A stretch of DNA of 63,747 nucleotides, filler included. It is 10 parts of 10 records of this genome, joined end to end, with 100 filler letters (N's around TTAATTAATTAA, not from the genome) between each part and the next. Parts side by side here need not be neighbours in the genome. Positions count along the whole stretch, not along the records: positions 32,009 to 38,108 come from SRR31147125_85416; 9 more parts are not named here. The stretch is one strand, 5' to 3'. Below, in pieces: positions 1 through 63,747 of this stretch. The notes beneath the pieces are model-generated. The model was given only the letters and a program-made list of their open reading frames with translations, was not told where the DNA came from and ran no database searches. The translations under genes and the position numbers were made by a program. Within the stretch, counting starts at the first letter, position 1; the number at the start of each line of letters is the position of its first letter.

Positions 1-25
1 ATAATTTCTCTGCGTCAGCTGAATC

Positions 26-934
26 TTAGTTGTTCAGTTCATTGATGCTGAGACCGGATGCCTGAAGTACCTGACGGAACGGATCGTAGAAAGTATCGTC
101 ATGTTCTTCGAGAGCATTCCACTGGTATGCGGTATTAAGAGCAGCAGCTCCTTCTTCGGTTGCAGCAATTTTCAGCAGGGCTGCCACGATGGTTTCCCTG
201 AGATCCTGCGGCATTGAAGGGATAAACTGAACACCGTCGTTGGGGATATCCGCGGTAACAGCTATTACCACTACATCGTCCATTACGTTCGGGTAGTCAT
301 CTTCAACTCTGGTTCTTGCATCTACGTAAGTTGCACCAGCATCAACATCGCCGTTGAGTACAGCAGCTACTACTGCATCATGGCTTCCTGCATCTACAAC
401 ACCCTTAAGGTCTGTTTCAGGATTCACACCGGCAGCACGCATGGTAAGCATGGGGATAATCCAGCCGCTGGTTGAAAGCGGGTCAGGGCGTGCAAATGTA
501 AAACCAGCAAGGTCAGCCGGTGAGCTGATGCCGCTGTCTTTTCTAGCGATCAGCTGTCCATTGTAGGTAGGACTTCCATAGCGTACGGATACCAGAGCGG
601 CATCTGCAACACCACGGTCTGCAGCCAGTACATATGCGAATGTAGCCAGAGATGCCATGTGAGCTTCCGCAGGCACACTGGACATTGCTTCGATAACTCC
701 GGCATACTCGGTAGCTACGTTGGTGTCAAAGTAGAGACCGGTTTCTGCTGTGAGCAGATCGGCTACTTCCTGAGCACCTGAGGCAACACGTTCCATCTCA
801 CCTGATGGTACGAATGACCATACGATCGGGTTCTCTTCCGAACCCAGGGGTGCTTCCTCCGAACCGGCAGCGAACAAAGGTCCTGCCAGCAGCACTAAAC
901 CAATTGCGATAAACAGTAAGACAAGTTTTTTCAC
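26..934 (-). CDS. phnD: Phosphate/phosphite/phosphonate ABC transporter substrate-binding protein (PhnD family)
   Basis: Signal peptide (KKLVLLFIAIGLVLLAGPLFA); PhnD-family motifs YAGVIEAM, DPLSTSGW, GSHDAVVAAVLNGDVDAGA, IPNDG. GTG start at 934 chosen from the AGGAGG RBS at 942-947 (ORF track starts at 967). Confidence 0.8.
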   Translation of the reverse strand: MKKLVLLFIAIGLVLLAGPLFAAGSEEAPLGSEENPIVWSFVPSGEMERVASGAQEVADLLTAETGLYFDTNVATEYAGVIEAMSSVPAEAHMASLATFAYVLAADRGVADAALVSVRYGSPTYNGQLIARKDSGISSPADLAGFTFARPDPLSTSGWIIPMLTMRAAGVNPETDLKGVVDAGSHDAVVAAVLNGDVDAGATYVDARTRVEDDYPNVMDDVVVIAVTADIPNDGVQFIPSMPQDLRETIVAALLKIAATEEGAAALNTAYQWNALEEHDDTFYDPFRQVLQASGLSINELNN

Positions 935-1033
935 GTTCATTCCTCCTAGAAAAAAACTTACATACAAAACTCCGCGAACGGAGTTTTCCGTGCGGGCCTG
1001 CTCGAAAACAGTTCGAACAGTAACCCAAAGTTC

Positions 1034-1062
1034 ATTATAACCCCCGTTACAGAGACAGGCAA
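1034..1062 (-). promoter_or_regulatory. Sigma70-type promoter upstream of the phnD-like gene
   Basis: Minus strand TTGCCT-N17-TATAAT, about 100 nt upstream of the start codon. Confidence 0.6.
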
Positions 1063-1117
1063 CAAGTTTAGCGGAAAGAGATGATTTTTGATTCTGTTAA
1101 TGCGTATTTTTCAGTAG

Positions 1118-1144
1118 CGGTGCCATACAAAATACACAGCACCG
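1118..1144 (-). terminator. Hairpin downstream of the UroD-family gene
   Basis: CGGTGC...GCACCG stem, extended by G-U pairs on the minus strand, 20 nt after the stop. No clear U tract. Confidence 0.35.
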
Positions 1145-1164
1145 ATTCATATGGAAGCAGCTGT

Positions 1165-2538
1165 TTACAGCAGAGCACGCAGGGCTTCAACCAGCTCGTC
1201 AGTTCCCGGTATGATCGACGGGTACTTCATTTCACCGTTGATATAGATACTGGGAAGACAGGCAACCTGCATTTTCTGCATATGTGCTATATCCTGAGGA
1301 TTATTGTAGCGATATTCAACCATAGCTACCTCATCACCCAGAATGTCCATAGCAGATTTTGCCGCGGCCAGCATATAGGTACATGCGGCACATGCAATCG
1401 GGTCCAGCAGAAATACTTCCATCAGCGGTTTATCCAGATTTTTGTAATCCGGCAGATTCACCTCGATATCGGAAAAGGTCGTCCCGGCATGGTCCCCAAC
1501 TACTTTTCTCATGGCTTCCCGATCAATTACAGCCTGTGATACTGCCACTGCATTCTGCGGTGGTGTATCATACGGCATATCACAGCCCGGTGCGATGATC
1601 AGATTTCTGGTAACTGACAACCCGGCAGCTTCAATTTCATCCATCAGGTCAACGGTATATTTCATATTGTCCTGCTGATTTCCGAACAGCATAATTGTCG
1701 TAAGCGGAATATTGCCTCCCAGGACAACATTGTACTTATCGGTAATTTTCTTAGCCTGTACCATGTTGACGTTTTCATCCACCGCAATCGCGTCCGGGCC
1801 GCACTGGCACATGATATCGACATTATGAATGGCGTTTCCGCATACGAATAATGAGCTGTAGGCACCTTTTTCCCTGATATAGTCAAATAATTCACTGTAG
1901 GGCTTCAGGAAATAGGCAGCGAAATGTTTTGGTGAGATTTGTGACATGAGCGGGTCAACTGGTACTATGACATCCATGCCCTCTTCGATGTAGAAATCGA
2001 CCATTCTGCAGGCAACTTTGGTGGTATATTCCAGCAGGGCATGCATGTATTCCGGTTTTTTCACCATGTTCATGAATATTTTCGTTCCACGCAGGTGTGA
2101 TGCCAGGGTAAATGGTCCACAGAACAGACCATATAAGGCTGTTGTATCCCCTACCTCTTTACGAAATCGGCGCATGACATCCCATACCATGGGAAGGCGG
2201 CCTTCATCTTTGCCCGGCAGATGGGTTGGGATTTCATCGGTACCTTTCAGCGGGTGGGAGACAACTGAGGGCAGATTGTTCTCTACCCACTTCAAATTGC
2301 AGCCCAGGATTTCCGCTTCCAGCTGGAGATCGAACATAACGGTCTGTCCGTCCGGATTATAGAGTTTATTCACTTCCAGAATCGATTCTAGCAGTTTATC
2401 CGGGTCCTGCAGCACTTCAATGGCGTTATACCCTTTTGTCTTACCGGCATGGATTCCGGCGTAGGGTACCCATGGCGGACGCTCCACCTCTTCATGCCTC
2501 AATACCTGTAAAACCAGCTCTTTTCCACCAGTTGCCAT
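1165..2538 (-). CDS. Uroporphyrinogen decarboxylase / MtaA-CmuA methyltransferase family protein with C-terminal thioredoxin-like CxxC domain
   Basis: N-terminal RPPWVP, GPFTLASHLRG, GNIP and IIAPGCD motifs of the URO-D/MtaA barrel; C-terminal ~100 aa with CAAC and LPSIYING. Confidence 0.8.
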   Translation of the reverse strand: MATGGKELVLQVLRHEEVERPPWVPYAGIHAGKTKGYNAIEVLQDPDKLLESILEVNKLYNPDGQTVMFDLQLEAEILGCNLKWVENNLPSVVSHPLKGTDEIPTHLPGKDEGRLPMVWDVMRRFRKEVGDTTALYGLFCGPFTLASHLRGTKIFMNMVKKPEYMHALLEYTTKVACRMVDFYIEEGMDVIVPVDPLMSQISPKHFAAYFLKPYSELFDYIREKGAYSSLFVCGNAIHNVDIMCQCGPDAIAVDENVNMVQAKKITDKYNVVLGGNIPLTTIMLFGNQQDNMKYTVDLMDEIEAAGLSVTRNLIIAPGCDMPYDTPPQNAVAVSQAVIDREAMRKVVGDHAGTTFSDIEVNLPDYKNLDKPLMEVFLLDPIACAACTYMLAAAKSAMDILGDEVAMVEYRYNNPQDIAHMQKMQVACLPSIYINGEMKYPSIIPGTDELVEALRALL

Positions 2539-2596
2539 ATCTTCTCCTTCAGTTATCGTCTATTTATCGCCAAATGATCGTAAAAACACGGGAATT

Positions 2597-5370
2597 CTAT
2601 ATTGTGCCAAGCTCTTTCAGTATCTTTTCCGGGGTAATCGGCCATTCACGAATCCAGACACCAACAGCATCATGTACCGCGTTCACTATCGATGGAGCAG
2701 CACCATTCACACTGATTTCCGATACCGATTTGGCACCGAATGGACCAAAAGGATCGTTGGTCTCTACCAGTTTCACCTTGAACTCACCCGGCAGGTCTCC
2801 AATCATGGGGACGCCGTAGTTTCGCAAGTCGGGATTCATACAGGTACCGTTTTCATCCAGAATAAGCTCTTCATACAACGTATGTCCGATCGATTTCAGT
2901 ACCCCGCCGTATACCTGACCTTCGGCCAATTCGGGATTGACAGGAGTTCCGCAGTCCTGCAGCGCGAAATATTTCTGTACCGTTATTGCACCGGTTTTTC
3001 TGTTCACCGCTACCTGCGCGAAATGGGCTCCATACGGGAATGATGCATCTTCGGAGGTGAACGAAGCCTGCCCAACCAGCTGGCCGCCGCCTTCTCCACC
3101 GATTGATGCCAAGGCGATAGCCCGAAAATCAACCTCGCCTTTTTTGCCGACAACGCGTTCATCACAGACAATTTTAAGATCTTCCAGCGGTTCATCCAGC
3201 ATTTCGGCACCAACTGCCAGAATTTTCTTTTTCAGTTCTTCGGCGGCATTTTTTACCGCTCCACCGGAAAAGTAGGTTCCGCTGGAGGCGAAAGCTCCGG
3301 AATCATAGGGAGTATTGTCGGTATCGCCGGAGAGAATCGCAACCCGGTTGGTCTGCATGCAGAGAACTTCCGCTGCCATTTTTACACAGATGGTATCCAG
3401 TCCTGTTCCCAGGTCGGCACCACCGGTATGAATCATGATGGATCCATCGGTCTGCAGTTTTACATCTGCATTGGATTGGTCTATACCCGGCAGGCCCGAT
3501 CCCTGCTGCACCAGCGCGACGCCTTTTCCAATTGCCACGTCGGGATCATCAGAAACCTCTTTTCTGCCCCAGGAGACCATTTCGGCACCCTCTTTGAGGG
3601 CCGGTCCAAGACCGCAGCTTGAGACTTCAGCAGCGACACCTTCCCTGCCCTCACCAAGACATTTCAGGATCTCCAGCATGGTACCTTCCCCGATCCTGTT
3701 TTTCTGAACCAGGTCCAGGGCATCCATGTTGAGTTTCTCAGCCAGTTCGGCTACAGCGGTCTGCAGGGCAAAGTTGGCCTTGGGAGCGCCATATCCCTGG
3801 TAGGCTCCGGTCGGAAGAATATTGGAATAGAATACATTTACATCGAATTTAATGTTATCGCAGACATAGAGCGGCAGCGATTTTGAACAGCCGTTCATGG
3901 GGACAGTCAGGCAGTGGTTGCCGTACGGTCCGGTATTTGCCTTCAGGTCCATGTACATGGCCGTGAATGTGCCATCTCTCTTTGCGCCCAGTTTTACACG
4001 GATTTTCATCGGAAACCTGGTTACACTGCAGGTAAAATCCTCTTCTCTTGTGTAGTGAAAATAGACCGGCCGTCCGGTAATCCAGGTGGCATAGGCGCAG
4101 ACCTCTTCGAGCAGGATTTCCTGCTTTGAACCATATCCTCCGCCGACCCGCTCTTTGATTACCCGTACATTGCTTTCGCTGATGCCGATAACACGGGCTA
4201 CAATTCTGCGCACGTGCCAGGGAACCTGCGTTGAGGCATGAATTACTAGTCTGTCGCCCTCCATCCTGCTGTAGACAACATGTGTTTCACAGGGCGTACA
4301 CTGCACCTGAGATGTACGATAGGTTCGTTCCAGTACAACATCGGCCTCTTCAAATCCCTTTTCAATATCCCCGATGCTGCCCGATACGCTGGCGGCTTTA
4401 TTGCTGTGAGGATCGGCCCCAATCGGGAACTGAATCTCTATTCTGCCGTCTCTGGGGTCAGCACCGGCGTTTTTCTCATCCAGATCGTCGGGAGCGCCAA
4501 CTACATAGGATACTTTAGCGTTATGAACAACCGGTGCCCCTTCAGCTTCCGCTTCTTCAATGGTAAAGATCGGAGGAAGCACATCGTAAGCAACTTCGAT
4601 CAGATCCAATGCCGCAACGGCAATTTCTTCGGTTTCCGCCACAACTGCCGCTACTCTGTCCCCAACATGAAACAGTTTCTGCGCAAACATTCTGCGATCA
4701 TAGGGAGATGGCTCGGGAAACCCCTGTCCGGCCGGTGTATAGTAGACATCCGGTACATTCTTATAGGTCAGTACCGCAACCACACCGGGAAGAGTTTCAG
4801 CTTCTGCGGTATCGATTGTTTTGATATAGGCATGAGCGTGCGGGCTGTGCAGCATTTTCAGGATACAGCTGCCGGGTTCCACCATGTCTTCCACGAATGC
4901 CTTCTCGCCTTTGACCAGTTTCTGACCATCAACCTTTCTATGGGCTTTTCCGACATATCGCAGGTCTTCCCTGAATTCATCGGATACGGCCTGGGTATAG
5001 GTCGGGTCATTTTTGCGCTCTTTGGCAATCTTCACGGCGGTAAAAAACTGCTGATATCCGGTCGCGCGGTTATAGAGAGATGAGAGCGCGTCTTTTATAT
5101 CATCCTGAGACGGATCCGGTAGGCGTTCAAGCAGATTATGCACGATGAGGGCAGCCGCGGGTGAATTGTATCCTGACTGCACTACCCCGGCATCTACCAG
5201 GGCGGACTGCACATAATTCATGCCGGGACCACGGTTCATCGATTCAATGGTTTCTATTGTATGTCCATCGGCCTGCGCCGCCACCATCAGCGAGGCGTTT
5301 ACTGTTCTGCCGTCAAATATGACGGTATCGCTGCCGGAGAAGCCAAACTGATCGTCGCTGTTGCGGACCG
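2597..5370 (-). CDS. xdhD: XdhD/YgfN-type molybdopterin oxidoreductase (degenerate Fe-S domain fused to Mo-binding subunit), 5' truncated
   Basis: Frame stays open to the contig edge (VRNSDDQFGFSGSDTVIFDGRTVNASLMVAAQ). GVVQSGYN, STQVPWH, GGGYGSKQ, AYQGYGAP, GADLGTG and GAKSVSEI closely follow E. coli XdhD as recalled. Confidence 0.85.
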
Positions 5371-5470
5371 NNNNNNNNNNNNNNNNNNNNNNNNNNNNNN
5401 NNNNNNNNNNNNNNTTAATTAATTAANNNNNNNNNNNNNNNNNNNNNNNNNNNNNNNNNNNNNNNNNNNN
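5371..5470. other. Artificial contig spacer (N44-TTAATTAATTAA-N44)
   Basis: The same 100-nt spacer recurs at 10524-10623, 15987-16086, 23771-23870, 31909-32008, 38109-38208, 45106-45205, 51352-51451 and 58381-58480. The core gives stops in all six frames. Confidence 0.97.
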
Positions 5471-6315
5471 CCAAGAAGCGGATTGGCACTCAGACCTGAG
5501 AAGGCATCAGACCCGCCACACTTCAAACCGATCTTCAACCTGCTAACAGGTGTAGGCTCAGGCTTGAAGCCTGCAGCATAACCAGCAAGATCAGCAAGAA
5601 TATTCTTTGCTTCCTCTTCTTCATCCTCGACATCCTGAGTAATCAGAAAACGAACTCTCTGAGAATCATAATCACCTAGTACTTCCTTGAAATCAGCAAC
5701 CTGATTATTCTCACATCCAAGCCCGAGCACAAGTACTCCACCAGCATTAGGATGAGCTACCAGACCTGCAAGAACTTCCTTTGTCCGCTCATGGTCACCA
5801 CCAAGCTGAGAACAGCCGTATGGATGCTCAAACGCATAACACCCATCCACACCATTGACAGCAAGTGCAGCATTTACCTCACTAGCAATCTTCCTTGCAG
5901 AAGCATTGACACAGCCGACAGTCGGAATTATCCAGAGTTCATTGCGAATTCCAACGCTACCATCTTTTCTATGATAACCAGCAAAAGTTTTTTCAGCCAG
6001 CTCACTGTAAACATCCTGATGAGGCGGTACAAGTACAGGCTTCTCTGTAAAGTCACCACTCAGAGCAGTCCCTACATTATGATCATGCACATGCTCTCCA
6101 ACAACAATATCATCTTTTGCAAGACCAATGCGAAAGCCGTACTTGGTAATATCTGAACCTTTACTGATATCTGTAAGGGCAAATTTATGCCCTGCCAGAA
6201 TATTGCTCTTCAAAACAATTCTCTCTCCATCGACTTCAGTAAAGTCTCCAGCCTGCAGCTCTACAATTGCCACAGCTACATTGTCCTGAGCATGAACTTT
6301 GATAACATTATTCAT
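5471..6315 (-). CDS. uxaA: Altronate dehydratase (UxaA), 3' truncated
   Basis: SAF domain DNVAVA...GHKFAL...KYG; GIRNELWIIPTVGCVN, HPYGCSQLG, GLGCENN, GLKCGGSD. ATG at 6315 after a GAGG RBS. Confidence 0.92.
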
Positions 6316-6400
6316 TTTTATAACCTCTATATTTAAATATACACTGTAATACAGCAGATAAACAGAAACAACATCTTCTGCAGACAGCATTGATTACATC

Positions 6401-7903
6401 CTACTGATTTAGCTCTTTTACAGCTTCTCGAGAACCGTTGGCATTGATACTATCGAGACCAGCCTTGACAGCTTCTGTAAGTCCAGCAAGCTGATTGAGG
6501 TCTTCTTCCCAAAAATCAGTATTCCCAAGAACCTTGAGAACGATCTTTTCAGTATTGTCTGACTGATAAACATCTTCAAAGAAATCAACAACCGAGTCGC
6601 TGTCATTGATTCTATATTCATTACCATTGACCTGACCACAAAATTCACCAGAAGCATTCTTCGTACCATTATAAAACGCAATCAATGCAGCAAGAGAAAA
6701 TGCCAGACGAGCCGGAGTAGCATTCTTAATTTCAATATACTTCTTGAGTGACGGAAGAACACGCACCTTCCATTTAGCTACAGAATTCAGCGATATTGAC
6801 AGCAGCTCATGCTTGACAAAAGGATTGGAAAAACGCTCAAGAATAGCCTCTGCATAACTCCTCTTCTCATCTTCTGGCAAGTCAAGTACAGGAACAATCT
6901 CTTCCAGCATCATATTCTTGAGAAAAGCAGAATAATCCGCATCAGCAAGCATTTCACCGACAGTAACAAGTCCACCCAGATGCGCCCCAAGTACGTTACC
7001 AGTATGCGCTCCGTTGAGTATCGCAACTTTACGGGTACGATATGGCTGCATATCATTGGTGAAGATTACATTCAACCCTGCTTTATCCAGCGGTAGCTTT
7101 GCCTGAACTTTTTCATCAGCACCTTCAACAACGAGCAGATGAAAGATTTCTCCCGTATCAACAAGGTTATCCTTATAGCCAAGCTCAGCAGTTATCTCTT
7201 CTATCTTATCACGTGGATACCCAGGAACAATCCTGTCTACAAGAGTACTGAGAAAACTATTGCTCTCATTGATCCATTCAGCAAACCCACTCTCAAGCTG
7301 CCATAGTTCTGCATACTTGAGGATACACTCCTTGAGTGCTGTGCCGTTATAATTAATCAACTCGCACGGCATGATAATCATACCTTTATCTGCAGCACCT
7401 GAGAATACTGAATAACGTTTATACATCCAAGCAGTAAGCTTGGCTGGGAAGGTATTCGGACACTCCCCTTCGACAAGTTCTTCCTCTTTAAACTCAATAC
7501 CTGCTTCAGTGGTATTTGAAACAATAAGTTCCATATCAGGATTTGCTGCAGTCTGCAGATACTTCTCCCACTCTGTATATGGGTTGAGTCCTCTTGCAAC
7601 AGAGGTAATAACTCTTCTGTTATCAACAACTTCGCCCTTCTCAATCCCCTGCAGCAGGAGGGTATACAACCCATCCTGTTTATCCAGCATATCAACAAGC
7701 CCTGTAGGTAGCGGCTGCACAACCACGACTCTACCACCAAACATTGACTTCTCATTGAGAATATCCAGCATCCAGTCTACAAATGCCCGCAGAAAATTAC
7801 CTTCACCAAACTGCAAAACCTTTTCAGGCAGAGCAGCGAAATCACCAGAGTTATGCTCGACCTTAATGCCGGCTCCTACCAGTGAATTATTTAACAGTTC
7901 CAT
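6401..7903 (-). CDS. uxaB: Tagaturonate reductase (altronate oxidoreductase)
   Basis: LQFGEGNFLRAFVDW, SNTTEAGI, PCELI, VDRIVPGYP, KVAILNGAHT, RFSNPF. Confidence 0.93.
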   Translation of the reverse strand: MELLNNSLVGAGIKVEHNSGDFAALPEKVLQFGEGNFLRAFVDWMLDILNEKSMFGGRVVVVQPLPTGLVDMLDKQDGLYTLLLQGIEKGEVVDNRRVITSVARGLNPYTEWEKYLQTAANPDMELIVSNTTEAGIEFKEEELVEGECPNTFPAKLTAWMYKRYSVFSGAADKGMIIMPCELINYNGTALKECILKYAELWQLESGFAEWINESNSFLSTLVDRIVPGYPRDKIEEITAELGYKDNLVDTGEIFHLLVVEGADEKVQAKLPLDKAGLNVIFTNDMQPYRTRKVAILNGAHTGNVLGAHLGGLVTVGEMLADADYSAFLKNMMLEEIVPVLDLPEDEKRSYAEAILERFSNPFVKHELLSISLNSVAKWKVRVLPSLKKYIEIKNATPARLAFSLAALIAFYNGTKNASGEFCGQVNGNEYRINDSDSVVDFFEDVYQSDNTEKIVLKVLGNTDFWEEDLNQLAGLTEAVKAGLDSINANGSREAVKELNQ

Positions 7904-7989
7904 TTATTTTATCTCCAACTCAATCAATATATAATTTATTCACCCGAGATTTTATAACAAAGACACATACTCAGGGTTTATCAGTATCC

Positions 7990-9021
7990 CTAGAGGTCAA
8001 GCGAAACAATAATCTTACTTACCTTTGCCGGATCATCAGACCATTCCTGCAATGCTTTTCCTGTATCAACTAGTGACACTTCTTTGGTGATAAGCTTTTT
8101 AACAGGGATATTGCCATCTCTGATTGTTGCCAACACTTCCACAAAGTCTTCAAAATCAGCATTACGCGCCCCACGAATTTGCAGTTCTTTCATCACAAAG
8201 AATTTTGTAGTAAAGTCAACCGGACTGCTGGCATACCCAACATAAACAACCCTGCCTGCAAATGAGACCAGATCAACAGCCTTCTTATATGTCTCAACCA
8301 GACCGATAGCTTCAATACATACTCGCGCTCCATGACCACCGGTTATCTCCATAACCTTTTCTTCAAGATCTTCCTTCATGGAGTTGACAGTAAACTCAGC
8401 ACCACATTCCTTAGCAAGCCCAATCTTTGCATCATCAATATCGACAGCAATTACTCGACCGCCCTTACGTGCCGCTCCGGCGATAGCACCGAGACCAACA
8501 AGTCCGCAACCGAATGACAGAACAAAGTCACCTTCTTCAATTTCACCACGCTTTGCTGCATGGAAACCAACGGCAAGCGGCTCAACCATAGCGATCTCAG
8601 AAAACTCAAGATCACTCACCCCATTAATAATCTTCTGGTAAGGGACAGCTTTATACTCACACAAAGCCCCATCCTGCTGCACACCATAAGTCTGGTTATC
8701 TTTACAGGCATTTGTTCTGCCGATAATACAGGATGCGCATTTACCACAGTTTGTATAAGGCAGCACAGAGACTTTGTCACCTATGACATACTTACTGCTA
8801 TCAACATCCGCCCCTAGCTCAACAATCTCAGCTGCAACTTCATGCCCAGGGATTCTCGGATAACTCACCATAGGGTTCTTACCTCTGAAGGTATTGAGGT
8901 CACTTCCGCACAACCCGATTCTTTTAATACGAACCAAGACTTCACCAGCTTTAAGCTCTGGCTTTGCCAGTTCTTCGCTGTATTCACATTTAAAAGGTTC
9001 AGTAATATATACAGTCTTCAT
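7990..9021 (-). CDS. Zn-dependent MDR dehydrogenase, probably L-galactonate 5-dehydrogenase (LgoD/YjjN-like)
   Basis: GLCGSD, PRIPGHE, CGKCASC..GRTNAC structural Zn site, GCGLVG nucleotide-binding motif. Specificity inferred from position directly upstream of uxaB-uxaA. Confidence 0.75.
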   Translation of the reverse strand: MKTVYITEPFKCEYSEELAKPELKAGEVLVRIKRIGLCGSDLNTFRGKNPMVSYPRIPGHEVAAEIVELGADVDSSKYVIGDKVSVLPYTNCGKCASCIIGRTNACKDNQTYGVQQDGALCEYKAVPYQKIINGVSDLEFSEIAMVEPLAVGFHAAKRGEIEEGDFVLSFGCGLVGLGAIAGAARKGGRVIAVDIDDAKIGLAKECGAEFTVNSMKEDLEEKVMEITGGHGARVCIEAIGLVETYKKAVDLVSFAGRVVYVGYASSPVDFTTKFFVMKELQIRGARNADFEDFVEVLATIRDGNIPVKKLITKEVSLVDTGKALQEWSDDPAKVSKIIVSLDL

Positions 9022-9076
9022 TTTCTCTCCAAAATAATTTTAATATTTAGTAATTTATACATCCGGTGCAGAATTA

Positions 9077-10369
9077 TTAATTAGCACCATAAATCAGATT
9101 CGGCAGGAAGAGCGAAATCTGCGGGATAAAGGTAACCATGATCAGTGATACAAACAGCATCAGCCAGAAAGGAATAATCTCTCGGATAAAATCTTTTACC
9201 GGCACTCCGATAATTGTACAGGTTGTAAACATGACTGTACCGAGTGGTGGTGTAAGTGTACCGATAGCACCATTAAGAATAAAGACAATTCCGAAATGTA
9301 CAAGGTCAATCCCCATCGCATCTGCAGCAGCAACCATTAGTGGAGAGACAACAATCAAAATCGCATTACCTTCAATAAACATACCGGCAATAATCAACAC
9401 CACATTTACAGCAGCAAGAAAGAGCCATTTGCTGTCAAATGTGGATGAGATAAACGCCGAGCAGTTCTGCGGCAGCTGCTCCCAAGTCAAGAATTTCGAG
9501 AAGCCGTAAGAGACAGCAATAATAAAGAGCACATTTGCCGAAGCCAATACAGACTCCACAATACCTCTATAAATAGTAGTCGCATTGAGTTTGCGGTAGA
9601 AGAAAATACCGATAATCAATGAGAATAGTACAGCAATTGCACCAGCTTCTGTCGGAGTAAAGACACCAAAACGAATACCGATGATGATAATAACAGGGAG
9701 AGTAAAAGCAACAAGTGCATCACGTATACCGATAACGACCTCTTTAGTAGATGCTCTCTTCTCTCTCTCAGGCATATAGCCACGTTTTTTTGCAATACGG
9801 TCAACCAGTATCATCATCATAATACACATCATAACACCCGGTACTACACCAGCAAGAAAGAGTCTGCCGATAGAGACGTTATTGATATACCCAAAGATAA
9901 TAAGTGCAATCCCCGGTGGGATGATCGGAGTAATAAGTGATGAAGCAGCAGTCACGGCTGCAGAGAAACTTTTTGAATAACCTTTCTCCAGCATGAACGG
10001 CACTACAAGCTTTGAGTTCATCGCAGCATCAGCAATATTTGAACCAGACAAGCCACCCATCAGAGTGCTGAGCACGACATTTACCTGCGCCAGACCACCA
10101 CGCATGTGACCAGTTAGAATACCACTGAAATTCAAGAGGCGGGTACTGATACCGGAATGGTTCATAAATATACCAGCCATAATAAAGAAAGGTATTGCCA
10201 GAAGTGCATACGAGCTGAGTCCCTCACCGATTCTCTGCACAACCATCATAAGCGGCAGGTATGAGAACCAGACAAAGTAAGTGAGAGTACTGAGAAAGAT
10301 TGATATCCCTACAGGAATCTCAAGAACCAGCAGCACAAAAAGCAATATAATCGGAACAGCAACATTCAT
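9077..10369 (-). CDS. dctM: TRAP transporter large permease (DctM)
   Basis: LLAIPFFIMAG, GGLAQVNV, SGSNIADAA, IIPPGI, FTPTEAGA, TPPLG; about 12 hydrophobic segments. Confidence 0.92.
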   Translation of the reverse strand: MNVAVPIILLFVLLVLEIPVGISIFLSTLTYFVWFSYLPLMMVVQRIGEGLSSYALLAIPFFIMAGIFMNHSGISTRLLNFSGILTGHMRGGLAQVNVVLSTLMGGLSGSNIADAAMNSKLVVPFMLEKGYSKSFSAAVTAASSLITPIIPPGIALIIFGYINNVSIGRLFLAGVVPGVMMCIMMMILVDRIAKKRGYMPEREKRASTKEVVIGIRDALVAFTLPVIIIIGIRFGVFTPTEAGAIAVLFSLIIGIFFYRKLNATTIYRGIVESVLASANVLFIIAVSYGFSKFLTWEQLPQNCSAFISSTFDSKWLFLAAVNVVLIIAGMFIEGNAILIVVSPLMVAAADAMGIDLVHFGIVFILNGAIGTLTPPLGTVMFTTCTIIGVPVKDFIREIIPFWLMLFVSLIMVTFIPQISLFLPNLIYGAN

Positions 10370-10623
10370 TTTATATACCTTTTAATAAGTAATCAGTCAG
10401 GACTGAAAATTTTCCATTAATTTTTAAAGTAACAGCCATACCCCTGCACAACATTTGCATATGCCATGCGAATATCAAAGATACAGACCGCTATAGAATT
10501 CATGCCAGTTTGATAACACAAAANNNNNNNNNNNNNNNNNNNNNNNNNNNNNNNNNNNNNNNNNNNNTTAATTAATTAANNNNNNNNNNNNNNNNNNNNN
10601 NNNNNNNNNNNNNNNNNNNNNNN

Positions 10624-11775
10624 GGTTTTAGCAACTCTTGCCTTGATGGAAGAGTTCTTCCACTTCACGGGACAACCGATTCAGGCTATTGCTTTAAGAA
10701 ATTTATATGCAGAGGCCGAAAATTTTTTGCCAACTGATTTAAAGCTTTGGGTTGGGTCGAGAATGTATAGGGGGGATGATATCTATCTCCTGGACTATTG
10801 GCCACTAGATAACCTAAACACTCTTGGTGGCGGTTTGATCTGGCAAGGATACGATTTAGAAATTAAATGGCATATTGGAGTAAATAAACTTTTAACGGAT
10901 TATAATATTATTGAGCGTTCTGTGCCATCTACGTTTGGGGCAGATACAATTACCTTGATGGAACGTCAGCGAATGATTTCTTCATTAAAAGCCACATATC
11001 ATTTAATGAACCTGCACAAAAAGCTTTCTATGAAATTTTCCATATATGGGGAGTATCATTATTTGCCGGAAGGCGAATTCGAGTTTTCCGAGGATAATGC
11101 AGAGTATTTCAAGAAATACGGAATTAAAACAGAAAGCGGAAATCTGGCAGAGTTATCCAAGGATCAAGGTGGTGTTGTTGGAGCAGAAATAGGGCTTTGG
11201 GGATTCGGGAAAGGCAGTCACTTAAACTTATTTTAAGATACGCATGGGATTTGGCTGCTTATGGAGAATGGGGAATCCCATGGGGAGTTACTATGGAAAG
11301 AACTGCAAAAGGAGCAAAAGAATTTGTAGTTGCTACTTCTTTTAATTGGGAAAGCCACTGGGTCGGTGTTATGGCTGGTTACTACACAAGATATTTTGAA
11401 GACGCCGATAGAAACAGATATGATCTTGATGATTATTGGGAAGGGATAACTGTAGTTCGGCCTACTATTTTTATAACAAGGCATTTTCATCAGGCCTTTG
11501 AAATATCTCACCAATGGAAATATCCACATGGCTTAGGGCCAAACGATAGTAAACACCATGTTCCACAAGTGTTTCAAATGTCTGTTATACCTGCTTTATC
11601 AATGGATAGAGGCATGTATCAGCGTCCACAGTTTAGGCTTGTTTACACAGCAAGTTACCTGAATGATGATGCTAGAAATTTGTTTCCGATGTGGGATGCT
11701 CGCAGAGATAGTGCCTGGCAGCATTTTTGTGGAGTACAGGTTGAATGGTGGTTGAATTCGGCAAGCTACAAATAA
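10624..11775 (+). CDS. Carbohydrate porin (LamB/maltoporin-like beta-barrel), 5' truncated, frameshift near 11233
   Basis: WVGSRMYRGDDIYLLDYWPLD resembles the LamB WAGKRFY..D motif; RPQFRLVYT and terminal GVQVEWW. ORFs 10643-11236 and 11197-11775 join by adding one T in TTATTTTAAG (LFLRYAW). Confidence 0.7.
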
Positions 11776-11785
11776 GGAATAGGCT

Positions 11786-13731
11786 ATGAATATAAATCTT
11801 TGTAAAAGTGTTTTGGATCTGTCATGTGCAATGCTTGTACTGCTAATCATTGGCTTGATTTCATTTTCGTGCGTCGATCCGAGTGAAATGTCCGGCGAGA
11901 TGGAAATTACATCTCAGGTTGAAGATTGGCGAGATGAAATTATATATCAGGTTCTTGTCGATAGATTTGCTAATGGTGATCCAAGCAATGATTACAATAT
12001 TAGACCGGATGCTCCAGCAGCTTATCATGGTGGTGATTATCAAGGTATTATCGATAAGCTTGATTACATCGAAGAGTTGGGGGTTACCGCTCTCTGGATT
12101 TCTCCTGTAGTAAAAAATGTAGAAGAAGATGCAGGAGTTGATGGATATCACGGTTATTGGACTCAGAATTTTGTTGAGGTAAACAGGCACTTCGGTGATT
12201 TGGCAAAACTAAGAGAGCTAGTAAAAGAATGTCACGACAGAGGTATAAAAGTTATTCTCGATATAGTTGCCAATCACGTTGGTCAACTATTTTACTACGA
12301 CATAAACAAAAACGGCTATCCAAATGATTTGGTGATCGGTAGTGGCGACAAATCTCCCATTACAAGAACAACTGAGTGGGACCCCGATTTCGATGAGCGT
12401 GGTATTCAGGCTTTTACATCGCTTGGTCCTTCAGGTGCTGCTCCCGTCTCATGGGTCTGGCAGCCCGAAATCAACAGAGTTCCTCCTTGGCCCCCTGAAT
12501 TCGCCAACGAGGAATGGTATAACCGCATGGGCAGAGTGACAGTTTGGGGTAGAGAAAAACGATCCTGCTTCGATGCAGGAAAGATTACGGAAGCAGAATA
12601 TAATAGTGGTACATATTGGAAAGATTTCAAAGCATGTGAAGAGTATGTGCGATTGCAGGAGGTTAGAGGAGATTTTCCCGGAGGTCTTAAGGATTTGAAC
12701 ACATCTTTACCGGAAGTTCAAAAAGCATTGACTGATGCTTATGCATATTGGATAGAAGCAGCAGATTTTGATGCATTCAGAATCGATACTCTAAAGCATG
12801 TGGAGCATGAATTCTGGCAGTATTTTTGCCCGGAAATTAGAAAAAAGCCAAAAGCCTTGGAAAAAAGAATTTTTTCATGTTCGGTGAAGCTTTTGACGGT
12901 GATGACAAGTTGATCGGTAGCTATACATTCAATAACGAAGTTGATTCCGTTTTCTATTTTTCGCAAATGTTTACCTTGCAAGATGTTTTCAAAAGCGGGG
13001 GAGCGACAAAAAAGATAGAAGATTTGTGGAACAACAGATTTCCTGACAAGTCTACCGGCAAGGCCAACAACTATGGAATTACACCACACGTAAATGGACC
13101 AGTAGATGCTACAGGAACTCCCATAAAGCCATATCAAATGATGGTGAACTTTATCGATAATCACGATATTCCAAGGTTTTTGTATGGCAATAATAACGTA
13201 AAAGCAATGCACAACGCATTAGCCTTGCTGTTGACAATGGATGGCATTCCCTGCATTTATTATGGTACAGAACAAAACTTCAATGGCGGCAACGATCCTG
13301 CAAATCGTGAGGATCTATGGAAAGCCGGCTACAACACTACAAACGAAACGTTTAAGTGGATAAAGCAGTTAATTAATCTGCGCAAAACTCTTGTGCCATT
13401 AAGAAAAGGCGACTTAAAGATTGTATGGGCATCTAAAAATAACGGCAAGGAACAAGATGCTGGAATCTTTGCCTTTGAAAGATCCTATACAGATCCAAAC
13501 GGTAAAAATAGCACGGTTTTAATTGCAATCAATTCAAGTGAAGACAATACAGCCGAAACAAGTGCTACTTCATTTGGTGGTGGAGATATGATTACTTCTT
13601 TTGCTGCTGGCACAAAGCTCAAAAATGTTCTGGAAGAATCTGATCCTGTGGATGATGTCACAGTTGGTGCAGGTGGAACAGTAAAATTAAAGTTGCAACC
13701 CAGATCTGCAAAGGTTTTCGTAGTTCGATAG
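11786..13731 (+). CDS. GH13 alpha-amylase family lipoprotein, frameshift near 12843
   Basis: Lipobox-like ISFSC; DEIIYQVLVDRF, GGDYQG, YHGYW, DIVANH, DAFRIDTLKH (nucleophile), FGEAF (acid/base), FIDNHD, GIPCIYYGTEQ. One extra A in the run at 12841-12846 joins the two ORFs. Confidence 0.88.
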
Positions 13732-13741
13732 AAGGAGAGAT

Positions 13742-14827
13742 ATGGCAAATCTATCTTTAAAAGATATAAAAAAAACATATGGAAAAGATGTTCATATCCT
13801 GAAAGGTATAGACCTTGAAGTTTCAGATGGGGAATTTCTGGTTCTGGTGGGACCTAGCGGTTGCGGGAAATCAACGCTTTTGCGTATGATTGCTGGGCTT
13901 GAAGATATAACAGCCGGTGAACTTTCCATTGATGGCAGAGTAGTAAACAATGTCCAGCCAAAAGAGCGTGATGTGGCTATGGTTTTTCAGTCATACGCTC
14001 TTTATCCTCACATGACAGTCAGGCAAAACATGGGCTTTTCTCTTTCAATCCAAAAGCGACCGAAAGCGGAGATTGAAGAGAAAGTAAATGAAGCCGCTGA
14101 TATGCTGGGACTCACGGATTTACTTGATAGGCTACCTAAACAGTTGTCAGGTGGACAAAGACAAAGAGTAGCAATTGGAAGAGCTATAGTTCGCAGACCC
14201 AAAGTTTTTCTTTTCGATGAACCTCTCTCAAATCTTGATGCAAATTTAAGAGGCCAGATGCGTGTGGAACTGAAAAAACTTCACGCAAAGCTCAAAACTA
14301 CAATGATTTATGTAACTCATGACCAGATCGAAGCAATGACTTTGGCAGACAGGATTTGTGTACTTGAAGGTGGTTGGGCTCCCCAGATTGATACACCAAT
14401 GAATTTATACAACTACCCGAACTGTAAATTTGTAGCTGAGTTTATCGGATCTCCACCAATGAACTTTCTTGAAGCTGAATACAAAAAAGATGAAGGATTT
14501 ATAGCAAACGATTTGTTTATCAAAGCTTCCGAATCTATCTTTTCTGATGAAACACCTCAAAAAATACTTGTTGGAATAAGACCCCATGAATTTTCTACAA
14601 CAGAAAACGATGGCTATGTCGATGCAAAAGTGGAAGTTATTGAAACTGTTGGCTGGGATTACCATTTGCATATCTTGGTTGGAAAAACGAAGATGATAGT
14701 ACAGCTTGAAGCGAAAGATGCAAAAGATATTACTGAGGGACAAAAGTTGCGTTTGTATATCGATCCTAAAGGTATCAAGCTTTTCGATTCGATATTAGGT
14801 AATTCAATAAACAACCCTGAGATCTAA
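13742..14827 (+). CDS. malK: Sugar ABC transporter ATP-binding protein (MalK/MsmX family)
   Basis: GPSGCGKST, VFQSYALYPHM, LSGGQRQRVA, DEPLSNLDA, YVTHDQ; C-terminal TOBE-like region. Confidence 0.9.
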   Translation: MANLSLKDIKKTYGKDVHILKGIDLEVSDGEFLVLVGPSGCGKSTLLRMIAGLEDITAGELSIDGRVVNNVQPKERDVAMVFQSYALYPHMTVRQNMGFSLSIQKRPKAEIEEKVNEAADMLGLTDLLDRLPKQLSGGQRQRVAIGRAIVRRPKVFLFDEPLSNLDANLRGQMRVELKKLHAKLKTTMIYVTHDQIEAMTLADRICVLEGGWAPQIDTPMNLYNYPNCKFVAEFIGSPPMNFLEAEYKKDEGFIANDLFIKASESIFSDETPQKILVGIRPHEFSTTENDGYVDAKVEVIETVGWDYHLHILVGKTKMIVQLEAKDAKDITEGQKLRLYIDPKGIKLFDSILGNSINNPEI

Positions 14828-14828
14828 A

Positions 14829-15986
14829 ATGCATAATATCTCGGTTAAAAATATTTTCAGGCATGCATTTTCTTTGTGGCTAATAACGTTTTTTTTACTG
14901 TTTAGCTTGAATGTTTTACACGCTAGTGAAGACACAACCATTACCTTATGGCATAGCAGCAGAGGAACAGAAAAAGAAGCCATTGAGGAAATTGTATCCA
15001 AGTGGAATAATGAAAATATAACCTATAAAGTAAGAACACTTGCTATTCCCTACGATGCTTATAATAACAAGTTAACTTCAGCTATTCCTCGTGGACATGG
15101 CCCGGATTTGTTTATTGCCGCTCATGAACGAATTGGAGACTGGAGCAGAAGCGGTATTATCAAAGAGCTACCACAAAGTGAGTCCATAAAATCAGACAAA
15201 TATTTTCAGGAAACTATTGAAGCAGTAACTTATGATGGCAAAGTTTACGCCTTTCCGTTAGCGTTTAAGAATGTTGCATTGTTTTCCAATCCTGAATTGG
15301 TCGATAAAGTTCCTTCAACTACTGAAGAGTTGGAAGAAACATGTAGTCAATTTAAAAAGCATAATTCCGATAAGTATTGCCTGGCGTATGAAGCTGGAAG
15401 CTTTTACCATCATGCTGCGTGGTTGTATGGTTTTGGTGGCGGTATTTTCAAGGCCGACAAACTTAAGCTTGATTCAACAGAGAATTCCAAATCGTTTGAT
15501 TATATCAAAGGCTTGACTGATCTTGGATATATACCGGAGGAACCAACTTCTGCTCTAGTTGCTCAGTTGTTTAATGAGAAAAAAGCAGCAATGGTGATAA
15601 ATGGCCCCTGGTTTATAGGGGAAATTGATTCTTCAACAAAATTCAATGTTCATAAATTGCCAATCGTTACCAGAACTGGAAAACAGGCTCTTCCATTTTT
15701 GACTGTTGACGGATTGTTTATATCAAGCCATGTTAAAACTGAAAAGCCTGTGTATAAATTCGCCAGAATGTTTGTTGGAAATGTTGGCGCAGAGATTCGA
15801 CTATTAAAGGGAAAGCAGACTGTTGCTAATGTTCAAGCTTACGAAAAAAACGAAAACTCGGTTGATCCTGTAATTCTTCAGTTTAAAAATATGATTGGCT
15901 CTTCAAAGCCTATGCCAAATAATCCTCTAATGCGCTCTGTCTGGGAGCCGGGAGCGCAAGCTTTAAGAAAAGCTTTAAGAGGTGCA
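14829..15986 (+). CDS. Maltose/maltodextrin ABC substrate-binding protein (MalE-like), 3' truncated
   Basis: Signal peptide; GPDLFIAAHERIG, YDGKVYAFP, AAMVINGPW, MPNNPLMRSVW. Confidence 0.85.
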
Positions 15987-16114
15987 NNNNNNNNNNNNNN
16001 NNNNNNNNNNNNNNNNNNNNNNNNNNNNNNTTAATTAATTAANNNNNNNNNNNNNNNNNNNNNNNNNNNNNNNNNNNNNNNNNNNNAAAATGTTGAAATA
16101 AATATATTAATCCC

Positions 16115-16600
16115 ATGCCAAAATATCATTTACAAAATCGACCAAATAGAGAATTAAAATCAGCTAAAGAACTGAATGAAATATTAGTAAATGGCAAATA
16201 TGCGGTGATCTCGATGTGTCGTGACAACGAGCCTTATATTGTAACATTAAGCTATGGGTATGATGTTGAAAATGGAGTTCTATATTTTCATTGTGCGCAG
16301 GAAGGGTTGAAATTAGATTTTATTGAATACAATTCTAGGGTTTGTGCAACTGTGATAGAAGATGGAGGATACGTGCATGGTGAGTGTGGGCATAATTATA
16401 AATCGGTAGTGTTCTGGGGAGACTTGGTAAAGGTTAGTGATTTAGATGACAAAAAGCATGGAATGAAAACCTTGTTAAAACACTTAGAGAGCGACTCAAA
16501 AGTGATTAGTGATAATTTGGCAAAATCTGATGAGTACTATAACAAGATGGAGATTTTGAAACTTGAAATCATTCATATTTGTGGGAAAGCGGGAAGATAG
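16115..16600 (+). CDS. Pyridoxamine 5'-phosphate oxidase-like flavin-binding protein (NimA family)
   Basis: PYIVTLSYGY, LYFHCAQEGLKLD, YKSVVFWG, terminal GK. Confidence 0.85.
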   Translation: MPKYHLQNRPNRELKSAKELNEILVNGKYAVISMCRDNEPYIVTLSYGYDVENGVLYFHCAQEGLKLDFIEYNSRVCATVIEDGGYVHGECGHNYKSVVFWGDLVKVSDLDDKKHGMKTLLKHLESDSKVISDNLAKSDEYYNKMEILKLEIIHICGKAGR

Positions 16601-16633
16601 ATAGGTTATTATTAATTCATTATCAAAAGGAAA

Positions 16634-18115
16634 ATGACGGATAGATTAAAGCCAATTATGTTTGTTGGAACAGGTTCTGATGTAGGAAAGTCGGTTATAA
16701 ATGCTGCCTTTTGCAGAATATTTAAACAGGATGGATATTCGCCAGCACCATTTAAGGCACAAAACATGTCACTGAATTCCTTTGCCAGTGAAGAAGGTCT
16801 GGAGCTTGGACGTGCGCAGGCTGTTCAGGCTGAAGCTTGTGGTATCCCTTGTCTGAGTGCGATGAATCCTATTTTATTGAAGCCAACCAGTCAGAAAAGT
16901 GCACAAATAGTATTGAATGGTAAACCCATGGGCGACCAATCAGCAAGGGAATATTTTCTGAAAACCGATCGTGATTTTCTTTTTGCTGAGGCGATGAAAG
17001 CCTGGAAGTCTTTAGATAAAGAATACAATCCAATTGTGATGGAGGGAGCTGGAAGCATCTCTGAAGTTAACCTATGGGACAAAGACATTACCAACATGCG
17101 GGTGGCTCTTGAAACGGGTTCACCAACAATTCTTATTGCTGATATTGATCGTGGAGGTGTTTTTGGAAGTGTTTACGGAACGATCAAATTATTGCCAGAA
17201 GCTGAGCGGAAACTCATTAAAGGTATTCTGATTAATAAGTTTCGTGGAGATATCAGTTTGTTTGAAGAAGGTCGAAAAACACTGGAAGAACTAACTGGAA
17301 TCCCTGTTGTTGGAGTTGTTTCTTACTTTACAGATATTCATGTAGAACAAGAAGACAGTGTTGTAATTGACTATAAACGAGGAAGCACTGACAAATCAAA
17401 GATTAATATTGCTGTTGTGTTATTAAAGCACATGTCAAATTTCACCGACTTCAATATGTTGGAGCAAATGCCCGATGTGAATTTGCATTATTCTGCTAAT
17501 CCCGAAGAAATTGACAAGGCTGATGTGGTATTGATCCCCGGCTCAAAAAATACCATTTCAGATTTGATGCATTTACGCGAACGAGCTTTGGCAAAGGCGA
17601 TTCTGAAAGCAGCTAAAAATGGCAAAGGCGTTTATGGAATTTGCGGTGGCTATCAAATTTTGGGAAAGGAAATCCGTGATCCGGATCATGTTGAAGGAGA
17701 AATTGAAACAATGCCAGGGCTTGGTTTGCTTCCGGTGATAACAACATTGAGCAAAGAAAAGCGAACAGTTCAAACCCAATTTCAATTTAAAGGAAGGGAA
17801 GAAACTTGTTCGGGATACGAAATACATATGGGTGAAACCAGTTTGCAAGAAGGAGAAACACTTTGCAGTTTGGAAGATGGAAGTTCAGATGGTTGTTTTG
17901 TTTCTGATAAACTGTGGGGAACCTACCTGCACGGTATTTTGGACAGTAGATCGGTTGTTGAGGAGATTTTAAAAGCGAATCATTTGAAGGCCGATGTTTC
18001 AGATTTTGATTATGCAGCTTTTAAGGAAGAACAGTACAATAAACTGGCTGATCATGTTCGCAAGTATGTAAATATGGACTATGTTTATTCAGTGATGAAA
18101 AGGACGTCATCCTGA
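16634..18115 (+). CDS. cobQ: Cobyric acid synthase (CobQ/CbiP)
   Basis: GTGSDVGKS, PFKAQNMSLNS, EGAGS, ADIDRGG, SNFTDF, GICGGYQ, GYEIH, GTYLHG. Confidence 0.95.
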   Translation: MTDRLKPIMFVGTGSDVGKSVINAAFCRIFKQDGYSPAPFKAQNMSLNSFASEEGLELGRAQAVQAEACGIPCLSAMNPILLKPTSQKSAQIVLNGKPMGDQSAREYFLKTDRDFLFAEAMKAWKSLDKEYNPIVMEGAGSISEVNLWDKDITNMRVALETGSPTILIADIDRGGVFGSVYGTIKLLPEAERKLIKGILINKFRGDISLFEEGRKTLEELTGIPVVGVVSYFTDIHVEQEDSVVIDYKRGSTDKSKINIAVVLLKHMSNFTDFNMLEQMPDVNLHYSANPEEIDKADVVLIPGSKNTISDLMHLRERALAKAILKAAKNGKGVYGICGGYQILGKEIRDPDHVEGEIETMPGLGLLPVITTLSKEKRTVQTQFQFKGREETCSGYEIHMGETSLQEGETLCSLEDGSSDGCFVSDKLWGTYLHGILDSRSVVEEILKANHLKADVSDFDYAAFKEEQYNKLADHVRKYVNMDYVYSVMKRTSS

Positions 18116-18131
18116 ATTCATTTCAGGATCT
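18106..18131. repeat. REP-like palindromic element overlapping the cobQ stop
   Basis: GTCATCCTGAATTCATTTCAGGATCT with inverted arms ATCCTGAA/TTCAGGAT; resembles, from memory, the GTCAT-CTGAA...TTCAG-ATCT repeats common in Bacteroidota. Confidence 0.55.
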
Positions 18132-18165
18132 GTTTCAGTTTTATTCAACACATTAGCGAGTTCTT

Positions 18166-19095
18166 ATGATTGATTCATTTTTCATATATCCACTTCTCAT
18201 TGGTTTTTTGCTCGACTCACTAATTGGAGATCCTCTGTGGTTGCCACATCCAATACGTTTGTTTGGGTGGAGCATTTCAAAACTTGAGAAACACTTCAAT
18301 ATTGGGAATAATAGAAAGCAAAAAGGAATATTAACTTCCGTTTTTTTGATTGGAACAAGCTGGCTTTTTTTCTTTCTGCTTTTTGAACAACTGAAACCGT
18401 ATCAGGAGATTTTTATTCCAATGGCGGCTATAGGTGTATTTTATGGTTTAGCCAACCGAAGCTTGATTTATGAATCATGGCTGGTGATGAAAGCATTAAA
18501 AGAGGATGGATTAAAGGCTGGCAGAAAGCAATTGAATTTTATTGTTGGGCGGGATACTTCTAATTTGAATGAGCAGCAAATTCGAACGGCTGTATTGGAG
18601 ACCATGGCTGAAAATTTGAGTGATGGTGTGATTGCTCCACTCTTTTTTTATGCAATTGGGGGAGTTCCGCTGATGCTTGCATTTAAAATGGTTAGCACGC
18701 ATGATTCGATGATTGGCTATAAAAGTGAACGATACAAGGAATACGGTTGGTTTGCTGCCCGATTTGATGATTTTTTGAACCTGATCCCGGCAAGATTAAC
18801 AGCATTGTTAATGGTGCTGGTTACTTTTAGCAGAAACGGATTACTTCATATTTATAAGTTTGGAAGAAAACATAGTAGCCCTAATGCAGGATATCCAGAA
18901 GCAGCTTTAGCCGGAATTTTAAAATGTCGGTTTGGGGGATCAAATTATTACCATGGAAAGTTAATAGACAAACCTTATATCGGGTTGCATGAAAAGGAAA
19001 TTTCGAATAATGATTTTTATAAAACCGTTTTTGTAAATATTGCCTCATCATTATTAATGTTAGGATTCATTTTATTAGTGGCTCGTTATTGTTGA
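18166..19095 (+). CDS. cbiB: Adenosylcobinamide-phosphate synthase (CbiB/CobD)
   Basis: GDP..PHPI, IVGRDT, ETMAENLSDGVIAPLF, DSMIGYK, PARLTA, SPNAGYPEAA. Confidence 0.95.
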   Translation: MIDSFFIYPLLIGFLLDSLIGDPLWLPHPIRLFGWSISKLEKHFNIGNNRKQKGILTSVFLIGTSWLFFFLLFEQLKPYQEIFIPMAAIGVFYGLANRSLIYESWLVMKALKEDGLKAGRKQLNFIVGRDTSNLNEQQIRTAVLETMAENLSDGVIAPLFFYAIGGVPLMLAFKMVSTHDSMIGYKSERYKEYGWFAARFDDFLNLIPARLTALLMVLVTFSRNGLLHIYKFGRKHSSPNAGYPEAALAGILKCRFGGSNYYHGKLIDKPYIGLHEKEISNNDFYKTVFVNIASSLLMLGFILLVARYC

Positions 19096-19153
19096 GAAGT
19101 CATTGAAAAAAGCGTTGTTACAAGACTAAAAAAATTCTTTTAAGGTGAAGATT

Positions 19154-20497
19154 TCATTCAATGTTTCGTTTCATTATATAGTAAAACGGAATTCCAAGAA
19201 GAATGGTAATTACTGCTATAGAAGACTCCACTGGCCTTTCAAAGTAAGCTAGCACAAGAATTGATAAGCTTGATATAATAAATAGAAAATGCGTATAAGG
19301 ATACCCTTTTATTTTTGTTTTGACCCGTCCACTAATGCGAAGCTTAATACTTCCAATCACAGCAAGAATTGGGAAAATACCCAAAGAGAACCCGAGGTAG
19401 GTTAGTATCTGGTCAAAAGTACCGGAAACAACCATAACGATTGAGATTACAGCCTGAAGTAAAATAGCGATTGAAGGCACCTGTGTCTTTGGATTGATTT
19501 TGGCCAGGGACTTAAAGAAATATCCTTTTTTAGCCATAGCATAGGTGACCCTTGGGCCAAGAATCAGGTAGGCACTTAAGGATGAAAATAACGCAAAGGA
19601 AATCAGTAATGAAAATAGAGTATCTAGATTTTCCCCAAAAGCATAGTTCACGGCTAATCCTCCAATAGCAATCACTCCACTCATTTTTTCAGGGGGAATT
19701 GCATAAATGAAAAAGGCATTTAAACCAATATATAGCAAAATAACTATTCCTGTGCCCAGCAGCAGCGAATTTGGAATATTTTTTACCGGGTTTCTTATTT
19801 CAGAACCAATATAGGTTGAGGCATTCCAGCCACTGTAGGCAAACATGATCCACATAAGTGATAATCCGATGGATTTCCAGCTACCCATTTCAAAGTCAAA
19901 TTTTACGGGGCTAATAAAGTTTGTAGCAGTCCCGTTTCCATAGGCAAACCCAATAAAGATGAGTACACAAATCATGACAACCTTCATTATGGTAAGCCAA
20001 TTTTGGATTCGTGCACTGTTCTCAATTCCACGAAGATGAATTAAGGTAAATAAGAGAATTATGAAAATTGATATACCATTTTTCAGATAATGAATATTTA
20101 TGAATTCAGATTCATTTATTAAAGTACCCAGATTTGGGAATGCCCTGATGAAATATTCACTAAAACCCATTGCGGAAGCGGCCACTGGAGCAGAAAATCC
20201 AACAATAAATGACACCCAGCCACTTAAAAAACCGATTAAGGGATGAAACAGTTTTGATAAAAATATATATTCTCCTCCTGCTTGTGGGATTGCAGCTCCC
20301 AGTTCACCATAAGCGATTGCACCACATAAAGCGATAATTCCAGCAACAAACCATAAAAACAGCATTATTCCAGCATGGTTGATTAAGCCCATTATTAGAC
20401 CGGAAGTGACAAAGATACCTGTGCCAATCATGTTGGCAACAACAATGTTAGAAAGGGGGAAAAGTCCTAGTTTTCGGTTAAGATTACTAACAGACAT
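19154..20497 (-). CDS. APC superfamily amino-acid permease (LAT/SteT-like)
   Basis: NMIGTGIF, YGELGAAIPQAGGEY, FAYSGWN, GPRVTYAMA; about 12 TM segments. Confidence 0.9.
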   Translation of the reverse strand: MSVSNLNRKLGLFPLSNIVVANMIGTGIFVTSGLIMGLINHAGIMLFLWFVAGIIALCGAIAYGELGAAIPQAGGEYIFLSKLFHPLIGFLSGWVSFIVGFSAPVAASAMGFSEYFIRAFPNLGTLINESEFINIHYLKNGISIFIILLFTLIHLRGIENSARIQNWLTIMKVVMICVLIFIGFAYGNGTATNFISPVKFDFEMGSWKSIGLSLMWIMFAYSGWNASTYIGSEIRNPVKNIPNSLLLGTGIVILLYIGLNAFFIYAIPPEKMSGVIAIGGLAVNYAFGENLDTLFSLLISFALFSSLSAYLILGPRVTYAMAKKGYFFKSLAKINPKTQVPSIAILLQAVISIVMVVSGTFDQILTYLGFSLGIFPILAVIGSIKLRISGRVKTKIKGYPYTHFLFIISSLSILVLAYFERPVESSIAVITILLGIPFYYIMKRNIE

Positions 20498-20500
20498 AAG

Positions 20501-21166
20501 CTAATTATCGCTGATTTTGTAACTTATCGATATTCCAGATCCTTTCGTATCGTAAGTTGTTTTGAAATTTGTTTGCGATTCAATATAATCTACAAATTCG
20601 GATATTCCCCATTGCCTGCTTTGTTGCGAAATATTATGAGCAACAAAACAACCTCCGTTTTCAATTTTTGGAGAAATATCTTTAAAATAATTGGTGTACC
20701 AACCTTTGTCAGCATCGCTAAATACAAAGTCAATTTGCCCTTTCAATCGTGGAACTTCCTTATGAGCATCACAAAGTCGCGCATCAATGTATTCATATAA
20801 GCCTGCTCGTTTAAAATTATCAAGTGCTTTTTCAAACCTCCTTTTATCTATTTCGAGAGTTATTAGCTTGCCACCTGTTTTGCTCAGAGCCCAGGCTATC
20901 CACATTCCTGAATGTCCAGTTGAGGTTCCAATTTCTACGGCATTTTTATAACCGTTTTTCACAATGATGTCAAACAGCAGTTGGCCATCAACTGCTGGTA
21001 CGTTCATGTCTTGCCATGAATATTGGGTATCATTCAGGAAGCTTTTCACTTTAGCATCTAGTTCAGGGTTTTCTTTTAGTTTCTGCGAATGTGCCAATTG
21101 GCTGGCTAGTGTTAAACTTACCAGAAATAGTATCAGACACAGCAAATTATTGTATTTTATTTTCAT
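20501..21166 (-). CDS. O-methyltransferase (Methyltransf_3/COMT-like) with N-terminal signal peptide
   Basis: VEIGTSTGHSG, ITLEID, DFVFSDADKGWY, VAHN; N-terminus MKIKYNNLLCLILFLVSLTLASQLAHS. Confidence 0.88.
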   Translation of the reverse strand: MKIKYNNLLCLILFLVSLTLASQLAHSQKLKENPELDAKVKSFLNDTQYSWQDMNVPAVDGQLLFDIIVKNGYKNAVEIGTSTGHSGMWIAWALSKTGGKLITLEIDKRRFEKALDNFKRAGLYEYIDARLCDAHKEVPRLKGQIDFVFSDADKGWYTNYFKDISPKIENGGCFVAHNISQQSRQWGISEFVDYIESQTNFKTTYDTKGSGISISYKISDN

Positions 21167-21328
21167 GATCTTATCATTTTATTTGTGACTTCAAGTTGAT
21201 ATCTAATAAGATAGACAAAAAATACGGTTTAGGGTTTAATCTATTTCAGGTTCATAATTAAATGGGACAATTTGCAATGAATGAGACAACTTCACAATTA
21301 AATCTTGGATTGTGGTAAAGCCTAATAA

Positions 21329-21375
21329 TTTTTGAACCTGATCCCGGCAATATTTACAGCTTTGTTAATAGTACT
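21329..21375 (+). repeat. Degenerate 47-bp copy of cbiB internal sequence (18772-18818)
   Basis: TTTTTGAACCTGATCCCGGCAA is identical for 22 nt and 42/47 overall by manual alignment. Confidence 0.8.
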
Positions 21376-21429
21376 TCTACAACTATAATAATCGGATTGA
21401 TTATCTTAGCATGCTTAATTTAGTTAACT

Positions 21430-22053
21430 ATGAAATCATCGAAAGAGCACTGGGAAGATGTATATAATTCCATTTCTACTGAAAAATTGGGTTGGTATGA
21501 GGAGTCTCCAAAACCCTCGATTGACATGTTGGGCGAGTGTTGTTTGGAGAAAGATTCGAGAATATTGAATGTTGGGGCTGGAACCAGTACATTTATTGAT
21601 TTTTTATCAGACAATGGATTTAATCAGCTATTGGTCACTGATATTAGCGAGTCGGCAATCAATCAAATAAAAGGCAGATTAGGTGATAAAGCAGATCAAA
21701 TTAAATGGATCGTGGATGATTTGACAAATGCAAAAACCCTTGATAAGATTCAACAAGTTGATCTTTGGCATGATCGTGCAGTATTGCATTTTTTTACGCA
21801 GGAGAAGGATCAAAAAGCTTATTTTGATCTCTTGAAGAAATTGGTTAAACCTAATGGCTTTGTTGTAATTGCTGTTTTTTCATTGGAGGGTGTGAAAATG
21901 TGTAGTGGACTACCAACAAATAATTATAGCGCTGAAATGCTGCATGAAAGGCTTGGAGAAGAGTTCAATCTTGTGAAGCAGTTTAATTTTCTTTATACAA
22001 CCCCCGGAGGAAACCCGCGTGATTACATTTACACCCTATTTCAGAGACAATAG
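21430..22053 (+). CDS. Class I SAM-dependent methyltransferase
   Basis: HWEDVY, ILNVGAGTS, DISESA, WHDRAVLHF, CSGLP. Confidence 0.85.
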   Translation: MKSSKEHWEDVYNSISTEKLGWYEESPKPSIDMLGECCLEKDSRILNVGAGTSTFIDFLSDNGFNQLLVTDISESAINQIKGRLGDKADQIKWIVDDLTNAKTLDKIQQVDLWHDRAVLHFFTQEKDQKAYFDLLKKLVKPNGFVVIAVFSLEGVKMCSGLPTNNYSAEMLHERLGEEFNLVKQFNFLYTTPGGNPRDYIYTLFQRQ

Positions 22054-22073
22054 AATATTTGAATCTTTACAGT

Positions 22074-22712
22074 ATGAATGAGTTTGATATTTCGGTAAAG
22101 ATATTTGATGATTTTGCTAGTCAATACGCAAAGAGATTTAAAGACATTAATTCGTACCTCAAGCCAATTGGTAAATTTTGTGATTTAGTTTCAACTAAAG
22201 AAGCTCATATATTAGAGCTTGCTTGTGGTCCCGGTAATGTTACTCAATACATACGAAAACGTTTTCCAGAAAGTAAATACATTGGAATTGATCTTGCCCC
22301 AAAAATGATCGACCTTGCAAAAAAGGAAGTGAAAGGGGTAGATTTTCGGGTGATGGATGTGCGAAATATTTCTGAATTTCAACAAAAATTTGATGCAATA
22401 ATGTGTTCGTTTTGCTTGCCTTTTTTATCAAAAGAAGATGCGTCCAAATTGATCTCTGACTGTGCTGATCGATTGAAGCCAAATGGAGTAATCTATCTTA
22501 GTTCGATGGAAGGAGAAGAGTCACGTTCCGGATTTGAATCAACAAGTTTTTCAGGCAATTCTGAAGTTTTCTTCAATTTTTACAAACAAAAGGATATTGA
22601 GAATTACTTAGTGGATAGTGGATTTGAAATAAGAAAGATAACTTGCCAAAATTATAATGAAACAAACGGAGGTACAACAGTAGATATGATATTCATAGGG
22701 ATTAAAAAATAG
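22074..22712 (+). CDS. Class I SAM-dependent methyltransferase
   Basis: ILELACGPGN, GIDLAPKMI, FDAIMCSFCLPFL. ATG at 22074 (track start 22059). Confidence 0.85.
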   Translation: MNEFDISVKIFDDFASQYAKRFKDINSYLKPIGKFCDLVSTKEAHILELACGPGNVTQYIRKRFPESKYIGIDLAPKMIDLAKKEVKGVDFRVMDVRNISEFQQKFDAIMCSFCLPFLSKEDASKLISDCADRLKPNGVIYLSSMEGEESRSGFESTSFSGNSEVFFNFYKQKDIENYLVDSGFEIRKITCQNYNETNGGTTVDMIFIGIKK

Positions 22713-22751
22713 GAGTTAAAAATCAATATTAGTTCTACTTTTCAACAAGAA

Positions 22752-23695
22752 ATGAATCAACCCAATCAAAAGAAATGGACTGTAATACTGAATCCTCATG
22801 CAGGTGCGGGGAAGGGGAAAAGAGATATTGGAAAAATTATGAATCTCTTAAGTCAGAAAGGCTTTCAATATAATTTATTAGTTTCCAATTTTGCTAAACA
22901 TTCCATTTCAATAGCTGTGAATGCAATTGAGATAGGTTGTAGAAATTTCATTGTTGTAGGTGGTGATGGAACGTTAAATGAAGTGGCAAATGGGATTTTT
23001 CGTCAGCAAGAATGTTCCCCTGAAGAAATTACAGTTGGAATGATTCCGATAGGAACAGGGAATGACTGGATTAAGACTTTTGGTATTCCAAATAATTATG
23101 AAAAAGCTATTGAGAAGATTGTTAAGGGAGAAACATTGCTTCAGGATATTGGGAAGATTTCCTACTTCAATGAAGGAATAGAAGTTAGCCGGTATTTTTC
23201 AAATATGGCTGGGTTTGGTTTTGATGCTTTAGTGGCAGACAAAGCAAATCGGATGAAAGAAAAAGATCGATCTGGTTTATGGGTATATCTCTTTAGTTTT
23301 GCAATAGCTTATATTCAGTATCAAACTCGAAGGGTTAAGGTTTTAGTTGACGATAATGAATTGAACGAATTAATTTTTTCGGCTAGCATAGGTATTGGAA
23401 AATACAACGGTGGAGGAATGATGCAGGCTCCGGATGCAGTACCTAATGATGGTAAGTTTGAGATTACAATTATTAAAAAGATAGGCTTTTGGGGGATTTT
23501 AAAAAACCTTATTGGCTTGTATAATGGAAGTTTTGTAAAAGACTCACATGTTGATTGTTACCAGGCAAAAAGGTTGCCATTTCATGTTCCAGTCCTTTAG
23601 CTGGAGAGGTAGATGGAGAGTCATTGGGAAAGAGTCAGTTTAAAATTGAAATTATTCCTAAAAAGCTGAAAGTGATTGTTGGCAAGAAAATTTAG
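22752..23695 (+). CDS. Diacylglycerol/lipid kinase family (YegS/DgkB-like), frameshift near 23568
   Basis: NPHAG, GGDGTLNE, IPIGTGNDW, GKYNGGG. One extra A in GGCAAAAAGG restores the C-terminal EVDGE motif, ending at TAG 23693-23695. Confidence 0.85.
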
Positions 23696-23870
23696 AAGTG
23701 CTTTTATTCCTGATCAAGCAGTTTATAAACCTCTATTATTTTGCTTGTAAGGGTTTTGTTGCTAGCAAAANNNNNNNNNNNNNNNNNNNNNNNNNNNNNN
23801 NNNNNNNNNNNNNNTTAATTAATTAANNNNNNNNNNNNNNNNNNNNNNNNNNNNNNNNNNNNNNNNNNNN

Positions 23871-24880
23871 TTTTCTAAATCCTCTTTTGAATCCTCATAA
23901 AAATCAACCGCTGGATAATGTCCAAAAGGGATCAAAGTTTTTCCATATTTTTTAGCTCTATCAACAACGCTTTTTATCCAGTCTAGTAGGAATTGTTTAT
24001 GTGTAATTACCTTATTATATCCAGCATTTGATGAATTATTATAATTATTAAAATCTTCATTATTTTCGGAAATTTCTTTTTTTGGTACAAATATATTTGC
24101 ATCAATTGAAAGAAGCCATATATCTTTTTCACACTCTACTAAATAACTACAGTCTGGAACCATTAAAGAATTTGTGTAGAAATCCTTTTTATACTGCCCA
24201 CCACTTCCTTCGAGGCAAATTTCGTATAGCCGATTAGTAAATTTAGCTTCTTTTTTTGCAAGCTGAAAATCATAATTATCGAAATTATAAGTGGAAAACG
24301 GAGTTTCCCAGTAGATATCTTTTTCTTTTGGATAAAATCCAAGATCAGAAAGAGAATCCATAATTTCCTCATATCCCATTGATCTCATCTCTTCGCTTGT
24401 GATAAGTTGATTCTCGTGATTAGATATGGGTTTGTAGTTTGCCGCACTACTGTATATTGGCTGTCTTTTGCCATTGGCTCCTAAAAAATCATGTTTGCCA
24501 CTGGGATTACCATAGGGTTTAACTGGATCATGATTTCCTAGTGTGGCATAATATTCTAAACCGTATTTATCCTTGTATTCATTTAATATTTTGACTATTC
24601 CACGGAGATTAAATGGCTGCCCATCGTCGGTCAAATCCCCTGGAAGGATAACGGTTTTTATTCCTCTACTAACTATATCATCCATCGCTTGTAAAAATGC
24701 AAAATAATTTTCATTAAAGAACCTTGTGGAGGTTAATTGTGCCTCCATAGTCCTTATTACTACATTTTTTCCCGTAATGGAGTTTGGAATACCCTCAAAT
24801 TTATTATCTTGAAACTTTCCATATATATCATGAAAATGTATGTCTGATAAAAAGGCGAATTGTTTATTTAGAGTTCTCAA
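23871..24880 (-). CDS. Calcineurin-like metallophosphoesterase, 3' truncated
   Basis: LSDIH, GDLTDDG, GNHD and GHYP metal-binding motifs; TTG start after AAGGAG. Confidence 0.85.
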
Positions 24881-24934
24881 TATGTTCTCCTTTCAATACT
24901 GCTAAGTGTTTGCGACTAGAATATTCTAATATAT

Positions 24935-24967
24935 AAAAAAGGACTTGTAAACAGTTATCACAAGTCC
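24935..24967 (-). terminator. Intrinsic terminator after the ABC operon
   Basis: GGACTTGT/ACAAGTCC stem followed by T6 on the minus strand. Confidence 0.65.
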
Positions 24968-24982
24968 ATATTTTATGATTTG

Positions 24983-25999
24983 TTATTTTCTCTCTTTGAT
25001 TCCCTGAAGATTCAGTTTGTCCACAAAATGACAAGCTACAAATCTTCCTGATTCTGTTTCAACTAATGCGGGTTCTTCAACTTTGCATTTATCTTTAGCA
25101 AATCTACATCTAGTATGAAATGCACACCCACTGGGAACATTTGTTGCACTTGGGATTTCTCCTTCTAGAATAATTCCCTTCATTTTATACTCTTCCTCTA
25201 TTACTGGAACAGCAGATAATAGAGCTTCTGTATAAGGATGTTGTGGTCTAAAGAAAATATCGTTAGTTTTCGCTAACTCTACGATTTTTCCAAGATACAT
25301 AATAATTACTCTATCTGAGATATTCTCAACAACTGAAAGATCATGTGATATAAACAGATAAGTTATTTTAAACTCTTCCTTTAGATCTTTTAATAAGTTA
25401 ATTATTTGTGCTTGAATAGATACATCCAGTGCTGATACAGCTTCATCACATGCAATTATCCTTGGATTAGTTACAAGTGATCTGGCAATTCCGATCCTTT
25501 GTCTCTGTCCACCTGAGAAAGCATGAGGATATCTTTTTAAGTAGTTTTTATTAATTCCAACAGCATCAGCGATATCTTGTAGTTTCTGCTCAATCTCATC
25601 TTTGGTAAAATTGAAATTTGCCTTTAAAGGCTCTGATATAATATCGTAAACAGTCATTCTAGGGTCTAGGGAAGAGAATGGGTCTTGGAATATCATTTGG
25701 ATATCTTTTCTAATCTCTTTGTATTGTTCTTTGCTGGTAGTAAGAAAATCAATTTTATCTCCATTTTCTTTTGTGTATAGAACTTCACCACTAGTACTGT
25801 TAATTCCTCTGACGATACACCTGCAAAGAGTTGATTTTCCACATCCCGACTCTCCAACTATACTAAGAGTTTCTCCCTCATATATATCAAACGATACATT
25901 TGAGACAGCTTTAGTATAAGCTATCGGTTTTCCCCAAAAATCCTTTTTAGTTACGAATTTTTTATTTAAGTTCTTTATTTCTAATATTTTATTCTCCAT
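24983..25999 (-). CDS. Oligopeptide-type ABC ATP-binding protein (OppF-like)
   Basis: GESGCGKST, IFQDP, FSGGQRQRIG, DEAVSALD, HPYT; C-terminal oligo_HPY Cys cluster. Confidence 0.92.
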   Translation of the reverse strand: MENKILEIKNLNKKFVTKKDFWGKPIAYTKAVSNVSFDIYEGETLSIVGESGCGKSTLCRCIVRGINSTSGEVLYTKENGDKIDFLTTSKEQYKEIRKDIQMIFQDPFSSLDPRMTVYDIISEPLKANFNFTKDEIEQKLQDIADAVGINKNYLKRYPHAFSGGQRQRIGIARSLVTNPRIIACDEAVSALDVSIQAQIINLLKDLKEEFKITYLFISHDLSVVENISDRVIIMYLGKIVELAKTNDIFFRPQHPYTEALLSAVPVIEEEYKMKGIILEGEIPSATNVPSGCAFHTRCRFAKDKCKVEEPALVETESGRFVACHFVDKLNLQGIKERK

Positions 26000-26002
26000 A
26001 CT

Positions 26003-27058
26003 TTATTCTTCTCCTTTAGACTCACTTACTGAGGCTTCGGATTTTTTTTCTTTTGAATAATGAAAACACTTAACATGATGATTTTCACCAACTGTTTCCA
26101 TATTAACAGGTGTATTTTCACAGAGTCCGTCAATTGCAACTGTACATCTGTCGTAAAAACCACATCTATTTGGAAGATTAATAGGTTGAGGAACAACACC
26201 TTCGATTGATTCAAGTCTCTGTTTATTAATTTCACCCATTCGGGGTACAGATTTTAATAGACCTTTGGTATATGGGTGTTTAGGTTTTTTGAATATTTCC
26301 TGAACAGAACCGTGCTCAACTATTTGACCAAGATACATTACAGCTACGTCATCACAAATATCTGAGATGACCCCTAAATCATGTGTGATAAATAGAATAG
26401 ACATATCCATATCAATTTGTAACTCTCTCATTAGTTTAATAACTTGAGCCTGTATTGTTACATCTAGAGCTGTAGTAGGTTCATCTGCAATTAGGATATC
26501 CGGCTGACATGATAGTGCCATGGCAATCAGAGCTCTCTGTCTCATACCACCAGAAAACTCAAATGGATATTGCTTAAATCTAACTACCGAGTTACTAATT
26601 CCGACTTTTTCCATCATCTCAAGAGCTATTTTTTTCGCTTCTTTTTTATCCTTGGTTCTATGAAGCAGAATGCTCTCAATAATCTGATTACCAATTGTAT
26701 AAAGTGGCGAGAATGCAGTCATTGGTTCTTGGAAAATCATTGAGATTTTTCCTCCACGAATCTTCCTAATTTCAGCACTATCTCTTTCTAAATTAAGTAA
26801 ATCAGTTGTTTTATCCTCTGCTGAATCGAAATAATGGATATTTCCAGATCTTTTAGCATTTTTCGGCTCAATACCTAAAACTGCTTTACTAGTTAGACTT
26901 TTTCCAGATCCTGATTCTCCAACTATTCCTAGAGTTTTTCCTTTTTTTAATACGAAGTTAACTCCATTAACAGCCTTTGAGACTCCATCATCAGTATTAA
27001 AATGTATTTTTAGGTCTTTTACTTCTAATATATTTTGATTTTTATCACTTAAATTCAT
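26003..27058 (-). CDS. Oligopeptide-type ABC ATP-binding protein (OppD-like)
   Basis: GESGSGKS, IFQEP, FSGGMRQR, DEPTTALD, HPYT. Confidence 0.92.
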   Translation of the reverse strand: MNLSDKNQNILEVKDLKIHFNTDDGVSKAVNGVNFVLKKGKTLGIVGESGSGKSLTSKAVLGIEPKNAKRSGNIHYFDSAEDKTTDLLNLERDSAEIRKIRGGKISMIFQEPMTAFSPLYTIGNQIIESILLHRTKDKKEAKKIALEMMEKVGISNSVVRFKQYPFEFSGGMRQRALIAMALSCQPDILIADEPTTALDVTIQAQVIKLMRELQIDMDMSILFITHDLGVISDICDDVAVMYLGQIVEHGSVQEIFKKPKHPYTKGLLKSVPRMGEINKQRLESIEGVVPQPINLPNRCGFYDRCTVAIDGLCENTPVNMETVGENHHVKCFHYSKEKKSEASVSESKGEE

Positions 27059-27169
27059 TGTTAATCCTCGCTTAATCTTAGATTTCTTTTTTCACTTATA
27101 TTTATGTATTAATAAGTCTGAGTGCCATTTTTTAAACAATGGCAAAAATAATACCAAGACTTTTAAATA

Positions 27170-28312
27170 CTACTGTTTATACGGATCAGCAGCATCTCTT
27201 AGACCATCACCGAAGAAGTTAAATGCTAATACTGTAATAATTACATAAAATAGTGGTATCAATTTCCAAGGATAAAGAGCAACATTTTGTATTTTTTGTG
27301 CTTCTTGCAGTAAAACTCCCCAACTTGTAGCTGGAGATCTGATACCTAATCCTAGGAAACTCATCGATGTTTCCCCTATAATCATACTAGGGATAGCTAG
27401 TGTCATATTAACTACTAAGTAACTTAAAAATCCAGGAATCATATGTTTGATAATTATCATTTTATCACTAACTCCACCAATCTGTGCAGCCATGATATAC
27501 TCTTCATTTCTAAGTGAGATGAACTTTCCTCTAACAACTCTAGCGAGTCCAGTCCAAGAGATAAATGACAATATGATAACTATATAAATATACATCTTAA
27601 CAATAGGTATTCTCGGTGGAATTGCCGCAGATAGAGCCATCCATAGTGGCAGTGTTGGAAATGATCTGATTACTTCAATAATCCTTTGAATAATCATATC
27701 TAGAATTCCTCCGAAATATCCAGAGATACTTCCAAGAGTTACACCTAAAATGAAACTCAGTGTTATTCCAACTAATGGAATTGTAAGTGAGATTTGACTC
27801 CCCAAAACTATTCTTGAGAAAATATCCCTACCCATTCCATCAGAACCGAATATAAAGATTTTGTGAGGCTTTTTATCTCCCGCTTTTTTTTCTATTCCAT
27901 AGAGATGTTTATTTGTTTTAAATAAACCTAAGAACTTATACTCCCATCCTTCAACAAATAGTTTAATTTGATAAACGCTTTTAGGATCTTCAATAAATAG
28001 TTTTCTTAAAGTTTCAGGATCTCTAGTTGTTTTAATCCCGTAAACATGAGGCATGAACTTTTTTTCAGGAGTTATCCATCTTATTTTTGATGGTGGAGAG
28101 TTGATATATTTACTATCATACTCTGTTAGCCCATAAGGTGAGATAAATTGACCGAATAATGCTTGCAAATATAAGAAAGTTAATATGAATATACTTATAT
28201 TAGCTAATTTATGTTTCTTTAGTTTCTTGATTATTAATGTCCACTGTGAAGCGAAATATATTTCTTCATCGCTCACCTTTTTTTTATTAAATAAGTTATT
28301 TATATTAACCAT
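27170..28312 (-). CDS. Oligopeptide-type ABC permease (OppC-like)
   Basis: GSDGMGRDIFSR, WTGLARVVRG, SFLGLG, GDGLRDAADP. Confidence 0.92.
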   Translation of the reverse strand: MVNINNLFNKKKVSDEEIYFASQWTLIIKKLKKHKLANISIFILTFLYLQALFGQFISPYGLTEYDSKYINSPPSKIRWITPEKKFMPHVYGIKTTRDPETLRKLFIEDPKSVYQIKLFVEGWEYKFLGLFKTNKHLYGIEKKAGDKKPHKIFIFGSDGMGRDIFSRIVLGSQISLTIPLVGITLSFILGVTLGSISGYFGGILDMIIQRIIEVIRSFPTLPLWMALSAAIPPRIPIVKMYIYIVIILSFISWTGLARVVRGKFISLRNEEYIMAAQIGGVSDKMIIIKHMIPGFLSYLVVNMTLAIPSMIIGETSMSFLGLGIRSPATSWGVLLQEAQKIQNVALYPWKLIPLFYVIITVLAFNFFGDGLRDAADPYKQ

Positions 28313-28314
28313 AA

Positions 28315-29313
28315 TTACATTCCTTTTCCCATAAGTCTTATTCTTGGATCAAGCCACGCTAGTAGAATATCTGATATTAGGGTACCAATAACCGTTAAGA
28401 TTGACATAAATAGTAGCCATGTTCCTGCGAGATACATATCCTGACTCATTAGAGCTCCGTACATAACCGGCCCCTGAGTTGGAAGGTTAAGTACGATTGC
28501 AGTAATAGTTGATCCTGTGAAGATCGACGTAAGCGACCAACCAATTGTACTAACAATCGGGTTAAGGGCGGCTCTAATTACGTATTTTTTTAAAATAACT
28601 CTTTCTGCAACACCTTTTGCTCTAGCTGTTATAACATATTGCTGATCAAGTTCATCTAACATTTGACCTCTCATTACTCTGATTAATCCACTTGTACTTG
28701 CTGTACCTATCACGATAACAGGTATAATCATATGTTTAAGTATATTCACGAATTTAGCCATACTCATTGGTTCATTTACAAACTCAGGGGATACAAGACC
28801 TAACATAGGATCTCCAAATAGCTTAAATGACATGAACATAAGAATTATTGCTAATAAGAAGTTTGGAGTAGCCATTCCTAAGAATCCAAACACAGTAAAG
28901 ATATAGTCACCAAATGAGTATTGTTTGAGTGCACTATATACACCTATCGGTATTGAGACGAGGTAGGTAAATAGGAAGGTAACGCCTGAAATTAATAGGG
29001 TAACTCCCATTCTTTCATTAATTACACTCATAACAGGTCTATTAAAACTAAATGAATATCCGAAATCTCCCTTTGTTACTATCCCTTTCATCCACTTCCC
29101 ATACTGAACATACCAAGGTTGATCTAAACCATAGTCTTTTCTTAAATTTTCAATAATTTCCATACTAACTTCTTCGCCATCTTCAGCCATTTGAGATGCA
29201 TAAGTGCTCATGAAATCTCCAGGTGGAAGCTGAATTACAAAGAATACTGTTACTGATATAAAAAATACTAATGGAATCATTATCAGGATTCTTTTCAAAA
29301 TATAGTTAAACAC
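28315..29313 (-). CDS. Oligopeptide-type ABC permease (OppB-like)
   Basis: YILKR, PPGD, GDFGYS, YVITARAKG, DPRIR. GTG start at 29313 fits the GAGGTG RBS (track start 29322). Confidence 0.9.
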   Translation of the reverse strand: MFNYILKRILIMIPLVFFISVTVFFVIQLPPGDFMSTYASQMAEDGEEVSMEIIENLRKDYGLDQPWYVQYGKWMKGIVTKGDFGYSFSFNRPVMSVINERMGVTLLISGVTFLFTYLVSIPIGVYSALKQYSFGDYIFTVFGFLGMATPNFLLAIILMFMSFKLFGDPMLGLVSPEFVNEPMSMAKFVNILKHMIIPVIVIGTASTSGLIRVMRGQMLDELDQQYVITARAKGVAERVILKKYVIRAALNPIVSTIGWSLTSIFTGSTITAIVLNLPTQGPVMYGALMSQDMYLAGTWLLFMSILTVIGTLISDILLAWLDPRIRLMGKGM

Positions 29314-29343
29314 ACCATTCACCTCTTTTTAATCTTCTTAAAT

Positions 29344-29376
29344 AGCCGGCCTCAAATTGTAGAGACCGGCTTTTTT
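29344..29376 (-). terminator. Stem-loop between the substrate-binding and permease genes
   Basis: AGCCGG...CCGGCT hairpin just after the SBP stop. Weak U tract on the coding strand, so a stabiliser or partial terminator. Confidence 0.5.
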
Positions 29377-29388
29377 ATTTAAATCTTA

Positions 29389-31347
29389 TTATTTTTTAAA
29401 GAAAAATTGTTGTACTTTTCCGTGCCCAAGTCCTCTAAACTCATCTGTATAAACATAGCCACTTGGTACATTTCTTAATTTATTGTTTACGATTACAACT
29501 TCTGGATTAGATGCAGTAAATCCAAGGATCCATTGATTTTTCTTGTGAAGTTTTACAATCTCTTCAGCAGCAGCGTGGATCTCTTCTTGGTTTTTTGCAC
29601 TCACAACTTGATCCCAGTATTCTAGCATTTTAGCAATATCGCCTTCTGGTTTTAAACCTTTTTCACCTTTTGATGCAGTATAGATACCGTAATCACCATA
29701 CCATGGTTCAACATATCTTAACGGTAGGATTGCATCAGGTCTTAATGAAGGAGAGATTAAATCTACTTCTCTAACGATTGCATTTACTTTCCCTTGGTAT
29801 AATAGCTCTTCAAAATAAGCCTTATCAATTGGTTTAATAATTGTATTGATACCAACATTTTCAAAGTAAGATTTTAATAACTCTTCAACTTTTCCATCTG
29901 ATTTTGCAGATAGGTGATAGATGATGAATGTAAATTCAGATCCATCTTTAAAAGTTCTGTATTGTCCTTTTGCATCATATTTTAATCCCATTTCATCTAA
30001 CAGTTTATTAGCTTTATCGATGTCTTGCTCGACCCATTGATCAGCCCATCCCTCTTGGTAATGAACTAATCCTTCTGGGATAGATGCTTGTTGAGGAGCA
30101 GCTAATCCTGAAGTGACGATTTCAGAAATTTCTTCTCTGTTGGCAGCAATTGATAATGCTTCTCTAAATCTGATGTCTTGGAATACTTCTCTCAATTTTT
30201 CATCTTTAGCAGCTTGGTTTAATTGGAAAGTAGTACTTGACCATAATGCTCTTTTCCAAGTGATTACTCTATAATCTCCAGCACTTTCATTTTCTTTTAA
30301 TACAGTAAAGTTTTTGAATTCATGGTTTCTGATATCAGCTTCCCCAGCGATACTTTTTAATAAGATTTGATCATTGTTTTCTACTTTATCACAAACGATT
30401 TTATCAATATAAGGTAATTGTCTTCCTTTTTTGTCAGTTTTGAAATAGTAAGGGTTTCTTTTTAATACGTATCTGCTATCATCAATTCTGTTAGTTGGAA
30501 TGAATGATCTTAAAGTTGGAACTTCTTTCCAGATCCAGTAGTAGTATTGTATCCATTTGTTGAATGATTTAAGATCTTTATGTCCGTACTCTTTAGCTTT
30601 TTCTAAAGCAGCTTCTTTACCGATGAATTGAGACATAATAGTTTTGTAGAAATGAGCTGGTGCCCATAAGAATTTTTGGTCAATCATTAATCTTTCTAAG
30701 AACATAACGTGTGGATATTTATGACTTACCTTAAATGTATAGTCATCAACTTTAGTAATCTCAGCTAATGCTTTTTCACCAGTTACCGGATCAACTGAAT
30801 AGAAACAGTTTTTGATATTTTTACCAAATGACTTTTTCTTAAGCATCTCTTCCCAGTAGAAGATAACGTCATTAGCTGTAAACGGCATACCATCTGACCA
30901 CTTCATACCTTCTCTTAGGTAAATAGTGTATTCAGTGTTATCATCATTTACATCATAACCTTTTGCAACGTTTGGTTCTACGCCACTTCCATCTACTTTA
31001 AATCTAAATAGAGCTTCCTCTGTCCACTTTTCCATAGTCCATTTATCTTTTGCACCTCTGATAGGAAATCTCATCTCTCCACCATATTGTCCGAGTTCCT
31101 CATAGACAGGTTCAATCATTATATCACTTTTAACAGGTAGTCTTTCTTCTAGAGCAGGTAATTTTCCTGCTTTTACTAATTCAGCTAACATCGGAGATTC
31201 TTTTTGGTCATAATTCATAGTTTCTTTTTGTTTCATTACTTCTTTTTTAGGTTCAGCTTTTTTCTTCTTAAAAATATCAAAGAGACCAGCATAAGCTTGA
31301 ATAGAAAATAATACCAGAGTTAATAACAGCAATCCTCTTTTTTTCAT
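29389..31347 (-). CDS. ABC substrate-binding protein, family 5 (OppA-like, probably sugar-binding)
   Basis: Signal peptide MKKRGLLLL...AYA; ESPMLAELVKAGKLPALEERLP, LREGMKWSDG, RNPYYFK.D..G.QLPYID, FREALSIA. ATG at 31347 after AGGAGG. Confidence 0.88.
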   Translation of the reverse strand: MKKRGLLLLTLVLFSIQAYAGLFDIFKKKKAEPKKEVMKQKETMNYDQKESPMLAELVKAGKLPALEERLPVKSDIMIEPVYEELGQYGGEMRFPIRGAKDKWTMEKWTEEALFRFKVDGSGVEPNVAKGYDVNDDNTEYTIYLREGMKWSDGMPFTANDVIFYWEEMLKKKSFGKNIKNCFYSVDPVTGEKALAEITKVDDYTFKVSHKYPHVMFLERLMIDQKFLWAPAHFYKTIMSQFIGKEAALEKAKEYGHKDLKSFNKWIQYYYWIWKEVPTLRSFIPTNRIDDSRYVLKRNPYYFKTDKKGRQLPYIDKIVCDKVENNDQILLKSIAGEADIRNHEFKNFTVLKENESAGDYRVITWKRALWSSTTFQLNQAAKDEKLREVFQDIRFREALSIAANREEISEIVTSGLAAPQQASIPEGLVHYQEGWADQWVEQDIDKANKLLDEMGLKYDAKGQYRTFKDGSEFTFIIYHLSAKSDGKVEELLKSYFENVGINTIIKPIDKAYFEELLYQGKVNAIVREVDLISPSLRPDAILPLRYVEPWYGDYGIYTASKGEKGLKPEGDIAKMLEYWDQVVSAKNQEEIHAAAEEIVKLHKKNQWILGFTASNPEVVIVNNKLRNVPSGYVYTDEFRGLGHGKVQQFFFKK

Positions 31348-31373
31348 AATAATTAGTTCCTCCTTCAAAGAAG

Positions 31374-31415
31374 GTTTTGCCTACATAATGTTCTGTAAAC
31401 AATAGTAGGCAAAAC
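31374..31415. promoter_or_regulatory. 11-bp perfect inverted repeat between kduD and the SBP gene
   Basis: GTTTTGCCTAC-N20-GTAGGCAAAAC; terminator, processing hairpin or operator. Confidence 0.45.
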
Positions 31416-31464
31416 TTAAGTATTAGTAATACTATAGTGAAATAAAGATAACCGAATGCAAGAC

Positions 31465-31908
31465 TTATCTTGCTAACCAACCACCATCAACAGCTAAAGT
31501 ATATCCGTTTACGTAGTCCGATGCGCTTGATGCCAAAAATACTACCGGTCCTGCTAAATCTGATGGCAGCCCCCATCTATCTGCAGGAATTCTTTCTAAT
31601 ATTGCTTTTGATCTTTCAGGATCATTTCTTAGAGCTTCTGTATTATTTGTTGCCATATAACCAGGTGCTATTGCATTTACATTGATATTATGTTTAGCCC
31701 ATTCACAAGCAAGTAGTTTAGTTAATCCCATAACACCACTTTTACTAGTTGTATAAGATGGAACTCTTATTCCACCTTGGAAAGATAACATAGATGCAAT
31801 GTTTATTATTTTTCCACCTGAATTTTGTTTAATAAACTGTTTAGCAGCAGCTTGAGCAAAGAAGAAAACTGTTTTTGAGTTAATGTTCATTACATCATCC
31901 CAATCTTT
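31465..31908 (-). CDS. kduD: 2-dehydro-3-deoxy-D-gluconate 5-dehydrogenase (KduD), 5' truncated
   Basis: GGKIINIASMLSFQGGIRVPSYTTSKSGV, EWAKHNINVNAIAPGYMATNNT, AVDGGWLAR. Confidence 0.93.
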   Translation of the reverse strand, partial: KDWDDVMNINSKTVFFFAQAAAKQFIKQNSGGKIINIASMLSFQGGIRVPSYTTSKSGVMGLTKLLACEWAKHNINVNAIAPGYMATNNTEALRNDPERSKAILERIPADRWGLPSDLAGPVVFLASSASDYVNGYTLAVDGGWLAR

Positions 31909-32021
31909 NNNNNNNNNNNNNNNNNNNNNNNNNNNNNNNNNNNNNNNNNNNNTTAATTAATTAANNNNNNNNNNNNNNNNNNNNNNNNNNNNNNNNNNNN
32001 NNNNNNNNGGGGAGTGAAAAC

Positions 32022-32555
32022 GTGATCCAGATAAAGGATACATCCATTTTTTATATCTGTACGCTCACAGGCGATGCGGACGGCCTTGAGGATGTGGAAT
32101 TGCCCATCAGTTCCTTGAGGGCAACCCGGCGAAGCGGATCCTTATCTTATCTTTATGTGGTGGTCCCCTCGTTCAAATTTCTGTCAGCAATCAATGCCCG
32201 CCCCCATGGAGATATCAAAATCGATATCGGTTACATGGTTAATGGCGAGATGCTGCGCGAATTGTTTATGGCGGTCAATTTCAACAATCCCCCTCGTTTA
32301 GATCGGGGACCGAAAAGCCAATCAATCACGTTGTCCGGATCGAAAACAACCACCTATGCATCAAAATCTGCCGTATTGTCCGGAGCGACCTATTACAGTC
32401 AATCGTCCGGAAGAAACAGATTGCGGATTGCAGCCACCTATACCGGCTTGAATCCCGGAGATGTGGTCACGGCATCCGGCTACACCTTCCCGGCGGATAT
32501 CATCACATACATGATTACGCCCAAACGGCAATATATCGAGATTGCGGAAATATAA
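32022..32555 (+). CDS. Hypothetical phage tail protein (possible tail hub)
   Basis: 177 aa, GGGGAG RBS, stop overlaps next start (TAATG). Tail assignment rests on context and recalled similarity only. Confidence 0.5.
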   Translation: MIQIKDTSIFYICTLTGDADGLEDVELPISSLRATRRSGSLSYLYVVVPSFKFLSAINARPHGDIKIDIGYMVNGEMLRELFMAVNFNNPPRLDRGPKSQSITLSGSKTTTYASKSAVLSGATYYSQSSGRNRLRIAATYTGLNPGDVVTASGYTFPADIITYMITPKRQYIEIAEI

Positions 32556-32908
32556 TGGGAAAGGGGACGATCATCTCCGGTGGTGCCGGTGGGAAATATA
32601 CCGTCCGGATCAATTACGATCGGACACAATACGACAATACCATGGCCGCATTGGATACTCTGATCGATGATACACTTGCGGAGATGAAGGAAAAGCAGGA
32701 AGAGATCGAGGACAAACTGATCGAGATATCAGACTTGATCGAAGAGGCGCATCAAGCGGCAGTCGATGCAATTGGAGAGGACCCATATACGGATCCGCAG
32801 CCGGTGACAGACCCGGAACCGGATGAAGATCCGGAAGAAGAATCAGACCCCACGGACACAGATACAGAAACCGGTACCGGGTCCATTGCCGGTACCGTAA
32901 CGGATTGA
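32555..32908 (+). CDS. Putative tail protein N-terminal part: beta head, coiled coil, acidic Pro/Thr linker and terminal strand GSIAGTVTD
   Basis: 117 aa; heptad segment MAALDTLIDDTLAEMKEKQEEIEDKLIEISDLIEE; linker PQPVTDPEPDEDPEEESDPTDTDTETG; ends TGA TGA. Confidence 0.6.
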   Translation: MGKGTIISGGAGGKYTVRINYDRTQYDNTMAALDTLIDDTLAEMKEKQEEIEDKLIEISDLIEEAHQAAVDAIGEDPYTDPQPVTDPEPDEDPEEESDPTDTDTETGTGSIAGTVTD

Positions 32909-32917
32909 TGAGGAATT

Positions 32918-33226
32918 ATGGCAGCATTAGAAAACGTCCAGGTCACAGCCTATCGATATAAAACCTTCACCGGCGGCGGGCAGTGGGTGGTTGCCGGAAC
33001 GGCAGTCACGGCAGCCGACGGTACCTATACAATATCCGGATTGCCCGCCGGGAATTACAAGCTTCGGTTTCTCCATCCGGATGGAACCTACATCACAGAG
33101 TACTGGACGGGGCACTCATCTTTGAGCGAGGCCACGGAGTTTACCCTGGCCGACTCCCAGGTCATGACCGGGAAAGATGCGGGAATGGCATCTGCTGCAT
33201 CCATTTCTGGCACAGTGACAGGATGA
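32918..33226 (+). CDS. Stand-alone circularly permuted CnaB/carboxypeptidase-regulatory-like beta-sandwich
   Basis: LENVQVTAY...W...TAADGTYTISGLPAGNYKLRF is a typical CarboxypepD_reg/CnaB-type repeat. The usual first strand (SISGTVT) is at the C-terminus. Own RBS GAGGA; ends TGA TGA. Confidence 0.7.
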   Translation: MAALENVQVTAYRYKTFTGGGQWVVAGTAVTAADGTYTISGLPAGNYKLRFLHPDGTYITEYWTGHSSLSEATEFTLADSQVMTGKDAGMASAASISGTVTG

Positions 33227-33230
33227 TGAA

Positions 33231-34808
33231 ATGGGCTTGAAAGAAGATTTTGACAATGCATTCAAGGAAGAGCTGAACAAGCGAGCGGATAAGATCGGTG
33301 AGCTTGAAGCGGCGATCATGTTTCTTGAGGGGCAGATCAATATCCTCCATGCTCAGGTGCTTACCTACGTCAAGAAAAAGGATTATATCGATGCCAACAC
33401 TCCGGATGATTTCAATCTTGCAAATGTTTGGTGTGCCGATCTGAGTGAAAGTCTGACGGGTGAGGTGGGAACCATCGAGATTCCCGGTGAGGTGGGCGTA
33501 GTTCAGATTCAACCTAACGGTCCCACCGGAGATGCGGCTGTATATGATGGAGAGCGAGATGGACAGTTAACTCCCACCGTCACCATGACACCTGCCCAGG
33601 CGTTTTATAATTTGGCGATTCTTCCGGGATGGCAAAAATGGAATCCCCTTTATCGCCATGGAATTATCACCGGGATCGATACGGATGCCGACACGGCAAC
33701 GGTGGAGTTATCCGAATGCATTTCAAGCCAGGGGGGTCTGGATGTGCGATTCCCGGATCCGGATCCGTTGACCGATGTGCCCATCTCGTACATGACATGC
33801 AACAGCAACGCATTCCAAGTGGGGGATGAGGTGCTGGTGAAATTCGGGGAGTCCTTTGGGCAAAGCCCATCGGTTATTGGATTCAAGGAAAACCCACGCC
33901 TCTGTTCCGACGGCGATCTGCTTTTTATCTGCCAGAATGCCATGGATTACACCATATGGGGATTCACGGAAAACTATATTTGGACACAGTTGCCGGAGCT
34001 CCCCATCAGTGGCGTTCCTTATTGGGTATCACTGGCGTGGGATGGCTCGCACTATTTTGTTCAGACATTTGATCCTATGCGGGTTTGGAAACTCGATACA
34101 ACGACTTTGCAGTGGGAGGAATTTTTTACATTCAATTTCCCAGATCAATATTCCAGTGCCACCTATTTCATCCAGGCGACATTTATTCGTTTTTTGGGGG
34201 ACGATACCGTTTATCTGAGGCCATATGTCAATCACGATACCGAGAGGGATCTATGGGGACTCAATCTTCAAACCGGAGAGTGGGCACTTGAAGCGCAATT
34301 TCAGGATTCCGGAGGGCGCAACTCCGGTAATGCGCAATATTTTTACTGGCATTGGCCAGCCTGGGACGGCACCTATCTGAAAATGATCTGGCATGACTAT
34401 TCTGTCTATGGGGACTATCCGTTTTGGTCCCGCTACGGAAACAACGGCGTTTCATATCCGGGTTCCCTGTTGGCACCGGGGCTGTTTGTTCAGCCGGGAC
34501 GGATTTTGTACGCCAACGGTGAAACCTATGCGGAGGGGGCGGATCATTCGATTTTGAAAAATAACGGTGACCAGTCCGTGATCAGAAAATATCACAGCCC
34601 CGGGTTCCATTGGAGCAGACAGGCCATTTCGACCGGAGAGGATTTTATCTGTAAAAACGAGGATGACCAAACCGTCTGGCGGTTCGATGGCGCAGATTGG
34701 GAACAGGTCGCTGACAGTCCCGGCTTTTATTGGCGTGACCCGAAATATGTCGGAGAGCTGAACATAGACACCGGCCTTCCGGCAGTCGACACATTTACGA
34801 TTACATAG
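33231..34808 (+). CDS. Putative tail tip protein: coiled coil, OB-like region and aromatic beta-rich C-terminal domain
   Basis: 525 aa; N-terminal heptads; GIITGID...ATVEL...VPISY...FQVGDEVLVKF...PSVIGF resembles a spike OB fold; Trp/Tyr-rich repeats (LAWDG, VWKLD, VWRFDGADW) suggest a beta-propeller. Confidence 0.55.
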   Translation: MGLKEDFDNAFKEELNKRADKIGELEAAIMFLEGQINILHAQVLTYVKKKDYIDANTPDDFNLANVWCADLSESLTGEVGTIEIPGEVGVVQIQPNGPTGDAAVYDGERDGQLTPTVTMTPAQAFYNLAILPGWQKWNPLYRHGIITGIDTDADTATVELSECISSQGGLDVRFPDPDPLTDVPISYMTCNSNAFQVGDEVLVKFGESFGQSPSVIGFKENPRLCSDGDLLFICQNAMDYTIWGFTENYIWTQLPELPISGVPYWVSLAWDGSHYFVQTFDPMRVWKLDTTTLQWEEFFTFNFPDQYSSATYFIQATFIRFLGDDTVYLRPYVNHDTERDLWGLNLQTGEWALEAQFQDSGGRNSGNAQYFYWHWPAWDGTYLKMIWHDYSVYGDYPFWSRYGNNGVSYPGSLLAPGLFVQPGRILYANGETYAEGADHSILKNNGDQSVIRKYHSPGFHWSRQAISTGEDFICKNEDDQTVWRFDGADWEQVADSPGFYWRDPKYVGELNIDTGLPAVDTFTIT

Positions 34809-34819
34809 ATGAGGACATT

Positions 34820-35203
34820 ATGGCAATTTATGCAAACGACAGCGTGATGGACGGCGCACTGGACGTCATCGCTACTGCAAATCAGATGGATGTAACTAGT
34901 GACGTGTCGACACCGACAAACCTGGATAATTCTCTTGCCGATACCAGCCTGACGCCGGGGAACGGGAACGGGGATTTTACCATATCAAATGGAGATACTT
35001 CCGGAAGGAAGATAACCGTTGCCCAGCAAACCGACGTTGATATCTCCCTTCCGTCCGGAAGCGGGGTGGCCCGGCACATTGTGCTGAGTCTCAACGGGAC
35101 AATTCTTTATTCAACAACTTGTGCAGAGCAAACGCTATATGCCGGTGGCAAGGTTACCATTCCGGCATTTTCAGATGAAATAGGCGATCCGGTGGGAGTG
35201 TAA
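34820..35203 (+). CDS. Hypothetical phage virion protein
   Basis: 127 aa, GAGGA RBS; DFTISNGDTSGRKITVA...EIGDP resembles small siphovirus tail-region proteins from memory. Confidence 0.55.
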   Translation: MAIYANDSVMDGALDVIATANQMDVTSDVSTPTNLDNSLADTSLTPGNGNGDFTISNGDTSGRKITVAQQTDVDISLPSGSGVARHIVLSLNGTILYSTTCAEQTLYAGGKVTIPAFSDEIGDPVGV

Positions 35204-35207
35204 TGTA

Positions 35208-36434
35208 ATGGCCTATATCCAACGCAAATATGATTTTGCCAGCGCCGCAGGCTCCAACAATGCGGAAAAAACCGCGTCCATCATTTTTGATGCTATTGAG
35301 GCCATGGGGTTTGAGCTGCATGATCAGATATCCACCTATGAACGGGTTTATAAAACTCAGGGAGAGGCAGAAACCGGCCACTATTCATACTTCTGGATAG
35401 ATGGGGATAGCAACTCGTCATATATCTATTTCAAAACATATGGAGCCTGGGACGCAACAACGCACACAGGATATTTTCCGTCTCAGCAGTTAAACCGTAG
35501 CGCTGGGGCACCCACATATCTGGTTATTGTTGGCAACGCCGATTTCATGACGTATTTCATTGATTCCGGCTCTAATGTTTATTTGCAAAGTGGGTTTGGA
35601 CGTGTTCCGAATATCTATTACAACCCTGTAGCTACTCTGTCCGGTGGGGTGACGTCCGGCAGTGACAAAACATTGACGGTAAATAGTACGGCAGATTTTT
35701 TTGCCGATACAAAATACTGTATTGTCGATCAAGCCAACGGCGTCATTGAAATGTGTACAGTGACGGCTATTAACGGCGATACGTCCATGACCGTTGATTC
35801 GCTTTCAAACAGCTATGCGGCAGGCTCATTGATAGGCATTTCTCCGTTCCACTTCTCTTTTATAATCAGTGCCTCAAATCTGTATTATTGCTGCGGCCTG
35901 GCCACTTCGTCCACAAACAATAAGATCATTCCACTGGAAGAAATCACTTCAACGATCAGCACGACCACACCCTTTCAAACGCCGGTTTTCTGCAATGTAT
36001 GTGCTGATGTCCGAACTGAAACCGCCATGTATGCCAATACAGTGGAAACAAAGTTCGGAAATTTCGAGCAGACCGGCGAGACATTCCCCCCAATGGTTTG
36101 GGCACCGTCATCCGTCAGTGAAGAGACTTTGTTCGCAATAAAGATGGCCATACCGATTACCGGGATCGCATCCAGTTCGACAGCAACAACCCTTACCGAC
36201 AATACAAAGTCATGGACCACAGATGAACACCAGGGAAAGATCGTTGCAATAACCGGAGGGGCCGGAGAGGGGCAGTTAAGGCAGATTGTGTCGAACACTG
36301 CGACGACATTGACGGTTTCCGATGATTACACCATAGGCGTTACCTCGTGCTCATATGAAATTATTGAAGTCGCATATAATCGAATCGCTACGTCAGGCAA
36401 TATTTTATATCGCGTAACAAACATGGATCTGTGA
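35208..36434 (+). CDS. Putative tail fibre/receptor-binding protein, paralog A
   Basis: 408 aa, Thr/Ser-rich, carries the KSWT...GQLRQIVSNTATTLTV module; GGGAG RBS. Confidence 0.55.
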   Translation: MAYIQRKYDFASAAGSNNAEKTASIIFDAIEAMGFELHDQISTYERVYKTQGEAETGHYSYFWIDGDSNSSYIYFKTYGAWDATTHTGYFPSQQLNRSAGAPTYLVIVGNADFMTYFIDSGSNVYLQSGFGRVPNIYYNPVATLSGGVTSGSDKTLTVNSTADFFADTKYCIVDQANGVIEMCTVTAINGDTSMTVDSLSNSYAAGSLIGISPFHFSFIISASNLYYCCGLATSSTNNKIIPLEEITSTISTTTPFQTPVFCNVCADVRTETAMYANTVETKFGNFEQTGETFPPMVWAPSSVSEETLFAIKMAIPITGIASSSTATTLTDNTKSWTTDEHQGKIVAITGGAGEGQLRQIVSNTATTLTVSDDYTIGVTSCSYEIIEVAYNRIATSGNILYRVTNMDL

Positions 36435-36437
36435 AAA

Positions 36438-37811
36438 ATGTATATCCAAAAACAGACTCAACCCATAAGCACGGCACAGACTGCAGCCGGAGCAGAGAGC
36501 AGACTTGCATTTTTTCATACTCATTTACTGTCCGCCGGTTATACACTCCACGACACGGACACCTATGGATATTACGTTTATAAAACAAACGGCAATAATT
36601 CAGATCGACCGGATGTATATGTCAATGTTCAAGCCGTTAACTCCACAAGCGACCCCATTGTCCGTGCGGAGTTGTCGGATAGTAGCGGGACAACACAGCC
36701 ATATCACGTTAGCCTTGTATTTCACGGCAGGTGGGACGCATCCACACATTCGGGAGACTTTACCTGCGACAAGGTTGTGGAGTTGCCGATAGTGTGGCCA
36801 TACGCCGTTTTTATATCAAAGGATTTTATTTTCGCAGTAGCACAACAAGAGAACGCATACGGATTTAATTCTCACATGCGGGGAGCCTCATATTGCCTTG
36901 ATTTGCCATACAATCCAAAGGCAGTTTTAGCCTCCGGCATTTCACCGGGAAGCGCCGTCACTGTTGATGTGGATTCCACAGACGGCTTTTTGACGGGCAG
37001 TAGATATTATCTGTTCGATTCGTCAACCGGCGCATATTGTGAGGCCACGATCTCATCAATCATTTCAGGTACCCAATTGGTTTTGGATTCCGTTACAGGC
37101 TCGTTCACTTCCGGGGCTGTATTGGCATTGTTTCTATTTGATTTTTTCGGTGTATATCCATACTCCAGCATCAATGCACCTGGCGAAATAATCCATTACC
37201 CAAATGCGTCAAAGCCCTCAGATGTGGATATCTATTCGTATTTATACGGAGAAATAACGACCAACCCCATGGGCATTTTTCAATCTCGAGTCGTGGGATA
37301 CATCTCAATACTATGTCAATGGGAGCTGGATTATTACCCGGATATCTATTTGGATAATCATTTAAAAGAACCTGACGCAATGATTCCCATCGGATCCATG
37401 CAATGTGATGACATAAAAGATGTCCCCATATTTGGGGTATCCGGCGCAGATGCCCAAGATGAATTTTTATGCCTCCACAATTCTCCGCGTGAGATGGGAT
37501 TGTGGGAGTCCGGCGGATCAAAGGCGTCAAACACCGTCACAATAAAGGGCAAGTCGTGGACAATAAATCAGTGGGCAGATCACATCCTTTGTGTGATCTC
37601 CGGTACCGGACGGTTTCAATTTAGATCCATTCAATCCAACACCGCCGACACCATCACCGTTAAAGATGATTTTTATAAATCGTTGGCAGGGGATTCTGTG
37701 ATCGAAATTTTCAAAAAAGTCGTTTGGTCTGCAGGGATCGATTCCGGAGATGAATTGGGGTTCGGCATTCAGTGCCATAACGGACCTGATGAGGCAATCC
37801 AATGGTCATAA
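36438..37811 (+). CDS. Putative tail fibre/receptor-binding protein, paralog B
   Basis: 457 aa, same order of motifs as 35208-36434 (LHD..YKT.G, WDA.TH.G.F, V.ST..F, KSWT...R.I.SNTA.T.TV). Confidence 0.55.
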   Translation: MYIQKQTQPISTAQTAAGAESRLAFFHTHLLSAGYTLHDTDTYGYYVYKTNGNNSDRPDVYVNVQAVNSTSDPIVRAELSDSSGTTQPYHVSLVFHGRWDASTHSGDFTCDKVVELPIVWPYAVFISKDFIFAVAQQENAYGFNSHMRGASYCLDLPYNPKAVLASGISPGSAVTVDVDSTDGFLTGSRYYLFDSSTGAYCEATISSIISGTQLVLDSVTGSFTSGAVLALFLFDFFGVYPYSSINAPGEIIHYPNASKPSDVDIYSYLYGEITTNPMGIFQSRVVGYISILCQWELDYYPDIYLDNHLKEPDAMIPIGSMQCDDIKDVPIFGVSGADAQDEFLCLHNSPREMGLWESGGSKASNTVTIKGKSWTINQWADHILCVISGTGRFQFRSIQSNTADTITVKDDFYKSLAGDSVIEIFKKVVWSAGIDSGDELGFGIQCHNGPDEAIQWS

Positions 37812-37999
37812 CACGATTCACCTACGTATCAGGGTCAGACTTATACATGATGCGGACTGGATATATGCGGGTTTTATTTAGGACTCGGTTAATAGATATA
37901 TCACCAAAATCTTATCGAAATTTTTCAGTCCGAAAGAAGCATATTTTTTATTTTAATGATTACTTCGGCCGTCAGCGCTTAATCCTTAAGGGGAGATAA
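37802..37999 (+). CDS. Small basic hypothetical protein
   Basis: 65 aa filling the gap between two ORFs, GAGG upstream; no motif. Confidence 0.3.
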   Translation: MVITRFTYVSGSDLYMMRTGYMRVLFRTRLIDISPKSYRNFSVRKKHIFYFNDYFGRQRLILKGR

Positions 38000-38000
38000 C

Positions 38001-38108
38001 GTGGATCGATTTAAAGAGGCAGGCATTTTTTTGGATCAGTTAGTTTCATCATTTCGGCCGTTCACCCAGACAGTCGTGGCGTTTTTTATGGGCGTTGTGG
38101 CTCACATT
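38001..38108 (+). CDS. Possible holin-like membrane protein, 3' truncated
   Basis: GTG start after AAGGGGAG; MDRFKEAGIFLDQLVSSFRPFTQTVVAFFMGVVAHI with a hydrophobic segment; position after tail genes. Confidence 0.3.
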
Positions 38109-38208
38109 NNNNNNNNNNNNNNNNNNNNNNNNNNNNNNNNNNNNNNNNNNNNTTAATTAATTAANNNNNNNNNNNNNNNNNNNNNNNNNNNNNNNNNNNN
38201 NNNNNNNN

Positions 38209-38457
38209 CCCGCGGCCTTGAAGCAACGCCACGGGCTTACCAGCCTTGATCAACCGCACTTTTCCGTAGATCAGAAAATAGAGCCACGTATCGGCCGTAC
38301 CTTGCTCGAAGATGACTTCTCCCGGCGTGTACTGCCGGATTCTGCTCATGGACAACAAATTGAGGAGCTCTTCTTCCTGGAAGGGTTCAAAAATCGTTAA
38401 CTTCTTGATATCGTTAAGGACTCTGGTGTTTTGGGTTAAAAAGCTGGTCTCTTTCAT
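38209..38457 (-). CDS. Cyclic nucleotide-binding (Crp-like) domain protein, 3' truncated
   Basis: YTPGEVIFEQG...LYFLIYGKVRLIK cNMP-binding signature; ATG at 38457 after AAGGA. Confidence 0.8.
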
Positions 38458-38666
38458 GGTGATCCTTACTGGCTCCACCGCCCACCAACAACCGTGAAAC
38501 AGTGGTGCCGAAACAAAAAAGGGAAACGATATTTTTTTTTACAGGGCTTGTGCATTTTTTTGAACAGGCTGAATCGACCATCCAACTGATCAAAAGGCTA
38601 TGTGCTTGAATTTCAAGGCTCATTTCAATCCTATGAACATCCGCACCAAATCAAACAATCGAAGAT

Positions 38667-38682
38667 AGCAATTCACATGCCT
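38667..38682 (-). promoter_or_regulatory. Sigma54 (-24/-12) promoter candidate
   Basis: Minus strand AGGCATGTGAATTGCT gives exact GG-N10-GC spacing, upstream of the cNMP-domain gene. Confidence 0.5.
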
Positions 38683-38928
38683 ACTCCGAAAAACAATGTA
38701 CAATGGAAATCAAAAGGGAGAAAAAACACGCATACGTGAATGGCGGGAAGAAAATTAGGTCGTGCCCATCCATAAATGACCAAATGGCCCGAGCTCGGCG
38801 CCATATAAAACATTTATCATTGTGTTATCAGGCATATACACCCAAAGGGCACGTCCTCAGGGGGCGCCTCCGGCAATATTTTTCGAAAGCCTTGATCTCG
38901 ATCCAGTTGGCCTATTTCTGGACAGACA

Positions 38929-40001
38929 TCAGGTAGACGCATCGGAGCGGTGTTCCATTCTAGCAAACCAAGCCTTGATCACCGCATTGGCCAAGGTGGC
39001 CAGCGGAATGGCGAAAAAAGCCCCCAGAGTCCCCACAAACCGCCGAAAAGGAGGACTGCGACGACAATGGCCACCGGATGTAGGTTGACGACGCCGGAGA
39101 GCAGAAGTGGCGCCAGCAGATTACCATCAAGAACCTGGATCACCGCATAGGCAACCATGGCCGACGCGAATTCTCCGCTCCATCCAAACTGGATGAATGC
39201 AACCAGGGCCATGACAAACCCCATCACCGTCACCCCAATATAAGGGATAATCACCGAAAGCCCCACGAAAAGTGAGATCAATAGCGAGAATTGCAAATCA
39301 AGCACCCTGAACACGGTATAGCTGATTCCCCAGATGATCAGCAGTTCCCAGCCTTTGCCACGGATGTAATTGGTCACTTGATAATTGGCCTCCTGCCAGA
39401 CGGATTCGGTGAGGTCCATGTTGTCAGGCAGGAAGCGCTGCCCCCAGGCCAAAATCATCTGCTTGTCTTTGAGCAGGAAGAAGACCATGAAAGGCACCAG
39501 CACCAGATAGACCACCAAGTGGATGAGCCCGACCACCGAGGCCAATGACAGCGTCAACACCTGGCGGCCCAAGGTGGAGATACCGGTGTTGAGGAAACTG
39601 ATCAGCTCTTTTACTTGGCTTTCGGAAATCAGTTCCGGGTAACTGGTGGGCAACTGCAGCAGCTGATATTGCACCATGGAAAGCATGCCGGGCAACTGCT
39701 GCACCAACTGGCTGATCTGCTTTACGGTCAAGGGGATCAGCCACAGGGTCATGACAATCATGCCGAGCATGAACACCGTGAAGACGATCGATACTGCGGC
39801 CATTCGGGGAAGATGCGATCGCTGGAGTAAATCGACCATGCCGTCCAGCAAATAAGCGATAATGATGCTGATAAATACAGGCGTTAGCAGGTTTCCCAGG
39901 AAGTAGATCAATCCCGCTCCGGCCAGCAGCATGATGCCCAGAATCACCCGCTGGGGATCGGAAAAATGCCTGTCTTTCCACTGTCTGAACAGTTCGAACA
40001 T
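38929..40001 (-). CDS. AI-2E family transporter (PerM-like), frameshift near 39015
   Basis: LTPVFISIIIAYLL, YIRGK, IIPYIG, QVLDGNLLAPLL, LHPVAI. One extra T restores GLFFAIPLATL and moves the stop to 38929. Confidence 0.88.
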
Positions 40002-40119
40002 AATGGACTCGGAATACGTCGCCTGCTAATCGGTTATAAACGTGTCCCCAAGCAAGGGCGGTCGGGAATAATCATGCAAACGGATACAAAAAACGAGATG
40101 CCGTTTCGGGAAGAACATT

Positions 40120-40662
40120 TTAAAACCGGTAACCATACACCACCCCCAACGTATCCAGGCCCTCGTTGGGGGAGAACAGATACGCATTGGATATATGATC
40201 AAAGGCAAGCACGATCCGGTGGTGCCGGCTGAACACCCAGCCGATTTCAATGGGGACCCTGAACAGAACTTGCGAGCCCAGTGATTTGCGGTCGCTCCGA
40301 CTCGTATCACGCTTGCCGTCGTGCAGGGCCAGGCCCAAGCCGGTCGAGAACATGAGAGCCGAAACCGGTTCCCATTCCAGTCGAAAACCGCCAAAGACCT
40401 TGCTGGTGTCGCCCCGGGTATTGATCGTGACCCCGATAGTGGGATAGGCTGCGGCGAAAAGCAGATTAAACAACGACCGGTTGAAAATCACCTCGGCGCA
40501 AACGTCGGGTCCCTCCTCTTTTGAATCACCGCTCCACAGCCCATCCACATCGTGAGCTGCCACCCCGATCCGCATCTCTCTTACCGGGCCGGCAGGTGAT
40601 GGTCCGTCAAAGGCGCTTGCGCCACCAACCATGACGAGCATGAGGATCAAAAACCAAAGCAT
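40120..40662 (-). CDS. Lipid A 3-O-deacylase (PagL)/acyloxyacyl hydrolase family outer-membrane protein
   Basis: Signal-like MLWFLILMLVMVGGASA; LGSQVLFR, catalytic-type HISNA and NEGLD; terminal YGYRF. Start uncertain. Confidence 0.75.
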   Translation of the reverse strand: MLWFLILMLVMVGGASAFDGPSPAGPVREMRIGVAAHDVDGLWSGDSKEEGPDVCAEVIFNRSLFNLLFAAAYPTIGVTINTRGDTSKVFGGFRLEWEPVSALMFSTGLGLALHDGKRDTSRSDRKSLGSQVLFRVPIEIGWVFSRHHRIVLAFDHISNAYLFSPNEGLDTLGVVYGYRF

Positions 40663-40720
40663 GCCGCCAAACAAGCCAGGACACTCGCCACGATGCCGGC
40701 CGTCAACCCTACGGGACCGG

Positions 40721-41704
40721 CTATTGATCGCTACCCGGAGGCAACTCACACGTGTCTCCCCTAACCGATTTCTTTTCTTCCACATAATGGGCCGCCGCCA
40801 GGGCGGCCGTACAGCCGTCCGCCGCCGAAAGCACGATCTGGCGGGCAAACTTTTCCCGCAGGTCCCCGATGACGTAAATGCCCGGTGTGCGGGTCTCGCA
40901 CTTTTCATCGGCAACCACCATGCCGTCGGCGTTCATGCGGGTACCGGCGGGAACCAACTCACTGTTGGGGTTAAAACCGATAAAGATAAAAACACCGTCA
41001 ACGCATAGCTCTTGTGTGGCATCGGTCACCGTGTCTTTGAGGCTGACCCGCTCGACACCATCGCTGCCGGCCATGATCTGGGTGACCACGGTATTCCAGA
41101 GCATTTCGATGTTGCAGTCATTGAAAATACGCTGTTGGAGAATTTTGCTGGCCCTCAATTCATCCCGGCGATGAGCGATATACACTTTTTTGCAAAGCTT
41201 GGCCAAATACAGGGCCTCCTCGGCGGCGCTGTCACCACCACCGACCACCACCACTGTTTTGCCTCTGAAAAAAAAGCCGTCGCAGGTGGCGCAATACGAC
41301 ACTCCCTTGCCGTACAGATCCTGCTCACCGGGAACATTGAGCTTTTTCGGGTTTCCACCGGTGGCCAAAATGACGGCATGGGCCTTAAGCGTGTCCCCAT
41401 TGGCTAACCGTACCGTGTGATAATCCAGCCCCGGATCCAGGACGGTAACTTCCTGAGAGATCATTTCCAGATCGTACGATTGGGCATGCTCGGAAAACTT
41501 CATCGACAATTCAGCGCCGCTGATGTGGATGAAGCCAGGGTAGTTCTCCACCTCATCGCTCATGGTCACCTGCCCACCGGGAACCCCCTTTTCGATCAGC
41601 ACGGTCCTCAACGCCGCCCGCATGGCATAAATAGCAGCAGAGAGTCCGCCGGGTCCCCCACCGATGATTATCAAATCGAGTAATTCAGATGTCGCCATGG
41701 TCAC
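40721..41704 (-). CDS. trxB: Thioredoxin reductase
   Basis: [38 protein letters not shown]. Confidence 0.95.
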
Positions 41705-43160
41705 CCTCCGTTTTTTTCCGGGACAGTGCTTTTTTCAATTGATCGCCCAGCGACCCCAGCGAATTCGAAGCGCCACCGGCAAATTCCTGCCAGTTTTGAT
41801 CGTCGCCAACGTCGCCGGTGCCCAGGGAAATTTTGCGTTCGGCAACGTTGACCCCATCGATGGTTACGGTGATGGTTGCCCCCGGCTTCAGGGTTTCGAT
41901 GGCTGCTGCCTTTTCCGAAGCGGCAATCTTGGATTTGGGCAGCAGGCCGGTGATACCGGGTGCCAGATTGATGAATATACCGAACGCTTCCTTCTTTTCC
42001 ACCTGTCCCTTGACCGTCTTTCCGGGTTTTAATTTTTCTTCGACATCGGCCCAGGGATCTCCTTCGGCATCCTTGATGCTCAGTGAAATGCGTTTTCGAT
42101 CAGGGTCGACCTCCTTGACCATGACCATGATCTCATCGCCGGGGGCGACAACCTCTTCCGGTCGCATCACCCGACGCGTATAGCTCATCTCACTGATGTG
42201 CACCAGTCCTTCGATGCCGGGGTATAGTTCAATAAACGCACCGAAGTTGGCGCAACGGGTCACCTTGCCCATGCGTTTCTGTCCCACCTGAACGCGCTGC
42301 TGGATATCGGCCCACGGATCCCCCATGGCCTGTTTCACGGAAAGAGAAATTTTAGGGACGCCCGGCTTATTGCCCTCCTTTATTCCCAACATTTTGACCT
42401 GCAGCCGATCACCCACCTTGACCGCCTGTTCCGGATGGTCCAGGCGAGACCAGCTCAATTCGCTGATATGCACCAACCCTTCAACGCCCGGAGCCAAGGC
42501 CACAAAGGCGCCGAAGGGAACCAGACGAACCACGCTGCCTTCCAGGACGGCATCCTCTGCCAATTGGGCCATGAATTCCTTGCGGCTGGCATCCAGTTCC
42601 TTCTGCAGGATCTCACGCCGCGAAACCACAATGTTGCGCCCATTTTCTTCAAAGCGCTTGATCAGGAACGTAAGTGTCTGACCGACATAGTTGGCCGGAT
42701 CTTCAACGTAAGTCACATCGATCTGGCTGATGGGACAGAAGGTCCGCCGCTTAACCATCTCCACATGAAAACCGCCCTTTATGGCGGCTACGACCTTCCC
42801 CTCAACCGGAATACGCTGCTCCCATGCATCCCTGAGCATGTTCAACCCACCGATGCCGGAAATCGCCTTTGAAAGCCGGATTTCGCTCTCATCGGCGGCG
42901 ACCACGTAAAGATCCAGTTCATCGCCGACATTAAGGGCAAGCTGACCGTCTTCATCGAGCAGTTCACCGCGCTCAACCACACCATCCACCTTGGTGCCGG
43001 TATCCACAAACACGCTATTGCTGCCAATGGATATTATTCGCCCCTGGACACGATCGCCGACACTGATGTTGTCGTTCATGCCGGCGCTATAGGATTCAAA
43101 CAACTCGGCGAAGCTCTCTTCGTCTTCCGAGGTTCCTTTTTCAAATTCGTCGTCATTCAT
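41685..43160 (-). CDS. rpsA: 30S ribosomal protein S1 (five S1 domains)
   Basis: Repeated FGAFV/FI...[10 protein letters not shown]1 motifs, NIVVSRR, RISLSIK. Confidence 0.88.
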
Positions 43161-43401
43161 GGCTGATCTCCCCGTTCAATAAAATATTCGGCAACTTCAC
43201 CAGAAAAAGACTGGTTTTGCAAGCCAATTGTGGTTTCACCACCAATTCTTGAAGGACCGGCAATCACTTGGCCGGGGAAAGCCACGGCGTGTATTTGCCG
43301 GGGTTGAATTGACTTGTCGTCAGGGCCCGCCATGGCGGGCATGGCCAAGGGAGGAACGACCGGCTATCCAATAAAAAGAATGGTCCGCGGTTGCTTGGGG
43401 G

Positions 43402-43429
43402 TTGACAAGCAATGACGGATGGATATGCT
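43402..43429 (+). promoter_or_regulatory. Sigma70-type promoter upstream of hsp20
   Basis: TTGACA-N16-TATGCT. Confidence 0.5.
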
Positions 43430-43581
43430 TTTCTCATTCACAACAACCATGAAACATCCGAGGCTACCCGCCTTTCCCACAGCCCGCGCGTAACCATTCG
43501 CTGGGCGACGCCGCGATGGATCGGATATGGGCGGCCCCCCCGTTACTGAAACCTAAATTTAGTTAGAACAGGAGGCCTGTC

Positions 43582-44031
43582 ATGGCTATCATCAAATGGG
43601 ATCCCCTGGGTAATATCACGACGTTGCAGGACCGCATCAACAAGCTCTTTGACGATTCATTTCCGCGGCAGATGGACGAAGACGGCGAGCTGTCCCTGTG
43701 CGCCTGGACCCCCAGTGTGGATATCTACGAAACGGATACAGGGGTGATCGTTGCCACAGACTTACCCGGGGTAGGCAAGGAAGATGTGATGGTGGAGGTC
43801 AAGGATACCGTGATGACCATCAGCGGAGAGCGCTCCACCGATCCTATGGGGCAAGCCGCGAACTACTACCGCCGCGAACGTCTCTGCGGAAAATTTCAGC
43901 GCACGTTCACCCTGCATGCCATGGTCTCGCCGGAACAAATCAAGGCCAAATTTAAAAACGGAGTTCTGATTATAGAGATCCCCAAGCCCGAAGCGGATAT
44001 ACCCCGGCAGATATCGGTGGATATTGAGTAG
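43582..44031 (+). CDS. Hsp20/alpha-crystallin small heat-shock protein
   Basis: WTPSVDIYET, DLPGV, ISGER, ER..GKFQRTF.L, AKFKNGVLIIEIPK. Confidence 0.93.
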   Translation: MAIIKWDPLGNITTLQDRINKLFDDSFPRQMDEDGELSLCAWTPSVDIYETDTGVIVATDLPGVGKEDVMVEVKDTVMTISGERSTDPMGQAANYYRRERLCGKFQRTFTLHAMVSPEQIKAKFKNGVLIIEIPKPEADIPRQISVDIE

Positions 44032-44073
44032 GCCGTTGCCTGCCGAATTACAGCTTGAAAAGGTATCGATCCG

Positions 44074-44442
44074 TTAGCTTTGATTTGGGCCTGCGGGGGT
44101 GAGCTGTTTGTCAAAATTGGAGATGTGATAGAATAAAATATCCCTGAGGGTGGTGAGAAACACCTCTTTTCCCATATCGCCGCGATCCACTTGTTTCTCT
44201 ATGAGAGCGAGGCGAGCCTTGAGCATACGGTGCTCTTCGAGATGCTCGGGGGTCATGTTCAAGCCCTCTTCCTGGCAGATTTTCTCTTCGCTATCCAGGT
44301 GATTGGCAAGCCCTGATATCAAAAGACGGGCCGAAGAAGCCCAATCACCTATATTCCGCGAGCACAAATCGATCATGCAATCGATATTGGCATGCTCGCC
44401 GTCGATTTGCAGATTACCGGTGGAAAAGTAGGTGTAGTACAT
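44074..44442 (-). CDS. Single-domain hemerythrin-like protein
   Basis: TGNLQIDGEH, HLDSEE, HLEEH and HISNFD: the hemerythrin iron-ligand pattern. Confidence 0.8.
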   Translation of the reverse strand: MYYTYFSTGNLQIDGEHANIDCMIDLCSRNIGDWASSARLLISGLANHLDSEEKICQEEGLNMTPEHLEEHRMLKARLALIEKQVDRGDMGKEVFLTTLRDILFYHISNFDKQLTPAGPNQS

Positions 44443-44591
44443 GATCGACCCTATCAGTAAAATAATTGCTTTTAGGATATTATCCGCATAAAATTAACAA
44501 GAAGTGGGCATAATCGTCAATTTATTTTTGCCCAAGTCAACGTCCGGGGTATTCAAATCGTGCTTAACCCAAAAACAGAAATTACATCCCC

Positions 44592-45105
44592 ATGCATGAA
44601 ACCGACAATCCAGCGGACCACTTTCAGCGCCAGGGAAAAATGCTGGCCAATCGGGTAAAAAAGCGATTCCGGCATTTTTCTAAGCGCTTTGGCAAACTCG
44701 ACATCGAGGTCTTTCGACTCTATGACTGGGATATCCCCGAAATTAGAGCCGTCGTGGACTGGTATGGCGGACACCTGGTAATCGGTGAGTACATGCGACG
44801 CCAGTCCGTTCCCGAGTGGCTACCGCTGATGGGCCGGGCCGTGGCCGACGCCCTGGCCGTACCATCCGAGCGGGTACACCTGAAACAGCGGTGGGCCGGC
44901 AAACAGGATGGTCAACGTTACCAACGCATCGATTATACCGACCGGAAAATCATCCTTCACGAAAGGGATCTGAAGTTTCTGGTCAATCCCTATGATTATG
45001 TAGACACGGGCCTTTTCGCCGACCACCGGGACACACGCCAGAAAGTGCGTGAAATCTCAGCCGGCAAGGATTTCCTGAACCTTTATTGCTACACGGCATC
45101 CTTTT
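44592..45105 (+). CDS. 23S rRNA methyltransferase, RlmK/RlmI family, 3' truncated
   Basis: MLANRVKK, FRLYDWDIPE, DYVDTGLFADHR, FLNLYCYTASF. Confidence 0.85.
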
Positions 45106-45333
45106 NNNNNNNNNNNNNNNNNNNNNNNNNNNNNNNNNNNNNNNNNNNNTTAATTAATTAANNNNNNNNNNNNNNNNNNNNNNNNNNNNNNNNNNNNNNN
45201 NNNNNTAATTTCGTGCAAAAGTTCGGTAATTACATTTCTTAAATTGAACACATTTAAACAACCTTTGATTTCGATAATTAAATTATAATGATAAATGGTC
45301 ACATTTCCTAGTTAACTGAGATTATACTTTTAC

Positions 45334-45362
45334 TTGACTTTGATTATATTCTTAAGTATAAT
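45334..45362 (+). promoter_or_regulatory. Sigma70-type promoter
   Basis: TTGACT-N17-TATAAT upstream of the response regulator gene. Confidence 0.6.
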
Positions 45363-45498
45363 AATTAGATGGAATGTGTTTTTTTAAGATATCCCCTTCC
45401 ATCCTTGATAATACCTAATCCTGTATCGAAACAACCATATTGTGTAACCTGCTTTAACTCAATTAGTATTGTTTTGGCGTAAACTCGGAGGGAATTGA

Positions 45499-46266
45499 AT
45501 GTCATCTCAACGAATACTGGTCATTGAAGATGAAGCGATAACAGCCCAGGATCTTAAATATCGCCTTGAAAGGCTGGGATATACTGTAGTGGGCACAGTA
45601 GGATCAGGTGAGGAGGCAATAAAAAAGGCGAAAGAAACGTATCCTGATCTCATCCTGGTAGATATCAGTTTAAAGGGTGAGATGGATGGCATTGAGGCTG
45701 CTCAACAAATTCACAGCCAATTCAATATACCGGCAATAATCATTACAGCTCATACTGATCCCGATACGATTGCGCGATCAAAGTTGGCGGATCCGTTTGG
45801 TTATCTTTGTAAACCCATAGATGACAGAGAATTACACGCTACCATTGAAACAGCATTTTCGAAATTTGCGCTGGAATGGCAATTAAAAGAAAATGGAAGA
45901 TTATTATCTTTAACGCTAAATAGCCTGAGTGATGCGATCATCATTACAGAAGATGATGAATATATAAGTTTTATGAATCCAACGGCCCAAAGTCTTACGG
46001 GCTGGAATTCGGAAGATGTCCTTGGAAAAAGATTAGATGAAATTCTGGTCCTTTTCGATTCAGCGTCTGATCAAAATCCGGATAATCAGCTTCAATTACA
46101 TTTTGATGAGCGAAAGAATCAATGTCTTCCATCAAATATCATGCTGTTGTCAAAGGATGGACAGAAACGAGCGATTGAAGGAAATTTTGGACCTATTTTG
46201 GATGAGAACAAGAGAATTTTGAATTATATTATTAACTTTCGATTACAAAAATCAGCGAACGAATAA
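45499..46266 (+). CDS. Response regulator receiver plus PAS domain protein
   Basis: ILVIEDE, PDLILVDISL..EMDGIE, TAH, GYLCKP; PAS DAIIIT...FMNPTAQSLTGW. Confidence 0.9.
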   Translation: MSSQRILVIEDEAITAQDLKYRLERLGYTVVGTVGSGEEAIKKAKETYPDLILVDISLKGEMDGIEAAQQIHSQFNIPAIIITAHTDPDTIARSKLADPFGYLCKPIDDRELHATIETAFSKFALEWQLKENGRLLSLTLNSLSDAIIITEDDEYISFMNPTAQSLTGWNSEDVLGKRLDEILVLFDSASDQNPDNQLQLHFDERKNQCLPSNIMLLSKDGQKRAIEGNFGPILDENKRILNYIINFRLQKSANE

Positions 46267-46605
46267 ACAAGCGCATAAAGAACTATGATTTTGGGAGACG
46301 AAAGACTTTAATTTTATAGTGATTCTTGCAAGGCACTGAAAATTTAATTTTTATTGCTTATCTTATTCATTAATCACTATTAAATTATAACTTACCAGAC
46401 TTTACCAGTTCAATTAAGATCAATTGCTCCCTGGTTTGTTTAACCGTCAACATTGCTTATGCCCTGGTGCAGAGTCCTTTCCAGCTGTTTTTTATTCCCT
46501 TGCACGCAATCATATTTTTTGTTAAATTTTAATAAAGGATATTCGTTATCATCCTGTGTATTATACTCCAAAAACAATCAGCAATCTAATTTGATACAGT
46601 TCATT

Positions 46606-47971
46606 ATGATTTCTTTACGCCTGCAAAAAAGAACTAAAAATTCGTTACTCCTATTTTTCTCCTCTTTAAAAAATAGAATTATTTTCCTGATCCTTTTTTT
46701 TATTTTTTAAGCGTTCCGGATATGAGCACATGCCAGCCTGCCCATTCGAGTAAGCACCTGATTATCGAAGATATAACAATTGAGGGAATTCAAAAACTCA
46801 GTCTGAAGTTATTTTTGATTTATTGACAATTGAATCAGGTGACACGATAACTCCTGCTCTATTAACAGAAAACAATAATATATTATCACAAACAAAATTT
46901 TTTAAAAATGTGGATATATACACCCGTCCCGGCTCCATTAAAGGTAACCTGATTGTTGTCATTGAAATTATTGAACGGAAATGGCCCTATTATCGTTTTG
47001 AAGGTGGAAAAAGTGAACTGGAAGGTTGGTATATTGTACCGCTCAGCTTTCGTTTTGATAATTTTTTCGGTCACGGTAATTTAATGAGCTGGCAATTAAC
47101 CATAGGCGATCGTATTGGCCGTAACTCACTGAACTATCAGAATTCACATTTATTTCATTCAAAAGTAACGTTACAAGCAAGTTTGTACGGTGCAAGTCGG
47201 GAATTTGTGCATTACTTTGGTGAAATAGATACCATTGAAACTGTGGAATCCGCAGGGCTCAATTTCACACTGAGTGGTAATGAAGGTCTTTCCAGGTACC
47301 TTTTTACATCCATCAGAGTTGCAAAATATAAACCCGGCATAAATGATACACTAGAGACCTTTTTCCCGGACGATTTTAACAAAGCCCAAATCAATTCCTT
47401 TACTGTTGGTTTGCGTGCTGATTTCAGAGATAATGAAGCCTTTCCACTCAATGGATTCTGGGGTCTTTTTTCAGTAGAAATTGCGAATAAATTACTTGGA
47501 AGCGATATTCACATTCCCAAAATCAATATTGATACCCGATTTTACAAAAAAATATCAGATTTTAATGTTTACGCTCTGCACATCAAAGGTAATATTACAA
47601 GTTCGGATGCTCCCTTTTATGAACGTTTTTATCTGGGTGGGTCCTATTCCCTGCGTGGCTTTCGTTATGGTTATCTAACGCCAAGGGGATGGGGTACGAA
47701 ACTGTTATTAATACAAAATGAATTTCGCATTCCTTTATCCACTAAAAAGTTTCCATATCACAAGCATACGGCAGTGCTTTTTTTAGATTCAGGCGGAATC
47801 TGGGGACCCGGCCAAACAACTGATTTAAGTGATTTTCACTCATCGCTGGGTATAGGGTATCAGATAGCTCTACCCGTTGTTGGGCTGGTGAGAGCCAGTT
47901 TAGCATACCCGGTAACTAAAAAAGTCAAACGAGAGCTACGATTACATTTTGCATTGGGGCATATGTTCTAA
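46606..47971 (+). CDS. Omp85 (BamA/TamA) family outer-membrane protein with a POTRA domain; two apparent frameshifts (about 46700 and 46785)
   Basis: Reconstructed POTRA IEDITIEGNSKTQSEVI; FYERFYLGGSYSLRGF; terminal ALGHMF. Track ORF 46823-47971 lacks the N-terminus. Confidence 0.75.
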
Positions 47972-48136
47972 GACAGATAATCCCGATAATGAAGCCAATG
48001 CCGTTATCTCTCCCGATATGCCGCAAAAGCAGGGTTTCGTAATAAAACAAAATAACAATAAAGAAAAAATATAAAAGAATTATCAAATGAGCGCAAGTTA
48101 CCTTGCCTTAAGACATCATAGTACAGAGAGGAATAA

Positions 48137-48853
48137 TTGGTGTTTTTTCACTTTAATCGACATATATCAGTAAATTCAACAATCAGGATTCTATGCCTGA
48201 TTTGTATTATGCTGACGTGTGGATTAAGCGTTTCCAACATCTATGCCGGAGCTGACCAAACAATTCTTGTCGAAAATATTGAACCCGCATTATACAATGG
48301 TCACCTCACTGTATCCGCTACTTTTAAAAACCTGTTTTCCCGTAAAACCATCAGCACGATACAGAGTGGTCTTCCGTCTTTGATTCAAATCGATATTAAA
48401 ATAATAGAAATAGGTCATAAAAACGTCATCAGGAAGAACTTTATTCAATCCATTACATATAACATATGGGACGAGCAGTATATCATACAATCTGAAGATA
48501 CTACGTTAACAGTAAATAAATTTAAATCTGTCATAGATTACTGCACTCATCTCGACCATAAATTTTTAACAGAACAATCCTCGATTAAAACAACGTCCCA
48601 GTATCTGATTGAAATAAGAATCGAAATTATCCCTATTTCTGCACAACAAGGTGAAAAGATACAAAATTGGATCAGAAAGAGTGACCAAACATCCTCACTC
48701 GTCAAATTTGATCAAGGCTCAAGCACACTGGAATTAAATGTCGGTAAATTAGTATCCATGTTTGTTGGCAAAAAGTCTCGCAAACAAAATAGTTCTGATT
48801 GGTATAAATCAAAACCATTCAGGATCAACAATACAGGAGAATTATTGCAATAA
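48137..48853 (+). CDS. DUF4390-like exported protein
   Basis: Signal-like N-terminus; IQSGLP and ITYNIWDEQY pattern; directly upstream of a HAMP kinase, the usual DUF4390 context. Confidence 0.55.
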   Translation: MVFFHFNRHISVNSTIRILCLICIMLTCGLSVSNIYAGADQTILVENIEPALYNGHLTVSATFKNLFSRKTISTIQSGLPSLIQIDIKIIEIGHKNVIRKNFIQSITYNIWDEQYIIQSEDTTLTVNKFKSVIDYCTHLDHKFLTEQSSIKTTSQYLIEIRIEIIPISAQQGEKIQNWIRKSDQTSSLVKFDQGSSTLELNVGKLVSMFVGKKSRKQNSSDWYKSKPFRINNTGELLQ

Positions 48854-50675
48854 TGCGTCGTATTCGCACAAAATTAGCATTGTCTTTATTGATTGCCACC
48901 TTACTCCCCGTCATTCCATCCTATTTTGTTGTAAAAGGCCTGCTTGATCGTAGCTTTGGACTTGGAATGAATAAAAAAGTGGCTGTCGCTCTTGAGGAAG
49001 CCGCCGGCATATCAGGTAAACTATTTGCAAAGTATAAAGAAGAGACATTGGCCAAAACAGTGGAACTGGCAGAAACAAACTGGCTTGAACAATTCATAAA
49101 AACCAATGGGAGATCAAACTTTGTCCTAAGTGACAAGGTAAAAAATCTCGGTAATATTAAAATTGACATTTTTGATGGGGACACGAATCTGTTACATTCC
49201 TGGATCCAATTTGAGGACATGGACTATCCCGTTTTAGAAGAAAAGACTATTCAACGGCTATCAAAAAAACAACGGCAGATGTGATCCAACAAGCATCAAA
49301 TCCGAATTATATTTCCGTTTCTTCGCCAGTTACAGTGAATGGGAAACAAATAGGTTTTATTAATTTATTCAGAATATTGGAAAAAAGCTTTTCCCAGGCA
49401 GCACAAAATGTTGTGGAAGTCAATCAGATGTATACATCCATTGATTTAGTCAGTGAAGACCTGAAAGGCGGTTTTTTATTCGTCTTTATCATTGTTTATG
49501 CAAGTGTTGTCCTGTTATCTACAACTGTAGGATATTTTTATTCACGTAGAATTACGTCTCCATTAGTAAAGCTGGCAAGAGGCACCCAAAAAGTAGCTGA
49601 AGGTGACTGGGATTATCGTATGCCAGTATCCACCAAGGATGAGATAGGCGATCTGGTCCAGGCCTTTAACAAAATGATCAATACAATTCAAGAGAAACAG
49701 CGACAAGCCCGCGAGCAGGAGATAAAACGCAGACGAAGTGAACAGGAAACACTGCAAAAAACAAAAGAACTAGAACTGGCTGAGCTTAATTCAAAAGTCT
49801 TAAAAGCAGAAAATGAACGTAAAACACTCGAGTTAGAAAAGGCGCAGGAACTTGAAAAAGCTTATAAAGCCCTGGAAATATCACATCACCACCTGCAGGA
49901 AGCCCAGGCCCAACTCATCCAATCGGAAAAAATGGCTTCACTTGGTAATTTGGCTGCGGGCGTTGCCCATGAAATAAATAATCCAATTGGAGCTATAAAC
50001 AGCTCTGCAGATGTCTCTCTTCGTGCTGTGCGAAAAATTAATGCCGCACTTGAAAGCGAGCAGTTGCTTGCTGTATTCAAAAATGATCAAAAACTGGAAT
50101 TGGCCCTAAAAATACTGCAGGACAATACTCAGCTCATGGTAACAGCCAGTACACGAGTGGCAAAAATTGTCAAAAGTTTAAAGACATTCGCTCGTCTGGA
50201 TGAGATCAGCTCACAAAGCGCAAACATTCATGAAGGTTTGGATAGCACATTAATGCTACTTCAACATGAAATTAAAAATCGTATCACGGTTGAGAAGGAT
50301 TATGGAGCTATTCCCCCCATTCATGCCTATCATGATCAATTAAATCAGGTATTTATGAACCTGCTGGCCAATGCTGCACAGGCTATCGATAAAAAAGGGC
50401 AGATATTCATCCATACTTTTATGGATGAAAAAAATATTTTCATTGAGATTAAAGATACTGGTAAGGGTATTACACCGGAAAAAATTAGTAAAATATTTGA
50501 TCCGGGATTTACAACAAAAGGAGTGGGAGTTGGTACCGGATTGGGCTTGTCAATCAGTTACAATATCATTCAAAAACATCATGGTAATATACGAGTGGAA
50601 AGTGAACCGGGGAAAGGGACAACATTTACGATAATTATTCCTCTTCATGCTAAAGAAGGAGAAGAAACGTTATAA
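48853..50675 (+). CDS. HAMP-domain sensor histidine kinase (NtrY-like input), frameshift near 49265
   Basis: Two TMs, HAMP (SRRITSPL...DEIGDL..AFNKM), QSEKMASLG..AAGVAHEINNP, QVFMNLLANA, DTGKG, GTGLGL. One extra A joins 48853-49284 to 49281-50675. Confidence 0.88.
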
Positions 50676-50719
50676 TAATACCTGTAAACCGGAATTTTTC
50701 AAATGAGCATTCAACCGGT

Positions 50720-50746
50720 TTTGACAATGCCATTGGCATTGTCAAA
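50720..50746. repeat. 27-bp perfect palindrome between convergent genes
   Basis: TTTGACAATGCCA-T-TGGCATTGTCAAA. Confidence 0.85.
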
Positions 50747-50818
50747 GCTCATCAAGCGACTATAATGTTCCTTCTCCCCTTTTCAAAACGCACCATCTTT
50801 CCTGATTTTCTCTTTTTT

Positions 50819-51351
50819 TTATCTCTCTTCTGTCAAATGGCGTGCCTTTTTAAGCTGTTTTTTAATGGATTCCGGTCCTGTACCCCCAGCCAGATTCCTT
50901 TTTTATGATAGCTTCAATTGGATCAAACAATTTCAACACATCATTTTCAAACTGATCTGAAAATTCCATAAAATCATTCAAGGTCAAATCAGCTAAAGTG
51001 ACTTTCTTCTCTTCCGCTTTAGTGACGATGTGGCCGACAATACTATGCGCTTTACGAAAGGGGATGCCTTTTTTGACAAGGTAATCTGCAACATCCGTAG
51101 CATAAAGCGCCGGATCCATGGATTCAAGCATTTTAGACTTGTTTACTTTCAGGGTCTGTAAAACACCTTGCAATACCATTGTTGAGTCGATCGTCTGCTC
51201 AAAGGAGTCAAACATAGGCTGTTTGTCTTCCTGCAGATCTCTGGCATAAGCAGTCGGTATACCCTTCAAAAGTGTCATCAAAGTGGTTTGATTGCCAATA
51301 ACCCGTGCTGTTTTACCGCGCAAAAGTTCGAGAGAATCCGGATTTCTTTTT
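50819..51351 (-). CDS. argH: Argininosuccinate lyase, 5' truncated, frameshift near 50900
   Basis: KRNPDSLELLRGK, AYARDLQEDK, ATDVADYLVKKGIPFRKAH. Correcting an A run restores GGTGP and a stop at 50819. Confidence 0.92.
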
Positions 51352-51451
51352 NNNNNNNNNNNNNNNNNNNNNNNNNNNNNNNNNNNNNNNNNNNNTTAAT
51401 TAATTAANNNNNNNNNNNNNNNNNNNNNNNNNNNNNNNNNNNNNNNNNNNN

Positions 51452-52419
51452 TTTTCCGCCAGCATCTTACCGATAATGCTGTGATCAGTCTTCAGGCGGT
51501 CCTGCTCAGCCCGATACATCGGCAAATGTTTGTCTCGCGCACTGTGAATGGCTTTGCGATAATGAAGCGGCATTTTCTCAAGCATAACCAGGCGACCGAC
51601 ATCGTGCAGCAGGCCACCGGTAAAATACTTTTCTGTATCTTTTTCCCCGAGGAAACCTGCCAGAACCCGGGCAAAAAGTCCGCACCGGATCGAATGCCGC
51701 CAGAAGGATTCCATATCCATCAACCCTGACGGAATCAGCTGGAATTGACGCACAACCGTGATCCCGAGGGCTAAAGAACTCAACTCATTGAGACCCAGCA
51801 GAGACACTGCGCGAGTGACCGAATCAATTTTCGACCGGAATCCGTAAAACGGGCTGTTCACCAGTCGCAGAAGACGCACGGTCAGGCTTGCATCCTTACT
51901 AATCACATTGGCCAGTTGATGAGACGAGGTGTTCGGCCGGTTAATCAGTTCAACGATATGGCAATAAACCGTCGGCAGGGAAACGATATCGGAATCACTG
52001 TTCAGAAGCTGATGGACTTTCGGGGGTGACTGCTCTTCGATACGGGCCGAGACCGCCGGACATTCCGGCACATCGGTGGGTTCCCAACCCCGTTGGAACA
52101 TCTGAGCACAGCGATGCGTCACATGGCGGAACAGCGTTGCCGTTGGTTCTTCATCAAAAGAATTCAGTGAAAAACGGTCACTCAGGTACGCTTCGGCGCG
52201 GTCCGTACATTCAGCGATCGAATCCTGCTGCTCCAGATAGCCCTCACCAAGGCTTGATTCATCAATATCAGCTTCAATAACGCCCCAGGACTTCAGAAGC
52301 TGCAGCTGATCCGCCTTGATCTCAGCGCCGGCAGCCAGAACAAAGCGTCCAGAGGGTGTCCTCAGATCTTCGGCAAGCACCATGCCTTCTGTCAGATCAT
52401 CGATAAATACCAGAGCCAC
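51452..52419 (-). CDS. HDOD domain protein, 3' truncated
   Basis: SLPTV, LLRLVNSPFYG, AVSLLG, FWRHSI, GLLHDVGRL. GTG start at 52419 after AAGGA. Confidence 0.9.
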
Positions 52420-52554
52420 GCGTTCAATCCTTCTATAAAACACAGTTAAAATTTTCAGGAGTATAGTTGTTTTTAATGTGCTCGGCAATCATCTATTTCA
52501 AGATCTTCTTTTTCACGGAAAAATCCTCACCCGAGGGCGCATCATTGATGTATT

Positions 52555-54338
52555 ATGAGCCCTGCGGAGGACTCGGCTGACGTGAAAAAAACCTGGAAAT
52601 TCAGCTCAAACCGTGAAAACCTGATCGCCCTGTTGATCATCGCCGTCCTGATCGGGATGTCGACAGGAGCACTCGCGGTTGCTTTTCGGCACCTGCTGCA
52701 ATTCGTCACCGCTCTGTTCTGGCCCGACCCACACGCCCTGCTTGACGTCGCTGATCATTACCCCTTCTATCTGATTTTCCTGATTCCTGTTATTGGAGGA
52801 CTGATTGTCGGTCCGGGCATCTCCAAGCTGTCACCCGAAACCCGGGGCGCCGGCGTCCCGAAGTGATCGAGGCGGTTGTCACCCGCGAGGGAACGATCCG
52901 TCATAGAACCGCCTTTTTCAAGACCCTGTTCACGACCATTTCCATCGGCTGTGGTGCGTCGGTCGGACGGGAAGGACCCGTGGTCCATATCGGATCATCG
53001 ATCGGCTCGTCGATTGCCCAGTTGATCCGTCTACCAGCCGAGTGGAAGCGTGTTTTTCTCGCCTGTGGTGCGGCTGCGGGAATTGCGGCGACATTCAACG
53101 CGCCGATGGCGGGGATGCTATTCGCGGCGGAAATCATCCTGGTCGATTTTCAGGTCAGCTACCTCAGTCACATTGCCATTTCCGCGGTCACCGCCACAGT
53201 TGTCTCACACCATTTCCTCGGCAGCCTACCAACCTTTCAGATTCCGTCATACGAGCTGGTCAGCTACGCTGAGCTTCCGCTCTATGCGGCCCTCGGGTTC
53301 TGTGCCGGAATGCTGTCGATCTTTTTTATCCGCTCCGTTTCAATAACAGAAGACCTGTTCAACAAATTGGCAATTCCGTTTACCTTCCGCCCAGCAGTCG
53401 CGGGTGCGATTGTTGGCGGTATCGCAGTCTTCTGGCCGCATGTTCTCGGAGTCGGTTACGAATCGATCAATCTCGCCCTGACAGCCAATATGGGGCTGGG
53501 ACTCATGTTACTCGTTCTCGCTTTAAAGCTGCTGGCAACAGCAGCGTCCGTCGGTGCCGGATTCTCCGGTGGCATTTTTGCGCCATCTCTGGTTCTGGGG
53601 TCGCTCCTGGGCGGCGCATTTGGAGTTGCCGCAGAAGCTATTTTTCCGGACTTTACGGCAACCAGCGCGGCCTACAGCCTGATCGGCATGGGCGCGGTCG
53701 TTGCGGGAACCACCCTGGCTCCCATCACAGCAATTTTCACCATTTTTGAATTGACCTATAATTTCGACATCATCCTTCCCCTGATGACCTGTTGCATCAC
53801 CAGCCTGATCACCGTTCAGAAGTATTACGGCTATTCGATCTACGAAACGAAGCTGCTGCGCAAAGGGATCCGTATGATCCGCGGCCATGATGTCAACCTG
53901 CTGCGATCGATGCAGATCGGAGACTACATGGACTCCCATTTTGAAACCATCCGTCACGACATGCGCCTCGGTGAGGTCCTGCGGAGGGCCGAAGAAAGCC
54001 CATACCCGCACTTTCCCGTTCTTGATCACGATGAAAAGCTCGTCGGCATCCTGTCGATGAGTGATCTGAAAGGCTTTCTGGCCGAAGTCGGGGCATTGAG
54101 CGAATTAATTGTCGCCTCAGAGATCATGACTCATCGAGTGACGATTGTTCGACCGACGGACAATTTTGAAACCGCTTTTGAAATTTTTGAAGGCAAACAG
54201 ATCTCGACGCTTCCGGTCGTCCGGGAGAGTGATCAAAAGCTGGTTGGCATCCTGAAGAAGAATGACCTGCTGTTGGCCTACAATCAGAAGGTTCTGAAAA
54301 TTAACGTCGCAACACAGGGTCAAAAGAGCTCAGTTTAA
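52555..54338 (+). CDS. ClC chloride channel/antiporter with two CBS domains, frameshift near 52858
   Basis: GREGP, FNAP, GGIFAP, SIYE, C-terminal CBS pair. One extra C gives GAGVPEVIEA across the two ORFs. Confidence 0.9.
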
Positions 54339-54422
54339 ACAGTGGAATGACAATGATTGGATCTCGACATGCGTTCGTGCTATTTTAGCCGCCCGGTTCG
54401 ACTCTTCCTGTAGCGGGGACCT

Positions 54423-56133
54423 ATGGATCTCAAAGATAAAAAAATCAAAGAGTTGGAAAGTAAGCTGACGTCGGCCGAAGACAGAATCGACGAGCTTGAG
54501 CGTGCTCTGCACCCCCTTCAGAACAAAGGCCCGATAGAATACCGAATCCAGCGCACCCTGATGGAAGACATCAGCAGCCTGATGTCTCTGATCAACAGCA
54601 CCGAAGACCTGATCTGGTTTGTCGATTGCAACAAGCGGCTGTTGATGGCCAACGAAGCCACCCTCGATATATTCAGAGAAGCCCTCCAGATTGATATTGA
54701 GCCGGGGATGTACAGCCGTGACTTCCTTCCGGAAGATCAGGCCGAATACTTTGATCAGCTTTTTGAATCAGCCCTGCGAGGAAAAACCCTGAGGCTGAAC
54801 CACTCCGGTATCGGCGCCAGGGAATATGCCGCAACGATCCAGCCGGTTAAAAAAGATGAGCAGATCATCGGAGCCTCCGTCTTTACCCGCGACATTACCC
54901 GGATTCATTCTCTTCAGGAAGAGCTTTCCAGCTTTGAACAGATCGTTGCATCGACACCCGACCTGATCGCTCTGATTGATGATCAATTCCACTACCATAT
55001 TGTCAACGACTCATATGCGCGTGCTTTTGAGGTTAAAAAAGAGAGCATCATCGGTCAGCACATCGTCGACATTGTCGGGGAAGAACACTTCTCTACGATC
55101 TCAAAACCGCACTTGGATAAGGCATTGACCGGTGAACTCGTCCAGTTCAAATGCTGGATTGACCTCCCAGGCCTCGGAAAACGTTTCATGTCCATCACGT
55201 TTCATCCGCTGCACAGTCAGGACCTGAAACCGAAGTTCATCGTCATCAACGCTCACGATATCACCGAACTGAAACAGGCTGAGAATGAACGGCAACGGAT
55301 TTTTGACGTTTCCCTCGACATGCTGGCCGTCGTTGACTTTGAGGGCCATTTTATCGATCTCAATCCGGCCTGGACAGAGACGTTGGGGTGGCCGGAAGAG
55401 CAACTGAAGAGCAAATCTTGGCTCTCTCTGGTCGTTGATGATGATCAGAAAAGCAGCGTCGCTGTGAACAAACGTCTGGCCAAAGGAGAAAGCATCGTCG
55501 GTTTTGAGAATCGCTGCCTCTGTAAGGACGGATCATACCGCTGGTTGGCCTGGAGCTCGTTCCCTGATCCGGACGAAAAACGGATCTACACAGCTGTCAG
55601 AGACATCACCAATCGGCACCGGTTGGAAGACGAACTGCGCCAACTGGCGACAACCGACCCCCTGACCGGGGCCAGCAACCGTAGACATTTTATTGAAAAA
55701 GCGGAAGCGGAATTGAGGCGCAGCAAGCGTTACGGGTCGCAGATTGCCGCGGTCATGCTCGACATCGATCACTTCAAGGCGATCAACGACCGTCATGGTC
55801 ATACTGTCGGCGATGAGGTCCTCAAGCGGCTGGTCGACTGTTGCCATCAGGAACTGCGGGCGAGTGATATCTTCGGACGCTTCGGGGGAAGAGTTTGCCG
55901 CTGTGCTGGTTGAAAGTAATCTGGACAGCGCAACCCAAACGTGCAACCGGCTGTCGCAGCAGATTGCCAAAATGAAGATCAGGACGGCGGACGGCAACGT
56001 CAGCATTACGGTCAGTATCGGTGTCACCATGCGCTCAGCATCCGACATCACCATCGATCACCTGTTGAAACGCGCGGACGATGCACTCTACAAGGCCAAA
56101 AACGCAGGGCGGGACACGATCGTCCACTTCTAA
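54423..56133 (+). CDS. Multi-PAS diguanylate cyclase, frameshift near 55886
   Basis: Three PAS-like segments; TDPLTG..NRR, DIDHFK..ND..GH..GD. One added base in CGGGGGAAG gives GRFGGEEF and joins ORF 55744-56133 (SIGV, ADDALYKAK..GR). Confidence 0.9.
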
Positions 56134-56227
56134 CCCTGCATTTTCAGACCTGAAAAAATCCTGTTTCATCCGAAAAAAACGAAGCTATAACCCCAAAAAG
56201 GTTTTTCAATTAAATGCCAAATCATTT

Positions 56228-56300
56228 GCCACAAGGCTGCCAAGACAGCAAGAAAAAACCATTCTTTTAAGTCCCCTTAGCGTCTTTGTGCCTTGGTGGC
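56228..56300. repeat. Degenerate REP-like inverted repeat between convergent genes
   Basis: GCCACAAGGCTGCCAAGACAGCAAG ... CTTAGCGTCTTTGTGCCTTGGTGGC, imperfect arms of about 25 nt. Confidence 0.5.
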
Positions 56301-56335
56301 CAATACCTTTGTTTTGATTATAGGAGCGAAAAACA

Positions 56336-58380
56336 TCAAGGGCTGACCGGGGTCAACTTCCAGATCGCCTCGTTATACTCCTGCATGGTGCGATCCGTCG
56401 AAAACTTCCCGCTGCCTGCCGTATTAAGAATACTCATCCGAGTCCACAACGCCTGATCACGGTAGGCTCTGGCAATATCCCTCTGGGCGGCGCAGTACGA
56501 GGTAAAATCAGCGGCAACCAGCCAGGGATCGTGCGGATTCCGGATCGCCTCAATCAGCGGATCGAAGATCCCCGTTTCGAACTGATTGAAATGCCCGCAC
56601 TGAAGGAGCTGCATCACAGCGCTCAGATTACGGTCGGCAGCGATGACCGCATCCGGATCGTAGGACCGACGCTGCTCGATAACCTCCTCGGCATTCAACC
56701 CGAAAAGGAAAAAGTTCTCTTCGCCAACCTCTTCGCGGATTTCGATATTCGCCCCGTCCAACGTCCCGACGGTTAAAGCCCCGTTCATCATGAATTTCAT
56801 GTTGCCAGTTCCGGAGGCCTCTTTTCCCGCTGTTGAAATCTGCTCCGAGAGATCGGCCCCGGGACAGATGACCTCCATGGCCGACACTCTGTAATTGGGA
56901 ATAAATGCCACTTTCAACAGGTCCCCGACCTGAGGATCGTTATTAACCAGAGTGGCAACATTGTTGATCAACTTGATAATCAGCTTCGCTATGGTGTAAC
57001 CGGGCGCCGCTTTGCCGCCGATCAGAACCGATCGTGGTGTCCAGTCTTCGGTATCTCCCCGCTTGATCCGGTCGTACAGATGGATGACATGCAGGATATT
57101 GAGCAGCTGACGCTTGTATTCGTGGATCCTCTTTACCTGAACATCAAAAATCGAGTCCGGGTTAAAATCGATACCACAGTCAGCCCGAACATACTCCGCC
57201 AGGCGCTGTTTGTTGTGCCGTTTCACCTGCCGCCACTGTTCACAGAAAGTCTCATCCTCAGTGAACGGCTTGAGACGTTCGAGCTGCTCCAGGTCGGTCA
57301 CCCAGCTATCACCGATACGACTGTTGATCAGCCCGGCCAGATCTGGATTGGCGTGGGCAAGCCAGCGTCTCTGGGTCACTCCATTGGTCTTGTTGTTGAA
57401 CTTTTCCGGCCACAATTCATAAAAATCGCGGAACAGTCCCTGCTGCAGCAATCGGGAGTGCAGCTCTGCCACCCCGTTGACCGAGAAACTGCCAACGATC
57501 GCCAGATAAGCCATCCGCACCTGGGGTTCGGGGCCTTCCTCAATTAATGACATGCGGCGCTGACGCTCGTGATCACCCGGCCAACGCTGGGCCACCTTTT
57601 TAAGGAAGCGGGCATTGATCTCGTAGATAATGTCCATCAATCGGGGCAGCAGGCTCTGAAACATCCTGACCGGCCAGCGCTCCAGTGCTTCCGGCAGCAG
57701 CGTGTGGTTGGTGTAGGCCATGGTTTTCTGGGTCATGTCCCAGGCCTGATCCCAGTTGAGGCCATGCACATCCATCAGCAGGCGCATCAGCTCTGCGACA
57801 GCACAGCTGGGGTGAGTATCATTCAGCTGAAAGCAGTTGTTTTCGGCGAAGTTCGCCAGATCGGCGCCCTGAGTCGTAACCCAGCGGTCGAGGACATCCT
57901 GAAGACTGGCCGAAGCAAGAAAATACTGCTGCCGCAATCGCAGGTCCTTGCCATTTTCGCTGGCGTCGTTCGGATAGAGAACCATGGTGATCTTTTCGGC
58001 GTCGTTTTTGGCTGCAACCGATTCGGTATAATCACCGGAATTGAATTCTCCAAGGTCAAATTCTTCAGTGGCGGCCGCCTTCCACAAGCGCAGCGTATTC
58101 ACAGTCCCGTTTCGATATCCGGGGATCGGCAGATCATAAGGGATAGCATGAACACTCTGCGTATCGACCCAACGCATACGCATGCGCCCGGAAGCATCAG
58201 TATAAGACTCGCTGCGTCCGCCGAACCGGATCCGTTGACGATATTCGGGGCGCTTGATTTCCCAGCAGTTATCGGTCACCAGCCAGTGATCCGGTTCTTC
58301 AACCTGATAACCGTCTACGACCCGCTGACGGAACATCCCGTATTCATAGCGGATTCCATACCCTTGAACCGGCAGCTGCA
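56336..58380 (-). CDS. glgP: Glycogen/starch phosphorylase, 5' truncated
   Basis: GYGIRYEYGMF, QLNDTHP, YTNHTLLPEALE, KRIHEYKRQ, EASGTGNMK, GTLDGAN. Confidence 0.96.
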
Positions 58381-58480
58381 NNNNNNNNNNNNNNNNNNNN
58401 NNNNNNNNNNNNNNNNNNNNNNNNTTAATTAATTAANNNNNNNNNNNNNNNNNNNNNNNNNNNNNNNNNNNNNNNNNNNN

Positions 58481-59938
58481 GCCTCCTTTGTTTACTGCTA
58501 ATATAACAAGCAGTATAACAAGTATAACAAACAATACACCAATTGCTATTAATGTGATTTGCCATAAGTCTAAATCACTTATTATACTGGATAACGGTTC
58601 CTTGGTTGGTTCAGGTGTGGCTGTAGGCTCTGGTGTGGGAGCTGGTTTTTCAGCAATAGTATTTTCTGCATATAGCGGCACAGTATATATAAAATACTTT
58701 ACATCCTCTGTCCCCATTTTATATCCTAAATAATCATCTGTATTATGGGAATAGTTGTATTTGTAAGTTATGGTACCTATTTCATCACCTGCAGTTATCG
58801 GTGCAGTTAAAACTTCAGTGTTATAGGTAATGGTTTCTGTAAAATAAACATCTTTATCAGCTAAAATTTCCTCTATTGTCTTGCTTGGTTCAGTTAAATA
58901 GACTTCTTCACCTTCGCCCATAGTAATATTAAGCTGATTGCCTGTTGTATCCATATCTGCATTTTCTACAGTTGCAGTCAACTCTATGCCGGTAAACAAT
59001 TCTGATAACTTTATAGTATCATAGTAGTCAATAGCATAATCATACAATGTAACGGAGTTTTTCCATTTGTCCTCTTTTTCATCTTTCATTACTACTGCAA
59101 CCATAGATTGGTTTTCATACTTTGCAGCTGATACTAGAACATGTTTAGCGGCAATTGTATACCCTGTTTTTATTCCTGTTGCATAAGGGTAATAATACTT
59201 ATCATCTTCTATTATTAATCTATTTGAGTTTGAATACTGATATCCAGTTGTAGAGTGTGTTTGAAGGTTGGTGTCGGCTGGTACATATAAGTGTGTAAAA
59301 ACTATTTCATTAAATACAGGATATTGCTCTTTTGCATACATGGCAAGCAATGCCATATCTCTAGCTGTTGTATGATGACCATCTTGTGTAAGCCCATGAG
59401 GATTGGCATAGCTTGTTTTGTTCATTCCTATCTCTTGTGCTTTAGCGTTCATCATTCCTATAAAATTATCATATGTTCCGCCTATATGGCACGCTATTAC
59501 AACGGCTGCATCATTACCAGATTCCAGCATCAAACCATATACTAAATCCTTCATAGAAAGAGTTTCGCCTCTTCTTACATGAATCAGTGTAGAATCAGCA
59601 TCTAAATCCTTTATATAACTCCACATAGTATCATCAACTGTGACCATGTCTGTAAGTTCTGAATTTTCCAAAGCTAACATACATGTCATAATCTTTGTAG
59701 TAGATGCAGGGTATCTTTCTGTATATGCGTCTTTTTTATATATTATTCTCCCTGAATTTATATCTACCACTATTGCAGAGTCTGCTGTCTTTACTGCATT
59801 TTCCGAAAGCTGATTATCGTCCGTCACCCAGCCAGTCCAATCTCTTGGCTCTCTTAAATCAGCTGCTTGTACTATTGCCAAACTTGATGTTATTAGAATA
59901 ATTAATATTGCAGATATAATTAATTTTCTTAATCGCAT
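58481..59938 (-). CDS. D-alanyl-D-alanine carboxypeptidase (peptidase S11) with Pro/Thr linker and C-terminal TM, 3' truncated
   Basis: PASTTK (SxxK), SGN (SxN), NPHGL, KTG; PAPTPEPTATPEPT linker; hydrophobic tail. Confidence 0.9.
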
Positions 59939-60174
59939 TTTATAGTTTTTCCTTTCACTCTTAAGGATTTATGAACCTTTAAAATTTTCTTACTAATTAT
60001 AGCATACTACCTTTGTTTTTGTAAGTGTTAGTTATTGAGTTTTTGTCATGCAAATTATTTTAATATTATAACATAAATAATTTGTTGTATTGTGTCTAAT
60101 ATTAATAATAAAAGCTAAGTGATAACCTTCCTATCTTATTTACTTTTAGAAAATTATGGAGTATACTTAAGTCT

Positions 60175-61479
60175 ATGGATTTGTTCTCACAAAATAAGTC
60201 AATGAAGTCGCCTCTAGCTGATAGAATGCGTCCTAAAGCCTTAAAAGACTTTGTAGGACAGGAGCATATAGTTGGTACAGGCAAATTGCTAAGGAGGGCA
60301 ATAGAAGCGGATATGCTGACATCCAGCATCTTCTATGGGCCTCCGGGATGCGGCAAAACTACACTTGCAAATATCGTAGCAAGCTCTACAAAATCGGCTT
60401 TCGAGATGCTTAACGCTGTTACCAGCGGTGTTGCAGACGTAAGAAAAGTAATAAATGAAGCAAATGACAGGCAGCGTATGTATGGGATAAGCACTTATTT
60501 GCTTTTAGATGAATGTCATAGATGGTCTAAATCTCAGTCTGACAGCATATTACCTGCAATCGAAAAAGGAATTATCAAGTTTATTGGTTCAACTACAGAA
60601 AACCCTATGATAGCTATGACACCCGCTATAGTATCTAGGTGCAGGATATTTGAATTCTACCAATTAACTAATGAGCAAGTAAAACAATCTATAAAAAGAG
60701 CCGTTTTAGATGAAAAAAATGGCTTTGGTAAAATGTCAGTTAAAATAGATGAAGAAGCCTATAATCATTGGGCAAATATCGCAAATGGTGATGTGCGCTC
60801 TGCGCTAAACGCACTGGAACTTGCTGTATTGTCAACACATGCTGATAAAGATGGTATTATATATATAGATTTAGAGATTGCTCAGGATTCTATTCAGAAA
60901 AGGCTATTAAAATGTGATGAAAGTTATTTTTATGATATGCTTTCAGCTTTTTGCAAAAGTTTAAGAGGCAGTGATTCCGACGCTGCATTAGCTTGGTTCG
61001 CACGTCTCATATATGCTGGTGTTGACCCAAAAATAATTGTTAGAAGACTTTTTGCACACGCTAGTGAAGATGTAGGTTTGGCTGCGCCTGATGCTATGCT
61101 GCAAGTTTCAGCAGCAGCAAAAGCATTAGAGTTTGTAGGTATGCCAGAGGCTAGATTATCAATTGCTCAAGCTATAATATTTGTTTGTGAAGCACCAAAA
61201 TCAAATGCCGTAGTAATGGCTATTGATTCGGCTTTTAATGATGCAAATAAATCTACTCATCATCCTGTGCCAAATCATTTAACAGATACACATTATATGG
61301 GGCATGATAAGCTTAACAGAGGGAAAGGATATAAATATCCTCATGACTATCCCAACCATTATGTGGATCAGGATTACGCTCCAGAAGAGTGCGGTGACAA
61401 AGAATATTATATCCCTTCTGATCAAGGATTTGAAGAACGGATAAAAATGATAAGAAAACAAAAGAATATAAAAAAATAG
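60175..61479 (+). CDS. rarA: Replication-associated recombination protein A (RarA/MgsA)
   Basis: PLADRMRP, GPPGCGKTT, DECHR, TTENP, SAFCKSLRGSD, ASEDVG, YKYPHD. Confidence 0.94.
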   Translation: MDLFSQNKSMKSPLADRMRPKALKDFVGQEHIVGTGKLLRRAIEADMLTSSIFYGPPGCGKTTLANIVASSTKSAFEMLNAVTSGVADVRKVINEANDRQRMYGISTYLLLDECHRWSKSQSDSILPAIEKGIIKFIGSTTENPMIAMTPAIVSRCRIFEFYQLTNEQVKQSIKRAVLDEKNGFGKMSVKIDEEAYNHWANIANGDVRSALNALELAVLSTHADKDGIIYIDLEIAQDSIQKRLLKCDESYFYDMLSAFCKSLRGSDSDAALAWFARLIYAGVDPKIIVRRLFAHASEDVGLAAPDAMLQVSAAAKALEFVGMPEARLSIAQAIIFVCEAPKSNAVVMAIDSAFNDANKSTHHPVPNHLTDTHYMGHDKLNRGKGYKYPHDYPNHYVDQDYAPEECGDKEYYIPSDQGFEERIKMIRKQKNIKK

Positions 61480-61489
61480 GAGACGATAT

Positions 61490-62890
61490 ATGATAATAGC
61501 TAACGATATAGCTTTGCAGGTATTAAACGAAGCTTTAGAAACCGGCGGTGATTTTGCAGAAATATATGCAGAAGACAAAAAAAGCCTATCATTGAGCATG
61601 GCAGATAATGCATTGGAAAATGCCGTATCTGGCAGAAGCCACGGAGTTGGCATACGAGTATTTAAGGACATGAATTCAGTATATGTATATACTAACGATT
61701 CATCATTAAAAGGATTGTTAGATGCAGCCAGTCAGGCAGCAGCAGCAATTGAGGGCAACAAGTCTTTAGGTATTGACATTGTACTTAAACATAGAGTTAT
61801 TGAAACTGCTCATCCTATACTAATTCCTCCTCAAACTGTACAATTACAACAAAAAGTCGATTTAGTAAAAGGTGCATACTCTGCTGCAAGTAATTATGAT
61901 TCACTGATTAAGCAAACTGCAGTAAGGTATATTGACTCTGCTACAAATGTACAGATTATTAATAGTGAAGGACTAAATGTAGAAGATGAAAGAATACTAA
62001 CAAGACTTGCAATATCGGCTGTTGCTAGCGATGGTATGGAAAATCAATCTGGCTATGAGGCTCCTGGTGCTAAGATGGGATTTGAATTCTATAGAGATAA
62101 AATAGATGTGGAAGCCTATGCAAAAGAGGCTGGTCGTACTGCAGTGACGATGCTAAAAGCCCAACCCTGTCCAGCAGGGAAAATGCCTGTAGCAATTGAA
62201 AACGCATTTGGCGGAGTAATATTCCATGAAGCCTGCGGGCACTCACTGGAAGCTACGGCTATTGCAAAAGGTCAGTCGGTTTTCTGCGGAAAACTGGGGC
62301 AGAAAATCGCATCTGATGTGGTTACTGCAATAGATGATGCTACCCTTAAAAATGAATGGGGTTCATCAAATATAGATGATGAAGGCAATCCTGGGCAAAA
62401 GAATGTATTGATAGAAAATGGCATTTTAAAAAGCTATTTAGTTGATAAACTAAACGGCAGACGCATGAATGCTAAACCTACAGGCAGCGGCAGAAGACAA
62501 TCCTACGCTTTCGCACCTACATCCAGAATGAGCAACACCTACATTGCTCCTGGCAGCAGTACCAGAGATGAGATAATATCCTCTATTGATGATGGTCTAT
62601 ATGCTGCAAAAATGGGCGGCGGCTCAGTCAACCCAATAACGGGTGAATTCAATTTCGTTGTCAGTGAAGGATATTTAGTAAAGAACGGTAAAATATCTAC
62701 TCCCGTACGCGGTGCATCATTAATTGGATTCGGTCATGAGGTACTATTTGATATAGATATGGTAGGAGATAATTTAGCTCATGGTCAGGGAATGTGCGGC
62801 TCGATTTCAGGCTCTGTTCCAGTAAATGTAGGGCAGCCCATTATTAGAGTAAACCAAATATTGGTCGGCGGAAAAAGTAAAGGAGAATGA
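61490..62890 (+). CDS. tldD: TldD metalloprotease subunit
   Basis: GGDFAEIYAE, FHEACGHSLEA (HExxxH), DDEG, GRRQSY...RMSNT, CG..SG.VPV..GQP. Confidence 0.92.
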   Translation: MIIANDIALQVLNEALETGGDFAEIYAEDKKSLSLSMADNALENAVSGRSHGVGIRVFKDMNSVYVYTNDSSLKGLLDAASQAAAAIEGNKSLGIDIVLKHRVIETAHPILIPPQTVQLQQKVDLVKGAYSAASNYDSLIKQTAVRYIDSATNVQIINSEGLNVEDERILTRLAISAVASDGMENQSGYEAPGAKMGFEFYRDKIDVEAYAKEAGRTAVTMLKAQPCPAGKMPVAIENAFGGVIFHEACGHSLEATAIAKGQSVFCGKLGQKIASDVVTAIDDATLKNEWGSSNIDDEGNPGQKNVLIENGILKSYLVDKLNGRRMNAKPTGSGRRQSYAFAPTSRMSNTYIAPGSSTRDEIISSIDDGLYAAKMGGGSVNPITGEFNFVVSEGYLVKNGKISTPVRGASLIGFGHEVLFDIDMVGDNLAHGQGMCGSISGSVPVNVGQPIIRVNQILVGGKSKGE

Positions 62891-62892
62891 AT

Positions 62893-63747
62893 ATGACAGA
62901 TATTAATATGTTCATAGATAAATTAATAAACAAAGCCAAAGATACAGGGCTTAATGAATGTGAAGCATTCTATACAGATGGCGAATCATTCAGAGTTATG
63001 GTAAACCAAGGTGAAGTACGTGAATACAAAGTAAACACAAGCTGCGGTCTTTCTTTCCGTGCTAAAATTGACGGACAAATAGGCTATTCGTATACTCAGG
63101 CGTTTGATGATGAAGCTATTGATATGCTGATTAATCAAGTTAAAGATAATGCTGAAATCCTTGAAACTAAAGATGAGCAGTTTATCTTTTCTGGAAGCGA
63201 TAAATATTCACCTTTAGAAACTTATATTGACAAACTGGATGAAGCAACACCAGAACAAAAAATAAAACTAGCACTAGATTTAGAACAAAAATGCTTAAAT
63301 GCCCACGAAAGTGTTAAATCTGTTGCATACTGCATAGTCCAGTCCGGCAGCAGTCAAACAAACATAAAAAATAGTATTGGTCTTGATCTATCCTTTAAAT
63401 CAAACGGTGCATTTGCCTTTGTAATGCCAGTTGCTGTAGATCAAGATAAAAGCTATAGCGGTGGATATGCAGTCAGCATAGAGGATTTTGACAAAGTTGA
63501 CACGACCAGATTAATTGACACAGCAATAGAACGTGCTGTTAGCCAATTTAGAGGTGAACAATGCAATTCAGGCATCTATGAAGCGGTGTTCGATTTTGAA
63601 GCTGCAGGTGATTTATTGCAGACATTTGCTACAATATTTTCAGCAGAAAGTGCACAAAAAGGATATTCATTGCTGGCAGGAAAAGAAGGCGAAAAAATTG
63701 CAAGCGATATTGTAAACATTATAGATGATCCTCTTTTGCAAAAAGGC
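62893..63747 (+). CDS. pmbA: PmbA/TldE family protein, 3' truncated by the window end
   Basis: Open frame from ATG 62893 (AGGAG RBS) to the end: GLSFRA..GQIGYSYT, FSAESAQKGYSLLAGK.G.KIAS...IIDDP; follows tldD. Confidence 0.85.
   Translation, partial: MTDINMFIDKLINKAKDTGLNECEAFYTDGESFRVMVNQGEVREYKVNTSCGLSFRAKIDGQIGYSYTQAFDDEAIDMLINQVKDNAEILETKDEQFIFSGSDKYSPLETYIDKLDEATPEQKIKLALDLEQKCLNAHESVKSVAYCIVQSGSSQTNIKNSIGLDLSFKSNGAFAFVMPVAVDQDKSYSGGYAVSIEDFDKVDTTRLIDTAIERAVSQFRGEQCNSGIYEAVFDFEAAGDLLQTFATIFSAESAQKGYSLLAGKEGEKIASDIVNIIDDPLLQKG

Follow-up and report, generated by a model that had tools for sequence, protein, structure and literature searches.

Organization of the locus

The window analysed here is a stretch of 63,747 nucleotides in which about ten unrelated contigs are strung together with N spacers. 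The locus under study lies on one of them, a 6.1-kb contig at positions 32010-38108. It comprises three consecutive reading frames, ORF1 (117 aa), ORF2 (102 aa) and ORF3 (525 aa), preceded by another gene of the tail module. The features are as follows:

32022..32555, + strand: upstream tail-module gene, 177 aa, starting 13 nt from the contig edge
32555..32617, + strand: ORF1 residues 1-21, N-terminal beta-hairpin motif MGKGTIISGG..GKYTV, which defines the family
32621..32779, + strand: ORF1 residues 23-75, putative arm 1 of a helical hairpin, from the alignment with fused homologs
32780..32881, + strand: ORF1 residues 76-109, acidic proline-rich linker EDPYTDPQPVTDPEPDEDPEEESDPTDTDTETGTG, part of the insert
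32882..32905, + strand: ORF1 residues 110-117, SIAGTVTD, first strand of the domain, from the Pfam register and predicted contacts
32906..32917, + strand: junction 1, TGA TGA GGA ATT, tandem stop and GAGGA Shine-Dalgarno, in frame with ORF2
32918..33226, + strand: ORF2, 102 aa, a single repeat unit of transthyretin-like/CnaB-like type that lacks the first strand, from Pfam, the repeat-unit alignment and AF2
33224..33230, + strand: junction 2, TGA TGA A, tandem stop, with AGGA 7 nt before the ORF3 ATG
33231..34808, + strand: ORF3, 525 aa, BLASTP match to residues 80-284 of the PS3 protein (3e-34)
33237-33386, + strand: ORF3 residues about 3-52, putative arm 2 of the helical hairpin
33393-33908, + strand: ORF3 residues about 55-226, conserved WCADL...PGWQKW domain

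The product of the 177-aa gene resembles the C-terminal 170 aa of a 489-aa protein of Marinobacter phage PS3 (BLASTP 1e-18, 33% identity over 172 aa), and 68 pieces matching it were found by tblastn in the retrieved loci of relatives. In PS3 the 489-aa protein directly precedes the fused member of the family described below, so that the upstream neighbour is syntenic between the contig and this phage. The 408-aa ORF of the contig has no match among isolated phages.

A second assembler, applied to the probable source run, produced a contig of 8558 nt (depth 107) that is identical over all 6099 nt and reaches 2.46 kb beyond them on the upstream side, and the four stops of the two junctions are present in both assemblies. 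No indels or variants are listed near either junction in the second-assembler contig; this assembly consists of contigs only and comes from the same sample as the first, so minor variants may exist. The sequence is present in only one sample. In run X2 of that sample none of the stretch is present, which is not evidence of absence.

ORF1 (32555-32908) ends in ...GTGSIAGTVTD followed by TGA TGA, and ORF2 ends in ...ASAASISGTVTG, again followed by TGA TGA. The two lie in one frame with only TGA TGA GGA ATT between them, while ORF3 is in the +1 frame at junction 2. The 30-mers that close ORF1 and ORF2 (32882-32911 and 33200-33229) are identical at 22 of 30 nt. Four of the eight differences affect only the third position, of G, T, V and T codons, and the other four fall in two residue-changing codons (A/S and D/G); the likeness between the junctions ends at about 33 nt. 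These are the features from which the initial annotation started (matching ends, four synonymous differences, two tandem stops), and all of them were verified, as was the ribosome-binding site that it assigned to the 102-aa ORF, a GAGGA at 32910-32914, 3 nt upstream of the ATG. At both restarts a Shine-Dalgarno sequence and an ATG lie no more than 8 nt from the stops, as at a genuine junction of the same contig, and the 127-aa ORF at 34820 is preceded by a near-identical initiation region (GATGAGGA.ATTATG). No significant RNA structure was found at junction 1 (z = -1.47) and no stable one at junction 2 (z = +2.24). A programmed hop or frameshift was considered and rejected: inspection of both junctions by eye revealed neither matching take-off and landing codons nor a slippery run, and RNA structure is lacking.

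The tail protein family of ORF1 and ORF3

Judged by their sequences, ORF1 and ORF3 belong to one conserved phage tail protein, ORF1 as its N-terminal and ORF3 as its C-terminal part. The reference member is an 856-aa protein (ATN93331.1) of Marinobacter phage vB_MalS-PS3 (MF959999.1), encoded four genes after the tape measure gene; in the available text of its report PS3 is described as a lambda-like temperate siphovirus (PMC8424206). Residues 1-75 of ORF1 align with residues 1-81 of the PS3 protein and residues 12-226 of ORF3 with residues 80-284, the remainder of ORF3 being a lineage-specific C-terminal part that has no match in the retrieved loci of relatives. By these alignments the features of the PS3-type family are present and colinear with PS3, the N-terminal motif in ORF1 and the WCADL/PGWQKW domain in ORF3. 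Neither ORF3 nor the PS3 protein nor two further homologs belong to a PHROGs or Pfam family, and none was found for ORF1 either. A match of ORF1 to ISG65-75 (19.5 bits) lies under the cut-off of that family and was set aside, as it looks like coiled-coil noise.

ORF3 has 164 homologs at E<=1e-3, and relatives are encoded on 234 IMG/VR stretches; a scan of IMG/VR for close relatives with ORF3 alone returned nothing. The ORF1 motif opens 112 of the 120 homologs listed, and the tail protein is a single polypeptide in 112 of these 120. Among 80 IMG/VR loci, 75 are fused, two are cut by a contig edge and three are split or frameshifted. The family is therefore broken at the hairpin in three of the 78 loci that can be assessed (L008, L032 and L061), and the breaks of the last two look like plain frameshifts. 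This one-polypeptide rule is broken in the present contig by two tandem stops and one frame change. No ORF1-like protein of comparable length was found.

The architecture of the region that is interrupted here can be approached through a fused homolog, P0034, for which AF2 predicts two strands (residues 2-9 and 14-21), a helix at 23-63, a loop at 64-67 and a second helix at 68-105, with pLDDT of 94-98. Of 92 homologs, whose helical regions measure 39 to 165 aa, 51 have their strongest helix-breaking window midway, at 0.5-0.6 of that region; the helical share of ORF1 and of ORF3 is about 50 residues each. Together with the secondary structure and the confidence values, the central loop suggests a helical hairpin with equal arms. 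Foldseek comparison of the P0034 model with the PDB gave weak rows only, the best (E 5.6e-3) being chain F of the phage E217 baseplate, followed by the Mu baseplate, VgrG and P2 gpV; these matches hint at a spike-like OB domain. The acidic linker of ORF1 has no counterpart in the PS3 protein and is absent from the fused homologs.

ORF2 and its missing strand

ORF2 alone matches the Pfam family CarboxypepD_reg (PF13620) at 27.8 bits over profile positions 13-57 of 82, below the cut-off of 32.3. When the last 12 residues of ORF1 are placed before it, with the stops written as X, the match rises to 37.4 bits over positions 1-57 and passes the cut-off, so that the domain is a CarboxypepD_reg member only if both genes are counted: its first strand is encoded on ORF1 and the remainder on ORF2. 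In an end-to-end comparison, ORF2 is 32-46% identical to 23 repeat units of giant repeat proteins (930-7021 aa, with 7-42 matched stretches each), and it keeps all five of the invariant columns of their alignment. Over its last 12 residues it aligns gaplessly, in these 23 units, with the linker between units plus the opening strand of the unit that follows. The last eight, SISGTVTG (33200-33223), thus correspond to the first strand of a next unit that does not exist. This spare strand differs from the ORF1 strand at two of eight residues; the two copies differ at four of six synonymous sites with the peptide kept.

The AF2 monomer of ORF2 (mean pLDDT 94.5) has, as modelled, a transthyretin-like fold, and leaves residues 31-44 (pLDDT 98) and 93-102 outside any beta ladder. 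Its best VIA match is the transthyretin-like domain of carboxypeptidase D (5aq0_B, Z 8.2, rmsd 1.9 over 70 aa), followed by 1qmu_A (Z 7.8) and by SdrD, UafA and CnaB2 (Z 7.1-7.2); as the best match of any model usually scores close to a Z of 7-8, this fold match counts together with the sequence matches. Foldseek returned weak rows only for the ORF2 model (best E 0.023). The Pfam register, the repeat-unit alignment and the AF2 monomer agree that the ORF2 subunit is the fold without one strand. In this the initial annotation held up well: it had the 102-aa ORF begin after the usual first strand (the Pfam match begins at profile position 13 of 82) and carry a copy of that strand at its C-terminus (the gapless alignment to 23 units). 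A self-complemented monomer, which it had named as contrary evidence, is not what AF2 predicts, since the tail is unpaired.

Complexes were predicted without alignments, in runs that differed by seed only, and scored by ipSAE against a mark that is reached by 51 of 78 solved complexes and by 2 of 108 mismatched pairs. It may be observed that the halves of a split domain tend to pass complex prediction by likeness. For residues 76-117 of ORF1 with ORF2 the ipSAE values were 0.70, 0.71 and 0.70, and the best of three controls reached 0.00; contact agreement between the runs was at least 96% and partner pLDDT at least 79. In the predicted complex, ORF1 residues 109-115 lie antiparallel to ORF2 residues 35-42 and parallel to residues 83-88 (ORF1:ORF2 contacts 111:39, 113:37, 115:35, 111:83, 114:87 and 115:88), and ORF1 residues 98-103 and 105-109 also touch ORF2. 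The docking of the 117-aa tail peptide into the slot of the 102-aa protein, which had been proposed as a check, is thus predicted, and supports in silico the view that the C-terminal strand of ORF1 is the missing first strand of the ORF2 domain. The pass may, on the other hand, reflect that the two are pieces of one known fold. The 117-aa protein, to which the role of anchor was attributed, is not a free-standing one: its tail strand is predicted to fit the 102-aa domain, but the protein is the N-terminal fragment of a conserved tail protein that continues in ORF3. A second acceptor domain for the spare strand was sought with the repeat-unit profile in all six frames of the contig, where only ORF2 itself was found; the spare strand may be vestigial, or it may serve to hold additional copies of ORF2.

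Occurrence in other sequences

An ORF2-like domain is absent from the 120 homologs and two phage proteins (phmmer, E<=10) and from the 80 IMG/VR loci (tblastn, E<=0.01), and one fragment only resembles ORF2. The pattern I-x-G-T-V-T-[DG]-TGA-TGA has 2 matches in IMG/VR and 17 in metagenomes, none in a comparable context: in the 19 matches the upstream frames are short or unrelated and no domain follows downstream. So narrow a pattern would overlook variant strands. The search for the same split in other sequences, suggested by the initial annotation, accordingly returned no second case, and the three-gene arrangement is a singleton among the sequences searched, so conservation lends the functional split no support. 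The same annotation had taken homologs that are always one fused repeat protein as a mark of recent decay; the flanking protein is indeed nearly always fused, but none of its members carries an ORF2-like domain.

Interpretation of the split

The explanation that we consider modestly probable is that a tail protein gene has been split in three around an inserted cassette, and that the pieces reassemble non-covalently. In the relatives the single chain consists of the N-terminal beta-hairpin, a probable helical hairpin with two equal arms, the WCADL/PGWQKW domain and a variable C-terminal part; no large gene of the tail module comes after the one that encodes it, which is in the position of a tail fibre or tip. 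The tip of the helical hairpin would have gained a cassette made of the acidic linker and one CarboxypepD_reg/CnaB-like repeat unit of the type found in giant tandem-repeat surface proteins. Translation would stop and restart on either side of the unit, in both cases within the loop that follows a first strand. The ORF1 product would then carry all from the anchor hairpin through helix arm 1 and the linker to the domain's first strand; the ORF2 product, the domain minus that strand plus its spare copy; and the ORF3 product, helix arm 2 and the body. ORF1 and ORF3 would probably pair through the two helix arms, as the fused relatives suggest, and the terminal strand of ORF1 is predicted to complete the ORF2 fold in trans, with the outcome that a small domain would be displayed at the tip of a stalk. 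That the split is functional is likewise our reading of these relationships.

Recent gene decay is a possible but rather unlikely account, in which the phage, prophage or variant is defective: its tail protein would have had a decorative domain, in frame, at the tip of the hairpin and been broken by nonsense mutations, leaving pieces that stay unassembled or are made only in part. The continuity of frame between ORF1 and ORF2 and the domain spacing preserved across the stops of junction 1 are what the recent break of a continuous gene is expected to leave; the arrangement is a singleton in a family that is nearly always fused, and breaks such as those of L032 and L061 do look like plain frameshifts. 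However, decay has to account for two tandem TGA TGA stops at homologous loops, each followed within 8 nt by a Shine-Dalgarno sequence and an ATG, for an ORF2 without degeneration (five invariant columns kept, AF2 pLDDT 94.5), and for strand copies that have diverged at four of six synonymous sites with their peptide retained. The contig depth of 107 also argues against it, as does the lack of a fused ancestor with an ORF2-like domain among the 120 homologs, two phage proteins and 80 IMG/VR loci. The polymer of the initial annotation is quite doubtful; in it the ORF1 tail would prime a head-to-tail polymerisation of ORF2, the C-terminal strand being passed on from subunit to subunit into a variable-length fibre resembling a nicked repeat protein. 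The priming step is supported in silico by the predicted complex, the spare strand departs from the ORF1 strand at only two of eight residues, slot and tail are both unpaired in the AF2 monomer, and the ORF2 linker aligns without gaps to the natural one, so that the subunits of a polymer would be arranged as in natural tandem arrays. Yet there is a single ORF2 gene, with neither a chaperone-like gene in the 6.1 kb nor a second acceptor domain on the contig, the spare strand could be left over from the repeat protein that donated the unit, the arrangement has no second case among the sequences searched, and the polymer disregards ORF1 and ORF3 as halves of one protein.

Readthrough, recoding and assembly error are unlikely. 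Under recoding, TGA TGA would be read through by a suppressor tRNA or a code in which TGA is sense, with a +1 shift at junction 2, giving one long protein or an ORF1-ORF2 fusion. The common frame of ORF1 and ORF2 and a readthrough product that is a complete domain by Pfam would fit this, and a suppressor tRNA could lie elsewhere, as the contig is only part of the phage. It is nonetheless highly improbable: the TGA stop of the 408-aa ORF coincides exactly with the end of a 561-aa homolog in the IMG/VR locus L035, in-frame TGA is absent from the 525-, 408- and 457-aa ORFs, tandem stops argue for efficient termination, ORF3 is in a different frame with no slippery site visible at the junction, and the contig has no tRNA and no stable RNA structure at the junctions. 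False stops produced by assembly or sequencing are barely credible, even though the stretch derives from short metagenomic contigs and the sequence occurs in one sample only, because errors would not yield four stop codons, two start sites and two ribosome-binding sites, and the contig of the second assembler (8558 nt, depth 107) is identical over 6099 nt.

Relation to known systems and significance

With the PS3-type tail family the locus shares the motif, the helical region, the WCADL/PGWQKW domain and the upstream neighbour, distributed over ORF1 and ORF3; the family is a single chain without a beta-sandwich insert, whereas here there are three pieces and a foreign domain, apparently at the hairpin tip. 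ORF2 is like a single unit of the transthyretin-like tandem repeats of the CarboxypepD_reg (PF13620), SdrD_B and CnaB types, but it stands alone, with its register shifted by one strand and its first strand on another gene.

Fibres are built by donor-strand complementation or exchange in chaperone-usher pili, type V pili, archaeal Tafi and TasA. For Tafi, donor-strand exchange is reported in the available text of a preprint (bioRxiv 10.64898/2026.09.13.751334). As in these fibres, an incomplete beta-sandwich would be completed by a strand of another polypeptide, according to the predicted complex, and each subunit has a slot and a spare strand. On the contrary, the fold is another one, the missing strand is the first and is given from a C-terminus, assembly would be expected in the cytoplasm, ORF2 is not homologous to the pilins, and polymerisation is hypothetical here. 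Chaperone, usher and activating protease families have no match among the seven ORFs of the 6.1-kb contig. In the mostly open full-text literature, as far as the texts are available, a search for donor strand or strand complementation together with phage returned no phage appendage built in this manner.

A parallel in design is SpyTag/SpyCatcher, described in the available text of its source as an engineered split of the CnaB2 domain (PMC12384687). In both cases one strand of a CnaB-type domain is detached as a short peptide, which leaves about 100 aa, and the SpyTag/SpyCatcher halves re-associate spontaneously. That pair is engineered, its tag is another strand and its link is a covalent Asp-Lys isopeptide, whereas the split is natural here and the ORF1 strand has no lysine. 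Accessory Ig-like domains are carried by structural proteins of phages, some of them added through a programmed frameshift. ORF2 is like them in being a small, dispensable-looking beta-sandwich that would decorate a tail protein, but in the known cases the attachment is covalent, whereas the ORF2 domain would be held by a borrowed strand.

The meaning of the locus depends on which explanation applies. If it is decaying, it only marks the hairpin tip of an unannotated family as a hot spot for insertion or breakage. If ORF2 polymerises, donor-strand assembly would be extended from pili to viruses: a covalent tandem-repeat stalk would have been turned into a self-assembling fibre of adjustable length on the tip of a split helical stalk, the first virus appendage built by donor strands and a natural counterpart of split-CnaB tag/catcher pairs. 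If, as we favour, the three pieces reassemble, the locus would offer a natural example of a tail protein split three ways at its helical hairpin tip, and of a virion protein tied to its accessory domain through a borrowed beta-strand in place of chain continuity. The two partners would amount to a naturally occurring tag/catcher pair, small and non-covalent, and phages would have one way to exchange, add or titrate domains for decoration or adhesion while the fibre gene stays as it is.

The Contig and Its Reading Frames

The window (63.7 kb) is not one stretch of a genome. It consists of about 10 contigs of 5–8 kb, linked through N runs that flank TTAATTAATTAA, with a G+C content that ranges from 31% to 57%. 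Therefore, the "genes" flanking a spacer adjoin each other in no genome. The SDR gene at 31465–31890 is truncated by a contig end. The locus described here lies on a 6.1-kb contig (32010–38108, about 49% G+C) whose seven ORFs, all on the plus strand, encode in order 177, 117 (ORF1), 102 (ORF2), 525 (ORF3), 127, 408, and 457 aa. The last two (35208–37811) share a frame, with only TGA AAA between them. Over its 3′-terminal part (37984–38108), the 6.1-kb contig shows 13 differences from a second contig of the probable source run (377 nt, depth 93), which points to a related strain or to a repeat at that edge.

Spacers of the window and the two short ORFs
5371–5470, 10524–10623, 15987–16086, 23771–23870, 31909–32008, 38109–38208, 45106–45205, 51352–51451, 58381–58480: spacers
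32555–32908, plus strand: ORF1, 117 aa, C-terminal end GTGSIAGTVTD
32918–33226, plus strand: ORF2, 102 aa, C-terminal end ASAASISGTVTG

ORF1 and ORF2 share one frame. Their 30-nt ends, both closed by TGA TGA, match at 22 of 30 nucleotides, four of the eight differences being synonymous third positions; the similarity between the two junctions ends after about 33 nt. GAGGA lies 3 nt upstream of the ORF2 ATG. Upstream of the unrelated 127-aa ORF is a similar initiation region, GATGAGGA.ATTATG; the start signal of ORF2 is thus a normal one of this phage. The initial annotation had described the ORFs, strand ends, 22/30 match, TGA TGA pairs, and separate ribosome-binding site of ORF2 correctly.

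A Tail Protein in Two Pieces

On sequence comparison, ORF1 and ORF3 are parts of one protein. The first 75 residues of ORF1 match residues 1–81 of an 856-aa protein of Marinobacter phage vB_MalS-PS3, and the first 226 residues of ORF3 match its middle (tblastn 4e-24; BLASTP against residues 80–284, 3e-34). In the PS3 tail module this is the last of the large genes, four genes downstream of the tape measure, and its upstream neighbor matches the 177-aa ORF of the window (1e-18). With ORF3 residues 1–230 as query, 164 homologs were found. The ORF1 motif MGKG.I.SGG..G.Y.V opens 112 of the 120 among the matches listed (120 of 164), the other eight being three truncated fragments and five proteins with a different start. 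This conservation and the colinearity with a single PS3 protein speak against ORF1 as the separate anchor originally proposed. The motif is in the same open frame as the body at 75 of 80 IMG/VR loci (69 by a first pattern, plus six whose start is GTG or whose motif varies); a contig edge truncates two others, and three (L008, L032, L061) are split or frameshifted. The family has no named match in Pfam or PHROG.

ORF3 residues 227–525 (33909–34805) are rich in Trp, Tyr, and Phe. This half, which has no match in any of 101 loci examined, is presumably a lineage-specific receptor-binding part. Foldseek searches with the model of P0034, a fused homolog, returned weak rows, mostly central-spike or baseplate proteins (E217 baseplate chain F, Mu baseplate, VgrG, P2 gpV; best E 5.6e-3), a hint of a possible spike-like OB fold in the conserved WCADL/PGWQKW domain.

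The AF2 model of P0034, built with 60 sequences, shows strands at 2–9 and 14–21 and helices at 23–63 and 68–105 separated by a 4-residue loop (pLDDT 94–98). Among 92 fused homologs, whose helical regions span 39–165 aa, the strongest Gly/Pro-rich window falls at 0.5–0.6 of the helical region in 51 and at 0.5–0.7 in 61. The N-terminal helical region of the family is thus predicted to be a hairpin with equal arms. ORF1 supplies about 52 helical residues (23–75) and ORF3 about 50 (3–52). All that lies between the arms (ORF1 residues 76–117, ORF2, and the first residues of ORF3) is extra, which locates the insert at the hairpin tip. The breaks in L008, L032, and L061 are likewise all inside the helical hairpin. 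The L008 gene (632–3507) is divided three ways, into a 53-aa N-terminal part with the motif, a 265-aa ORF in another frame, which is repetitive, fiber-like, and rich in Ala, Ile, Thr, and Ser, and a 651-aa body. Since the protein P0045 (681 aa, four member sequences) resembles the start of this body, the L008-type split occurs in more than one data set. In L032 (5553–6798) and L061 (about 5795–6000) the N-terminal piece and body occupy different, overlapping frames; these breaks may be genuine splits, or else result from programmed shifts or frameshift errors.

The Inserted Domain and Its First Strand

The match of ORF2 to Pfam CarboxypepD_reg begins at profile position 13 of 82 (27.8 bits, below the 32.3 cut-off), and ORF2 scores slightly under the cut-offs for SdrD_B and SpaA. 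A search of 1.84 billion representatives gave 10,197 matches at E ≤ 1e-3; the best 150 of these are all proteins of 930–7021 aa with 7–42 matched stretches each, many spanning query residues 2–102. ORF2 is 32–46% identical end to end to single units from 23 giant repeat proteins, and its C-terminal 12 residues give a gapless alignment with the natural linker between units and the first strand of the next unit. After this strand, the repeat units read P-D-G-I-T-P-L-E-N and the window reads stop-stop-G-I-M-A-A-L-E-N. With the ORF1 tail added and the stops written as X, the Pfam match reaches profile position 1 and 37.4 bits, above the cut-off; given the shared frame, the ORF1 tail is the first strand of the domain itself.

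The AF2 model of ORF2 (pLDDT 94.5) matches a transthyretin-like/CnaB-type fold (VIA, Z 8.2 to 5aq0_B and about 7 to SdrD, UafA, and CnaB2; Foldseek matches are weak). Residues 31–44, including GTYTISGL (35–42), and the C-terminal 93–102 are outside any beta ladder, so the modeled monomer is not the self-complemented one that would have opposed the initial annotation. Complex predictions of ORF1 76–117 with ORF2 reached ipSAE 0.70, 0.71, and 0.70, the best of three controls scoring 0.00; contacts agree between the runs to at least 96%, and the partner pLDDT is at least 79. Among solved complexes 51 of 78 reach the mark for this score, as do 2 of 108 mismatched pairs, and two parts of a single known fold can pass it through likeness. 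ORF1 109–115 is placed antiparallel to ORF2 35–42 and parallel to 83–88, the position of the native first strand. These predictions support binding of the ORF1 tail to ORF2, in line with the trans insertion initially envisaged. With a spare C-terminal strand and a linker of native length, the proposed head-to-tail assembly of ORF2 would be sterically natural. The 6.1-kb contig holds no second acceptor domain for this strand, which may be a mere remnant of the donor repeat protein.

Alternative Explanations

An assembly or sequencing artefact is unlikely: a contig from a second assembler (8558 nt, depth 107; same sample and probable source run, compared as contigs) is identical across all 6099 nt. 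Recoding, with the stops read as sense and the frame shifted, is also improbable. ORF3 lies in the +1 frame without a slippery site, RNA structure is absent at both junctions, the contig carries no tRNA, and long ORFs are free of in-frame TGA. Moreover, the TGA of the 408-aa ORF sits exactly at the end of its 561-aa homolog in locus L035; it is thus a true stop, and the frame shared with the 457-aa ORF is a coincidence.

Gene decay, in which the split marks a degenerating tail gene, is a less likely but real alternative. The architecture is a singleton among the sequences searched: no protein of similar length resembles ORF1, one fragment alone resembles ORF2, and none of 19 matches to the strand plus TGA TGA pattern is in a comparable context. 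The initial annotation would have taken homologs that are always one fused repeat protein as a sign of recent decay; the flanking family is in one frame at those 75 of 80 IMG/VR loci, and no ORF2-like domain occurs in any of the 80 or in 122 family proteins. Against decay, ORF2 is undegraded, and the two tandem stops lie at homologous points in the loops, and a separate ribosome-binding site and ATG accompany each.

Relation to Known Systems

Donor-strand pili resemble the ORF1–ORF2 pair in principle, since a strand is borrowed from another chain, but the fold, strand, compartment, and helpers all differ. The engineered split CnaB2 tag/catcher pair follows the same borrowed-strand principle (PMC12384687). 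In the portions of the full-text literature searched, no phage appendage built by a borrowed strand was found described. The split appears without conservation elsewhere, and one assembly step, between the ORF1 tail and ORF2, is backed in silico. The ORF1–ORF2–ORF3 gene architecture itself is real and unusual.
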